64,000 bases of DNA from Mustelus asterias (Eukaryota). The position numbers were made by a program, and so were the translations under genes. Numbering within the stretch: the first letter of the stretch is position 1; the number at the start of each line of letters is the position of its first letter. The stretch covers positions 44,082,001-44,146,000 of the forward strand of contig NC_135823.1 of the NCBI RefSeq assembly GCF_964213995.1, read 5' to 3'. The notes beneath the pieces are model-generated. The model worked only from the letters and a program-made list of their open reading frames with translations. It was not told where the DNA came from and did not search any database. Below are positions 1 through 64,000 of this stretch, piece after piece.

Positions 1-1013
1 GAACCAAAATCTGTGGAGTGATGAGCTCCAGGTTGGTAACATTCACCGAATACTGGAACCAGTCGCTGAGGAGATAATAATTGTCAGATAATAAGAAGAA
101 GGAAGCCTCAGTTACGAACCACCCTGCAACTTAGCTCAGCAATTATAACGTGGAGCATCCTGCAGCCTTGACATCATTGTGTGTATCGTCTATGAGTATC
201 AACTTCACTAATAAATCTAAGTGGAGCAGTAAATTTTTTTTCCCATAGTGTGGCCAGAGATTCCATAAGCTTCACCCCCTCCTGGAGGTGCAGCTTAGCC
301 TCCAGCTGCTTCCACATGGCCCATGCAGCGCGCTCTCCCGAGAATGGTCACCACGTGACTACCACCCGAGTGTGCCAGAAATAACTGAATTGACACTCTC
401 CTGACATCACTCAGCCCCACTGGCTAATGTGCCACCAGACTTCCGACTTTGGCCCACACAGCTCCACTGAACCAATTTGTGCATCATTCTGCAATGAACA
501 AGCATCGAGGTGAAAGGTGTGCCTTTCACCAGCTCTATGTAAAGGCTCAGACTCCCAGGTAATTCTGAAGAACTTCTGCATTTGCAAAGTCTGAAGTGTT
601 TTGGGGGCTGCTTGTGGTGAGACCAGGGCTGCCTCCTCGCAGGGGTGGAAGGGGAGTAGGTGACCTGCTCACATAAAGTAATGGAGGCTGCCCTTCCGTT
701 TCCCATGTTTTAAATTGCAGCAAAATGGGTCAGTGCAACCTCTCTTTAAGATGGACAGAGGGACAAGCTACCTTTAAGAGCTCCACGTGCTGTTAACACA
801 AACCCCGCATTGCCCAGAGGTAGCCAGAAGTCCGATGGATGCTGGACTCTACACCACAATTATGATAATGAGGTGGCAGCAGCAAATTTACATGCTGGCC
901 ACTTCCAACAAACGAGGCACGGGAACCCAGTGAGTCCTGAACCTCACAGTGAAAAAAAACAGGAGATGCCCATTGTCAATCCTGGCAGAGAAACAACTAT
1001 TACTTACAATTGT

Positions 1014-1976
1014 GGGGAGAGGGCGGCACGGTAGCACAGTGGTTAGCACTGCTGCTTCACAGCTCCAGGGTCCCGGGTTCGATTCCCGGCTCGGGTCACT
1101 GTCTGTGTGGAGTTTGCACATTCTCCTTGTGTCTGCGTGGGTTTCCTCCGGGTGCTCCGGTTTCCTCCCACAGTCCAAAGATGTGCAGGTTAGGTTGATT
1201 GGCCAGGTTAAAAATTGCCCCTTAGAGTTCTGAGATGCGTAGGTTAGCGGGATTAGCGGGTAAATATGTGGGGGTAGGGCCTGGGTGGGATTGTGGTCGG
1301 TGCAGACTCGATGGGCCGAATGGCCTCCTTCTGCACTGTAGGGTTTCTATGATTTCTATGATTCTCCCGAAAAAGTTCTATGTGTCGAATTCACGTGAAA
1401 ACTGGAGTAAATCACACTTTTTTTCAGCTGAAGTTTAAATTTGAATCTCCCACACTCTGTGCACTGCTGAGTGCACTAGTGTGATTCACTTTAAAAATCA
1501 GTGGGCTCTACACCACAATTCGCTGGAGAGGCCTCACCGCTGGAGAGGTCGGCAGCATAGCGCTGAGCGGGCCACTGCGCACGTGCCGATCTGTCAGGGC
1601 TGAGATCAGCGTGTGCGTAGTGGCCCCCATACTGCCAGCCTCCCAACCGCTGACCAGCTCAATCGCTGGCCAGTCCCATGACCCCCGCATCGCCAGTCGT
1701 GCAACGCCCCCCGCACCCTGCCCAAAGATGCTAGCGGGCCCAGAGATTTCAGACCCGGGCCCACTAATGGCATTGAAATTATATTATAACTAGGCGCTGC
1801 ATACATTATGCAGCTCTGTGCTGATTTCCAGTGCGGAGCTGACGACGGCAGAAGTCCAGCGTCGGGGGCGCACTCAGGCCCGGACATCCAGCACAAATCG
1901 TGTGAATCGGCTGCCATTAGAGGTTCCTGGCCCACTGCGCTAAAATATCAGCGCAGCAGGATGGGAGAATCTCCCC
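1014..1976. mobile_element. Non-autonomous TIR DNA element (MITE, possibly PIF/Harbinger-derived), left TIR split by a SINE
   Basis: Removing the SINE at 1021-1360 restores GGGGAGATTCTCCC, the reverse complement of GGGAGAATCTCCCC at 1963-1976. No clear TSD. Confidence 0.55.
1021..1360 (+). mobile_element. HE1-type V-SINE, CR1-type tail
   Basis: tRNA-like head (GGCACGGTAGCACAGTGG A box, GGTTCGATTCC B box), V-domain TGTCTGTGTGGAGTTTGCAC..., tail ...GATGGGCCGAATGGCCTCCTTCTGCACTGTAGGG(TTCTATGA)n. Confidence 0.9.
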
Positions 1977-2989
1977 CAGGATGTTTTGTTGTTTGCTGAC
2001 AAATGAGATAGTAAATAAGTATTATTCACAATTTATTTATACTGGAATGAATATAACCTGTGCATAAATGGGATGTGGATGTATGTAACCTGAATGACAT
2101 GGATAAGCTAAGTCAATCAAGCTTGTTCTCCACCTCTGTTTAGCAGAGCTGCATTTTGTTAGATTAATTTTCCAGCTGTTTCCTGGAGAAACTAATTTCA
2201 TATCAAAACCTCTGCAGTTTGAAGAGATCTTTGGGGGCAGTTACAGATGATTCAACTTTATCTAGAAATGAGTGCGATATTCCCTCTGCTACTGAAAAAT
2301 GAATTTGTTCTCCTGCGCTATCTTTGCAAGGTTCAATTCATGTTCATTGTAACTCATTAAATTTAATTATGTACACTCTTACTGAATCACACATCAATTT
2401 ATCTCCATGATTATGAATAATGTTCTCACTCTATATGGTCTCTAGACGTAACATGTGGAATACTCCGCTTCAAGCATTCTTTTGAGAAATATACATCTCA
2501 GTCTCATTTCAGATTAAAACTCTGAGTGAAGAGTATTTCTTTAAACCCAGGATAGGTAGTTGTTTTCCTAATAGGGGCAACAAGAGCAGCTTCTCTGCTT
2601 TTGAAGATTAGGTACCAGAAATATAGGTGGAGAAGTCCCGTGGGAATTCTCCCGCTCATTTCTAATAACTTCAGCAGAAACCCGGGGAAAAGAGGATCCA
2701 GAGACCTTGCTTGTTCCTGTGACTCAAGTGGACACCAAAGATTCAGGGCACTTTGTGAAGAGTGCATTGAACTCCCTCAGTTAAAATTATCGAAAATAAT
2801 CAACTGACCATTCCTTTCATGTCAATGGGATGTTATTTATATACGGTAGCTGCTGCATTGACCTGCCTAACACTGCCCTTTGAAAGTAATTCACCCTATG
2901 TAAAAAAGAAATTCAGTTGTAAAATGCATTATAGCATGTAATATGATCCTAGAAAGCCTAACACTCCTTCGGTCAGATTAATATTTGTG

Positions 2990-3244
2990 TGTAACCTCCA
3001 GGACTTGCATGGGGAATCACTGATTGACCTCTCTGTAGGGCACGTTAAATACAAGCTCCCTGATGGACCTGACCAGGTGGAGCTTGCAAATTGAACCCTT
3101 TATAAAGCAGACCCCTGAGTGGGTCCATCATTCCGTCGACCCAGTTGGGATCTGTTGTGTTCACCACAGGTTTTTGGTTTTGCTTTGCTTTATTTTGTGC
3201 AATAAAGCACCGTTCCTTTACAGCTGACTCCTGGAGTTATTATA
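2990..3244 (+). mobile_element. Probable solo LTR (~255 bp)
   Basis: Starts TGTAAC and has a TATAAA then an AATAAA in LTR-like order. The 3' terminus is degenerate and no TSD was found. Confidence 0.4.
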
Positions 3245-3749
3245 GTCTGAAACCTTGTGATAGAATGTCTACTCTATGTCCACTCCCTGTTAGAGTTGAG
3301 AGAGCGATAGGGGAAACTTGGAGTAAGATATTGTACCGAAAAGCAATGCTTAGTTCCAAATTATTATTCAGCTCGTTGAAGGCTGAAACTAAATTAAATC
3401 ACTGTGCTGTAACTTTTACCTGCTGGTCCTGGAATTGCAATAAACTCTGTGGGATTATCAGCAATAACCATCTAAAATAACATGTAAATGACACACCCTA
3501 ATTCCCTACAGTAGGGCTTTAATTACATTTTTTAAAAATCATTTCGTTATGCAACATTTCAATATTTACTCTGGTCAACTGGAATTTCCAACGGTGTGCA
3601 GGGTTTTTTGGCAGGAAGATAAGTTGCAAACATGAAGAAATTGCATAAAGAGCTGATATCACTGATACTCCACCAATCTTCTCCGAAATGTAAGGCCTTT
3701 CTTCTTGAAGCATTTAAGTTGTCCATGAATGGCTAACCCCAATAGATGG

Positions 3750-4322
3750 GAGCCAGTGGCATAGTGGTATTGTCACTGGACTGGTAATCCAAAAACCTAG
3801 GGTAATGCTTTCATGACCTGGGTTCGTATCCCACCACGGAAGGAGAGATGAAGGCCTGGTGGCATTATTGCTAGACTGTTAATCCAGAAACTCAACTAAA
3901 GTTCTGGGGAACTGAGTTCTAATCACGCCACAGCAGATGGTGGAATTTGACTTCAATAAAAATAAATATGGAATTAAGAATCCAGTGATGACCATGAAAC
4001 ACTCGTCAATTGTCAGAAAAAGCCATTTGGTTCACTAATGTCCTTTACTGAAGGAAACCTGTCGCCCTTTAGTGAAGGAAATCTGCTGCCCTTACTTGGT
4101 CTGGCCTACATGCGACTCCAGAGCCACAGCAATGAGATTGACTTTCAACTGCCCTCCAAGGGCAACTAGGGATGGGCAATAAATGCTGGCCATCCAGCGA
4201 TGCCCATGTCCCACAAATGAATAAAAAAGAGATGGTGGAATTTGAATTTGATAAAAATCTAAAATTAAAAGTCTGATGATGACCATTGTTGATTGTAAAA
4301 GTCCATTTGGTTCACTAACCCA
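3750..4322 (+). mobile_element. Two nested copies of a second tRNA-derived SINE family
   Basis: Outer copy interrupted at GAGATG by an inner copy (~3852-4228) ending TGAATAAAAAA. Same family as 8784-9184. Confidence 0.7.
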
Positions 4323-6298
4323 ACGAATATGAAAACAATTCCCCATTCAACAACAGTCCCACACTTCACCTTCCCACTGTTAGTGAAGATCTTGGCCATA
4401 AGGCTGAAATAACAACTGCCACAATGTTCCATTCATAAATCCCCTAGACTTCCATGTGCCTTTGCAGTGCTATCCCAATGGCTAGAGCATGACTGGTGGA
4501 AAGCTGCTGACTTTCAATGGAGTAGATGGAGGATGGCCTTGCAGAACAATCCCATGCAGCTCTCGCCCGAGAAGAGTTGACATCTTAATGTAGGCAGCTG
4601 CAGCAGTCTAGGTTCACTGGCTAGCCAGCAATAGCGTGGGCACTGGCAAAGTGGCAATGGTTGGAGAATGAATGCTGAGAGAGTAGATTTCTGCTCCACA
4701 AAGCCACTGCCATTTCCCTGGGGTGATGGTTCAACAATCCTGGTAAACTGTGGGGGGGTGAGTTTGCCAGACCTTGAAAGCCCTTTTGGGCACTATTATT
4801 GACAGACATGATGGCAGCAGTCTGAGCTTGAATGACGACACGCTGTCTAGGGGCTTCTGCTTGTGCTGCAGTGGTAAAGGTGACACCAGCCATTAGACAG
4901 GGATCATGAATGAGTCCACAGTGTATTAATGGAGTTGGCCATCTTTTCCACACTGGAGATGGTGGGCTCCAAGCTCAGTGCAAAGTTGGTGCTGAGTTCT
5001 TCCATGCTCCTTGACAATGGTCACTGGCTTTCTGACAGACTAGCCAACGCACCAAGCATTTCGATGTGGATATCCATCAGCCTTTTACAGTAACCCGCCA
5101 AAAGCCCTCAGCTGAGTCCTCTGCAACAGAACTTGTATATGTCCTCATCCTCCAGCGGGCTGATGCTTGTGCCCCCTTGCCCTATCCTGTCCGTGATTGC
5201 AGGCCATTCATGCCCAGCGTCTCACCATGTGGAGATCCCATCACTAAGTTACCCTCTGAAGTGGACATAATAACTTCTTCAACAATAGATTCTTACATTT
5301 CTCTACAACAGATGTTAAGCTAACTGGCCTGTAGTTTCCCACTTTCTGCCTCCCTCCCTTTTTGAATAACATTTGCTTTTTTCCAATCTAATGGGACCTT
5401 TCCCAAATCTAATGAGTTTTGGAAAATTAAAGCCAATGTATCAACAATCTCACTGGACACTTCCTTTAAGACCTTCTGGAATATAGTGAAAACTGATGAA
5501 ATTCAATTCACCTGCCATCTCCTTGTTTTCCATTACGGGCAAGGAGAACCCTTCCACCCATGTTCCAAAAGACAAAGGGCGCTATCTTACCTGCCGTTCA
5601 CGCCAATTGCTACTGCAGCGAGGTCAGAGAATTTGGTGGCCAGCCAAACCTCCGTTCACTGTGGTGGGATGGGAAAATCCCACCGGCATGAACAGTGGTC
5701 AGATTCTGGCCAACATCGCTGCAAAGAGCCTCCAGCAGGGGGAGCTGAATGCTTACTCTGTGATAAGCCCAGACATTTTAAACAATTCTGCGGACTAAGC
5801 ACACAATGCGATGTTATGCAATGACTGATACTTTTTTAAAAAATCCCCGCTATTCTGTTAGCCAGCTCTGTAATAAACTGTGATTCATTTACAAGTCTGC
5901 ACCTCTCTCTAACTTCATCTGTTAGGACGCCTTTGTTTTTAAAGCTTGCACCACTGCTGCAGTCTGCACATTCCCTGAGACTCAAATAGATCTGTCCAAT
6001 TAGCATCTCTATCCTTACTTATTTGGCAATGAGCTAGTGTTTGATTGTCAATGCTATTGGCTAACAATACACCAATGAGGAATGATTGAGTGCCCCTGTG
6101 CATTGCTTGCTGACTGGGAATATCAGTTCCCAGAACTAAGGCGCCCAAAAGGTTGGTGGGTTTATTTCAGTTGACTTCGAAACAACTAAACTCAGATGGT
6201 GTAAGCTCTTGATCATTTCAATTTGCTGAAACGTTCTTTAATTTGGTAAGGAAAAGGATTTCTAGTTCTTCTTGTGTCTGTCTGCTGCATAGCATTAT

Positions 6299-6646
6299 CA
6301 TAGAATCACAGAAACCCTACAGTGCAGAAAGAGGCCATTTGGCCCATCGAGTCTGCACCGACCACAATCCCACCCAGGCCCTACCCCCATATCCCTACAT
6401 ATTTTACCCACTAATCCCTCTAACCCACGCATCTCAGGACTCTAAGGGGCAATTTTTAGCATGGCCAATCAACCTAACCCGCACACCTTTGGGCTGTGGG
6501 AGGAAACCGGAGCACCCGGAGGAAACCCACGCAGACACGAGGAGATTGTGCAATCTCCACACAGACAGTGACCCAAGTCGGGAATCGAACCCAGGTCCCT
6601 GGAGCTGTGAAGCAGCAGTGCTAACCATTGTGCTACCGTGCCGCCC
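6299..6646 (-). mobile_element. HE1-type V-SINE, CR1-type tail
   Basis: Full-length reverse-complement match to 1021-1360. Confidence 0.9.
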
Positions 6647-6853
6647 GGTACCAATTATCTTGGTTATTCACTACAGTAGCAATGACCGCACCCCCCACAC
6701 CCCTCCCCCCCTCAGAATAATGTAAATTACAAGTGCCCAACTTACCTGCACATGTTTGAATCTGAAGCTATTCCATGGAATCGTACTTTAAATTGATCTG
6801 AACATATATCACATTTTGTACAGTACATTGTGACTTCTATTAGTGACGATGTA

Positions 6854-7173
6854 CATCATTTATTTATCAGCCATCTTCAACCAATTGTTCCAACTTTAAC
6901 AAGTTAGGTCAAGTTCAATAAATGAGACATTGAACAAATGACTTTCCAATAGTTCAGTGAACAATGTCCATCTGTACACAGTACAACGTACTGGACACGT
7001 CTGTCTATAAGACATTTCAATTATTTAACTTACAGACATTCTAATGATAATTTAGATGGACATTGTTCACTGAACTATTGGAAAGTCATTTGTTCAATGT
7101 CTCATTTATTGAACTTTACCTACCTTGCTAAAGTTGGAACAATTGGTTGAAGATGGCTGATAAATAAATGATG
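6854..7173. repeat. Long inverted repeat: 120-bp arms, 80-bp spacer
   Basis: 6854-6973 is the reverse complement of 7054-7173 with 3 mismatches counted by eye. Confidence 0.95.
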
Positions 7174-7509
7174 ACACCGAGGTATAATGCTGGTGTGTCA
7201 TCATTATCTCAAATTTGCAGTGTGCAGAAAAAGAGAGCAGCATTGTGTCTGTTTAAATAGGATTTTAGCAACAGTTGGGGTTTTGGTCAGGGGATATGGA
7301 TATGAAAGCCTTCACTCGCTATTCCCACCCCCCCAAAAAAAAACACTGCTTAGAATCAATAGTTCGGCACCTCACTCTTAGAAAGCAGCCCAACTTCTCA
7401 ATTTTTGATACAAAACCCTGACTCCCACTAAAATTCTTGCAGTCCCCAATTTTTACAAAACCTTTGGCTGGAAAAGAAGCATGTAGTTGATCAACTGAAG
7501 CTTATATTA

Positions 7510-7827
7510 TAGAATCACAGAATCCTACAGTGCAGAAGGAGGCTATTCGGCCCATCGAGTCTACGCCAACCACAATCCCACCCAGGCCCTATCTCCCATA
7601 ACCCCATGCATTTACCCTAGCTAATCCCCCTGACACTAAGGGGCAATTTAGCATGGCCAATCCACCTAACTCGCACATCTTTGGAGGAAACTGGAACATC
7701 CAGAGGAAACCCACGCAGATACGGGGAGAACGTGCAAACTCCACACAGACAGTGACCCAAGCTGGGAATTGAACCCAGGCCCCTGGCACTTTGAGGTAGC
7801 AGTGCTAACCACTGTGCCACCATGCCG
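7510..7827 (-). mobile_element. HE1-type V-SINE, CR1-type tail
   Basis: Head, V-domain and tail as in other copies. Confidence 0.88.
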
Positions 7828-8783
7828 AATATTGCAGAGCACTGTTGAGCAGTTTATCCCAATTTTCATCCCTGCTTTTAAGAGAATAGTGAGTACCACC
7901 GGATGAGCTCCACAGACCCCAGCAATCTTCATTTTTGCATGTGAAGAGTTTCGACATCCGTATACACTATTCAAACATCAGGAGAAGCTTCAAGGCCAAG
8001 CATAATCCTATCCTCACAGAAATGTTCACACGCATGCATTTTCCCACAGAGGTTAATAATAATTGGAAAGATTCTGCCGCTCTCAGCAGGTCATGGGGGT
8101 GCTAAAAGAATATAATAGAGTGAGGCTGAAAAGTATCAGGCTGTAAGCTTCAGCTTTATATTGAGCTCACCTGTGTATAGTTTCTATGTCAGTTTGACAT
8201 TCTATTAGTGACTTGTGAAGTGTTATGTACAAAACAGCATTATTTATTTGATTCAGTCTGCCGCGCTTACTTGCAAACAAGCAGAACCTTATTTTTTATA
8301 ATGCAGTTTTAATTCAGCATAATATGCCTGAGTGGTCTACAGCATGACATGGAACTGCTATTGTAACCAAGTAATCAACTTTTTTTTGTGTCATTGTTAC
8401 ATTCAATGATGAATCCAAAGTTAGTAGGTTTTTTTTTCTATTAGGAGAAGAGGATGAAGAATGCTGCTCTGAATAATAGAAACTCTAGTGGCAATAACAA
8501 CTTTCATTACAGTAACAAACTGAGAATGAGGTGCTGAGAGGATGTTTCCTCTTATGGGAGAGACGAGAAGGCAGGGTTTAAAAATGAGGGGTCTCCAATT
8601 TCAGATGGAGATTAGAAGGTTTTGTTTCCCCTCAGAAGATTGTTAGTTTATGGGATTCTCTTCTGCAGACAGCGATGGAGGTCAGGTCGCTGAATATTTT
8701 TAAGGCCAAGTTAGGATGGATCCTTGATTGACAAGGGACTCAAAGGGTAGATAGCAAAGTAAAGAGAGGTGAGGCCAGATCAG

Positions 8784-9184
8784 GGGGGTGCGATGGCCGA
8801 GTGACATTATCGCTCGACTATTAATCCAGAAACTCAGCTAATGTTCTGGGGACCCGGGTTGGAATCCCGCCACGGCAGTCGGTGGAATTTGAAATCGATA
8901 AAAAATACCTGGAATTAAGAATCTACTGGTGACCATGAAACCATTGTTGATTGTTGGAAAAACCCATCTGGTTCACTAATGTCTTTTAGGAAAGGAAATC
9001 TGCCGTCCTTACCTGGTCCTTACCTGGTCTGGCCTACATGTGACTCCAGAGGCACAGCAATGTGGTTGACTCTCAACTGCTCTCTAAAATGACTTAACAA
9101 GCCTCTCGATTGAAGGGCAACGAGGGATGGCTGATAAATGCTGGCCAGACAGTGACACCCATGTCCCACGAATGAATAAAAAAA
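8784..9184 (+). mobile_element. tRNA-derived SINE (second family) inserted in an old CR1 3' fragment (~8520-9245)
   Basis: B-box-like GGGTTGGAATCCC, body CATCTGGTTCACTAATGTC, tail GGGCAA..GGGATGG..ATAAATGCTGGCC..GAATGAATAAAAAA. Confidence 0.7.
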
Positions 9185-9654
9185 GTATGATCTTATCAAA
9201 CGGTGGAGCAGGCTTGACAGGCTGAAGGCCTACTCCTGATCATTCGTATTCCAAACCAGTAGTTGAAATTTTAAAATCTCAAACTAAAAAGCTGGTGTTA
9301 TTAAAAATTGAGTCTATTGGCAGTTATTGGATTTATCATAACTGGTTCACTGATTATGTTCAGGGAAGAAAACCTGCAGTTCTGAGCCTGTCTCACACCG
9401 TATGTGAGTTCAATCCCATATTAATATGTTTTATGCTCAACTGCCCTCTGAGGCGGCCTAACAAGGAACCCAAACTTTCACACACAGGCCATGCACAAGT
9501 TGACCTCTTTCAGTTATGACACATGCACAGCCCTGCAAAACAATATTCAGGCCCGCACATTTAAACAAATCACTCATACACCACCCAAAATAAATGAATG
9601 AGGACATTGCTAGCAAGCCACCCAGTTTCATCAAATCAGGGTGAGTAGGAATGG

Positions 9655-10075
9655 AAAATAGAATCATATAGTGCAGAAGAAGCCCTTCAGCCCATCAAGT
9701 CTGCACCAACACATTGGAAACACCTGAACTAATCTCATCTGCCAGCACTTGGCTCACAGCCTTGAATGTTATGATGTGGCAAGTGCTCATCCACATACTT
9801 CTTAAAGGATGTGAGGCAACCCGCCACCGCCATCCTCCCAGGCAGCGCATTCCAGACCGTCACCACCCTCTGGGTAAAAATGTTTTTCCTCACATCCCCC
9901 AAACCTCCTGCCCCCTCACCTTGAGCCTATGTCCCCTTGTGACTGACCCTTCAACTAAGGGAAACAGCTGCTCCCTATCCACTCTGTCCATGTCTCTCAT
10001 AATCTTATACACCTTGATCAGGTCGCCCCTCAGTCTTCGCTGCTCCAACGAAAACAGCCCAAGCCTATGCAACCT
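9655..10075 (-). mobile_element. CR1 LINE 3' fragment
   Basis: Encodes LGLFSLEQRRLRGDLIKVYKIM, typical of the CR1 ORF2 C-terminus. Confidence 0.85.
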
Positions 10076-10781
10076 AAAATACCTGCCAGTCTTGTTAATA
10101 CCGTCAAGGATCTGAAGATCAAACTTTTTAAAAAGGTGCCCTGTCTTCAATAATGCATTTACTGGGTCATTTTGGAATTCCAGGTCCAGATGAGCAATGT
10201 CTCTCATGACTTCCTTGTTGCATTGGAACAAGATACTGTCATGCACATCATCTACCAACTCTGACTCTAAACTTTTTGGATGTTCCACATTTAGTTTAGG
10301 CTGATTGATGCCTCTCAATGAAAGAAATCTTCTTATTCTCACATTCTCTTATTACCTCTTCATAAAGCAAATTGTATTGCTGTGGCAGACCCCAAATGTC
10401 ATATGGATTTCTTATCATTTGAGATGCCTAGCTAAAGTAATTCATTTTATATCTATCTGCCTCCAACATGAGCAATTTATTTTACATCCCATGTGTCTCT
10501 GACACAAATGGCAATGCCATTTCCTTTCTGCCTTCTCTGCCTATTCTAAACATGCTGCATTTATTTCAATCCCCTGAATTTAGTCGTGTTTAACTATCAC
10601 TGATAATGATTCTCCTTCTTCAGTTACGGTATCTCTCTCCTTCAAGCCTACCATCATCTCTCCTCTCCTTAAAAGGAGGAACCCTGAGCTCTCCACCATT
10701 GGCTGTACCTTCAGCTGGCAAAGGCCCTAAACTCTGGAATTCCCGCCCTAATCCTCTCCGTCTCTCTATCTCTCTTTCCTC

Positions 10782-13371
10782 AAAAGAACAAAGAACAAAG
10801 AAAATTATAGCACAAGAACAGGCCCTTCGGCCCTCCAAGCCTGCATCGACCATGCTGCCCAACTTAACTAAAACCCCCTACCCTTCCGGGGACCATAGCT
10901 CTCCATTCCCATCCTATTCATGTACTTGTCAAGACAACCCTTAAAAGTCACTACCGTATCCACTTCCACTACCTCCCCCAGCAACGAGTTCCAGGCACCC
11001 ACTACTCTCTGTGTAAAAAATCTGCCTCGTACATCTCCTTTAAACCTTGCCCCTCGCACCTTAAACCTATGCCCCCTAGTAATTGACTCTTCCACCCTGG
11101 GAAAAAGCTTCTGACTATCCACTCTGTCCATGCCTCTCATAATCTTGTAGACTTCTATCAGGTCTCCCCTCAACCTCCGTCGCTCCAGTGAGAACAAACC
11201 AAGAACAAACCTCTCCTCATAGCTAATGCCCTCCATACCAGGCAACATCCTGGTAAATATTTTCTGTACCCTCTCCAAAGCCTCCACATCCTTCTGGTAG
11301 TGTGACAACCAGAATTGAACACTATATTCCAAGTGCGGCCTAACTATGGTTCTATAAAGCTGCAACATGACTTGCCAATTTTTAAACTCAATACCCCGGC
11401 CGATGAAGGCAAGCATGCCATATGTCTTCTTGACTACCTTCTCCACCTGCATTGCCACTTTCAGTGACCTGTTTACCTGTACACCCAGATTCCTTTACCT
11501 ATCAATACTCTTAAGGCTTCTGCCATTTACTGTATATTTCCAATCTGTATTAGACCTTCCAAAATGCATTACCTCACATTTGTCCAGAGATTAAACTCCA
11601 TCTGCCATCTCTCCGCCCAAGTCTCCAACTGATCTATATCCTGCTGGATCCTCTGATGGTCCTCATCGCTATCCACAAATCCACCAACCTTTGTGTCATC
11701 CGCAAACTTACTAATCAATCCAGTTACATTTTCTTCCAAATCATTTATATATATTATAAACAGCAAAGGTCCCAGCACGGATCCCTGAGGAACACCACTT
11801 GTCACAGCCCTCCATTCAGAAACGCATCTTTCCACTGCTACCCTCTGTCTTCTTTGACCGAGCCAATTTTGTATCCACCTTGCCAGCTCACCTCTGATCC
11901 CATGAGAGGCCTTATCAAAGGCCTTACTGAAATCCATGTAGACAACATCCACTGCCTACCCTCATCAATCATCTTCGTCACTTTCTCGAAAACCTTGATC
12001 AAGTTCGTGAGACACGACTTCCCCTTCACAAAACCATGTTGCCTCTCACTAATATGTCCACTTATTTCCAAGTAGGAATAAATCCTATCTCGAAGAATCC
12101 TCTCCAATAATTTTCCTACCATTGACGTAAGGCTCACCGGCCTGTAATTACCTGGATTATTCTTGCTACCCTTCTTAAACAAAGGAACAACATTGGCTAT
12201 TCTCCAATCCTCTGGGACCTCCCCTGTAGCCAGCGAAGATACGAAGATTTCTCTCAAGACCCCAGCAATTTCCTCCTCAATATTCTGGGGTATATCCCAT
12301 CAGGCCCTGGGGACTTGTCTACCTTAATGTTTCTCAAGATGCCAATACCTCCTCCTTTTTGATCTCAACATGACTCAAACTATCTGCACATCCTTTCCCA
12401 GACTCATCATCCACCAAGTCCTTCTCTTTGGTGAATACTGAAGCAAAGTACTCATTTAATACCTCGCCCATTTCCTCTAGCTCCATGCATAGATTCCCTC
12501 CCTTGTCTGTGAGTGGGCCAACCCTCTCCCTGGCTACCCTCTTGCTCTTTATATATGTATAAAAAGCCTTGGGATTCTCCTTAATCCTGCTGGCCAATGC
12601 TTTTTCATGACCCCTTTTAGCCCTTCTTACTACTTGCTTAAGTTTCTTTCTACTTTCCTTGTATTCCACACTTGCTTCATGTGTTCCCAGCCTCCTAGCT
12701 TTGACAAATGCTTCCTTTTCCTCTTCGAGTAGTCTCGCAATATCTCTCATTATCCAAGGTTCCCAAAACTTGCCATACTTATCCTTCATCCTTACAGGAA
12801 TGTGCCGGTCCTGAATCCCTATCAACTTACACTTGAAAGCCTCCCACATGCCAGATGTTGATTTGCCCTCAAACATCTGCCCCCAATCTACATTCTTCAG
12901 TTCCTGCCTAATATTGTTATAATTAGCCTTCCCTCAATTTAGCACCTTAACTTGAGGACTACACTTATCTTTATCCGTCAGTACCTTAAAGCTTACTAAA
13001 TTGTGGTCACTGTTCCCGAACTGCTCCCCTACTGAAACATCGACCACCTGGCCGGGCTCATTCCCCAATACCAGGTCCAGTATGGCCCCTTCCCTAGTTG
13101 GACTATCTACATACTGTTTCAGGAAGCCCTCCTGGATGCTCCTTACAAACGCTGCCCCATCCACACTCCTGGCACTAAGTGAGTTCCAGTCAATATAGGG
13201 GAAATTAAAATCTCCCACAACAACCCTGTTACTTTTACACCTTGCCAAAATCTGCCTACATATCTGTTCCTCAATCTCCCACTGGCAGTTGGGTGGCCTA
13301 TAGTAAATCCCCAACATTGTGATTACACCTTTCCTATTCCTGAGCTCTACCCATATTGCCTCGCTGTATGA
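10782..13371 (-). mobile_element. 5'-truncated CR1 LINE (APE endonuclease + RT, frameshifted), nested in an L2-like 3' fragment (~10690-10781 and 13372-13530)
   Basis: Successive ORF pieces with GDFN, LDLVL, SDH (endonuclease); NYRPVSLTS, DFSKAFD, GVPQGSVLGP, FADD (RT); RPHLEY and RRLRGDLIEVYK; (TTCTTTG)n tail. Confidence 0.95.
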
Positions 13372-13609
13372 TCCTCCTTTAACATATACCTCTTTGGCCA
13401 AATCTATGGTCATCTACCCTAATGTCACCTTAAATGTCAAAATTTGTTGTTTTTTCTAACACCCCTGTGAAGTACTTTGGGATGCTTTATTCTGTTGAAG
13501 GTGCTATATCATTACAAATTGTTGTTGTTGTTTCTGATCTTCCTATCATATTGTAGTTCCCTACAAAACTAAAACAAAACAATGAAGTTGGCGTCATCTG
13601 TGCCAATCT

Positions 13610-13921
13610 TTATTTTTTATTTATTTTATTATTGTCACAAGTAGGCTTATATTAACACTGCAATGAAGTTACTGTGAAAATCCCCTAGTCGCCATCCTCC
13701 GACGCTTGATCGGGTACACTGAGGAAGAATTTAGCATGGCCAATGCACCTAACCAGCATGTCTTTTGGACTGTGGGAGGAACCCAGAGCACCCAGAGGAA
13801 ACCCACGCAGACACGGGGAGAACGTGCAGACTCCACACAGACAGAGACCCTAGCCCGTAATCTAACCCGGGTCCCTAGCGCTGTGAGGCAGCAGTGCTAA
13901 CCACTGTGCCACCGTGTCACC
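13610..13921 (-). mobile_element. HE1-type V-SINE, alternative tail
   Basis: Same head and V-domain; tail ...TTTTCACAGTAACTTCATTGCAGTGTTAAT..AAGCCTACTTGTGAC..AATAA. Confidence 0.85.
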
Positions 13922-13942
13922 GATGTATTGGAAATTAACATT

Positions 13943-15098
13943 TGTCATGTACTCTGTTGTGTAGGGACGTAACAATACACATGAACAAAGAGTGATTTAG
14001 TCACAATAAGTATTGCAAATGCTAGGTTCTGGGCCGGGACTTAGAAATTTCAGCCATTTTCAGGAATCCTGCCACTGGGGCGGTATTCTCCATCATGGCA
14101 AAAACCAGGGCCTCGGTCTCACACATGCACATACAAAGACTGGATATACACTGCAGTTGATCCAGTCTCTTCTGATTTATAATTTCCAGTCTCCCAAGTG
14201 GGTTTCTTGAATGGATTTGATCATTTAAAGTTGAAGTAAGAGTCTTGTAACAGGTTTCTTTGAATATCTAGGAGGTTGGTTCTTCGGTGAACTTTGAAAC
14301 CGGAACAGGTTAAGTACTTTGGCTGCTTGATTGTTTTAAGCTAATTTCAGTGTCTGGTTCTCTGATTGGTTGATGACTGATGGTTCTGATCAACTTCTAG
14401 GTCCTAAAACTAATTTTGATCACATGACCACTGTGTTAACATTTCTGAAGCCAAGCCAGTCTGGTTTAGATGGGGAAGATCATTATGATACAATGGGAAG
14501 TTGACACTGGCCATTAAGTGTCAATGTTCCCTTTTGTCCAGTATAAAACATGGAGACGATCAGTCTGGAAGCTCCATAATCTTTAGGTGTTGGCCCATTC
14601 TTAAATAGTGAGATGTCTGAATTCCACAGATAACTATGATGCATCCTTGCCTTCGCCAACATTTAATTCGGTATTTGCCAGAGATGTCACGGTGGCACAG
14701 TGGTTAGCACTGCTGCCTCACAGCGCCAGGAATCCGGGTTCGATTCCCAGCTTGGGTTGCTGTCTGTGTGGAGTCTGCACGTTCTCCTTGTGTCTGTGTA
14801 GATTTCCTCTGGGTGCCTTGGTTTCCTCACACAGTGTGAAAGGCGTGCTGGTTAGATGCATTGACCTGAACAGGTGCCGGAATGTGGCGACTGGGGGAAT
14901 TTCATAGTAACTTCATTGCAGTATTAATGTCAGCCTACTTGTGACTAATAAATGAACTTTACTTTAGACTTGATACTATCCATAGTCCAAATGCCAAAAG
15001 TCATATATTTGTGGCAGCCGTTTTGACAGCTTGTTTGTGTCCAATTTCTAAAATTTACTGTAAGTTCATAATATGATGTGCCTTTACTGGGAATGACA
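13943..15098. mobile_element. Probable old solo LTR interrupted by a SINE
   Basis: TGTCAT...ATGACA inverted termini; ~14160-15098 is clearly homologous to ~43275-43984, which adjoins a decayed gag. No TSD found. Confidence 0.5.
14683..14970 (+). mobile_element. HE1-type V-SINE, alternative tail
   Basis: Head, V-domain and alternative tail. Confidence 0.85.
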
Positions 15099-15924
15099 CT
15101 TGGTACCAGTATATCCAGCACTTTGCTGCCTCTGTCTCTGTGTATATCCAATATCCATCTCTAGCTCACTACCATGAACATGTCAATGTCCCAATAATCT
15201 TTTACTGGCCCATCCATTTAATAGTGAGAATATCTAAAGGAGCTCGGCTTATTCACCTCATATCACATGGCAGTATTACAAAGAAGAGCAGAAGAGGTTT
15301 CCCCCACGTGTCCTGACCAATATTTACTAATCGCCATTAGAATAAATAGATTATCTAGTCATTGTCACATTGCTGTTTGTGGGAACTTACTGCGTGTGTT
15401 ATCATATTTACCACAACAGTGGCTACAGTTGCTTCCGGAACTTCCAGTGCTATAACTGATGATACGGAACCATGAATAAAGATGCTCAATTATGGTGACC
15501 AAAGCTTAATAAGATAAATACTGTTGCATTTGCTAACATAATCAGATGTCATATGGTCAAAACAAGCACTGTGATCATGTCAATGTCCTAAGAATGCCAT
15601 TTTGCAACCCTATTGGAGCAGCTTGACACAGGAGACCCGATGAGTGTGACCGATTTGCTACCAGGAAACTGAGGTCTGAAAAACTAGAGGCCTGAGAAAT
15701 TTAATCTCGGATATGATCCCAAACAACCTGGAGTTAAATTCCAGTATCAATGACATCTTTTGAAACACAAGCTGAATATAAATTCCTACTACCAAAAGAG
15801 GGGGGGGGGGGACTTTTTTTTGAACAAGGAATGTTCCGTCATACTTCCCATTTACTTTAGCAGTAAGGTGGAGAATGTCCAACTGTACTTTTGATGTAAT
15901 GATATCACCCTTATCAATGTATTT

Positions 15925-16396
15925 GAGGGGTGTTTTGCCAGTTGATTGGGTTTTACCATGCTGTTTTACCAGTTGTTTGTGATTTTCAGGGCTATTTTAC
16001 CAGTTGTTTGGGACTTTCAGGACTGTTTGACCAGTTGTTTGGGATTTTCAGGGCAGTTTTCCCAGTTGCTTGGGTTTTTCGGGACTGTTTACCAGTTGTT
16101 TGGGATTTTCAGGGCTGTTTTACCAGTTGCTTGGGTTTTTCGGGACTGTTTTACCAGTTTCTTGGGTTTTTCAGGGCTGTTTTATCCATTGTTTTGGATT
16201 CTCTGGGCTGTTTTATCTGTTGTTTTGGATTTTCTGGGCTATTTTATCAGTTGTTCTGGATTTTTTGGGCTGTTTTACCTGTTGTTTGGGATTTTCTGGA
16301 CTGTTTTATCTGTTGTTTGGGATTTTCAGGGCTATTTTGCCAGTTGTTTGGGATTTTCAGGGCTGTTTTGCCAGTTGTTTGGGATTTTTGGGACGG
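15925..16396. repeat. 31-bp minisatellite, left part (~15 units)
   Basis: Degenerate tandem unit ACCAGTTGTTTGGGATTTTCAGGGCTGTTTT. Confidence 0.95.
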
Positions 16397-16714
16397 TGTG
16401 GTGAACCATCGTTGGTTACCACTGTGGGGTTATTCCAATGTTACTGTTGGGTTAGGGTGTTGACACTGTGGGGTTGTTATAATGTTGTTGTTGGGTTAGG
16501 GTGTTACACTGTGGGATTAATATACCTGTGGTGGATGCTGTTATGGCACATCCCGGTCGGGCCCCGCCTCCTGGGGAGAGGTATAAGACCCTCTGCTCAG
16601 GCGGGACCCCTCCAGTCTGGAATGGTGTACTCGTGTTTAGATAGTTCCATTGTTTGTCAATAAAAGCCTTCAATCGCTGAAGCCTTGTACCTCGTGCTTG
16701 ATTGTCGCGCATCA
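16397..16714 (+). repeat. 5' LTR (318 bp)
   Basis: TGTGG...CATCA; GC box CCCCGCC 16562-16568, TATAAG 16582-16587, AATAAA 16659-16664. Confidence 0.97.
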
Positions 16715-16715
16715 A

Positions 16716-16730
16716 TTTTATTGACAAACA
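16716..16730 (+). promoter_or_regulatory. Non-tRNA primer-binding-site position: 15-nt perfect complement of LTR nt 16651-16665
   Basis: TTTTATTGACAAACA is the reverse complement of TGTTTGTCAATAAAA. It starts 1 nt after the LTR end and there is no TGG. Confidence 0.75.
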
Positions 16731-16755
16731 CAAAACTCTCGACAGTAAAGAGAGT

Positions 16756-19700
16756 ATGGAGCAAATGCTGAAACCAGAGCGTCTGACGCTGGACCCACGT
16801 GCGGTCGGTGCCTCTAACACCTTCGACCACTGGCTGAAGTGTTTCGAGGACTACCTGGCGGCCTCTGCAGCAGTTACTACGGACAACGACAGACTCCAGG
16901 TCCTCCACGCGAGGGTAAGCGACACGGTCTATCTCGCGATTCGTGCGGCCACCACTTACCCGAGGACCATCGAGCTCTTGAAAAAACGATACACGAGACC
17001 ACCCAACGAGATTCACGCTCGTTACCTCCTCGCTACACGACGTCGGCAGTTGGGCGAAACCATGGAGGACTACGCCAATGAGCTCTTGCAGCTTGCCAAG
17101 GGCTGCGACTGCAAAGCTGTGTCGGCTGAGCAGTACATGTACGACCTCGCCCGAGATGCGTTCGTAGCAGGGGTAGGGTCCTCGTACATCCGGCTTAAGC
17201 TATTGGAGAAAGGGAACCTCAACCTGACCCAAGCGATGGAGATGGCTGAGATGCTGGAGGCAGCGTCGAAAAGCTTGGCTCTGTACCCCGAAGACCACGT
17301 GGAGACAACGTGGCAGGAGCAAGCACAAATCCCTCCTCGCCCCACGGGCTCGCGCTCCCATATCGACCCGACGACAGCGGCAGCTCCAGGCGGCCAGCGG
17401 TGCTATTTTTGCGGAGGAGCCAAGCATCCACAGCAACAGTGTCCAGCTAAAACGGTGATCTGCAGTCAGTGCGGTAAAAAGAGGCACTACGCGAAAGTCT
17501 GCAGATCGAAGCCCAAGAACGGCAGTGCAGCCTGTGACCCTCCAGAGCGGAGACAATCTCCTTCGGCGTCGCAGTATCCACGAGGTCCGACCACGTGCGA
17601 ATCCAGGACGACGCCATCGTGGCTGGCGGAGGAGGAGGATGACCACCAGGAGTTGCTACGCTTGGCGCCCTCACCCACGTGCGATTCATGGGGGCGGCCA
17701 TCGTGGTCGACGACGACCAGGAGCGACCAGCAGGGGTCCTCAGTATCAACCTCGGCTGCCTGCAGTGACGTCCAAGGGCCAACGGTGGCGTCGATCTCTC
17801 TGGACCAGACAAAGCATCACAGGCTTGACTGTTCGATGATGAACATCAAGGTAAATGGTCGTACTGCGTATTGTCTGTTTGACAGTGGGAGCACCGAGAG
17901 TTTTATTCACCCTGACACTGCAAAGAGGTGTGGACTCCGGGTTCTACCTGCCAAACAGACAATTTCTATGGCATCACGGTCCCGGTCTGTACCGATCCAA
18001 GGACGTTGTGTGGTAACCCTGGAGGTGCAGGGCACAATTTACGAGCGATACAGGCTCCTTGTGTTGCCGCACCTTTGCGCGCCAATTCTCCTCGGACTAA
18101 ACTTTATGGTCCACATGAAGAGTGTGATCCTACAGTACGGTGGGCCACTCCCTTCGCTGGCAGTAGGGAATCAGCCGCAGCCTCCAAATTGTCCAAAGCG
18201 CCCCGCATGCAATCTTTCCACACTAAAGATCACCACACCCTCTTTATTTAAGAATCTGGTACCAGGCTGCAAGCCCATCGCTACTAAAAGTAGGCGTTAC
18301 AGCGCTGAAGACCGGATCTTCATTAGATCTGAGGTTCAGCGGCTCCTCAAAGAAGGGATCATACAGCCCAGTGCTAGTCCGTGGAGAGCGCAGGTCGTGG
18401 TGGTTAAAAGCGGGAACAAACCCCGGATGGTCATCGACTACAGTCAGACCATTAACCATTATACGCAGCTGGATGCGTATCCTCTCCCGCGCATATCTGA
18501 TATGGTCAATCAGATTGCGCAGTACCGGGTGTTCTCCACCATAGACCATAAGTCCGCCTACCACCAACTCCCCATCCGCCCAGAGGACCGACAATATACG
18601 GCTTTTGAGGCGGATGGTCGTCTGTATCAGTTTCTTAGGGTTCCATTTGGTGTCACCAATGGGGTCTCGGTCTTCCAGCGTGCTATGGACCGAATGGTGG
18701 ACCAGAACGGGTTGCGGGCTACCTTCCCGTACCTGGATAACGTCACCATCTGCGGCCATGACCAGCAGGACCATGACACAAACCTCCAGAACTTTCTGCG
18801 CACTGCGTCTCGCCTGAATCTGACCTATAACAGGGAGAAGTGTGTATTCCGTACGCGCAGGTTAGCTATCCTGGGATACGTGGTGGAAAACGGGGTCATC
18901 GGCCCTGATCCAGACCGTATGCGCCCCCTTACTGAACTTCCCTTGCCCGCTAGCACAAAAGCACTGAGGAGATGCCTCGGCTTTTTTTCTTATTATGCGC
19001 AGTGGGCCCCCAACTACGCGGACAAAGCCCGTCCGCTCATCAAGTCCACGACTTTCCCACTCACGCCGGAGGCCCAATTGGCCTTCAAGGCTTTGAAAAG
19101 CGACATTGCGAAAGCCACGATGCACGCGGTGGATGAATCCATCCCTTTTCAGGTGGAAAGTGATGCATCGGATTTCGCCCTGGCCGCCACACTGAACCAG
19201 GCAGGCAGGCCCGTCGCGTTTTTTTCCCGCACCCTTCAAGGTCCCGAAATTCGGCATTCAGCGGTGGAGAAGGAGGCTCAGGCTATTGTGGAGGCCATCA
19301 GACACTGGCGCCATTACCTGGCGGGGAAGCGGTTCACCCTGATCACGGATCAACGATCCGTGGCGTTTATGTTCAGTAATACGCAGAGGGGCAAGATCAA
19401 GAATGATAAGATCTTGCGGTGGAGAATTGAGCTCTCCACCTATAATTACGATATTATGTATCGTCCAGGGAAACTCAATGAGCCCTCGGATGCCCTCTCG
19501 CGCGGAACATGCGCTATCATGCAGGAGGACCGCTTGAACGCCCTCCATAATGACCTGTGCCATCCTGGGGTCACTCGGCTCTACCACTTCATAAAAGCCC
19601 GTAACCTGCCCTACTCGGTGGAGGATGTCAGGTCTGTAACGAGAAGCTGTCGGATTTGCGCGGAATGCAAACCGCACTTTTATCGACCGGACCGGGCACA

Positions 19701-20730
19701 ATTGGTCAAGGCCACTCGCCCCTTCGAGAGGCTGAGTGTGGATTTTAAGGGCCCCCTTCCCTCAACGGACCGGAATGTGTATTTTCTCAATATCAGAGAT
19801 GAATACTCCCGGTTCCCGTTTGTTGTTCCCTGTGCGGACACGTCGACTGCCACAGTGATTAAGGCATTCAGTGATCTTTTTACCCTGTTCGGGTACCCCT
19901 GCTACATACATAGCGACAGGGGCTCGTCGTTCATGAGTAACGACTTGAGGCAATTCCTGCTCTCATACGGGATTGCCTCTAGTAGAACCACGAGCTACAA
20001 CCCTAGGGGTAACGGACAGGTGGAGAGAGAGAATGCTACAGTCTGGAAGGCTGTCCTATTGGCGCTGAAGTCCAGGGGCCTTCCAGTCTCCCGTTGGCAG
20101 GAGGTCCTTCCAAATGCGCTTCATTCCATTCGCTCCCTCCTGTGTACGGCAACCAATGCTACTCCCCACGAGAGGATGTTCTCATTCCCTCGGAAGTCGT
20201 CCTCGGGGATCTCCTTACCAGCCTGGTTGACGTACCCAGGACCCGTCCTTCTGCGGTGACATGTGAGGGCCCGCAAGTCCGACCCCTTGGTCGAACCGGT
20301 CCAACTCCTCCACGCCAACCCTCAGTATGCCTATGTGGCATATCCTGACGGGCGAGAGGACACGGTCTCGATTCGAGACCTGGCACCCGCAGGGGACGTA
20401 GCAACTCCTGTCGCTCCTATACCCCCTGTCACGAATCCCCTATCACTTCTTTCCTCCCCGGACGTGGCGCGGTCAGCACCGGGACCAGTGCATAACAGTT
20501 ATACTCCCATGTACAGCTTGCCTGAGACTCGGAGATCGGCGCCACCACAGAAGGTACCAGGATCCCCTGCACCACCGCTTCACCAGGGTCAACCGGCCCG
20601 GGAGTCCTCGAGGGGACAGCCGGACGCTGTTTTGGAGAGAACGCCACCGCAAGCACCTGCTCCGGTGTCACAACCGGTGTTGAGGAGATCACAGCGATGG
20701 TGCGGTCCTCCAGACCGTCTGGACTTGTAG
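16756..20730 (+). CDS. Gag-Pol polyprotein in a single frame (1324 codons) with one in-frame TGA at 20257-20259
   Basis: First ATG at 16756; two CCHC knuckles (CYFCGGAKHPQQQC, CSQCGKKRHYAKVC), protease LFDSGS, RT (PFG, YLDN), RNase H (ESDASD, EKEA, TDQ), integrase HHCC and D-D-E (DFKG, HSDRG, VEREN); ORF 20263-20730 continues in the same frame. Confidence 0.93.
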
Positions 20731-20783
20731 ATTTTTTTTGTATATATGTAAACTGTTTTCGCACCCCACCGGCCTTTGTTTTC

Positions 20784-20797
20784 AAAGGAGGGGTGAA
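20784..20797 (+). promoter_or_regulatory. Polypurine tract
   Basis: AAAGGAGGGGTGAA immediately 5' of the 3' LTR. Confidence 0.9.
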
Positions 20798-21116
20798 TGT
20801 GGTGAACCATCGTTGGTTACCACTGTGGGGTTATTCCAATGTTACTGTTGGGTTAGGGTGTTGACACTGTGGGGTTCTTATTATGTTGTTGTTGGGTTAG
20901 GGTGTTTACACTGTGGGATTAATATACCTGTGGTGGATGTTGTTATGGCACATCCCGGTCGGGCCCCGCCTCCTGGGGAGAGGTATAAGACCCTCTGCTC
21001 AGGCGGGACCCCTCCAGTCTGGAATGGTGTACTCGTGTTTAGATAGTTCCATTGTTTGTCAATAAAAGCCTTCAATCGCTGAAGCCTTGTACCTCGTGCT
21101 TGATTGTCGCACATCA
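20798..21116 (+). repeat. 3' LTR (319 bp)
   Basis: About 98% identical to the 5' LTR; TATAAG at 20984, AATAAA at 21061-21066. Confidence 0.97.
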
Positions 21117-22083
21117 GACGGTTTTATCAGTTTTTTGGCATTTTCTGGGCTGTTTTATCAGTTGTTTGGGATTTTCAGGGCTCTTTTGCCAGTTGTTTGG
21201 GAATTTCAGGGCTGTTTTATCAGTAGTTTGGGATTTTCAGGGCTGTTTTGCCAGTTGTTTGGGATTTTCAGGTCTGTTTTATCAGTCGTTTGGGATTGTG
21301 GGACTGTTTTATCAGTTGTTTGGGATTTTCAGGGCTCTTTTGCCAGTTGTTTGGGAATTTCAGGGCTGTTTTATCAGTTGTTTGGGATTTTCAGGGCTGT
21401 TTTGCCAGTTGTTTGGGATTTTTCTGGGCTGTTTTATCAGTTGTTTGAGTTTTTGGAGCTGTTTTGCCAGTTGTTTGGGATTTTCTGGACTATTTTGCCG
21501 CTGTTTGGGAATTTCACGGCTGTTTTATCAGTTTTTTGTGATTTTCAGGGCTGTTTTGCCAGTTTGGGATTTTCCGTACTGTTTTATCAGTTGTTTGGGA
21601 CTTTCAGGGCTGTTTTATCAGTTGTCTGAGTTTTTGGAGCTTTTTTCGCAGTTGTTTGAGTTTTTGGAGCTGTTTTCCCAGTTGTTTGGGATTTTTCTGG
21701 GCTGTTTTAACAGTTGTTTGGGACTTTTAGGGCTGTTTTATCAGTTGTTTGTGATTTTTTGGGCTTTTTGCCAGTTGTTTAGGATTTTTGGGACTGTTTT
21801 ATCAGTTGTTTGGGATTTTCAGAGCTGTTTTATCAGTTGTCTGAGTTTTTGGAGCTTTTTTCCCAGTTGTTTGGGATTTTCTGGGCTGTTTTACCTGTTG
21901 TTTGGGACTTTTAGGGCTGTTTTATCAGTTGTTTGGGATTTTCAGGGCTGTTTTACCTGTTGTTTGGGACTTTTAGGGCTGTTTTATCAGTTGTTTGGCT
22001 TTTCGGGGCTGTTTTACCAGTTGTTTGGGATTTTCAGGGCTGTTTTACCAGTTGTTTGGGATTTTCAGGGCTGTTTTACCAGT
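21117..22083. repeat. 31-bp minisatellite, right part (~31 units)
   Basis: Same unit as 15925-16396; the array resumes in register after the TSD. Confidence 0.95.
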
Positions 22084-22616
22084 GGTCTGTGTTGAGCAGC
22101 GGTAGGAACCAGAGTGCGCGGGTCCAGTTGCTGGGAGGGAAGATTAGGTTGACGGAGCGCTGAGGAGATGGGGGGTGGGTTTCGGTGTGACTTCAGTTAT
22201 AGAACGGGTGAGGGGGGCGAGGTGGGTTTTGATGGTGCAGAGATTGGTATGATTTGAAATGTTTCCGACACAGAGTGTTGTTTTGGATGAAGTGGTGGCG
22301 GTGTCTCGGCTCCAGAGCCTGACTGCCTCCTGCACCAACATCCAGAGGGAGCTGGCTGTGTGAATGGAATCAAACCAACACAACATGGAGTTACTGCACA
22401 CTTCAGCACTTATTCCTGGAGACTGGGCAAGGCCCCACATACTGATGGCGCCTGAACTTGATCCCCACCTATATATCCGAGCTGTGCCAGCAAGGTGCTG
22501 CTTAAACCTGATGCTAAACTGACCTGGGACATATGCCTGCCTCATTATTGTCGACAAATGGTCTCCCTATGTATGGTGCACCAACTAATTCACAGCCAGA
22601 ATTGCCAGCTCTGCTT

Positions 22617-22910
22617 GGACAGTGGTTAGCAGTGCTGCCTCACAGCACCAAGGACTGGGGTTCGGTTCCCAGCTTGGGTCACTGTCTGTGCAAAGTCTGC
22701 ACGTTCTCCCCGTGTCTCCTCCGGGTGCTCTGGAAGAAACCGGAGCACCCAGAAGATGTCCAAAAGTTGTGCTGATTAGGTGCGTGGCCATGCCAAAGTT
22801 CTCCCTCAATGTACCCAAACTGGTGCCGGAATGTGATGACTACCGGATTTTCACAGTAATTTCATTGCAATGTTAATGTAAGCCTACTTGTGACACTAAT
22901 AAACTTAAAA
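22617..22910 (+). mobile_element. HE1-type V-SINE, alternative tail (internally rearranged)
   Basis: Head and alternative tail; part of the V-domain is inverted (GAAACCGGAGCACCC). Confidence 0.8.
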
Positions 22911-24139
22911 CATTGTCCTGGTAGGCTTCACCAGCGATCAGACTCCCCAGTCAAACCACCCTGGTCACCCTAATGCCAATGTTTTAGCAGCTACTAAACA
23001 CAAAATGGTCAAAACCTGTCAGAAAAACACCTGACGTTAAAATCTGGTTGTGATTTTCCCCCCCTAGTTGCTGGCGGCAGTGTTGACTACATTAGAGATG
23101 GATTCCTGGAGACTCAAAGGCAGTCTTAGAGGGTGACAATCCTACTCACCAAATCCTGGAATCACAGTCTATGTAAGCACTGGTCTTGACAAGTTGTAAA
23201 TAAATACCTAAGATGCAAGTATGAATACACCAGCAGGTGGACTCAGAGCACCTGTAGTGTAGTCTGATTTCCCTGCGTTATTCAGCTCCCATACAGCTAT
23301 GCGGGTTCTCAGTCCCATTGCGACATTGTTATGACTAAGGGGAGAAAATTATTGTGCCAAAATAATAGCTAAATGACCCCTACATGCTTAACTTAAAAAT
23401 AGTTAGGAACAAGTGGAATAATGTGCAAAGAATCTAAAATGATCTCCGTGCAGTCAATATCCAACAGCTTGGAACAGAAGTTTAATACCAAGGGAAGGGT
23501 GTAGATCAATATTGCACGCACAAACATTAGGAAACTGTATGGATGATTAATGACGTAATCAGTACAGCTTAAATTGAAATGAAGTATTCACTTAGACCAA
23601 ACAGGAGTTAACTGGACCCACCAGTTCTCCAACTAGAAATGCATATTAAATGGCCAGGTGTCTTGCGTCATGGATTCCCAATCCTCTTTTCACTTTGTTA
23701 TAAACCACAAAAATGATCAGAAAATCTAAGCATATGCACTTCAAAATTTTCACAGCCACCTTGTACAGGGGGCAAAGTGTTTGCTCTGCTGACTGGTGAA
23801 AGTATCAACTACTGGAAAATTACAAAAAAACTGCATGCAGGCATTGTTCAGGATGCCTCCAGAGGTTCAGCCAAAAAAAAGGCTGTCATGATCAAGACTA
23901 TTCAGTCGAGTCAAAGAAAGTGTACTAAAAGGAGTCTGACAACAAACAGCTGGGGACAAAGGGCTGACGGTTCCCTAATTCATTACCCCTCACTTGTGTC
24001 GAATGGGCATTAAAAAAACTATTCATATTATGTGCAGTTGATTTCATGGGTTTCTTTTGGTGTTACCACTTTGGGAAGCAGTTTTGCAACATGGAAATGT
24101 TGTAAGGAAGCAGGAGTGATAATGAAATGACTACTTTAA

Positions 24140-24670
24140 AATAACAGAAACATAGAAAACAGAAGCAGGAGGATGCCATTCGGCCGATTGCGTCTACTCC
24201 ACTATTCATTATGATCATGGCTGATCATCCAACTCAGTAGCCTGATCCTGCCTTCCACCCCGCCCCCGACCTTTGATCCCCTTCACTCCAAGTGCTATAT
24301 CTAACTGCTTCTTGAAAAAACAATATTTTGGCCCGAACTACTTTCAGTGATAGTGAATTCCACAAATTTCACAAAGTGAAATCTCTCACTTTGGAATCTC
24401 TCTCATTCCAAAGTGAGAGATTTGTTCACCCACTCTCTGGGTGCAGAAATCTCTCCTCATCTCTGTCCTAAACTGTCTACCCTGCATCCTCCAACTGTGA
24501 CCCCTGGTTCTGGACATCCTCACCATTGGAGACATCCTTGCATCTACCTTGTCTAGTCCTGTTTTATAGGTTTCTATGAGACACACCCCCTCCCCAATTC
24601 TTCCAGCGAATACAATCCTAACTGACTTAATCCTTCCTCATATGTCAGTCCTGCCATCCCAGGAATCAAA
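24140..24670 (-). mobile_element. Old CR1 3' fragment
   Basis: ETYK..GLDKVD..RTRGHS..FRTEMRRDF in the minus-strand ORF. Confidence 0.8.
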
Positions 24671-25117
24671 TGAACTTGTCAATATATTTTCAGTGAAACA
24701 TTAACTAAAAAGTAGTTTTTAATTTCATTAAATTAACAGTTAATGCTTGCACTATCTGACTACATTATTAAAGCCTCGCATGAAATGCCAGTGAAGTCCG
24801 CTCCTGGATTGGATAAAGAAAAATAGTTAAACCTGGGGCTGGGTTTCATCCATGTTATGATATGCCTCTGAATGTGTAAGTTGCTGAGAGTATACAAAAT
24901 GTTTCTCATCAGTTGCTTTGTAAATTTAATCTCAACTTAATTGTAACTTTAGGACAAAATGCTTTAGCAGAATTATCTTCAAAATATTGACTGAATGGTG
25001 TTTTATTTGTCATTAAGTTAAATGGTACTTTGGGCATGTATTATTAAATATGCACTATTATTTCTGTATTTGCAGTATTTTGATGCTCTGCCATGCTGGA
25101 TCAGACAGAGGGAATGC

Positions 25118-25223
25118 ATGGATTCCATTACATTTAGGAGTGACACAGTGCTTTCTGATGTCCACATGTACACACCAAACATTAGGCACCTAATGGTGAG
25201 ACTAAATGCAGTCGGACAACCAG
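25118..25223 (+). CDS. METTL22: METTL22 coding exon 1 (acceptor at 25075/25076, ATG at 25118)
   Basis: MDSITFRSDTVLSDVHMYTPNIRHLMVRLNAVGQP matches the recognised METTL22 N-terminus; donor CAG|gtacc, phase 1. Confidence 0.93.
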
Positions 25224-25849
25224 GTACCGTATGAGAATAATGTCACATCATATTTTCCATTACACTCGCTTTTGACTATTTTCACTACTGGCATGTTATT
25301 GAGGCAGGTGAAACAATTGGAAGATATCCGAATGCGACAGGTTTTAAAAAAACAAGGTTAATTTTGTCCTCTTTCCTCTGTCTCTTGTTAAGAGACGATT
25401 GCTTTAACTGGAAAAAATATAACCGAATTTGTGTTACAATTTTGATTTTCTGCTCGATGTACATCAGGTTACAATGTCATTGGGTCACTTCCATAAGTGA
25501 CCTTAATACCCCTTACAGACTGCAGGTGCCATCTTCCACCATCCGATCTTCTCCTGGTTGTTGGATGAATATTCATTTAGACTGTGAGGGCCCCATCCTC
25601 TCAGGCCCTCCTTCAAGCCACATCCCTTTAGGCCCCAGCCCTTGGCAGTGCCACCCTGGAAATTCCCTCCTGGCACTGACAACTTGGCAGTGTAGTGTCA
25701 GTGATTATGCTAGTGTGGAGTTGGAATCAGCAATCAATGAAAACTATTTATTTCAGTAAACCTATTTGCTGGCCCCCACACTTAGGCAACTCAAGCTATA
25801 AACCAGGAGAGACACTTACCTGTGTTTGGTATAAACAGTGTATTCACAT

Positions 25850-26250
25850 TAGCTAGATTGTTTTCTTTACAGCAGAGAAGGCTAAGGGGGGGACATGATT
25901 GAGGTGTATAACATAATGAGGAGAATGGACAGGGTGAGTAGGGAGCAGCTGTTCCCCTTGGTTGAGAGGTCAACCACAAGGGGGCATAGTTTTAGAGTAA
26001 GGGGGATGAGATTCAGAGGGGATTTGGGAAAACATGTTTTCATTCAGAGGGAATGGGAATCTGGGATGCGCTGCCTGGGAAGGTAGTCAAGGCTGGAAAC
26101 CTTACAACCCTCACAAAATATTTGGATGAGCACTTGAAATATCATAAGGAAATGGGACAAGTGCAGGTAAATGGGATTAGTGTGCCTTTAATGGTAGACA
26201 TTGTCAGTGCAGGTTTGATGGGCCGAATGGCTTTTCTGCACTATGTGACT
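25850..26250 (+). mobile_element. CR1 3' fragment
   Basis: MIEVYNIMRRMDRV..TRGHSF. Confidence 0.8.
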
Positions 26251-27349
26251 CATATATATAAACAATCTCTTTCATGCCAAGCCAAAAAAGTTCCTTTTCT
26301 TGTACTAACTTTAAACATGACATTGATCTTTGAAATAATGTGGTTTACTTCTTACATGTCAAAGCCAGATTGAGTTCATTATCTTTTCCGGCTTTAAACT
26401 CACCCAACAGCCAAATTCAAACCCACACTTGCAAATTCCTGGCCATTGAGGTGTCCATCAAAAGAATATTTGGTCCTGTGCTTCTCACAGGCTTGACCAA
26501 GGTCTTCACCACAGCCACATTTGTCAGTTGAAACTACCCTGCTGGGATGCCAGTAAACTGAGATGTTTGAAATCAAATGATGTGTTTTGATTGGCTTATT
26601 CTAAGTTGTCTGAATTAGCTGGTAGGTGGAGAATTGTGTCGGTAGGAGTAAGTCAGGTAACCGAGAATTGTATCAGTAGGAGTAAGTTAGGTAACCAAGG
26701 ACATCAAATTAAGCCAATTGGTTAAAAAAAAGACAAGGGAAAGTGCAAATATTTTTCCTTCAGTGAGTTGGTATGATCTAGTATGCATTGCCTGAAAGGG
26801 TGGTGGAGGCAGTAACTTTCAAAACTGAATTAGACTGTACTTAAACAGAAAAGAACAGGGCTGTGGATCTAATTGGACAACACTTTCAAAGAATGGAATG
26901 GACTAATTGGCTTCTTTCTGTGGATTCCGAGTCTGTACATAGCTAAGGTGTCAATCTGACCAAAAATGTTGTTATATTTAAATAAAGGTGTTAAGACAAG
27001 CTTCTAAAGTATAATGAAGTAATTCCTTTTCATCCCAGGCTGGTTAAAAAAATTCTGTAACTACTAAAAACTGCAGCCAGCAATAGATAGAGCAAATTAT
27101 GATCCAAATATTCTAATAGCTAAAAACGTTTCTGTCACAATTCTCATCTGAAAAAAATATTAAAATCTTTTTTATCAATTTAATTAGCATTTTTTTTCCC
27201 AACAACTTTTGTAATCAGTGTGACATTGATGCAACCAATACGTAATTGTTGGTGTTGGAAAAATGTACATTCATACTTTGGAGATGATGAGGTGTTGCCT
27301 GTTAACTATTTAAAGCTACCATAAATGACTCTTTCAATTAATTTTGCAG

Positions 27350-27718
27350 TTTTTGTGTCAAAGTTCAGAATCCTACGGAACATTAATGTCTGCAACAACG
27401 ATGATAGAGGGGACCTGGGCAATGAAGGAAACAGAGCACTCGTTGGTGTAGATAATGTTTCAACTGGTCAGGTTGGTTGCAGCAATATTGTGACAAATGA
27501 AAAGAAAGACGAGGAGAAAAAAGAGACAGCGGCCGCTGAAATCCTGCTAGATGATGACGGAGATCTGGATGTTACTCGGAGACCTAGTGATTTCCTTAAT
27601 TCTTGCGAAAAAGATCTATGGAGGGAGAAAGTGTATCCCACAATCATAAGTAAAGGGGAAGAGGTTCCCTTTGAGGAGTACGATGAGGACCGGAGTATTT
27701 GCAATGAGATCAGAATAG
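27350..27718 (+). CDS. METTL22: METTL22 coding exon 2
   Basis: ttgcag|(V)FVSKFRIL...LDDDGDLDVTRRP...EKVYPTII...EIRI|gtaag; 369 nt, phase 1-1. Confidence 0.93.
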
Positions 27719-28170
27719 GTAAGTTAGTAAAAATGCTCAGCACCGAATCATATGACATAAATTGCATTTTTGAATGCTTGGAACTGCCACATGCTGATCA
27801 AATGGGTGGTCTTTGTCTCAATAAGAAATTACGAACCTACTTAAGTTGATTTTTTAAATCTTTTGTAACCAATTAAATAAATTATCCTTATGTCCTACAA
27901 TCTTGTCGGGCAGATTGGTGCCTTTATTCTGGTTGGACCACATATGGACTAATGAGTAGTTCTGGGCACCAGACCTTAGGAAGGACATATTGGCCTTTGA
28001 GGGTTTGCAGTATAGATTTACCAGAATGATACATGGATTCCAACAATTAAATTACAAGGAGAGATTACACAAACTGCTAATATTCCCTGGAATTTGGAAA
28101 ATTAGGAGTGATTTGATGATGTTTTCAAGATATTGAGGTAGTTGGAGTGAAAGTCTTTCCACTGCTTTGA

Positions 28171-28472
28171 GGGCGGCACAGTGGTTAGCAGTGCTGCCTC
28201 ACAGCGCCAGGGACCCGGGTTCGATTCCCAGCTTGGGTGACTGTCTGTGCAGAGTCTGCACGTTCTCCCCGTGTCTGTGTGGGTTTCCTGTGGGTGCACC
28301 GGTTCCTCCCACTGTCCTAAAGACATGCTGGTTAGGTGCATTGGTCATGCTAAATTCTCCTTCAGTGTCCCGAACAGGCGTCGGAGTGTGGCGACGAGGG
28401 TATTTTCACAGTAACTTCACTGCAGTGTTAATGTAAGCCTACTTGTGACACGAATAATAAATAATAAAATAA
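28171..28472 (+). mobile_element. HE1-type V-SINE, alternative tail, nested in an old CR1 fragment (~27930-29060)
   Basis: Head, V-domain and alternative tail. Confidence 0.87.
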
Positions 28473-28555
28473 AGAGTCTCGTGGCATTGTCTAAAAATTA
28501 GAACATGACTTTTTAAGATTGAGATTAGAAAGTATTTCTACATACAAATGGTAAG

Positions 28556-28820
28556 GGGACGGCACGGTAGCACAGTGGTTAGCACTGCTACCTCACAGCA
28601 CCAGGGACCCGGGTTCGATTTCCTTGGGTCACTGTCAGTGTGGAGTTTGGACATTCTCCCCATGTCTGCGTGGGTTTCCTCCGAGTGGTCCGGTTTCGTC
28701 CCACATTCTGAAAAACGTGCATTGACCTGAACAGCCGCCGGACTGTGGTGACTCGGGGAATTTCACGGTAACTTCATTGCAGTGTTAATATAAGCCTTAC
28801 TTGTGACTAATAAATAAACT
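28556..28820 (+). mobile_element. HE1-type V-SINE, alternative tail
   Basis: Head, V-domain and alternative tail. Confidence 0.85.
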
Positions 28821-29329
28821 TTTTTTTAAAAACTTTTTTAAAAATATGATCGAAGTTTGGAACTCTCTTCCACAAATGGCAAATGATGCAAGGCTAATTG
28901 TTTATTTTAAATCTGTGCTTAATAGGTTTTCTGTTAGCCAAAGATATGAAGGAATATGGGACAAAGAGGGGTGTATAGAGTCTGACTGCAGATCAGCCAT
29001 GAGCTCAGTGAATGGCAAGGCAGGCTTGTGGCTAAATGGCCTACTCCTATTCTTATGTTCATTAGTTCAGCTTTTATACTGATGTTCAGATTTTATAAAA
29101 GATCAACTACAGAGTTGTTGTACATCATACAATCTTTCAATCATTTTAGAATTACTCGGGCCAAAAGTCCTTTTGGCACGCGACCATGACATGTTCAGCA
29201 CAAAGACTACAAATTAGCCTGGGGCATGGATGGATAAAAAAACAGTAAAAATACCATGTATAGGAAAAGTTTAGTAAGAGTTTTAACAACGCCAGGTTAA
29301 AGTCCAACAGGTTTATTTGGTAGCAAATG

Positions 29330-29366
29330 CCATTAGTTTTCGGAGCGCTGCTCCTTCGTCAGATGG
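29330..29366 (-). ncRNA. Minimal type I hammerhead ribozyme motif
   Basis: Minus strand reads CCAT-CTGACGA-A-GGAGC-AGC-GCTCC-GAAA-AC-TA-ATGG. Confidence 0.7.
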
Positions 29367-30336
29367 AGTGGAAACCTGCTCTCAAACAGGGCACAGAGAC
29401 ACAAAATCAAGTTACAGAATACTGATTAGAATGCGAATCTTTACAGCTAATCAGGTCTTAAAGATACAGACAATGTGAGTGGAGGGAACATTAAGCACAA
29501 GTTAAAGAGATGTGTATTGTCTCCAGACAGGACAGCCAGTGAGATTCTGCAAGTCCAGGAGGCAAGCTGTGGGGGTTACTGATAGTGTGACATGAACCCA
29601 AGATCCCGTTTTTGGCCGTCCTCATGTGTGCGGAACTTGACTATCAGTTTCTGCTCAGCGACTCTGCGCTGTCATGTGTCGTGAAGGCTGCCTTGGAGAA
29701 CGCTTACCCGAAGATCAGAGGCTGAATGCCCGTGACCGCTGAAGTGCTCCCCCACAGGAAGAGAACATCTTGCCTGGTGATTGTCGAGCGGTATTCATTC
29801 ATCCGTTGTCGTAGCGTCTGCATGGTTTCCCCAATGTACCATACCATGTATGTCCCGAGGCATGGTACATTGGGGAAACCATGCAGACACTATGACAACG
29901 GATGAATGAACACCACTCGACAATCACCAGGCAAGACTGTTCTCTTCCTGTGGGGGAGCACTTCAGCGGTCACGGGCATTCGGCCTCTGATCACCGGGTA
30001 AGCGTTCTCCCATGCGCCCTTCACGACACATGACAGCACAGAGTCGCTGAGCAGAAACTGATAGCCAAGTTCCGCACACATGAGGACGGCCTCAACCGGG
30101 ATCTTGGGTTCATGTCACACTATCGGTAACCCCCACAGCTTGCCTGGACCTGCAGCATCTCACTGGCTGTCCTGTCTGCAGACAATACACATCTCTTTAA
30201 CCAGTGCCTAATGCTCTCTCCACTCACATTGTCTGTATCTTTAAGACTTGAGTAGCTGTAGAGATTCGCATTCTAATCAGTATTCTGTAACTTGATTTGT
30301 GTCTCTGCATGCCTTGTTTATGAGCAGATATCCACT

Positions 30337-30373
30337 CCATCTGACGAAGGAGCAGTGCCCCGAAAGCTAATGG
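30337..30373 (+). ncRNA. Minimal type I hammerhead ribozyme motif
   Basis: CCAT-CTGACGA-A-GGAGC-AGT-GCCCC-GAAA-GC-TA-ATGG; one mismatch in stem II. Confidence 0.7.
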
Positions 30374-30754
30374 CATTTGCTACCAAATAAACCTGTTGGA
30401 CTTCAACCTGGTGTTGTTAAAACTCTTACTGTATTTACCCCAGTCCAACACCGGCATCTCCACATCATAGGAAAAGTTTTTAATCAGGGTTTTCTAAACG
30501 TGTTGCTTTGTTTACTTTAGAAATTAGAAATTTTAGTCGCTGTGGAAGAAAAATGACCCTTTTTAGGAAAGATTTTGAGTGATTCGTGAAGAAGAGACCA
30601 CCCATGTGGTGGTATGACAGAACCAGGACAACTGTTCAAATTAACATTAAAAAGCCCATTAAAACACTACCTACCGCAATACGTATTAACACACTGGCTA
30701 GAGATGGATTATTTTGTAAGGACAGAAGCATCATATAATGTAATGCACACAATT

Positions 30755-31215
30755 TTAATTTTGATTTGATTTATTATTGTCATATGTATTAATATACAGT
30801 GAAAAGTATTGTTTCTTGCGCACTATACAGACAAAGCATACCGTACATAGAGAAGGCAAGGAGACGGTGCTGAATGTAGTGTTACAGTCAGAGCTAGAGA
30901 AAGATCAACTTAATATAAGGTGTTCAATTCAAAAGTCCGATGGCAGCAGGGATGAAGCTGTTCTTGAGTTGGTTGGTACGTGAACTCAGACTTTTGTATC
31001 TTTTTCTATGTCCGGGGTGCATGGGTCCTTGATTATGCTGGCTGCTTTTCCAAGGCAGCGGGTAGTGTAAACAGAGTTAATGGATGGGAGGCAGGTTTGA
31101 GTGATGGACTGAGCTTCGTTCACGACCCTTTGTAGTTTCTTGCGGTCTTGGACAGAGCAGTAGCCGTACCAAGCTGTGATACAACCAGAATGTTTTCTAT
31201 GGTGCATCTGTAAAA
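30755..31215 (-). mobile_element. Rex1/Babar-type LINE 3' fragment
   Basis: GCITAWYGYCSVQDRKKLQRVV..IIKDP; (AATCA)n tail. Confidence 0.8.
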
Positions 31216-31453
31216 GTTTTGTACCTAAAATGTGGGATTGGAGTGCAAAAATAAAGAAGTCTTGCTAGGGTTTTGGTGAGATGCATCTGAAAATACTGTA
31301 TGCAATTTTGCTCTTCACATTTGAGAAAAGATCGGCTTGCATTGGTGGCAGTACAGCAAAGATTCACTAAATTTGTCTAGCGGATGAGACAGCTGTTCAA
31401 TGATGAGAAGTTGAACAAATTGGGCCTATATCTTTGGAATTTAGAAGAATGAG

Positions 31454-32282
31454 ATGTGGATGCAAAGCTGGGCTGAAAAATGGCAAATGGAGTTTAACCC
31501 TGATAAATGTGAGGTGATTCATTTTGGTAGGACAAATTTAAATGTGGATTACAGGGTCAAAGGTAGGGTTCTGAAGACTGTGGAGGAACAGAGAGATCTT
31601 GGGGTCCATATCCACAGATCTCTAAAGGTTGCCACTCAAGTGGATAGAGCTGTGAAGAAGGCATATAGTGTGTTAGCTTTTATTAACAGGGGGTTGGAGT
31701 TTAAGAGCCGTGGGGTTATGCTGCAACTGTACAGGACCTTGGTGAGACCGCATTTGGAATATTGCGTGCAGTTCTGGTCACCTCACTATAAGAAGGATGT
31801 GGAAGCGCTGGAAAGAGTGCAGAGGAGATTTACCAGGATGCTGCCTGGTTTGGAGTGTCGGTCTTATGAGGAAAGGTTGAGGGAGCTGGGGCTGTTCTCT
31901 CTGGAGCGGAGGAGATTGAGGGGAGACTTAATAGAGGTTTATAAAATGATGAAGGGGATAGATCGAGTGAACGTTCAAAGACTATTTCCTCGGGTGGTTG
32001 GAGCTATTACAAGGGGTCATAACTATAGGGTTCATGGTGGGAGATATAGGAAGGATATCAGAGGTAGGTTCTTCACGCAGAGAGTGGTTGGGGTGTGGAA
32101 TGGACTGCCTGCAGTGATAGTGGAGTCAGACACTTTAGGAACATTTAAGCGGTTATTGGATAGGCACATGGAGCACACCAGGATGGTAGGGAGTGGGATA
32201 GCTTGATCTTGGTTTCAGATGAAGGTCGGCACAACATCGTGGGCCAAAGGGCCTGTTCTGTGCTGTACTGTTCTATGTTCTA
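31454..32282 (+). mobile_element. Young 5'-truncated CR1 LINE (intact 250-codon ORF2 C-terminus) nested in an older CR1 (~31215-32720)
   Basis: WAEKWQMEFNPDKC..RDLGV..RPHLEYCVQFWSP..RRLRGDLIEVYK; (TTCTATG)n tail. Confidence 0.93.
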
Positions 32283-32535
32283 TTGAAACCGACAGAATTC
32301 TGAAGGAGCATGATAAGATGGATAGTGAGAGATTGTTTCTATTGGTCAGGGAGTCTGAAACACGGAGGCACAGTCTCAGCATAAGGGGCCAATCATTTAG
32401 GACTGAGATGAAGAGAAATTACTTCACTCAAGGGATTGTGAATCTTTGGAATTCTCTATCCCAGAGTATTGTAGATGCTCCATTGTTGAATACATTTAAG
32501 GCTGGAACAGAATTTTGGTCAAGCAGGGAATTAAG

Positions 32536-32669
32536 TTCTGATGAAGGGTCATCTAGACTCGAATCGGTTCTATTCTTTTCCCACAGATGCAGTCAGACCT
32601 GCTGAGAATTTCCAGCATTTTCTGTTTTTGTTTTGGATTCCAGCATCCGCAGTATTTTTCTTTTATCTG
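32536..32669 (+). mobile_element. Short Penelope-related insertion with a degenerate hammerhead-like motif
   Basis: Starts TTCTGATGAAGGGTC..GACTCGAA; flanked by AGGGAATTAAG direct repeats at 32525-32535 and 32670-32680. Confidence 0.6.
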
Positions 32670-32737
32670 AGGGAATTAAGGGATATGGGGAGCAGGCGAG
32701 AAAATTGAGTTGAAGGTCGAGATCAGCTATGATTGCG

Positions 32738-32935
32738 TTGATTTGATTTATTATTATCACATGTATTGGCATACAGTGAAAAGTATTGTTTCTTACGTGC
32801 TATATAGACAAAGCATTCCATTCATAGAGAAGGAAAGGAGAGAGTGTAGAATGTAGTGTTACAGTCATAGCTAGGGTGTAGAGAAAGATCAACTTAATGT
32901 GAGGTAGGTCCATCCAAAAGTCTGATGGCAGCAGG
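32738..32935 (-). mobile_element. Rex1-type LINE 3' end
   Basis: Same 3' UTR and tail as 30755-30960. Confidence 0.8.
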
Positions 32936-35089
32936 CTCAGTAGGCCATGTTCCTGCTCCTATTTACTGTGCTGCTTTAAGTTGGCTTAGTTTTATCACTG
33001 TGCATTTTTGTGATCAATGTTAAGGCCACAAATAAATCTATAAATCTGATCTATATCTCTGTGTAAATCTTGTACACATGCGCATTTCCTGTCAACTCTT
33101 TCAATGATAAATTTTGATGTCTAAATTAGTACTGGGAACTTGTTACTTGTAATTACACCTTTTCCTCAATAGATTCAATGGACGCCACTGGAGGGAGCTT
33201 CTAGCTATTGTGTGACCCGTTTATGTAGGCAGTTTTCATTCTAAATTTGAAGCTGGAATTTTTATTGGAAATATGAAATTAAAAATTGGATATATAGCTT
33301 TAAAGTGGGGATTGAAGTACATCTCTATATGGGCTCCATTTTTTCCTTGCCTTCTACATGTGGTCTTGACTGCCTGGCAGTGGATGGCATGTGAGATCGA
33401 CTAGTGTTAAGAGGTGGAGGTAAAATAGAGCTTATTTCATTATTTAATCGGGTTGTTCAAGCTTGGAAGGTGCTTCTAAATTTCAGTTGGAGGTCAGAAT
33501 CAGGCAATGTTAGTCATTGGTGTGAATTCTGATGGGACTGACAGATTGTAAAACATTGCTAATTAATTTCCTATGGTGTTACTCTTGGTAAGTCAAAGTA
33601 CGCACCACTTTACAAAGGTAGTAAAAGGTTTTGGCTGGAATTTCTACAATTGCGGAGTGGTTGTGCATCTGTAGTGGGATGGGAGTTTCACCTGCTACAA
33701 GAATATAACATTGAGCCCTGCTGATTTTGCTGCAGTTAGCCCACATTACATATTTCTGGATTACTGTTGAGGGGTTTTGTGGAGGCAGTGGCAAGGAGAG
33801 AGGGATTACAGATGCGAGGTCTAACTCAGCCTGGTATGTATGCCTCCTTTGTGTTGCCTGGTATGCTCAAATTAAACACTTGCAAAAGTAGTCGCATTAA
33901 TCTGCAACTTTGCCATCAGTTGCACGTGCTTTTTGGCCCTTTAACTTTTAGATGTCCCTCCACACATATCAGCATTGGGCACTTGTATTGCAGCAGTAGC
34001 GTCCCAACCTCTGAGCCACAATCTTCGGGTTTAAGTCCAACACCAGGACTTGTTGGCCGTGGAAGGAGTGTTCATACTGTGGCTGCATGGGCTGATAATC
34101 GCTCGGGAATCCTTCCCCAACTATTCCCCAAAATATGTGTGATGATATGCTTGGAATAAAATGAGGTACTTTGGGATATACAAGCATCCTTTGGACCTAG
34201 CATTGCTATGGTTCAAATGATGAAAAATACATTTGATAAAATATTTCTGTTATTCCCAAAGTTACAATATGATTCCCCAAGTATGGCTAGGCCCATTATA
34301 TGTTCCCTTCCATTTCTGGCAGATGAGAGCAAGAAACTGATGGAGAACTGTCTTAAGAATTTTCCACAAAATTTGCTAATTTTTCACTGGAGGGCCAGTG
34401 TAACTCAAGTGGAAAATCTAAGGTAAAGCATTACTATTCTGTTAAAGTGTAAATGTGTGCCACAATGTTAAATTGACCAATAAACAATGAGAGAATTAAC
34501 CCAAAGGTTACTGTTCAGTATGGACATTGGAACTCTGGCTTTGAAATGTGCCATAATCATTTAAGTACATGCTGACATTTTGTTTTCTAGGAGAGTTTTC
34601 TTGTTGATTGCAGTTTGAAGTATGATACAGCAAATTGTGTTAGATAGTGTGATGGTTGCCTGAAGTATGATCAAGCTACACAAACGTTTTGTATGTGAAT
34701 AACAGGGGCGATATCCTAGGGAATTGGGAGTGGGACGTTGTTTGGGGAACACAGTAAGCTCTTGGGTGCTGTGAAATGCAATCAGGTCGAGGATATTACC
34801 ATAGTGAGAAGGGTGCCAGAAATGGGAGCAGAATATTATAGTCTGGGAGTATTGGGAAAGGGTGGTCTACTTGTGGTCTACCATAAAGGAGTGCTAAGCA
34901 GCATAATTATGTGGTCCCTAGACGGGGCGGCACGGTAGCACAACTAAATATTGGGAAATCTAAAGCTATTGTCGGTTGTTCTCGCCACAAACTCTGTTGC
35001 CTCTCCATGGTTTGTATCCCTGAAAACTGTGTGAGCAAGATTGTTTGCAACTTTAGTATCATGACCCTGAAATGAGTTTTCAGTTACGT

Positions 35090-35490
35090 ATCCACACCCA
35101 TCACCAAGAGTTCTGACTTCCAACTTTGTTACTTTGATTGGCTTGAAATCTGCCTCAGCTCATCTGCTACTGAAATCCTCACATGTGCCTTTGTTACCTC
35201 TCGATTTGACTATTCAGTGCTCCCTTGGCTGGTGTTCCATCTTCCAACTACAAAATGTTTAACTCATTTAAATTCTGCTGCCTGTATCTTAACTTGCATC
35301 AAATCTCATTCACTTATCACCCCTGTGTTGCTGACCCTCATTAGCTCCTCGCCTCAATTTTAAACTGCTTTTCAAATCCCTTGTGACCTCGCTGCTCCCT
35401 ATCTCTACATCCTCCTCCTGCCCCACAAACCTTCATGATCTCTGCACTCCTCCAATTCTAGCCTCTTGCACATTCCTGATTCTAACCGGA
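35090..35490 (+). mobile_element. Old L2-type LINE fragment
   Basis: Similar to 45100-45450 (GCCTTTGTTACCTCTCGATTTGACTATTC..ATCACCCCTGTG). Confidence 0.6.
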
Positions 35491-36078
35491 TGTCGCCCAC
35501 AAGTCTTCCCATCTTGGACTTAATTAGGGCAGAGGCCAGAAGGCAGTGGTGTCCCCACCTTGCCACCTTCCCACTCTATTAAATGCTGCCCCACCACCAA
35601 ACCCTCTTGGAGGAGGGCACTAAAATGAGCTTCAGGAATCATTTCTTGCACCGGTAATAATGGAAATGTGCAAGTCGCTCCTCGAAAAGACTGTCAGTGT
35701 TCGGTTAATTGAAATCTTTGTTAGGCCCCAAAGTGGGGCTCGAACCCCAGCTTTCTGACTCAGAAATGGAAATGTTACCACTGGGTCAAAGTCTCACTCC
35801 ATATGCGCACTATTCCTTGTGAGTATAAACATATAACACACATTGAACATATACCAATAATACCACAATTTTCCTGTTGGGACAGAATACCATTTAGTTA
35901 CATTTTGAAATGGAACGTTGTGACCCACTTGGTGATTTTTGATGCATAATGGATAAACATAGGAAAAGGCATCATGATCTCCATGAATATTATGGATGTA
36001 ATTAGTTATGTTTGTGGTGTGAATGGCATATGAAGTTTGCCTCATCAAATACAGTGTTGTATTGTTTCCTTTTAACAG

Positions 36079-36119
36079 AACACACCATGGATACTACATT
36101 GGAGGATGTTGGAAAGCAG
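36079..36119 (+). CDS. METTL22: METTL22 coding exon 3
   Basis: aacag|(E)HTMDTTLEDVGKQ|gtacg; 41 nt, followed by an 81-nt intron. Confidence 0.95.
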
Positions 36120-36200
36120 GTACGTATATGCATCTTACAGTTGAAATTAAATATAAATAGTCTTTTAATAATTTTTTGATTGCAATCTTCTTGTCTGCAG

Positions 36201-36345
36201 GTATGGCGTGGTGCCTTCCTTCTTGCTGATTACATTTTGAACAACACCTACCTATTCAGAGGCAGCACTGTGCTGGAGCTGGGAGCAGGCACAGGACTGA
36301 CCAGCATTGTCATGGCAACTGTTGCTAAGACTATTTTCTGCACAG
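36201..36345 (+). CDS. METTL22: METTL22 coding exon 4 (SAM-binding motif I)
   Basis: ctgcag|VWRGAFLLADYIL..VLELGAGTGLTSIVMATVAKTIFCT|gtagg; 145 nt. Confidence 0.97.
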
Positions 36346-36621
36346 GTAGGATGGAAACCTGGTTGGATAACGGATTAACATAGACCTGTAGATAGAGCCT
36401 ATCCATGATTAACGCAAGTTTTGAAATTGCACTGTCAATGTGTGCAAATGTAGTGAGAAGCTGCTTTCAAATCAGTCTGTATACAGGTTAGTGCATGGTG
36501 TTGGAGCAAAATGGTTTCTCGTATAGTTTTGAGCAAGAGTACAATTTATGATTAATTATTCTGTTTATTTGTACTTAAATAAAGATGCATTAACACCATA
36601 ACATGATTCACTGATAGTGAA

Positions 36622-36966
36622 TGGGCGGTACAGTAGCACAGGGGTTAGCACTGTTGCTTCACAGCTCCAGGGACCTGGGTTCGAATCCCGGCTTGGGTCA
36701 CTGTCTGTGTGGAGTTTGCACATTCTCCTCGTGTCTGTGTGGGTTTCCTCCGGGTGCTCCGGTTTCCTCCCACAGTCCAAAGATGTGCGGGTTAGGTTGA
36801 TTGGCCATGCTAAATTGACCCTTAGAGTCCTGAGATGCGTAGGTTAGAGGGATTAGCGGGTAAATATGTACGGATATGGGGTAGGGCCTGGGTGGGATTG
36901 TGGTCGGTGCAGACTCGATGGGCCAAATGGTCTCTTTCTGCGCTGTAGGGTTTCTATGATTCTATG
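36622..36966 (+). mobile_element. HE1-type V-SINE, CR1-type tail
   Basis: Near-identical to 1021-1360. Confidence 0.9.
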
Positions 36967-37069
36967 TATTCCAGGGTAATTAATGGGGTTAAGTGGAATT
37001 AAGGGAAGGACTAATTATAGGTGTGGCAGAGAGGCAAATGGAGCCAACATAAATGAGGCAAAATATAAA

Positions 37070-37379
37070 GTTTAAAGTTAAAGTTTATTTATAAGTGTCA
37101 CAAGTAGTCTGACATTAACACAGCAATGAAGTTAGTGTGAAATTCCCCTAGTTGCCGCACTCCGGCGCCTGTTCGGGTACACTGAGGGAGAATTTAGCAC
37201 AGCCAATGCACCTAACCAGCATGTCTCTCGGACTGTGGAAGGAAACTGCAGCACCCGGATGAAACCCATGCAGACACAGGGAGAACGTGCAAACTCCACA
37301 CAGACAGTGACCCAAGCCAGGAATCAAACCCAGGTCCCTGGCCCCAGGTCCCTGGCACTGTGAGGCAGCAGTTCTAACC
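37070..37379 (-). mobile_element. HE1-type V-SINE, alternative tail
   Basis: Reverse-complement head, V-domain and alternative tail. Confidence 0.85.
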
Positions 37380-37827
37380 GCAAGAGCTAGAAACTATACA
37401 GAACCTGTATCTTAAGGAAGAGTCAAAGGGCTGGTGAATGACAATTGGAACACAGGCACAGATGAAATAAGTAAACTGGCAGAATACATGAACGCATGGG
37501 TACCTCAAAATTTGTAAACCAAAACCAAGATTCTTGAGAACAAAATTAGAAAGTCTTTCAGAAACAATCAAAATACTAATGAAATTTTGGGGGCTAAAAT
37601 ACAAAAAGAAGGAAGTAACCCTTCAATTATATTTGGAGCACGGAATTGTAAATTTGCCCTGCACTTCAGGAAAGATATTTTAACCATGGAGATGCAGCAG
37701 CATAATGGTGCTTAGAGGTTTAAGTTATGAAGATAGGTTACATCAGCCATGTGTGTGTCTGTTCAAAGCGCTGGACTTTATGTATAAAAAATGAAGTGTT
37801 TTGAATAGTTGCTTTTTATGTTTCTAG

Positions 37828-37899
37828 ATGTTGGTGAAGATCTAATGAACATGTGTGAAAGAAATATCATTGTGAACAAGCATATTTATGGGGCAGCAG
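37828..37899 (+). CDS. METTL22: METTL22 coding exon 5
   Basis: ttctag|(D)VGEDLMNMCERNIIVNKHIYGAA|gtaag; 72 nt. Confidence 0.95.
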
Positions 37900-39344
37900 G
37901 TAAGGTGAGGTCAATGGTGCTTTGAAAAAGATATAATCAAATCACAGTGTTTTATGTGTTGTCATTCCAACTGATTGGGACAGTAATTGAGTTCATTCTA
38001 AAACAGTAGCATTAAGAGAAATTATTGCTGAAGTGCCGGGCATTGGTGTGAGATTACTCTTGCACTATAACTGGAGCATCAGTGTGAAGTGGCTTCAGTT
38101 TGCATCCGCTGTAAAGTTGTAGTGTAAATCCAGAGTCTGGGCCCCACCTGGCTCTGGAAAAAAGGCATATTGCTCCCAAGGTGGAACAGTCTAACTCCAG
38201 GATCAGGTCTTGCCTCGACTCCAGAAATGTGCCAATTTTGTAATATCCATATAAAGTGGAAATGCTGTAGTTACAAAGTAAATAAAGGTCCAAAACTCTT
38301 TCCACAATATGAATACCGGTTTTCTCCCAACAATTTTACACAATGTGCTGTTACCTCAGATGTCAAACGTTGTTTAAAACGCTGGCCTAAATTTTATGCT
38401 TCCCTCCAAGATCCCACCTGCCCCGACCCAGAAGCGATTTTATGGTGGGGCAAGTAGGGAGTCAAATGGGGAGCCTGCCCTTGACGTAATTAAGACCCTT
38501 ATGTGGCCATTTCAAGGCCTTTTGCTGCCCAGCCTCTATTTTCAGGCTGGTGGGCACCAGGTAACTCACCGGGAAGTAGAAAAACTTACATCCACAACTT
38601 TGGGCAGGAAGGTAGCCGAGCGGAGAGGCGGTTGCTCCATTGGAAGCCCTCTCCTGACTGGGGTGACGCCAGTCTCTCCTCACCGACCCCCCATCCCCCA
38701 CCAGCCTATCCCCCAATATCCCTGTCGGCCCCCTTGCGAGGCATCCATGACCCTCCCCTTCCAGGGACCTCTACCTCTTTGTGGGGTAGAGAACTTCATT
38801 GACTCACACATCCCGTGTCCTTCATAAAAGTCTAGCTCATAGATAAGACTGAGATCACAATGTTTAATAAGTTGAATGAAGTCTTAGAAAACAAACATTT
38901 GTTTCAAACTCACAATGATATATAATTTTGGGATGATTGGGGCTCATAAGAAAAAGAAAACAGTCAAAATGCAAAAAGCTGCAAGAGAGACCCAAAAATG
39001 TTTCGCAACTGTTAGGATAGATAGTAGGCCAAAGAAGAGGGGAGCATGTGATCAGTGTAATGAATAGATTATTTGTATAACTTTTCAAAAGCAACGACTA
39101 AACAAATTCCAGTGATAGTGGGATGAAATGATGGACAGCACATATAAAAGTTAGTTTTAAAAATTGGTTATGAAGAAGCTAGAATAACAAAATATTCACA
39201 AGGCAATCAAGCCAGATTCTGAAATGCCAAAGGACTTTAAGAAGAAAATTGCTGTGGCTAATCAGTTTCACAGCTTGATACATACTGGAATAGTCCCCAA
39301 GTTCTGGATACTCGCAAATGTAGTGGTGATTTGCCCAAGAGTAG

Positions 39345-39545
39345 TCTCTTCATTTTACCATGCCCTGTGGTCCTATACTTTCCTCATCATTTGTTTGTAT
39401 GAGTCCCCATTTTCAACTTCAGTGAGCACCTGACCAAGGAGTAGCGCTCCGAAAGCTTGTGATTTCAAATAAACCTCTTGGACTATAATCTGTGTGACCT
39501 CTCAGCTTGTACACCCTAGTCCAACACTGGCATCGCCACATCATA
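39345..39545 (+). mobile_element. Penelope-like 3' fragment with a mutated hammerhead (39427-39461)
   Basis: CAC-CTGACCA-AGGAG..CTCC-GAAAGCTT-GTG, then AATAAACCT.TTGGACT..AGTCCAACACTGGCATC, as at 30337-30466. Confidence 0.7.
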
Positions 39546-40384
39546 GGGAAAGAATACATGAGGTAGTTCCCCATTCCGCCCCCCCTCCCCCAAAGGGAAC
39601 ACAAGTCCACTTCCCAATGTATCCCCCACCTGTCAGCAACTGTTATCTCACCAGGTTCTAGCTCTTCTGCCAGCACCATTATAGGTTTCTCGGTTCTGCT
39701 ATTGACCATTGCTTGTAACCCGGATCACAGGACAGTTACCTGAGCCTGCAGTGAAAGGGAAGTGATTGTCATCTCCGGAGGTCTGAAATGACAGTGCTAC
39801 CCTAACAAACAGAGCAAATGGAGTTCCAGTATTGCAGTATAGAGTCAATCACACACATTAACAGGCTCTTATATCCATTGTGCAGAAAGCCTTAAAAAAA
39901 CATGATTATTAAAGAGAGTATTCAGATTGGTTTTAAAAGTAATAGACCTACTGCTGAAAGCTAAATTAGCTCGTGAGGCCATGGGACATGGATCATTTCT
40001 GTGCTACTGAGACAATGGAATTGGTGTCTACCGAAGTCGTGGCATTAAAATAATATATTTTGTGATGTACTATATTATCTTGGGAAAATACTAGATATGA
40101 TGAAACTTCATGGAATTTCATAATAGAAATATTATCTTACTCTTTCTTCAGGATATTAAGTTGGGTACAGTCATGCTTGAGAAAATAATACTGTTTAACA
40201 TTTGAGGGAGAAATAGATTGAAAACTTAATGATGCTGCACTTTTTTTTAATAAGCGTTAAACCAGGCCCTATACAGCAGGCAGTATGTGCTCATGTATTT
40301 TTTGAGGATAAAGAATATCGTCCACCATCTTGGGATAAGCATCAATAAGTTTCTATAGGATTATATTCACTGGATTTTGGAAGA

Positions 40385-41130
40385 GTGAGCAGGGATCCCA
40401 TAGAAACTTATAAAATTCTAACAAGGTTAGACAGGGTAGATTCAGAAAGAATGTTCTCTTTACAAATGCGAGGTGATGCATTTTGGTAGATCCAATTCAC
40501 GGGGAGCTATAAAATAAATGGCAAAACCATCAGGAGCATAGACACACAGTGAGATCTGGGAGTACAGGTCCACAGATTCTTAAAAGTGGCAGCACAACTG
40601 GAAAAGGTGGTGAAGAAAGCATATGGCATACTTGCCTTCATTGGCCGGGGCATCAAGTATAAAAGTTGGCAAATTATGTCACAGTGATGTACAACGTTGA
40701 TTGGGCCACATTTGGAATACTGTGTCCAATTCTGGTCGCCACACTACCAGAAGGAGGTGGAGGCTTTGGAAGGAGTGCAGAAAAGGTTTACCAGGATGTT
40801 GCCTGGTATGGAGGGTATTAGCAAGGAGGAGAGATTGAATAAACTGGGATTGTTCTCCCTGGAAAGAAGGAGGCTGAGCTTATAAAATTATGAGGGGCAC
40901 AGATAGGGTGAACAGTTGGAAGCTTTTTTCCCAGGGCAAAAATGACAATTACAAAGGGGCACAAGTTTAAGGTAAGGGGAAAAGGTTCAGTAGGGATGTG
41001 CGGGGAAAGATTTTTACACAGAGGGTGGTGGGAGCCTGTAATGCACTGCCAAGTGAGGTGGTTGAAGCAGAAACATTAGTGACATTAAAGACTTATCTGG
41101 ATAGACACACGAACCGACAGGGGATAGAGG
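40385..41130 (+). mobile_element. CR1 3' fragments
   Basis: PHLEYCVQFWSPHY..RFTRMLPG..LGLFSLERRRL. Confidence 0.85.
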
Positions 41131-41139
41131 AATACAGGC

Positions 41140-41387
41140 AGTATCCCATTCCATGCCCCTCCACCCCTCCCCACCTTCCCCCTCATCCTGTCCCCTCCTC
41201 CGTCCCTCCCTCCCCATTCCCCCCATCTCCTTCCTCCGTCCCCACCCTCCATCTCTCCCAGTCTCTCCCACTCCGTCACCCCTCTGTCTCCTTGTTTTCC
41301 CCCCATCCTCCTCTGTTCCACCCTCCCCGTCCCACCCCCTCTCAACCTCTCCACACCCCTTCCTCTTTCTCTCCCCCTCTCCCCCAA
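41140..41387. repeat. C/T-rich low-complexity tract (G-rich on the minus strand)
   Basis: About 250 nt of almost pure pyrimidines with many C-runs. Confidence 0.9.
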
Positions 41388-41999
41388 TGATCAAATCAGT
41401 TGAGGAATCAGATAGGGCAGAGGCTGTTGTAATGGTATTATGTAATGAGATAGGTTCATTAGTTGTCTTACAGTAAAATATCTGGTGGGGAATAGTAACC
41501 ATAATATGATCGAATTTCATATTGAGTTTGAGAGTGGTTTGGTTAAGTCTGAAACTAGGAGCTTAAGTTTAAACAAAACCAATTAACATGGTTTTGAGGC
41601 ATGAGTTGGTTCAGGTTAGATAAGAAAATTCAATCAAAAGATATGAACGTGGATAAGCATTGCTGAACATTTGAAGAATAATTTGTCATTCTTAATAAAC
41701 ATGCAAGTCCTTGAAGTAAAATCCCCACAGGAAATGTGGTTCGACCGTGGTTAACTAAAGTACTAAGGATATCAGATTAACAGAAGAGATTAATAAAAAC
41801 AAAAATAGATAGAAATTTTATTTAAATTTGGAAACTACCACCAGCAGACGTGTGACATCTGGTGAGCTGAGAGGTTAACAGCTTCACTATACAGTCCTGG
41901 AAAGAGTCAGATTTTGCAGGCTGTTGAAAGGCTATGTGTGTACATTAGGGATGGATAATGAATGTTGACCTAGCAAGCATCGCCAACACCCATGAAATA

Positions 42000-43984
42000 A
42001 TTTTAGATCCTGAAAGAAGGTTTCTGCTAAGTACACCTCCGGTGCTTTTCCTTAAAATTTTCCTTAAATCTTTGCAACTTTCATCCCAGAGCCTTTGCGC
42101 TCCTCTGGCCCTATTTTGGTTATTTTAACAGCTACAGGCCCAACTTTGGCCTTTGTAAACCTGACTACCTTAAATTCTGTGGGCTGTCATCTCACCCTTG
42201 TAAATTCTCCTGAGCAGCACATTGCTTGTTCCCATCATTTTTCTCCAGTCTCCGTATAATGTGAAGCTTCTAAACACAAGACTACACTTCCAGCTGAGTT
42301 ATTGCCTGACAATATGTCCATCACTCCCATGGTAAGCTTGGTATTACCCCAACAGCCACTACTCCAGTGGCCAACTTACCTGCAGGTAAATTTTATTTAA
42401 GGGCACCTTCAAGCGTTGACCAATAAGCCCTCCTGCCAACGCGGTGGTATTTGTACTGCTTTCAGGTGACATCTTTGCAACCTTTGCTGCAAGTAGGATT
42501 TTAAGGCAGGCAGTGTCCCTGAGGATAGTTATTTATTTTGTCAGAGCGTAGGACACTAAAGAAGTCATTTTCCCTTTGTGTAAAAAACACTGGTACTCCT
42601 TAGTAATAGTTGAGCTTGAGTTCAGTACCTCATAACTACAGACTGTAGTGTTCCCTGTTGGAATCTTGGCATAGCAACAGTTTTCTTTAATATGCCCAGG
42701 TTCCTCACACTGAAAACACACAGGCCCCTGCCAGTTTACTATCTACGTCCTTTCTTTTAAAAGTGGGAGACTGCTCTGCTTTTCTTTCCCTGCTCTCATT
42801 TTCTCTAGAACATGTTTCGGTTTCATCATACCCTATCTCTCTCTAGCATGCAGGAGTTACCAAACCTAGGCATAGTTAGTGGTATGTGGGTCAATTTATA
42901 GTGCTCTGCTGTGATAGCTGTGTCTCTAGCTTTGGAAACTCTTTGTTCCTCCACATGGGTTTTTAAGTAACACGAGAGGCCGTTCTTGAACTCCTCCAAC
43001 AGGCTTTTCGAGTGAGATCAAGGATGCATTTATATCAACCTCTTGAACCGTGCGTACTAACCTAGAGTACTTTAAAAAAAACAAAGCTTATCTCCAAACA
43101 AGGACCATTCTATTAACTAGCAGTTGCTCCACTACATAAAGGTGACCCTTCCCTAGTCAATTCAATTTTCTTTAAGTTCTTTCCTTTTGGGCCTGATATT
43201 CCTTCTCTAGTTTTTCCAGTTGGATAGTTCCTCCTTTTTCTCATTTCTCTTTCCCAGTGTCTTTCTCTTACAGTTAATCCAGTCTCTTGATTTATGGTTT
43301 TCAGTCTCCCATGTGGCAGGCCTGTGGTTTCTGAATGGAGTCGATGGTTTCAAATTGAAGTGAGGGTCTTGTAAAGCGAAGGCCTCACAGCCGGTTGTGG
43401 GGTTTCTTGTAGTCGAATATTTAGGAGGTTGGCTCTCAGGTGAACTTTAAAGCTGGAATAAGTTAAGTACTTTGGCTGCAGCTAGTTTCAGAGTCCGGTT
43501 CTTCTCAAGACTGGCTGATGACTGATGGTTCTAATAACCTGCTAGATCCTGGGGTAATGAGTGTGCTGCCCCCTGAACGCAGTGTCGATCAGATGACTGC
43601 TGGGTTAATATTTCTGAGGCCCAGCCAGTCTGGTTAGGATGGGGGAAGCTATTGTGATACAATGGGAAGGTGATCATGGCCACTGAGTTTCAATATTGCC
43701 TTTCGTCCAGTCTGAAACATGGAGGCAGGCTGTCTTACAACTCCAGCGTCTTAAGACATCCTTAGACAATGAGATATGTGAATTCCACAGGTAGCTGTGA
43801 GGTACCCTCATCTCGACCCATATTTTATTGGGTATTTGTGATTCTTGTTTCTGTCTGTAGTCCAAGTGCCAATGGTCACATGATTTAGCACAGCCACTTT
43901 AACAAATTATTTGTGTCGATGTGTCTAATTTTTTTAAGTATTGACTGAAGTTCATAATGTGACATGCCTTTACTTGCCATGACA
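42000..43984 (-). mobile_element. Decayed Gypsy-like remnant: gag fragment plus LTR-like segment (~43275-43984)
   Basis: CFQCEEPGHIKENC zinc knuckle (42533-42721 ORF), LLEEFKN motif near 42985-43003, adjacent segment homologous to ~14160-15098 and ending ATGACA. Confidence 0.6.
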
Positions 43985-44699
43985 AGAGTTGTTCCATTAT
44001 CAGCCATATAATGTGTCATCAGAACTTGTGACAGAGACGGTTTTTGTGTCCTTGACTACGCTTACTGAATCCAGTTGCTTTGGTTGTGCAAATGCATTTC
44101 TTTTAGGCATGTCAAAATTTCTTCAAGTGTGATTTATGTTGATTCAGGAATTGCCATTGTTAGATTTTGTATATTTCAAACTGAAATCTTGCAACTCTTT
44201 TAAAAAATCTTGCCTTGTCACAAGACAAAAGCAATGTTGAGTTACGCTCAGATGAAATAATGGTCAGTCCAGTCCAACTTTTCTGGTTATCTTGACAGCT
44301 TTGACATCTTGTTGCAGGACCAGAAAGTAATCAGGAAATGTTCAGTGTGTGAATGCAGCTACATTGTTTGAATTTGGTTGGAAGATGTGTACAGCTCATC
44401 CGTGTTCTGCATAGAGTGCTATTGGTATACTCATTTTCCATTAGTCCTTCTGACACTATAGCAACCTGTGATCCCATTCCATGTTCTTAAATTTAACTAT
44501 AAATTGATTTAATGTCACTGAGAGTAACCAACTTACTATTCACAAACAACTCTTTTGCATTGTCTCATTATTAGTCATAATAGGAGCATAGCTATTAACT
44601 AAGGTAGTGAAGTACTTCTTTGTAAGTGTGGGACACTTACTTTTGAACTAGTTGCGAAGCAGCTTCATGCATATATCATTATTGAATATTGCTTGGTAG

Positions 44700-45710
44700 C
44701 TTCCTCCAAGGACTTATCCATGGCCCCCTCTCTCTATTTCTTATCTCTGTGCTTGCTGCCCTTTGGCAACATCATCCCAAGATGAAGTATTGGTTATCAC
44801 ATGTGCACTGATGACTCCAGCTCTACCTCACCACCTCTTCTCTTGACTCTTCCACTGTTGATAAATTATCAGAGTGAATATCCAACATCCAATACTGAAT
44901 GAGCAGAAGTTTCTTCCAGTTAAAAATTGGGAAGGCCAAAGCCATTATTTTGGAGTCCATGTTTCAAACTCTATCCCCTAGTTACCGTCTCCATCGCTCT
45001 CGCTGGCAATAGTCTGAGTCTGTTTGCAACATGCCACATTTCACTCTGCAATGAGCTCCCGACCTCATATTCACACGACCAATAGGCCGCCTATTTGCAC
45101 CTCCTTAACATTGTTGACTTTGCTCATAAAACCATCATTCATGCCTTTAAAAACCTTTAGAATTGACTATCCCAATGGATTGCTGGCTGGTCTTCCACAA
45201 TCTACCCTCCATAAACTTGACATAATCAAAATCTCTGCTACCCATGTCTTAACTTATACCAAGTCTGGATCACCAATCACCCTTGTGCTCAGTGCCAAGC
45301 AGTGCCTTGATTTTAAAATTCTCACCCTTGTTTATAAATCATTCCATGGCTTCCTCCCTCTTGATCTTTGTTATCACCTTCAGCCACGCAACCCTCTGAA
45401 ACATCTACACTCATCTAATTTTGGCCTCTTGAGCGTCGCGAATTGTAATCACTCCCCTATCGCTGGCCAGGCCTTCAGCAATGAAGGCCTGGCCAGCGAT
45501 GAATAATCGTTCTAAACGTTTTCATCTCTCAACCTCGCTTTGCTCCCTTAAGACATTCATTGAAACCTGCCTCAATGACCAAGATTTCAGTCATCTGACC
45601 AAGTATCTCCTTATGTGGCTCAATGTCGTATTTATAATGCCCCTGTGAAGCGTGCTGGCATGTTTCATAACAATAAAGATGCTATACAAAGATAGGTTGT
45701 TGTTGTCATC
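44700..45710 (+). mobile_element. Old L2-type LINE 3' portion
   Basis: Degenerate RT (..DDSQLY) and RIDY..LLAGLP..FKILTLVYKS; 3' end CCTGTGAAGCG..GTTGTTGTTG. Confidence 0.75.
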
Positions 45711-46551
45711 AGATTTTCTTTTTAATTAACACTGTGATGGCAGTGATCTGTGTTTTAATAGATTCAATAGATGACATACTACTTGTTATAGTTACGCTAT
45801 AAAGAGGAACCAATTCTTATGAGGATGTACATCCATATTTACTGCTGCACTGGCAGTCAGGTGCTGAGCTGTATCAGTCCACCAGCCACATGGAAAGTTG
45901 CAAGAAATACACTCGATGTAGCTCCAGCATTATGAATCTATAAGTGTGATTACGTCAAACTTCTGGGAACAAGAAGACATAGGACTGGGGTACCATCATA
46001 ATGGTGCAGCGGGAGAGGAAATATGAAGATGAATGCAAACTGACTTTGTACTGAAGTTTGCAGTGTTCACTTTTCCGATTAGAGTGCGTAATTGTAATTA
46101 TTTGAGTGTGACTGAAATGTGAACGCATGTTGTAAATAAATTGCAAAATGGCATTTAAGAAAATATACTTGCCAAAATCTGAAGAACAAAGTAACTGTCA
46201 CAAATTCTGTGGTGTACAGAATGCGTTGATGTGATGACAACAAAAAACCCTTACACATTAAAACAAGCCATTTAAAAGAAGAAGAGTTGCAATGTTTAAG
46301 TTTTGGCGATGTAGTAAAAGGATAAATTCCTAATCTCATGCCTGAAGGGAGCAACATTTCTCAGCCTGAAGTGCAATTTCCTGCTGGAACCTTGTTTTTG
46401 AGGAATTTACCCGAAAGCGAATTGATGCCCCGGTTAAGATATTTGTAAAGGAAATATGTCCTGTTGGGTAATTTCACACTTTGTACATTAAAATATATTT
46501 TTTTTCTTTTAAAATTAAAACAAAATATTTGTGCTGTGCCTGAACCAACAG

Positions 46552-46605
46552 GAGGTGAAATTAAAGTGAGGGAATTGGACTGGCTGAGAGATGACTTATG
46601 CACAG
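46552..46605 (+). CDS. METTL22: METTL22 coding exon 6
   Basis: caacag|(G)GEIKVRELDWLRDDLCT|gtaag; 54 nt. Confidence 0.93.
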
Positions 46606-47769
46606 GTAAGAGATTAACTCAACTACAGTGGTAACTATCTGTTTATACATCGCTCAAGTATCCCTTTAAGGAGTTAAACAAAAGTACAGGTTGTAGTTTG
46701 TACTTATTTGCTTATCAAATATGTTGATTTACAACTTATTTGCATTATATATTGCTGCATTGAGATGTGGCCAAAGTTCATATAGCTTTGTCCAGGAACC
46801 ATGCGAAGTTGCTTTACAGACTAGCAAACATCAAGGATTTAGGAGAATTTATACCCAGACTAGAATAGCGATTATTTACAAATTACAATACAAACAATGT
46901 GTTATAAATTCCCTGGAACTTGTTCTATATCATACAGTATTTGAAAGGCGGAATTCTCCCAAGGATAGCTAGTATGGTCCAAAATGTAGCATCGCTCTAT
47001 TAAAATTCGACACAAAGGTATCACGAAAGTATTTGTAATCCCAGTTCCACATTTCACAAACTTTAATGTGTCCAAAGCTTTGTTTCCTGAGCTTTTCAGT
47101 AGATACTTGCATTCTCATTGAGATTCACTGTCTTGAGCAATTGTGTTCAAGATCCTCATTTCACTTTCTAGATCTTCCTGTACTCTGACTCTGCGATCTA
47201 CTCTTTTAACTTCTATTTCTTCCAGTTCACAAAAACTGCATTCCCCCACTTTTGCCTCCTTCCCTACTTCAGCTTAGCTGCTCCACGAACCTTAAACTAG
47301 GCTTGCCCAACACTTATCGGTTGGAAGGTCACATTTCAGATTTTCTCTTGCTCGGGGCGGGGGGGCTAAAGAGCAATTATGGTAAGAAAAGGAAATAAGC
47401 TCAGAGGAATGGGAATTCATCTCGCTGTTCCTCCAAACAACACATCAGCATCACTATAATCCAGCTGCAGATAAGAAGACTAATTTACCACCTTACTCTG
47501 TTCATTGTGCCTTGATTCAGTGAGGCATCTGCCCATGATGCCTACACATGTACCTGATGTAGCGTCGTGGGGTGTCCCACACCTGCTGCCCATCTCTGAG
47601 GGGTGCACCTGATGCTGTATTCCCATCCTGATTCTTCGCACATGGGATCACATTTCCAGTCTTTCCTCGCTTGCAGGAGGCCCCATTCATAAATTCTGGG
47701 AGGAAAGGGACACAACCAGATGATGTGAAATTTATATCGACCAACAGAAATCTGCACCTCTAATGAGCC

Positions 47770-49560
47770 AGTTTTACAGGAAGAGACTAAGTAAAATTGC
47801 TTTACCTTCTCTACACTACCAGGAGCACGGATTCAGTGAGACAGCTGGCATTTATTCTATTTGAACAAGAAATCGATGTCCACCCTTGAACCTAAGGCGC
47901 CAATACGGAGTATTCCATATAGATGTTCATTTGTTAGCAGCAATCTTAATTTGGACTTGATGCTTTTCATTCGCAAAAATGTTGCTCACAGTAACATGTG
48001 CTGTCAAACAACATGATGAGGTGACAGGCATGTCTTTGCAGGTTTGAAATCACATTGGACATAATGCTTGTAAAATGTCAGAAGATCATGCTTGGCAAAA
48101 GCTCTCTGCAGGGCACTGTCCTTCTGAATCTCAATTAACTCTAAGTGGAACGCATCAGTGGTATCAGTCCCAAATAGGTTTGCAAAGAACTTCATCTCAT
48201 CACTGTGCCCTCTGAAATCCGCAAATCTGTGCTTGAATTCATCTCTCAATCCACCACTAGGGCAGCACACTTCGCATTGTCCATTGTATCAGCATGCCTT
48301 GTGGAAAGCATTGCAAGGTGGACTACTTTCTTGGCCAGCTGCTTCTGAAGCAATTCCAGCTTCTGAATGAACACTTAGACATGTTCATACAGCTTGTTGA
48401 CAAATTGATCTTTTCCATGCAATTTCACATTCAGGTTGGCAAGAAGTCTAGTAAGGTAAACTAGGAATGCTAAGTCATTTAGCCACACATCATCATCCAT
48501 GAAAGCTCATCTTTTCGTTTGTTTGTATGAAGAACTTTATCTCTTAATGTAGTGCCCAGAATCTGGCTAGTGTGGGCACTTTGAGAAGCCAGTGGAACTG
48601 GCTGAAGTGAATCACATCCTCATGCTGCAAGCCTACCTCTGCAAGAAAGGCTCGGTCTGTGATTAAGATCCTTAGACATGATGAAGTTGACAGTTTAAAT
48701 AACCTTCTCCATCACATGTCTCATCTCCAGGGTCTTTGCTGTTGGTGGATGATGCACCGATGTGTGATGACTTTCTGAGCCACTGATTTGATCATCAAAC
48801 TGACCAATCCATTGTGCTTGCCCATCATTGGAGGAGCTCCATCAGTATCAGGCCGCAAAGTCTGTCCTCAGGAAGACTGAAGCATTTCGCTGAGAATGTC
48901 TTGACCCGGTGTTCTTCCTTTCGTTGCGTGGGGTTCCAGCAGTTCCTCAATTACTTCAAATTTTTTAGTAACTCTTCTAAGTAGTTTGCAAGTTGAGCAG
49001 AATCACTCACATCCATGCTGTCAAGTCCCAGGCTGTAAAACCCACAGGCATTGGGTCTTTCAGTTAGAGAACTCTGAATGTTGGCTGCTAGGCCAGCCAC
49101 CCTTCTTGCAATGGTCTGTTATGAAAGGCTAGCTTTCTCTCCCATTGACAGTTCATCAGGACATACCACAGATGCAAACAAACCCAAGCAGTCTTTTATA
49201 AATTTCCCATCAGAAAGTGGTTTCCCTCTCCTGGTTATCGCTTCAGCAATAAAAAAACACTGACCTTGATCGAAGTCTCAGACGTCTGGGTTGTAGTCTT
49301 GAAGAGAGATTGCTGCTTGGTGATGTTTTGCTTCCGTGATTGCACTCGGTCAATTCCGCCTGACCTCTGAGGCTGTTAAATCTGCCCACATGTTTTGTAA
49401 TGAAATGTCGCTTGATATTATTCTTTGAAGACCTTCTCCTGGCATATCAAGCACATTACTTTACGTATATCAGTGAAGACTTCATCAGTTCAGGAGGCTT
49501 TGAAGACTTGGCCTTTTGAAGTCAGCTCTCCTTTTCTTATTCACAGCTGGTGCAGAGGTG
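47770..49560 (-). mobile_element. Decayed hAT (GTF2IRD2/SPIN-like) transposase
   Basis: Fragments such as LRDEFKHRFADF..FANLF..LELIEIQ and a TDGAPxM-like segment near 48825-48850; many stops and frameshifts; TIRs not located. Confidence 0.7.
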
Positions 49561-50069
49561 CTCGCTATCCTTAATCAGTAACTAACTCCAAATTGTTCTT
49601 CTGATCTGCAAGTCCAGTGAACTCTGTAAAAGGGTAGGGAAAAGTACATGATAAACAGCAGTATGAAAAAACACAACAATACAACCATGATAAAGTTCTC
49701 AGTAAACCCCTCCCTCTCCTTCCTCAAAGAGATCAATGGCAAAGCCCGATTGGGATATCTCCTCACCCTCTTTCGTGTCCCTTGCATCTGTGCTCTGCCC
49801 TTCGCTCCACAAAAAGCAATTGGGCCCAGCTCAACTCAAATTGAGACACCCAGGGCTCAGCCCCGCCATTACAGAGTAGACTTGCCAGTTAAAGCAAAAA
49901 CTCAGGTCTCCCAAGGCCAGGCCCACCATTACTGAGCACCCCTGCAGGTTTAAGCCAACATTCAATACTTTGAGATCAGGGCCCAGTCGAGTCCGGACTG
50001 GCAGCCCAAGTTGATCGGGGGGCTGAGTGGAGTCCGGAATGGAGGTCGAGTCCGGAGGACGAGACACAT

Positions 50070-51050
50070 TGGGCAGAAAATTACGAGAATAATTCTAAGT
50101 GTCCGCTAGCATGAAAATGGGAGTGTGACAGATCCGTTTTTTGGGCGAGTTTTTACGTCCAGTCTTGTGCATATAGTGCATGAAAAAATCGGTTAGACCA
50201 TTTCTAGCTGCTACAGGCAGTGGGCGGGGCTTAATTTGCCAGCTCGCCTGCAGGGGGAGCTGTTGCATATGTGCAGACCTTTGCTGTTGCTATTGCGCAA
50301 TAGCAACAGCAGCGGTCTGACAGAGAGAGAGCTGTGATGCCTCTGCTGTTGCAACCAGCCTGAACACAGCTCCCCTCCCCCCAATCACGGGGGCCCACAG
50401 CTGATCGCGAGCCCCACACACGTGGAAATATTGCCTCCGCCTCCCAGACTAATCGTGCCCCCCCTCCTTCTCACCCCCCCCCATACCGATCGCCTACAGG
50501 GCGGCAGCAGGACCCCCCCCCCATCCGATTGAGCTGTCTTGGCCTGGCCCCATCCCCATAAGCCCTGCCCCCTTCAGGCCCCATCCCCAAAAGCCCACCC
50601 GACACTGCCCAATGGGCAGTGCCAAGGTACCTGATGGGCATTGCCAAGGTGCCAGGCTGGCTGGCCCAAGGGCACCCCCCCACTTGCCGTAGGCTTCTGC
50701 AGTGGGCTTTACTGGCTTCCAGTTCTACCAGCAAGACCAACACGACAGTTCCCTGTTCATGGGGAGCAGGTGTTTTCCTCGCCGGAGAGAACCTCTCCCA
50801 GCCTGGTCATAAAGGCAAGTGAGCCCGGATGATTGAGCACCAAGCTCACTAAACACATGTAAAGCAGCATCAATACATATTTAAATAATTTATACAGTCT
50901 CTCGCCAGAAATCTGGCTCCTGTAAGATTGCAAGAAGTGAGAAATAGGGCGTGATCCTGATTTTTCAGTTCTTGCGCGATTGCACCAGTTTGCCCGCCTA
51001 TCGATGGACGAACCAGTCAAATTCAGCCCACTGTCGGGGTTCCCCCCCCC
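50070..51050. mobile_element. Unclassified non-autonomous element, same family as 52821-53140
   Basis: Shared left end (GAAAATGGGAG..TTTTTTGGGCGAGTT) and right end (GAAAT.GGGC..CCTGATTT.TCAG.TCTTGC.CGAT). Confidence 0.55.
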
Positions 51051-52077
51051 CCCCCCCCCCCCCCAACCTTCTGCCTGCAAGTCCATCCCCCACCAGCCAA
51101 CCAGCTGTGCTTATCTCAGGCTGGTTTCACTCCATACAGCAGCCATGGGACCTATCAGCAGCTAATGCATGGAGAAACCAGCCATGGCTGAACAGGCTTT
51201 GCGCATTTTATGAAATTCCTTCCAGGAATTTTTAACGTTGATAGTTACCTCAGAGGGCATGACGGGCCACTCAGAAATACCCATGGGCCCCTACCTTGGA
51301 CAAGCCTGCCTTGAATGTTTTGTCAGTTCCAGACATGATTATTCTCACCCTACATTCGCCACAAAGTTCAGCTTATCGGAACCTCTTCTGTGCCTTCACC
51401 ACATTCTGTTTGCCCAACAATTCAATACTTAATGTTCATTGGCTCCTAATTCTCTAATGCTTCAAATTTGAAATTCTCTTCAAATACTTCCATGACTTTG
51501 CCCTTCCTCGTCTCGATAATATGCAGCCCAAAACCCCGCGCCCACTAAACCCTATTACTGACTCCCAACTCCTTGTGCGTCCCACAATCCTGCCCTAAAA
51601 TTAGCAGTTATCCCCTTCAGCCGCCTAAGTCCCACATTCCGGAATTCTCTGCCCTAAACTCTCCACCTCCCCTTTCCTTCTTTTAAGAGCTTCCTTGCAA
51701 ACCTAACATTTTGACCAGACTCGTTTTTATGCCTTGTGTCTTGTGATATTTTTCAGATTAACAAGATTATATAAAGGCAAGTCATTACCGCTGTGACTAT
51801 TCCCCCACTTCCTGTGTGAAGCCATCGGATGGCCATTCTTGAAACTTTCCAGCTCACCAATTTTGCCATCTCTTTGACCATGTCAATAGTTTCTTTTGCC
51901 TACTGGTCAATTAAATTAATAGCGTAATGTAGAGTAAACTGTAATAGTTAATGCATTAATTATTGGCCTGCTAATGTTGCCATCAATAATTGCCATATTC
52001 CTGTTTGATTTTCCTTTCAATTTGTATTTTTTAACGTGGGAATTGCTGGATAAATTATTCCATCTCTTTTATTTCAG

Positions 52078-52158
52078 ACACTAAGAACCCTCATTGTTGG
52101 TCAGAAGAAGAAATAGCTCATTTGTATGATTATACCAATGTGCTGCTTGCGGCTGATG
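52078..52158 (+). CDS. METTL22: METTL22 coding exon 7
   Basis: tttcag|(D)TKNPHCWSEEEIAHLYDYTNVLLAAD|gtagg; 81 nt. Confidence 0.95.
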
Positions 52159-52820
52159 GTAGGAGGTTTTTATGAATATATCTTTGTATTAAAACGTCCG
52201 TACTGCAGAACTTTTAAATGCTTCAATGTATTTCTGAATATTTTGAAATAAACCAGAATCTTTCCATACATAGAAGGGCAAAGTTTTTCTAACATTATGT
52301 TTGTGTCTTTTTATACATATATAGCAGCCTGTAGCTGGTTACAGCCCCTCTTAAGATCACCAGAAGACCAGATATAATAACTTATTTCTTTTATCATTAT
52401 TATATACTGCCTGGAAAACTGAGCCAAACTTCAGCTGGGCTTCTTTCTCTTATTTTTTAAAAACTTTTTAATTTTACTTTAATTACAGTTTATTTATTTA
52501 TTCGTGTCACAAGTAGGCTTGCATTAACACTGCAATGAAGTTACTGTGAAAATCTCCTAGTCGTCACACTCTGGCGTCTGTTTGGGTTTTATTCTATTTA
52601 TTACTTAAAATTAATGCGTATTTCACTATCATAAATTGATCTGGATGCAATCATCTGTATTTTCCTCCCTAAATCTTTTCACCTCCATCTTCTTCAAGAT
52701 CTTCCTTCAAGCTCATTGGTTTGACCAAGCTTTTAGTCAACCTTCCTAACCAGCTGAATCTTGATGGAATAATAGTGCCTGCTTAAATCAACCAGCAAGT
52801 TCAAAGGATTAAGAAATAAA

Positions 52821-53140
52821 GGGAGCGATGTTACGAAAAAAAATTTAAGTCCAGGGCGAGCCTGAAAATGGGAGAGTTTCTGATCTGTTTTTTGGGCGAG
52901 TTCAAATCTGCAATCTTATCCACCTAGACAAAAAAAACCCCTCAAATCTAGTTTCTGCCCTGTGGGGGAGGGTCGGGGCTTAAATCGCCCGAGTGACATC
53001 TGGTGCCAGAAATATCGCGAGAGGCATGAAATTGGGCACAACCCTGATTTCTCAGATCTTGCACGATCCTACTGGCTCGCCCAGCCTATCAACCGGCAAG
53101 GGCGCAATGGTAAGTTCACCGCCCCCCCCCCCCCCGCCCC
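52821..53140. mobile_element. Internally deleted copy of the 50070-51050 element family
   Basis: Both termini are similar to those of 50070-51050. Confidence 0.5.
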
Positions 53141-54784
53141 CAAAGTGTGAGTGAGTTGCCAATCTCTCGAACTTGCTGCTTGATTTATACTATTCTGTGT
53201 TAGATTTACATAAATGGCACCACACCCTTCACCTCCACATTACTTTTAAGAACTTGCTGGATTTATACATTAACTTCCCATTAAACCTGCCACAGAAAGT
53301 TAGGGTTGAAGTATATGATAATTGTTAATGAAATGCCCATGAACCTCTCTGACCCTCACTGGATCTGTAGTTTTTTAACTTAGTGTAAAAAAAAGTGATG
53401 TTCAGTGTCAACATTCAGAGCCAGAGCTTTCATATTTACACCAACTCGCAAAACCGTAATGTTTCAGACTGTTAGCTGAGGACAATCACTGGTCCTGAAA
53501 GAGAACAGTTTAAACTGTTCCACTTCATTCCTTCATGTTGTAAATTGTTAGCGATTTTAAAAATGCTCCTCTTTATTTCTCAGTCTATACCTGTTTTGAC
53601 TCTCATTTACCAGTTTCCTTCTCCCTCGACCTCTGTTTCATTCTCCACCTCTAAATCTGCAGGAAATGCACTGCTGGTTCCACCATTCAGTCAGGTCCCT
53701 GATGCCCCATTCCCCTCACCATGACCTTGAGTCCTAGCTTCCAAGCCTCAGGTCAATGTAAAAGGGGGGTACCCCAAAATGTGATGGACATCCCCTACCC
53801 CTCCACACTGGAAGTTCCTAAATAAGGTTTCCTCTGCAATTGCCCGAGAAGTACAAACTTTCCATGGACAATTGCCCTCCACTGGGAACCATTCGGAAAT
53901 ATGATTTAAATCACTAACTTTGGGCAGCTCCAAATGTCTGACATCAATAGTTACCCAGAAAAGTTAGTTGGATTAAAACCACTTCTAGCTTCTGGGTAGC
54001 TGTTGTACAGACTGAACCTCCTACTGGCCTCAGAAAATACCCCCGAAACCCCACAGGACTCCCCCACACCCAACAAAACTTCCCCACCCCTGACTACTCA
54101 CCCCACACAACTTCTTGCCAACCCCTGAATCCTCAACAGACTCCCCCACCACCCTCACAACCCCCTCACCACACTCATCCTATGGGAATCCCCACCCCTT
54201 GTAACTCTTTCTCCTACTCCCTCAACTCCATGGGACCCCCCAATTCCAGAATATCACCCCCATCCCCCTTGCCCACGTGACTCTTTCTCCACCCCCGCAC
54301 AGGGCTCTTCCCCCACCCCGTCCCAACGGTCCAGCTACCAACCTCCCCACAACCATCCCAAGGTCTCGCCCCCGACCTCCCCAACTATAACCACCCGCCA
54401 ACAGATCTGACCTCACAAATCTTACCCACTCACCTTATTCACTTATTTTTCTAGTTTGTCAAAAGACCTTTGAACTTACCTGCTTCACAGCTGCTAATGC
54501 TGTAAAAAAGTGGGTGTGGCTTACTTATCTGCAACAGAACTAACTTTGACAATAGGCCCCGATAACAGGTTGCACTGCATAGGTCTTGCCCGGCCTGAGT
54601 CGGAAGGTTGGGCAAAGATAGGATCGGCTGGATTTTCAGGTAAATACTTTCGAGTGGAGCGAAAATCCGACTCAATTGCCAGTCCTGAGGAAGTTATGGC
54701 CTCTTATCAGCTTCTTCATTCCGGCAGGTTATGGTGCAAAATATTTTTGAGTAGAAGGATGTCTAACTAACAGCGCACACCGCG

Positions 54785-55112
54785 AGATAGATTTCATAGA
54801 AATAGATTTCATATAATCCCTACAGTGCAGAAGGACACCATTCAGCCCATCAAGTCTGCACTGACCACAATCCCACCCAGGTCCTATCCCTATAACCCTG
54901 CTAATCTCCCTGACACTAAGAGGCAATTTAGTATGGCCAATCAACCTAACCCACATATCTTTGGACGGTGGGAGGAAACCGGAGCACCCGGAGGAAACCC
55001 ACACAGACACTGGGAAAGCGTGCAGACTCCACACAGACAGTGACCCAAGTCGGGAATCGAACCTGGGTGCCTGGCGCTGTGAGGCAGCAGCACTAACCAC
55101 TGTGCAACCGTG
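54785..55112 (-). mobile_element. HE1-type V-SINE, CR1-type tail
   Basis: Reverse-complement copy. Confidence 0.88.
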
Positions 55113-55163
55113 CAGTGAAATACAGACCATTATCTCCTTTAAGGCAGCATCCATTTTTGCCTT

Positions 55164-55479
55164 CATAGAATCATAGAATCCCTACAGTGGAGAAGGAGGC
55201 CATTCGGCCCATCGAGTCTGCACCGACCACAATCCTACCCAGGCCCCATGACCCCATGCATTTACCTTAGCTAGTCCCCATGACACTAAGGGTCAATTTA
55301 GCATTGCCAGTCCACCTAACCCGCACATCTTTGGAGTGTGGGAGGAAACCAGAGCACCTGGAGGAAACCCACGAGGAGAATGTGCAAACTGCACATAGAC
55401 AGTGGCCCAAGCCAGGAATTGAACCAGATTCCTGGTGCTTTGAGGCAGCAGTACTAACCACTGTGCCACCGTGCCGCCC
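55164..55479 (-). mobile_element. HE1-type V-SINE, CR1-type tail
   Basis: Reverse-complement copy. Confidence 0.88.
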
Positions 55480-56519
55480 TTCTAGGAAGTGCCTTTGATA
55501 ATTTGCCTTGTTTAAAGGCATTGTATAAATGTGAGGCAGTAAGCTGATTTCTAGAATCAACTATGCATATTTCATGTTCTGCGTGTTATTTTTCCTACAT
55601 CTATTTATACCACCTATTATCCACAAATCTTTCATTCTGTTGTGGAACTTACTAGAAACGTAACAGTTGACGGGATGATGCCACTGAATCTGCTTACTGT
55701 GAATCCAGGATGCTCTTTCTCAGGACTGCTTGTAATCCCAGCAGTGGCCACCACTCCTGCCCGGTGTTGCTGGAAATACAGATCTGTCGACCATCCAATT
55801 GACCACTCTCTAAAATGTGACGTCCTCCCAAGATAGGGGCAGAAGTCTCGACAAAAGCGCTATAACACTGCTGCCACTGTCCGGTTGCTGTGGAACAGCT
55901 GACAGGATTGTGGGTGGGCTCACCACTGACATTTTAGCCAGGTCTGGGGGATTCGGGAGGAGGTGCACGGTGGGAATTATAGCGCCCCAAAAATTCCAGC
56001 CCTGAGCCACAGCATTCATATTCACACCGACACTCAAAATCATAGTATTCTGTATTGTAACCTAAGGACCCTCTCAAGAAATGGTCACCTGTGACGATTA
56101 TATTGAAAAATTAATGTCTGACAAAGTGCCATGCTCCAAATGGCTGCAGTGAATAGAATGACAGCCAACGGCGAATGAACAACACTATCCATTTGTCGCA
56201 ATTATATTTTCCCACAGACTCTTTTGCACCGGAGACTTTTGTAATTAGAAAGCCATTTGGCCACAGCTGCCTCTGCAGGGAATCTAGAACCCTCAGTGAA
56301 TGGGGCAAGCAACCATGTGATTTACCAATCAGATTGAAGAATCATTAATGAGCAGTGCAGAATCTGAATCAGGAAGTTTCAGTGTCAAACCATGTACACA
56401 GACAAATAGAAAGAAAGAGAAAAACATTGAATGGGTAATCCCTAAATCTTCCTGCTGTAGGAACGCATCGTCTAAGTACAACAACTCCACACCAGTTAAA
56501 GAGTTTTAATGCTGTGTAT

Positions 56520-56872
56520 CTCAGTGACACAGTGGTTAGCACTGCTGCCTCACAGCGCCAGGGACCCGGGTCCAATTCCGTCCGAGGGTGACTGTCTGTG
56601 TGGAGTTTGTACATTCTTTCCATGCCTGTGTCAGTTTCCTCTGGGTCCTCCAGTTTCCTCCCACAGTCCAAAGATGTGCAGATTTGGGGGACTGACCATG
56701 CTAAATGGCCCCTTAGTGTCCAAACATGTGTAAATTAGATGGATTAGCCATGGTAAGTGTGTAGGGTTACAGGGATAGGGTGGGGAGATGGCATGGGCAA
56801 GATACTCTGTGAGAGAGTCGGTGCAAACCCGATGGGCCGAATAGCCTCTTCTGCACTATAGGGATTCTATGA
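56520..56872 (+). mobile_element. HE1-type V-SINE, CR1-type tail
   Basis: Diverged full-length copy. Confidence 0.85.
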
Positions 56873-57364
56873 AATACTACTGGAGGAGCAATTCGGGTGG
56901 CAACTTTCTGAGTTCCACATTCAGCTGCTTGTAAAGTCAGCAGAAGTTATTGTGCAAATTATTGTTTCATAACAGTGTGTTGGATACTCTCACCATTATT
57001 TCAATATTGCAAGCAGTGTCTCAGAAAGGAGCAGCAATTACTCTTTAGCTGAGCTTTAGCAGCAAATGATACATTGGAGATTAGATTGTATAATATTCCT
57101 GGCTTTCTAAATTGCACACCCTCTAATTTCACTTTGAACAGTGTTGCAGGAGATCCACTAGAACCCTCTAAGTGGATGAACAAAAACATGCCCTGCTATG
57201 TTGTTCCTGCCTTATCCAGTTTGGCCAAGAAAGCTGAGATTAAGTCAATTACTCAAACCCAAGCACAACTCAAGAGCCACTAAATACTGTCTCCTTTATC
57301 ACTCAGATCTTCCATTCAATCCTACCATCTAATTTTATTCCAGTTTCCACAGTTCCCACTGTGG

Positions 57365-57722
57365 GTGTTTTGGTGGCACAGTGGTTAGCACTGCTGTCTC
57401 TCAGCGCCAGGGACCCAGGTTCAATTCTGGCCTTGGGTGACTGTGTGGAGTTTGCACGTTCTTCCCTTGCCTGCATGGGTTTCCCCTGGGTGTTCCAGTT
57501 TCCTCCCACAGTCCATAGGTGTATAGGTTAGGTGGATTGGCCATGCTAAAATTGTCCCTTAGTGTCCAAAGATGTGTAGGTTAGGTGGATTGGTAAGGTA
57601 AATGCACGGGGCTACAGGAATAAGGCGGGAGGTGTGGGCCTGGGTAAGATGCTCTTTCAGAGAGTCGGTGCAGACTCAATGGGCTGAATGGCCTCCTTCT
57701 GCACTGTAGGGATTCTATGATT
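57365..57722 (+). mobile_element. HE1-type V-SINE, CR1-type tail
   Basis: Full-length copy. Confidence 0.85.
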
Positions 57723-58124
57723 CAGTTATCTGCCTTTTGTACTTTATTATATAGAGCTTCCATTAAACTCCACCATCTCCAATATGGCCCTCCAAATTGT
57801 CATTCTGTCACTTCCACAATCCATGCGGCACACATAATCTGTCCAGCACAACCTTAAAAGCCGAAACATTTATTACTGTTGCACTTTTGTCTTAATCACT
57901 TTGCCCTCATTTCGCCAGTCTATATTCTCCTGAAGTCTCCTACTATCCGCCTGTTCACTGCAATTCTAGTCCGTGTTGCCTGCAAAATTTGAAATTATGC
58001 TCCTTGTTCCAGAGTCCTGGTCATTAATGTGTATCAGCAAGAGCAGCAGTCCCATTAGTGACCCCTGGGAGATTTCACTGTATATTTCTCCCCTTTCTGG
58101 TTAATAACTATTCATCATTATTCA

Positions 58125-58473
58125 GTAGAAATCGTAGAAACCATACAGTACAGAAAGAGGCCATTCGGCCCATCGAGTCTGCACCGACCACAATCCCACC
58201 CAGGCCCTATCCCCATATCCCTACATATTTACCCACTAATCCCTCTAACCTACGCATCTCAGGACACTACGGGCAATTTTTTTTTAGCATGGCCAATCAA
58301 CCTAACCCGCACATCTTTGGACTGTGGGAGGAAACCGGAGCACCTGGAGGAAACCCACGCAGACACGAGGAAAATGTGCAAACTCCACACAGACAGTGAC
58401 CCAAGCCGGGAATCGAACCCAGGTCCCTGGAGCTGTGAAGCAGCAGTGCTAACCACTGTGCTAGCGTGCCGCC
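58125..58473 (-). mobile_element. HE1-type V-SINE, CR1-type tail
   Basis: Near-identical to 6299-6646. Confidence 0.9.
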
Positions 58474-59068
58474 TTTCTGTTTCTGTTTCTTAGCCAATAT
58501 TGTATCCACATTGCAACTACCACTTTAATCCCATAGGGGAAATATGCGTTTCGCCAGTTATGGCTTGGTTCAGAAGGCTGTCATCTGCCTTGCCCCATTA
58601 GTAAAATCGTAACTTCAGACAAGTCTCTAATGTTTTTTTCCTCCTGCCATTTATCTGAGTGTCTAATTATTGCTCTGGATTAGTTATCTTGTTTGCCAGT
58701 TGGCTTTCTATTCTATTTTTAACCACTGTTTTTGTCTCTCCGCATTTTCTTCACAAGTTATTTGCAGAGATTTGAATACAATTTTATTCTTGTTTTCTAA
58801 ATACTGTTGGTCACATGGATGGGGATGCAAAAAATATCAGCCATGATTAAATGGCGGAGAAGACTCGATGGGCCGAGTGGTCTAATTCTGCTCCTATGTC
58901 TTATGGTCTTATGATGATTGGTTTATGCCTGTAACAGGTTTCCATTTTTGCCCATTCAATTTTGAGCCTTTTTCGGCAAATAACAATTACTAACATCATC
59001 TTTGTTGCTTTCCATTGAGGAACATCCTTTTTTTAAAAAAGAGTAGAAAGTTTATTTTAACCTCTCCG

Positions 59069-59393
59069 TGGGGTGGCACGGTGGCACAGTGGTTAGCTCT
59101 GCTGACTCACAGTGCCAAGGATCCGGGTTCAATTCCAGCCTTGGGTGATTGTTTGTGTGGAGTTTGCACATTCTCCCCGTGTCTACGTGGGTTTCCTCCG
59201 GGTGCTCCGGTTTCCTTGCACAGTCCTAAGATGTGTGGGTTTGGTTGATTGGCCATGCTAAATTGTCCCTTAGTGTCAGGGGAATTAGCAGGGTAAATAC
59301 ATGGGTTTACAGGGATAGGACCTGGATGGGATTGTTGTCGGTGCAGGCTCGATGGGCCAAATGACCTCCTTCTGCACTGTCGGGATTCTATGA
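59069..59393 (+). mobile_element. HE1-type V-SINE, CR1-type tail
   Basis: Full-length copy. Confidence 0.88.
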
Positions 59394-60179
59394 CTGTCCA
59401 AAAGGGCAGGCTAAGAATAATTTAAGCTGGGAAGGAGTGCATCATTTTATGTATCTCAAGTAAGCTTTCAGAATAGAGGCTAAAGAGGTGCCCATCCATT
59501 TCAGAATCTACCCAGCCAAATTCGTTATCACACAGGAGGCATGAGAGTAATTTACAGAGCTAATTATCATATGAACATCAGTTAAAGCAAACTCTGTGTT
59601 GTATAAATAATGGTGAGGGAGCCTTGTCAGTTTGTCTGCAAACTCATACCTGTATTGTGCTGATTCTGTAATCCTTCAAAGAAAATGCACAGATCCAATC
59701 TCAAACACCTTCCCATAATGCTTTACATAAGAACATAGAGAATAGGAGCAGGAAGGGGCCATTCGGCCCTCCAATAATTCCTTGTTTTTCCTCTACCTCC
59801 CTTTTTAAACAGTTGGGTTACATTACCCTCCAATCTGTAGGAACTGTTCCAGAATCTTGGAAGATAACACTCTAACTGTCATCTGTGGTCAAGAATGCTG
59901 AGTAAGTACCACACATTCATGGCATAGGGACTTCATTTCCTCTTACACCTTTGATTCTGAATTGATTCACTGATTTTACGTCAGTATCTCATCTAATCAA
60001 CATATTGCATTGGAGCATCTAATCAACATATTGCACTTGGTTGTCAAGTGGTCTTAAACACCTGAAGTGGAGTCATTTGGAGCGGTGTTCATTTTTAGTG
60101 TGAACATCGAGTATGTGGGTGAGGCACCCAGTTCCATTTACCCTCTATTAAGTATATCCCTTTCTATTTTTTATTGCAG

Positions 60180-60282
60180 TATTCTATGATGATGATTTGA
60201 CAGATGCATTTTTTCAGACAATCTACAGAATTTTGAGTAATCTGAAAAATCGGAGCATCATTTATCTTTCTGTAGAGAAAAG
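60180..60282 (+). CDS. METTL22: METTL22 coding exon 8 (gene continues beyond the window)
   Basis: ttgcag|(V)FYDDDLTDAFFQTIYRILSNLKNRSIIYLSVEK(R)|gtaag; 103 nt. Confidence 0.96.
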
Positions 60283-60569
60283 GTAAGTCTAAAAAGGAAA
60301 TTCACAGGAACTGATGAGTGTATGTTGTGTAAACTGCCTTATCTGTGTTCTGGTGAAAATTTTGCAAGAAAACATATCAGAAACTAATGTACAATGCTAT
60401 TAATTGTACGTCAAAAAATGCTGTCAGCATTCTTCCTTCTTGCTAACATTAATAAACATAGAATAAGTAGAGAAACATAATTATATCATGCCATATTCTT
60501 AGTTTCCTGCCAAAGGGGAAAGTTGTTTAATGGAAGTGTTTGTCAGTGCTACTGTTCAAATCAGTTAAC

Positions 60570-60770
60570 AGAGTAAGAAGTTTAACAACACCAGGTTAAA
60601 GTCCAACAGGTTTATTTGGTAGCAAATGCCACTAGCTTTCGGAACAGGCTGTCCCTTTGTCAGGTGGAGTGGAGAAATGCTCACAAACAGGGCATACAGA
60701 GACACAAACTCAATTTACAGAATAATGATTGGATTCCAATCATTTAACCTGGTGTTGTTAAAACTCTTCC
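60570..60770 (-). mobile_element. Penelope-like 3' fragment with a mutated hammerhead and a short inverted terminal copy
   Basis: Homologous to 29273-29430; minus strand CCAC-CTGACAA-AGGGACA-GCC-TGTTCC-GAAAGCTA-GTGG; TTTAACCTGGTGTTGTTAAA near 60743-60762 inverts its start. Confidence 0.75.
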
Positions 60771-61744
60771 TGTCTTTTTATGCACTATTGTTGAGCTTTC
60801 CTCCTTCATTCTTATGCCTTTTCCTCTCTTTGCTTTCACATATATCTCTATCCTTGTCTACTCATACTTTCCCCCCCCCCTCTTTCATATACTTTTGTTT
60901 TTATTTTTCTCTTTTTCTCCCTAATGTTGGATGTTGAGCATTATGGCTATTTGGATCGTAATGAAAAGGGATGTCAGTGATGTTACTAGAGTTAGGGTTG
61001 AGCAGTCTATTAATTAGAAATTATTGGCTATCTCGCTCAATCTTTGTAGGTTTGATCAGTTAGTTGTCCCAAAGCAGGCTGCTCATTTGTTCCTACGCCA
61101 CTACAGAGTGAGATGAGCATTAGCAGTAAAAACTTGGACCTCTGTAAAAACGCTGCCAGTGAACTTGTGGACTTTGAAAATAACTATCAGGCATAGATAC
61201 AGCCACAGGCTCTGCCACCAGGAGCACAGTAGATTGTTAACCAGTTTTCCACCTTAGCTCTGGACCTTCAGTTTTGTACATTCCTCAGGCAGGTCCAATG
61301 GAAAGAGGTGTGCAGCACTGCTGGGATCAGGAATTGCATACCATCCAATGCACTCCTGCTGAGAAAATCTATAGTATTGCCCGAATCTTTTTCCTCGAAA
61401 TCCAGTGAACCTATCTACTGTTTCTGTTATGCAAGAAAAAAAACCTGAAGCACCACATTTTCATTTCATTTGTTTGAGGAAAATACTTCAACTTATCATA
61501 AATAGATTGCATCTTGTTGTAAATACAGCCTGAACTGTGTCCTTGATCTACATCCCAGGCCAGTTTTCTTCCCTTTTCTCCAATCTTCCTGTCCTGTAGA
61601 TGATCACTCTGACTATTCTTATTCTTATTCTGTTTGATGCTAATCATCCTTCTGTACTTTGTCCAAATGGCCATTCTCCATGTGTGAACCTGGACATTGA
61701 ACACTGGCTAGCTGTCTAACCATTGTGAACATCAAAGCTAAACA

Positions 61745-62128
61745 TGACACTGTGCGCAAACCAGCCTCCCAACCATTGACTCTGTCTACACTTCCTGCTG
61801 CCTTGGCAAAGCAGCCAGCATAATTAAGGACCTCACACACCCCGGACATTCTCTCTTCCACCTTCTTCCGTCATGAAAAAGATACAAAAGTCTGAGGTCA
61901 TGTATCAACCGACTCAAGAACAGCTTCTATCCTGCTGTCATCAAACTTTTGAATGGATCTACCTTGCATTAAATCGACCTTTCCCTGCACCCTAGCTATG
62001 ACTGTAACACTACATTCTGCACTCTCTCGTTTCCTTCTCTATGAACAGTATGTTTTGTCTGTATAGTGCGCAAGAAACAATACTTTTCACTGTATGCTAA
62101 TACATGTGACAATAATAAATCAAATCAA
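61745..62128 (+). mobile_element. Rex1-type LINE 3' fragment
   Basis: Homologous to 30755-31215; (AATCA)n tail. Confidence 0.82.
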
Positions 62129-62963
62129 AGTCTTTTTCTGAAGTTTACGTGGGCATTTTGCAGCATGTAGCGAGTGCAATGCTATTAGTGGATTCTCATC
62201 TCTGGATCCCTGGAGCATTTAATTCTATTGCCTTTAAAACAGACCCTTTCTTACATCTGATTATAATGAATCAGGTATTCAAAATTGTCTATTGGTTTTT
62301 TGTAAAATGATGCTTATCTGTCCTAGAGTGAAAATGATCTTTGAGTTATTGCATTTGATCCCTACGTGAAACATACAGCAGCTGCAGTGTAAAATAAATG
62401 AGGCAGAAGCAACTCAGAATGAAGTGCTGTCAGCTCTTGGTTGCACCACAACTCTTAATTTTATTTCTGTTCTCTGAGCTTTTCTTTTAAAGAGCAACGT
62501 TTGTATTTTTAGCAGTGAAGCCCAGCAGGGCCTTCCAAAGACTTTCCAGTCAGAAATGAAAGCTGTCATCGTACAAGATCCACATGAACAGCAGTTTTGT
62601 GCTGTTCTGGAATCTGTCCTGCAAAGCAAATGAACCAATTTGCGCGACAGTGGAAGAATCACTTGAACATGTCTTAACATAAAGGCAGCACCTGCGCAAT
62701 AGTAAAAAATAGAGTTGAGGCGCTAATTGCAAATTGTTTTAAATGTGTCCATTGGCATTTTCCCTGTTGTAACTGTTGCCAAATGGACTACCTGGTTTAC
62801 AATCTTAATATAAAATTCTTCAGTGATTGCCTGCTTGGAATGCTTATGAAAAAGTACAGCAGATTGTTTCTTTAAGGCAAGAATCTTGGGTGGAGTGTGA
62901 GGAGGCAGACGACGCAGTCTCCCCTCCACAATAATGGTCTAGCAGCTGTGGCCACAAATAATT

Positions 62964-63300
62964 TTTTTTTAATACTTTTCCAATTCAATCAAATCAAATC
63001 CAATTCAGAGTCTCAACAAGTTGAGACATTTCGGATCCAGGCTGACAAGACAGGGCGAGCGACCAAACCACCCTGTCCTGGGCCTGATCTACATGAGCCA
63101 AGCTGATTGGAGAAGGGGGAGGTTACTCCTCCAAGACTTGAGCTCATTTGCATCTTAGCCAAAAGGCCGAGATGCCGCTTTTAAAAATTGCTTCATATGA
63201 AACATATGAAGCCTCAGCGTAACCTAATGACCTCGACCAAGTGCGGCCGACCATGGGCTGCCGACCATACACTTGATCTTAGCCAAAAGGCCGAGAAGCG
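62964..63300 (-). mobile_element. U2 snRNA-headed retroposed element (candidate SINE or chimeric retrocopy)
   Basis: Minus strand begins CGCTTCTCGGCCTTTTGGCTAAGATCAAGTGTA (U2 nt 3-35; 63300-63268); second U2 segment (nt 7-27) at 63172-63152; A-tail (T-run 62962-62970); TSD GCCACAAATAATT at 62951-62963 and 63300-63312. Confidence 0.85.
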
Positions 63301-63699
63301 CCACAAATAATTATCTAATTTCCTTACACCTTCAGTGTGTCTTCACCCTTGAGGTGCCCTCATGTTCACCTGCCTGTTGCAGTTGAGCCCTCCTCTCTAG
63401 ATGGAGCTTGTAGTCTTGACCAGGAAGTGTAGACAGACTTTTTTGTAAACTACAGTTTGATGAAGCCGTCTTCGAAAAGGAATCAAAATAGACTGGCACA
63501 ATAAGCTGTTGTCCACAGTATTTTGACTGATGCAATAGCTTATAAAATTCAGTATGAAGGCTGCTACCCAGGGGATCCAAATCCTTTCAGTGATCAGAGA
63601 TTCCCAAGTTGCTGAAGCATAACTTTTCGTTTCCCTGGTATTCTCAGCAATCTCCACCAACAAGTTTTACTGTACATCAAACTGTAGTTTACAAAAAAG

Positions 63700-64000
63700 C
63701 CTGTCTACATTTCCCGCTGCCTCGGGGACATTCTCTCTTCCACCTTCTTTCATTGGGAAAAAGATACAAAAGTCTGAGGTCACATACCAACCGACTCAAG
63801 AACAGCTTCTTCCCTGCTGCTGTCAGACTTTTGAATGGACTTACTTTGCATTAAGTTGCTTTTTCTCTACACCCTAGCTACGACTGTAACACTACATTCC
63901 GCACTCTCTCCTTTCCTTCTCTATGAACGGTATGCTTTGTACAGTGCGCAAGAAACAATACTCTTCACTGTATACTAATACATGTGACAATAAATCAAAT
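63700..64000 (+). mobile_element. Rex1-type LINE 3' fragment
   Basis: RYKSLRSHTNRLKNSFFPAAVRLLN plus a 3' UTR like 61870-62128. Confidence 0.82.

What the first reader, a model, noticed from the sequence alone, without database searches (positions are those of the whole stretch)
16651..16730. Gypsy element with no tRNA PBS: the PBS position is a perfect complement of its own poly(A)-signal region (candidate self-priming / poly(A)-occlusion switch)
Seen: the 5' LTR ends CATCA at 16714. Instead of the TGG of a tRNA PBS, 16716-16730 reads TTTTATTGACAAACA, the exact reverse complement of 16651-16665 (TGTTTGTCAATAAAA), which contains the AATAAA. This gives a 15-bp stem with a 50-nt loop. Only the 5' LTR can form it, because the partner arm is internal. 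Known: Tf1 of S. pombe self-primes by pairing its first 11 mRNA nt with the PBS, followed by cleavage; HIV-1 dampens its 5' poly(A) signal with a hairpin. Inference: cutting after 16665 would leave a 3'-OH aimed into U5, which is the geometry of a minus-strand primer. The primer arm appears to lie about 35-40 nt downstream of the TATA-predicted start, not at the cap as in Tf1, and it ends in AAUAAAA. One stem could therefore both silence premature polyadenylation and supply the primer.
Basis: partly seen in the sequence, partly recalled or inferred. Interest (0 to 1): 0.82.

Follow-up and report, generated by a model that had tools for sequence, protein, structure and literature searches.

The report
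Retrotransposon primer doubles as poly(A) signal
A young jumping gene and dozens of distant relatives have no tRNA docking site and instead carry, where DNA copying starts, an exact mirror of a stretch of their own end-repeat that usually holds the poly(A) signal, so they likely prime copying with their own RNA, here predicted to be cut about 50 letters inside the transcript rather than at its start as in yeast Tf1.

Summary
Observation confirmed: a 15-bp perfect stem (16651-16665 with 16716-16730) at the primer site of a young 4.7-kb non-chromovirus Ty3/gypsy element; shuffles reach at most 11 bp. It is a clade trait. In 42 hand-picked family representatives with 35 different arm sequences, 458 of 462 core positions are Watson-Crick paired, with one G-U. 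In this genome 24 of 27 arm variants present in both LTRs are mirrored at the primer site. Self-priming is likely (about 0.9). A conserved TATA plus initiator puts the arm's end at +47 to +74 (here +52), so the primer is predicted to be internal, unlike Tf1; no RNA data tested this. Corrections: the 3' LTR copy of the arm can pair too, and poly(A) overlap is not obligatory (30 of 42; 10 of 10 in this genome). Occlusion is plausible but untested. The scan reported what appears to be the same self-priming group on other DNA (e1-7857539, e1-9954839 and others); my literature searches did not find it in print. New variant of a known kind.

The parts
16392..16396 (.). 5-bp target site duplication, left copy (right copy 21117-21121)
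   Evidence: identical 5-mers on both sides
16397..16714 (+). 5' LTR, 318 bp, TG...CA
   Evidence: direct repeat with 20798-21116; 4 substitutions and 1 indel
16582..16587 (+). TATA-like box (TATAAG)
   Evidence: 83 nt before the arm end, against 77-87 nt in eight other family representatives of this genome and 105 in one; kept in 19 of 20 copies of this family
16612..16618 (+). initiator-like motif; predicted transcription start at A16614
   Evidence: 32 nt after the TATA; YCARY at 31-35 nt in 93 of 96 TATA-bearing copies of related families, background 5.5%. Predicted, not mapped
16651..16665 (+). arm A, the likely self-primer (conserved core about the last 12 nt); predicted cut after 16665
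   Evidence: exact complement of 16716-16730; covaries across families
16659..16664 (+). AATAAA poly(A) signal inside arm A, the only one in the LTR
   Evidence: sequence; in this genome's families it alternates only between AATAAA and ATTAAA while neighbouring arm positions vary
16666..16715 (+). 50-nt loop: conserved (G/A)CCT just after the arm, rest of R and U5, one spacer A after the LTR end; predicted template of the minus strong-stop DNA
   Evidence: RCCT at +1..+4 in most of 42 representatives; spacer A in 38 of 42; CA end in 42 of 42, though CA was favoured by the anchor search
16716..16730 (+). arm B, primer-binding site without TGG
   Evidence: starts 2 nt after the LTR end
16756..20259 (+). 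single gag-pol frame: two CCHC-type knuckles, protease, RT, RNase H, integrase; ends at an in-frame stop inside the integrase tail in this copy
   Evidence: ORF list, Pfam
20260..20730 (+). remainder of the integrase tail, same frame; no chromodomain
   Evidence: no Pfam family; same frame as the main ORF
20784..20797 (+). polypurine tract
   Evidence: sequence directly before the 3' LTR
20798..21116 (+). 3' LTR, 319 bp
21053..21067 (+). second copy of arm A in the 3' LTR; also a perfect partner of the primer site
   Evidence: inverted-repeat scan

Best explanation
This is a young, high-copy, non-chromovirus Ty3/gypsy retrotransposon whose primer site is an exact complement of an arm in its own LTR, and it likely primes reverse transcription with that arm, which is predicted to lie inside the transcript and would be cut at its 3' end. 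Proposed steps: (1) transcription from about 16614 (predicted from TATA and initiator); (2) arm A pairs with the primer site 50 nt downstream (complementarity shown, folding predicted), which would also bury the 5' AAUAAA; (3) a cut after 16665, most likely by the element's RNase H as in Tf1 (inferred by analogy), leaves a capped RNA of about 52 nt with 12-15 paired bases and a 3'-OH facing U5; (4) RT copies the 50-nt loop and jumps to the 3' end using the short overlap between the arm end and the poly(A) site, roughly 10-30 nt (inferred); (5) plus-strand synthesis copies the primer back into the primer site, which would explain why the two arms change together without wobble pairs (inferred). 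Confidence: self-priming by this arm about 0.9; the internal, 5'-LTR-derived primer as described about 0.55; a useful poly(A)-masking role on top about 0.4.
For: Stem beyond chance. Kept at 15 of 15 pairs in 30 of 30 copies picked by the LTR-leader query and 20 of 20 picked by gag alone. 48 of 56 metagenome/MAG loci with a gag start and enough upstream DNA have 10 or more of 11 pairs at the anchor; a 49th has a 13-bp stem that the anchor missed. 42 family representatives, 35 distinct 11-mers: 458 of 462 Watson-Crick, 1 G-U, against 0.38-0.57 cross-family pairing at the variable positions 4-9 and 11. In 101 copies of other families of this genome pairing is 91-100 of 101 at positions 1-12 and falls to 83, 72, 59, 31 at 13-16; among 97 copies, arm variants in both LTRs are mirrored at the primer site in 24 of 27 cells (about nine distinct changes), 5'-only variants in 3 of 24. 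One family has lost even the TAAA ending and the primer site follows (L062). Three distant elements with a TGG primer site, and a fourth nested in L066, have no stem (5-7 bp). TATA-initiator geometry places the arm end at +47 to +55 in five clusters and +74 in one. Pairing runs 3.5 nt past position 11 against 1.0 across families, and in the 21 AG-type families positions 12 and 13 pair in 21 and 20 of 21, so the primer RNA likely reaches upstream of any 11-nt cap-proximal segment. Predicted unpaired probability of AAUAAA: 0.02 with the primer site, 0.4-0.5 without. Tf1 copies its primer into the cDNA 3' end (PMC11042837, passage).
Against: No RNA evidence: start site, poly(A) site and cut are all unmapped. 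The 3' LTR arm pairs equally well, so the source of the primer is open. 21 of 32 metagenome families carry an initiator-like AG exactly 11 nt from the arm end and only 2 of 32 have a TATA match upstream, which looks like Tf1 geometry. The three-duplex structure that Tf1 needs was not seen in a crude test (mean z 0.01, 1 of 42 below -2), so how the cut is specified is unexplained. Nothing obvious stops plus-strand copying after 12-16 nt of a 52-nt primer. 12 of 42 families lack A(A/T)TAAA in the arm, and only 3 of those have one in the loop. The representatives were hand-picked, one per family and the best copy where there were several; families are related (tree), so counts overstate independence. 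Seven of the 56 loci show no clean stem (one deletion, one decayed copy, two with little upstream DNA, three unexplained). Mirrored subfamily variants also fit selection for an RNA stem without primer copying.
Confidence: 0.55

Rival explanations
1. Ordinary Tf1-type geometry: the productive transcript starts at or just before the arm, so the primer is the first 11-15 nt of the RNA; the upstream TATA and initiator make a different transcript.
For: AG at arm positions 11/10, in TTAGT-like context, in 21 of 32 metagenome families; G at position 10 in 37 of 42 representatives; core length 11-12 bp matches Tf1's 11 (PMC7175516, passage); Tf2 uses alternative starts (PMC5341516, passages).
Against: In this family position 11 is T with no TATA 30 nt upstream; TATA plus initiator conserved 40-60 nt upstream of the core in 93 of 96 copies; positions 12-13, upstream of the AG, still covary. 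An RNA starting at the arm would put its AAUAAA within 15 nt of the cap.
Confidence: 0.17
2. Self-priming from the other copy of the arm: the 3' LTR arm of the genomic RNA (or a short LTR transcript acting in trans) pairs with the primer site, and its tail is cut or trimmed back to the duplex.
For: 21053-21067 is a perfect partner; trimming back to a duplex would need no site-specific cut; the arm always ends in A-rich sequence.
Against: The 5' arm is only 50 nt away and is transcribed first, and the fold from the predicted start favours it. A 3'-end primer would be exposed to RNase H before the plus strand could copy it (inference).
Confidence: 0.13
3. The stem is only a poly(A)-masking or packaging hairpin, or a DNA palindrome kept matched by fold-back copying or gene conversion, and priming uses something else.
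For: AAUAAA is buried in the predicted fold; A(A/T)TAAA in 10 of 10 representatives from this genome; one copy has a 5'-LTR-only variant mirrored at the primer site with intact target duplication (L231).
Against: Arm B starts at LTR end +2 with a fixed spacer across the clade, the position of a primer site; no alternative primer site exists; almost no G-U pairs; the stem persists without a poly(A) signal in 12 of 42 families. One mirrored singleton is within chance (about 0.1 expected, my estimate rates).
Confidence: 0.1
4. A host tRNA, tRNA half or other small RNA primes at this site.
For: tRNA halves prime some plant copia lineages (PMC6317226, passage); my tRNA sample was incomplete.
Against: No TGG; 35 different 11-mers each match their own LTR; the longest complement to 16714-16740 among 35 distinct tRNA-like sequences of 10 anticodon types from this genome was 8 nt.
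Confidence: 0.03

Closest known systems
Tf1/Tf2 of Schizosaccharomyces pombe, Tj1, Tosmo, and the Tf1/sushi chromovirus group
   Same: Ty3/gypsy order; primer site just downstream of the 5' LTR and complementary to an LTR sequence; core of 11-12 bp against Tf1's 11 (passages: PMC7175516, PMC4600332, bioRxiv 10.1101/2022.12.06.519325).
   Different: No chromodomain; arm predicted about 40 nt inside the RNA in this genome's families, not at the cap; arm only 24-69 nt from the primer site; arm overlaps the poly(A) signal; no sign of the flanking 'pretzel' duplexes in a crude test.
Plant Tcn1 (gypsy) and TAR (copia) lineages with predicted self-priming
   Same: Self-priming inferred from LTR-PBS complementarity; predicted for 12% of plant elements surveyed (PMC6317226, passages), so the trait is known to recur, including outside chromoviruses.
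   Different: Different lineages and hosts; the passages I saw did not report poly(A)-signal overlap or an internal primer.
Retroviral suppression of the 5' poly(A) site (HIV-1, foamy virus, MLV)
   Same: A poly(A) signal in R must be silenced at the 5' end and used at the 3' end (PMC3694450, passages).
   Different: There suppression is mainly by U1 snRNP at the splice donor, or by a weak site; the HIV-1 R-region hairpin (Das et al. 1999, seen only as a title in that paper's reference list) lies within R and so exists at both ends (recalled). Here the partner strand lies outside the LTR and is the primer site.
Named animal gypsy clades (CsRn1, Mag lineage, Cigr-1, MolGy)
   Same: LTR start TGTGGTG fits the CsRn1 5' motif in PMC3601003 (table); short single-ORF animal gypsy clades, many unnamed, are catalogued in PMC6238403 (passages).
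   Different: No reference sequences were available, so the clade is not named here. PMC6238403 has no mention of PBS or primer in its main text.

Membership tests
Ty3/gypsy LTR retrotransposon | protease-RT-RNase H-integrase order | tested here: met
   Pfam order; best solved relative is Ty3 RT, E 1.6e-49
Ty3/gypsy LTR retrotransposon | TG...CA LTRs, polypurine tract, target duplication | tested here: met
   exact 5-bp duplications in 58 of 71 scorable related copies and 15 of 16 scorable copies of this family
tRNA-primed LTR elements | TGG primer site complementary to a tRNA 3' end | tested here: not met
   no TGG; best tRNA complement 8 nt in a partial set of 35 sequences, 10 anticodon types
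Tf1/sushi group (self-primed chromoviruses) | primer site complementary to an LTR sequence | tested here: met
Tf1/sushi group (self-primed chromoviruses) | chromodomain at the integrase C-terminus | tested here: not met
   no Pfam hit on 20260-20727; no chromodomain family among precomputed domains of 120 listed homologs
Tf1/sushi group (self-primed chromoviruses) | [quoted passage not shown] | tested here: inconclusive
   motifs say internal for this genome's families and possibly cap-proximal for 21 of 32 metagenome families; no RNA data
Tf1/sushi group (self-primed chromoviruses) | three-duplex 'pretzel' around the primer site | tested here: not met
   crude duplex test of loop start against leader, own versus cross-family: mean z 0.01; loop folding mean z -0.5
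Tf1/sushi group (self-primed chromoviruses) | placement in the chromovirus branch | not testable with these tools
   no reference set; the tree holds only fetched loci
Tf1/sushi group (self-primed chromoviruses) | RNase H-dependent cut that frees the primer | not testable with these tools
   needs biochemistry
CsRn1 clade | 5' LTR motif TGTGGYG | tested here: met
   LTR starts TGTGGTG; motif from PMC3601003 table
CsRn1 clade | tRNA-type primer site and 4-bp duplication (both recalled, from no call) | tested here: not met
   self-complementary site and 5-bp duplication
5' poly(A)-site occlusion elements | poly(A) hexamer paired in the 5' context and freer in the 3' context | tested here: met
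   in silico only: unpaired probability 0.02 against 0.40; nine other representatives 0.00-0.02 with the primer site against 0.20-0.90 without
5' poly(A)-site occlusion elements | measured suppression of 5' cleavage | not testable with these tools
   no RNA run holds the stretch

The most novel reading that the evidence does not exclude
A widespread animal gypsy lineage replaced tRNA priming by recruiting its own poly(A)-signal element as the primer: in the vertebrate branch one duplex both locks the 5' poly(A) site during transcription and, after an internal cut about 52 nt from the cap, primes reverse transcription. That would be an independent, mechanistically different origin of self-priming from Tf1. 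The same AATAAA-GCCT motif in the LTR of two distant TGG-type elements fits recruitment from an older poly(A) signal.
Probability: 0.33. Interest if true: 0.78.

Novelty: new variant of a known kind. Interest (0 to 1): 0.56.

Why it matters
Self-priming has been shown experimentally only for fission-yeast Tf elements and is usually tied to the Tf1/sushi chromoviruses. A large non-chromovirus animal group with its own version would be another origin of tRNA-independent priming. An internal primer would need a cut and a copying stop that differ from Tf1. Overlap with the poly(A) signal offers a simple answer to the old problem of how identical LTRs silence the 5' poly(A) site. Such elements would also escape silencing by tRNA fragments that target primer sites (inference). 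The family has thousands of candidate copies in this genome, so RNA-end mapping can test it directly.

Tried and rejected
RNA evidence: no RNA holder listed; the four runs laid were contigs of unknown kind and cannot show ends, so they are not used as evidence. Viral contigs gave no relatives. Rfam found nothing in 14000-24000 at E 0.1. The tRNA search returned mostly one cluster; only 10 anticodon types were sampled, and the set did not identify the tRNA for the TGG-type control sites, so that test is weak. Clade naming failed: a conserved RT motif was in neither the mollusc paper's supplements (5 files searched, one scanned PDF unreadable) nor the library; the protein atlas gave only generic retrotransposon gag clusters. 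The original Tf1 self-priming papers, the Tf review and the Ciona paper were not held. Considered and rejected: the AG before the core as a splice acceptor (the primer site pairs with bases on both sides of it); cleavage at the normal poly(A) site as the priming cut (it would leave no overlap for the strand jump; inference); chance A/T complementarity (cross-family controls). Rows dropped: 35 of 140 fetched copies lacked a detectable 3' LTR; 4 more had a mis-set anchor or damaged arm, leaving 101; 4 more had gaps or a deletion in the arm, leaving 97 for variant classes. Of 93 metagenome/MAG loci, 37 had no usable gag start or upstream DNA. The tree used 46 rows of at least 200 aa.

Full report
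The observation. Bases 16716-16730 are the exact reverse complement of 16651-16665, with no extension inward or outward and a 50-nt loop. The 5' LTR runs 16397-16714 and the 3' LTR 20798-21116; they differ by 4 substitutions and one indel and are flanked by a 5-bp target duplication. No TGG follows the LTR. The best stem in 200 shuffles of the region was 11 bp. One correction: the 3' LTR holds the same arm at 21053-21067, an equally perfect partner.

The element. One gag-pol frame from 16756 encodes protease, RT, RNase H and integrase in gypsy order; the tail after an in-frame stop at 20257-20259 has no Pfam family, so no chromodomain. The closest named proteins come from rays and catsharks (74-83% over RT-RNase H), with relatives at about 60% in a sea anemone, a tunicate, insects and nematodes. 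The host is therefore probably a cartilaginous fish (inference). The family is young and abundant: 2,236 and 3,214 candidates in the 3.7-Gb genome, LTR pairs 98-100% identical. All 30 copies found with the LTR-leader query and all 20 chosen by gag alone keep 15 of 15 pairs.

Covariation across the clade. Of 93 related loci from metagenomes and genome bins (hosts unknown, probably animals), 56 had a gag start and enough upstream DNA. 48 of them have 10 or 11 of 11 pairs at an anchor two bases after a CA, and one more has a 13-bp stem the anchor missed. Seven do not: one deletion, one decayed copy, two with little upstream DNA, three unexplained. I picked one representative per family by hand (32 from these loci, 10 from this genome). 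They have 35 different 11-mers, 458 of 462 Watson-Crick pairs and one G-U; cross-family pairing at the variable positions 4-9 and 11 is 0.38-0.57. The arm ends in TAAA(A), is followed by (G/A)CCT, and lies 24-69 nt from the primer site. Three distant elements with TGG sites and a fourth nested in L066 have no stem; the distant rows sit apart from the clade on a long branch (100/99).

Covariation within this genome. Three gag searches gave other families; I fetched 140 copies, 105 had both LTRs and 101 could be anchored. Pairing is 91-100 of 101 at positions 1-12 from the arm's 3' end, then 83, 72, 59 and 31. Among 97 copies, variants present in both LTRs, hence older than the insertion, are mirrored at the primer site in 24 of 27 cells (about nine distinct changes). 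Variants in the 5' LTR alone are mirrored in 3 of 24, two of them subfamily alleles. This is the pattern expected if the primer is copied back into the primer site at each cycle, as reported for Tf1 (PMC11042837, passage). It also fits strict selection on the stem; the near absence of G-U pairs favours copying or DNA-level pairing.

Where the transcript starts. In this genome's families 96 of 101 copies have a TATA box and 93 of those have an initiator-like YCARY 31-35 nt later, against 5.5% background (six related clusters, not independent). The arm ends at +47 to +55 in five clusters and +74 in one. In the window TATAAG is at 16582 and the initiator A at 16614, giving +52; they are kept in 19 and 20 of 20 copies. 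The metagenome families differ: only 2 of 32 have a TATA match and 21 of 32 have AG in TTAGT-like context exactly 11 nt from the arm end, which recalls Tf1's 11-nt cap-proximal primer (PMC7175516, passage). Even there positions 12 and 13 pair in 21 and 20 of 21 against 0.49 and 0.59 across families, so the RNA likely begins further upstream or at mixed starts. A shift of the promoter upstream in the fish branch is possible but not shown.

The poly(A) idea. AATAAA at 16659-16664 is the only hexamer in the LTR. All 10 representatives from this genome have AATAAA or ATTAAA in the arm, and that position alternates only between these two forms while positions 8, 9 and 11 vary, as expected of a working signal. 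Folding buries it with the primer site present (0.02 unpaired) and frees it in the 3' context (0.40). But 12 of 42 families lack it in the arm, only 3 of those have one in the loop, and L062 has lost even the TAAA while staying mirrored. So masking may be useful in some families but is not what defines the stem. Two distant TGG-type elements share AATAAA-GCCT in their LTR, which suggests that the primer arm was recruited from an older poly(A) signal. Retroviruses solve the 5' poly(A) problem mainly through U1 snRNP or weak sites (PMC3694450, passages).

Mechanism. Shown: complementarity, its position, its covariation, the promoter motifs. Inferred: transcription from about 16614; co-transcriptional pairing of the 5' arm; a cut after 16665, probably by RNase H as in Tf1; a 50-nt strong-stop DNA; a jump over a 10-30 nt overlap; copying of the primer into the primer site. 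Open: which copy of the arm primes, what specifies the cut given no sign of the Tf1 'pretzel' (bioRxiv 10.1101/2022.12.06.519325, passage; crude test), and what stops copying of a long primer. tRNA priming is very unlikely, though my tRNA sample was partial.

What is known. Self-priming is established for Tf1 and assigned to the Tf1/sushi chromoviruses, and predicted for plant Tcn1 and TAR lineages (passages in PMC6317226, PMC4600332, PMC7175516). It works like Tf1 but is not a member of that group by the chromodomain and pretzel tests. Six searches on self-priming, one on Cigr-1, one on an RT motif and two on poly(A) occlusion returned no paper describing this animal clade or a primer overlapping the poly(A) signal. 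I saw search listings and passages only, no whole text; subscription journals and Repbase were not searched, and bioRxiv supplements were closed. I recall that some Repbase gypsy entries mention self-priming; this is unchecked. The scan's own notes describe what appears to be the same group in other genomes; I could not compare sequences (one search found none) and count them as leads only. Their titles do not show whether the TATA-initiator geometry or the mirrored-variant test was done before.

Verdict. Real feature, clade-wide, a new variant of a known kind. Self-priming about 0.9; internal 5'-arm primer about 0.55; the full dual-function reading about 0.33. Interest 0.56.

Noticed in passing
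window 15922-16388 and 21121-22083: The element is inserted in a 31-bp tandem array (15 and 31 copies).
   Followed up: partly
window 20257-20259: An in-frame stop interrupts the integrase tail in this copy; the frame continues to 20730.
   Followed up: partly
window 16398-16422 and 16415-16519: A hairpin-forming inverted repeat opens the LTR (sequence), followed by about 2.4 copies of a 44-bp repeat in U3.
   Followed up: no
L169, L172 (5' LTR): One family of this genome has a 12-13 bp inverted repeat flanking the TATA-initiator region, 77-79 nt apart; shorter ones occur in other families.
   Followed up: no
L231 (arm position 3): A single copy has a 5'-LTR-only change in the poly(A) hexamer that is mirrored at the primer site, with intact target duplication. 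Unexplained; within chance.
   Followed up: partly
L062: Arm ends in a sequence with no TAAA and no poly(A) hexamer, fully mirrored over 15 bp.
   Followed up: yes
L119:2906 and L123:1662: Distant elements with a TGG primer site carry the same AATAAA-GCCT motif in their LTR.
   Followed up: partly
L066:3260-3645: An LTR element with a TGG primer site lies next to or nested with a member of the self-complementary clade.
   Followed up: no
L111-L123: Contigs filed in bacterial genome bins carry eukaryote-type LTR retrotransposons, probably host contamination.
   Followed up: no
window 9890-13413 (- strand); 14675-14953, 22597-22902, 28156-28814: A broken LINE-like endonuclease/RT region (my reading of the ORFs) and four copies of a short interspersed repeat.
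   Followed up: no

Follow-up and report, generated by a model that had tools for sequence, protein, structure and literature searches.

The window analysed here, a 64,000-nucleotide stretch of Mustelus asterias DNA, carries METTL22 exons on the plus strand from 25118 to 60282 that encode amino acids 1-324 of the Mustelus asterias protein P0001, and the residues within these exons are identical to those of P0001, which places the DNA in M. asterias or a very close relative. With a translated exon as the query, 15 METTL22 proteins were retrieved, all of them from sharks or rays. Amino acids 325-396 of P0001 had no credible match within the 64-kb window, and the next exon presumably lies beyond position 64000. 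Judged from this mapping, the U2-headed element described below would sit antisense in the METTL22 intron that follows the exon ending at 60282. The initial annotation had likewise placed it antisense in a METTL22 intron; the gene assignment holds, as the exons match the Mustelus asterias protein, and the placement in the next intron follows by inference.

Other repeats share the window with this element. An LTR retrotransposon at 16415-20921, which we take to be gypsy-like, contains an uninterrupted 1185-codon frame with protease, RT, RNase H and integrase domains; it sits between two 31-bp tandem-repeat blocks (15922-16388 and 21121-22083) and looks recently inserted. A broken LINE on the minus strand (10868-13413), presumably CR1-like, contains endonuclease and RT domains. 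LINE 3' end copies that are 80-88% identical and carry a short pentanucleotide tail are present at 61757-62129, 63726-64000, 30760-31099 and 32738-32935, and the 3' segment of the U2-headed element has pentamers similar to this tail in the opposite orientation. Finally, a 40-bp inverted repeat (38/40; 63423-63462 and 63675-63714, ~250 nt overall) lies 110 nt upstream of the element, and 63423-63714 is possibly a small non-autonomous DNA transposon.

The element itself spans window positions 63300-62962 on the minus strand and is ~339 nt long (Table 1). We found an A9 tail and a target site duplication (TSD) that is perfect over 13 bp (63312-63300 versus 62963-62951), in agreement with the A-tail and 12-13-bp TSD first reported. 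LINE machinery leaves such ends, a TSD together with an A tail, when it inserts by target-primed reverse transcription. When an upstream repeat of at least 11 nt was sought within 60-1000 nt of each of the 35 runs of at least seven A in the window, the run of the element was the only one to have such a repeat; as a looser background, a second occurrence 330-370 nt downstream was seen for 103 of 61,950 window 13-mers. The mammalian L1 motif is poorly matched at the nick site. No U2 sequence follows the A tail, where the 3' flank consists of the TSD and intron sequence, and the target is not U2-like. The immediate flanks are not repeated elsewhere in the window. Twin priming is ruled out, as the U2 sequence and the tail are co-oriented. 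The element overlaps no ORF of more than 76 codons, and neither the ORF listing nor a comparison of translated body frames with protein collections detected an ORF remnant in it. The TSD and A tail thus support the earlier proposal of a retroposed non-coding insert with a target-primed signature, and a U2-headed, TSD-flanked, A-tailed, non-coding retroposed insert is confirmed as real.

Table 1. Features of the U2-headed element and its surroundings (window positions)
Feature	Start	End	Strand	Remarks
Last METTL22 exon of the window	60180	60282	+	mapping of Mustelus asterias protein
3' target site duplication	62951	62963	-	13 bp
A tail	62962	62970	-	9 nt; last two A common to TSD
Low-complexity T/G/A-rich 3' segment	62971	63009	-	ATTAAA from 62973 runs into tail
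Terminal hairpin F	63010	63027	-	7 bp
Hairpin E	63034	63089	-	19-23 bp; C/UCA 1x3 internal loop as in D
Hairpin D	63093	63147	-	20 bp; C/UCA 1x3 internal loop
Perfect octamer (Oct1 site of snRNA enhancers)	63146	63153	-	overlaps hairpin C
Hairpin C	63150	63175	-	second U2 piece folded as U2 stem I plus 3 extra pairs
Single-stranded A/U linker with T5 run	63177	63189	-	Sm-like site of initial annotation; chance-level match
Hairpin B	63190	63212	-	perfect, 10 bp
Antisense arm pairing U2 nt 11-34 of head	63221	63244	-	20/24 pairs: 14 Watson-Crick, 6 G-U
Apical hairpin capping helix A	63245	63267	-	non-U2
Head, U2 snRNA nt 3-35	63268	63300	-	33/33 identical
5' target site duplication	63300	63312	-	13 bp; last C common to TSD and U2 nt 3

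The head (63300-63268, minus strand) corresponds to nt 3-35 of the U2 sequence given in S1 Fig of PMC4640811 at 33 of 33 positions, so that the identity to U2 claimed in the initial annotation is borne out. It ends inside the U2 branch-point recognition sequence, and U2 sequence beyond nt 35 was not detected in the element. A second piece at 63175-63152 matches U2 nt 4-27 at 23 of 24 positions; the 21-nt segment noted earlier is present within it as an exact 21-mer (nt 7-27). While the head is 100% identical to U2, this internal piece has drifted. A 20-nt U2 pattern allowing up to three mismatches occurs at two places in the window and in none of 100 shuffles. The element had also been called dimer-like, and this description stands for the repeated U2 piece but fails for the rest, as 1143 of 2000 shuffles scored as well as the comparison of the non-U2 left part with the non-U2 right part. 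As a side observation, the linker that ends one base before the second U2 piece (63189-63177) matches the TSD at 8 of 13 positions; fewer than 1% of window 13-mers match so well, but the value is the best of 10 offsets. This linker could be the relic of an older target site.

Rfam returned a partial U2 match (E 6.2e-5, 35.3 bits) under the gathering score of 46, and no family reached its gathering score anywhere in the 64 kb. For the non-U2 parts, the best E value was 0.36 on the right and nothing was returned on the left, and the body therefore appears to hold no known ribozyme, snoRNA or miRNA family.

Seven motifs were scored against 400 shuffles, with consensuses some of which came from PMC5493778. 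The sequence AATTTTTA is indeed present after the first hairpin, where an Sm-like site had been proposed, but it is one mismatch off the Sm consensus used and matches no better than chance: an equally good match occurs in 289 of the 400 shuffles, and in 216 of the 372 window tiles. The observed match was reached by 187 shuffles for Sp1, 384 for PSE, 386 each for STAF and CCAAT and 389 for the 3' box, and by 8 for the octamer. The octamer at 63153-63146 was one of the seven motifs tested and overlaps hairpin C, and it is possibly there by chance. It lies ~185 nt before the 3' end of the element, near the position of an snRNA enhancer for a downstream tandem copy; no PSE matching that would-be position was found. 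An internal or 3'-located snRNA promoter is accordingly unsupported, with all motifs except the octamer at chance. Because the 320 nt upstream of the element contain no convincing PSE or octamer (the best PSE has three mismatches), this copy does not constitute a transcription unit of the U2 type. We also rejected a U2 snRNA gene or variant, given the sub-gathering Rfam score, the chance-level Sm and 3' box matches and the three-mismatch PSE. Transcription by Pol III is unlikely because the element contains three T runs of at least four (T4, T5 and T4), and the same oligo-T argument is made for SINEU in a passage of PMC4494074. Only mismatched box-like words were found in the element and no exact match to the A or B box consensus used. 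A classical Pol III SINE with a tRNA, 5S or 7SL head was discarded on the basis that there is no tRNA, no such Rfam match and no exact box.

The element RNA is predicted to fold into a dense structure, with a minimum free energy of -145.6 kcal/mol (z -8.5) that none of 100 shuffles reached. Among 180 folded window tiles, the 70 that were GC-matched had a mean of -86.6 and a minimum of -120.1; one GC-richer tile folded lower than the element, at -155.2. The element strand (-145.6, 19 G-U pairs) folds better than the opposite strand (-112.0, 9 G-U pairs), although the latter is also non-random (z -7.1), which counts against the reading that we prefer. For the right-hand non-U2 part alone, z was -6.4 on the element strand versus -3.0. 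Mean pair probabilities of helices A-F ranged from 0.93 to 1.00, with 0.97 for helix A. The three hairpins named in the initial annotation (63190-63212, 63049-63077 and 63010-63027) were all recovered in place, and the U2 sequence is held in stable helices in both pieces.

Helix A had not been noted before. In it, the arm at 63244-63221 forms an ungapped duplex with the part of the head that corresponds to U2 nt 11-34. By count this pairing is modest, as 20 pairs of 24 also arose in 24 of 1000 shuffles and in 9 of the 412 window tiles; the signal is stronger by energy, as that of the head-arm duplex was reached by 1 of 1000 whole-body shuffles and 0 of 1000 left-body shuffles. The helix is strand-specific (-38.3 on the element strand versus -18.2). 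Compared with a perfect U2 complement, the arm has pair-keeping transitions at 6 of 15 sites and pair-breaking ones at 0 of 9 (Fisher p 0.037), in a test biased by the fact that the arm itself was picked by its pairing. Three bases of the second U2 piece are unlike U2, and all three lengthen its stem I. Given that a 24-nt arm further downstream pairs with nt 11-34 of U2, the U2 head seems to be built into the predicted element RNA and masked within it, which argues against a one-off chimera. The maintained pairing of the arm and the stem I-extending changes in the U2 piece lead us to infer that the predicted RNA structure is under selection, and a one-off chimera would not show such selection.

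Helices A, D and E may have a common stem core, although this is suggestive only. In post hoc comparisons with 2000 shuffles, with hairpin boundaries and stem-core tests chosen after inspection, the numbers scoring as well (global/local) were 119/280 for A/D, 7/273 for A/E and 2/47 for D/E. A pattern built from the stem cores of the three helices had three matches in the element and none across 125,800 other bases; when loosened, it gave three in the element versus three elsewhere.

On the opposite strand, METTL22 pre-mRNA presents 33 nt (63268-63300, plus) perfectly complementary to the U2 5' end, and these are less well masked on the METTL22 strand than on the element strand. It is possible that this stretch affects splicing of the METTL22 intron.

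Self-BLAST and a pattern search recovered no second copy of the element in the 64-kb window, which likewise holds no partner LINE sharing its 3' end. SINEU densities of 137 to ~7,700 per genome are given in part of PMC4494074, and because a lone copy in 64 kb is expected at such densities, it says little. Translated frames of the non-U2 body gave no match in two word-indexed protein searches, which, like the HMMER search, are weak tests. The HMMER protein search with the body frames gave two weak partial matches, P0016 and P0017, both single-member records that match at 49-55% over query residues 15-40 in four stretches each; they look too divergent and partial to be copies of the element. The single GTDB match, L001, was dismissed as fortuitous, being 23 nt long and lying within a bacterial ORF. 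No shark U2-headed SINE was found in the literature, with thin coverage of subscription papers and Repbase Reports. Because a repeat table for Octopus lists SINE classes 'U' and 'U-L1' (part of PMC13282606), U-labelled SINEs have been annotated outside crocodilians. A database entry for the element may possibly exist already.

Taken together, we consider it fairly likely that the element is one copy of a SINEU-like, non-autonomous retroposon family moved by L1/Tx1-type machinery. The copy looks young and near full-length, and it is probably a new SINEU-like variant in sharks. Under this model, Pol II would transcribe a master locus from an outside promoter, supplied either by host read-through or by a U2-type promoter, the latter being an option because only 2 nt separate the first base of the head from that of U2. 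An L1/Tx1-type ORF2, a partner suggested by the poly(A) tail and 13-bp TSD, would then be primed on the A tail and insert the cDNA. The arm may have been kept since it would sequester the part of the U2 head that pairs with U6 and the branch point, and would stabilise the 5' end. If many copying rounds shaped the structure in this way, sister copies should exist.

In the boldest reading, the arm of a headless element RNA might bind U2 nt 11-34 in trans as a splint, allowing the RT to jump and renew the head, an arrangement that we regard as doubtful. Such trans pairing would put U2 nt 35 beside the element's own 5' end, a perfect head would be renewed at each insertion, and snRNA-headed SINEs would have arisen independently in sharks. 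The head-arm pairing stops 1 nt short of the head-body junction, which fits this arrangement, as does a head that is perfect next to an internal U2 piece that has drifted, and the arm-U2 duplex in trans is favourable in silico (~-13 kcal/mol). Repeated head additions are described for crocodilian SINEU-2 in a section of PMC4494074. The data separate neither renewal in trans nor simple inheritance of the head in cis from the other.

The dense structure fits a functional RNA equally well. The locus could be a polyadenylated pseudogene, derived by retroposition from a functional shark non-coding RNA of low copy number, such as a U2-variant snRNA-like gene, whose structure would be kept for its function, and we judge this unlikely. 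The very strong, strand-biased fold, the start at the U2 5' end and the single-stranded U run between hairpins all speak for it, as do known snRNA pseudogenes that carry a poly(A) extension and a TSD (part of PMC4476161). However, the Sm and 3' box motifs match no better than chance, the fold sequesters the functional region of U2, and Rfam gives only partial U2 matches and no other family. Poly(A)-extended U2 copies make up 0% of the human set as reported in the same part of that paper (PMC4476161).

Descent by internal deletion from a U2-headed Tx1/Keno LINE, giving a non-autonomous element with only the 5' and 3' UTRs kept, is in our view quite unlikely. Some crocodilian Tx1 families bear U1 or U2 heads according to a passage of PMC4494074, and Keno inserts at about U2 nt 37-38, one GUA unit from the junction seen here (parts of PMC6136364 and PMC4640811). 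Yet a simple deletion leaves the second U2 piece in the middle of the element unexplained, no ORF remnant was detected, and the target is not U2-like. A one-off chimera formed by a template switch from the 3' end of an mRNA or other RNA onto U2 is very improbable, even though a single copy was seen in the 64-kb window and LINE machinery commonly gives rise to 3'-truncated snRNA copies and to snRNA chimeras (part of PMC4476161), as the body pairs with the head and holds a second, diverged U2 piece, the fold has a z of -6.4 even without the U2 sequence, and the U2/L1 chimeras in the portion of PMC4476161 concerned are inverted, whereas the U2 and tail of the element are co-oriented.

If the element is a young, intact U2-headed retroposon of a shark, then the SINEU design either originated a second time or dates back much further. 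No SINE class other than SINEU is known to carry heads from spliceosomal snRNAs. The sections of the founding paper that treat its transcription and the way in which heads are re-added left both open (PMC4494074). Renewal of the head in trans, if true, would explain mechanistically how U1/U2 heads came to be added repeatedly in crocodilian SINEU. The head-masking arm suggests how a parasite may carry a working spliceosomal RNA end without disturbing splicing. A SINEU-like shark family would also be a tractable system, as its master locus, start site and partner LINE could be read from an alignment of the copies. If the element instead proves to be single-copy, it would point to an undescribed structured shark RNA.

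Several known systems bear comparison with the element. SacSINE1 and CmiSINE are also short non-autonomous retroposons of chondrichthyans, but as described in part of PMC5499810 they have tRNA-related heads, Deu or CORE domains and L2-derived tails and are not U2-headed. Processed snRNA pseudogenes and U/LINE chimeras have in common with the element a 3'-truncated snRNA piece, a TSD and LINE-type insertion; in the passages that describe them, they are independent one-off events without body pairing to the snRNA piece (PMC4476161, PMC5322556).

Keno (Tx1 clade) and Utopia (NeSL clade), as partly described, also have a U2 junction near the branch-point recognition sequence. These are autonomous, ORF-bearing retrotransposons with RT and endonuclease that reside in U2 genes, whereas the element has no long ORF and lies in an ordinary intron. 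According to the relevant part of PMC4640811, U2 nt 39 is the first position of their 3' flank, and the corresponding part of PMC6136364 gives 37 nt for the Keno U2 position. The head of the element stops at U2 nt 35 and the Keno-type 5' junction is at nt 38, with nt 33-35 and 36-38 being the same triplet. Loss of one GUA unit would reconcile nt 35 with the Keno site, and the junction neither supports nor excludes a link.

The closest likeness is to the crocodilian SINEU families, of which none was described outside crocodilians in the pertinent sections of Kojima 2015 (PMC4494074). As described there in part, SINEU-1 and the element both have a short U2-derived 5' piece, repeated U2-derived pieces or a partial duplication, a 3' body that is not from U2 and has no recognised LINE source, poly(A), a length of <500 bp, internal oligo-T and no evident internal promoter (PMC4494074). 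The TSD is ~10 bp in some SINEU-1 copies and 13 bp in the element. SINEU-1 copies are old (83-92% to the consensus) and prefer Mariner-N4_AMi, whereas the element looks young, and an arm antisense to the head, present in the element, is not among the features described for SINEU-1 in those sections (PMC4494074). In SINEU-3 the 5' U2 piece measures 32 bp, compared with 33 in the element, and as set out in the same portion of the paper it is followed by 83 bp from the middle of U2, as in a U2 with an internal deletion; no such fragment was detected in the element (PMC4494074). The hosts of SINEU-1 are crocodilians and that of the element is a shark, so that by host it is not one of the named crocodilian SINEU-1/2/3 (part of PMC4494074). 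The likeness to crocodilian SINEU proposed at the outset nevertheless holds in the U2 head, the A9 tail, the TSD, the size of <500 bp, the oligo-T and the lack of a visible internal promoter, and we suggest by analogy, from structure and published description rather than from body sequence, that the element would work like SINEU.
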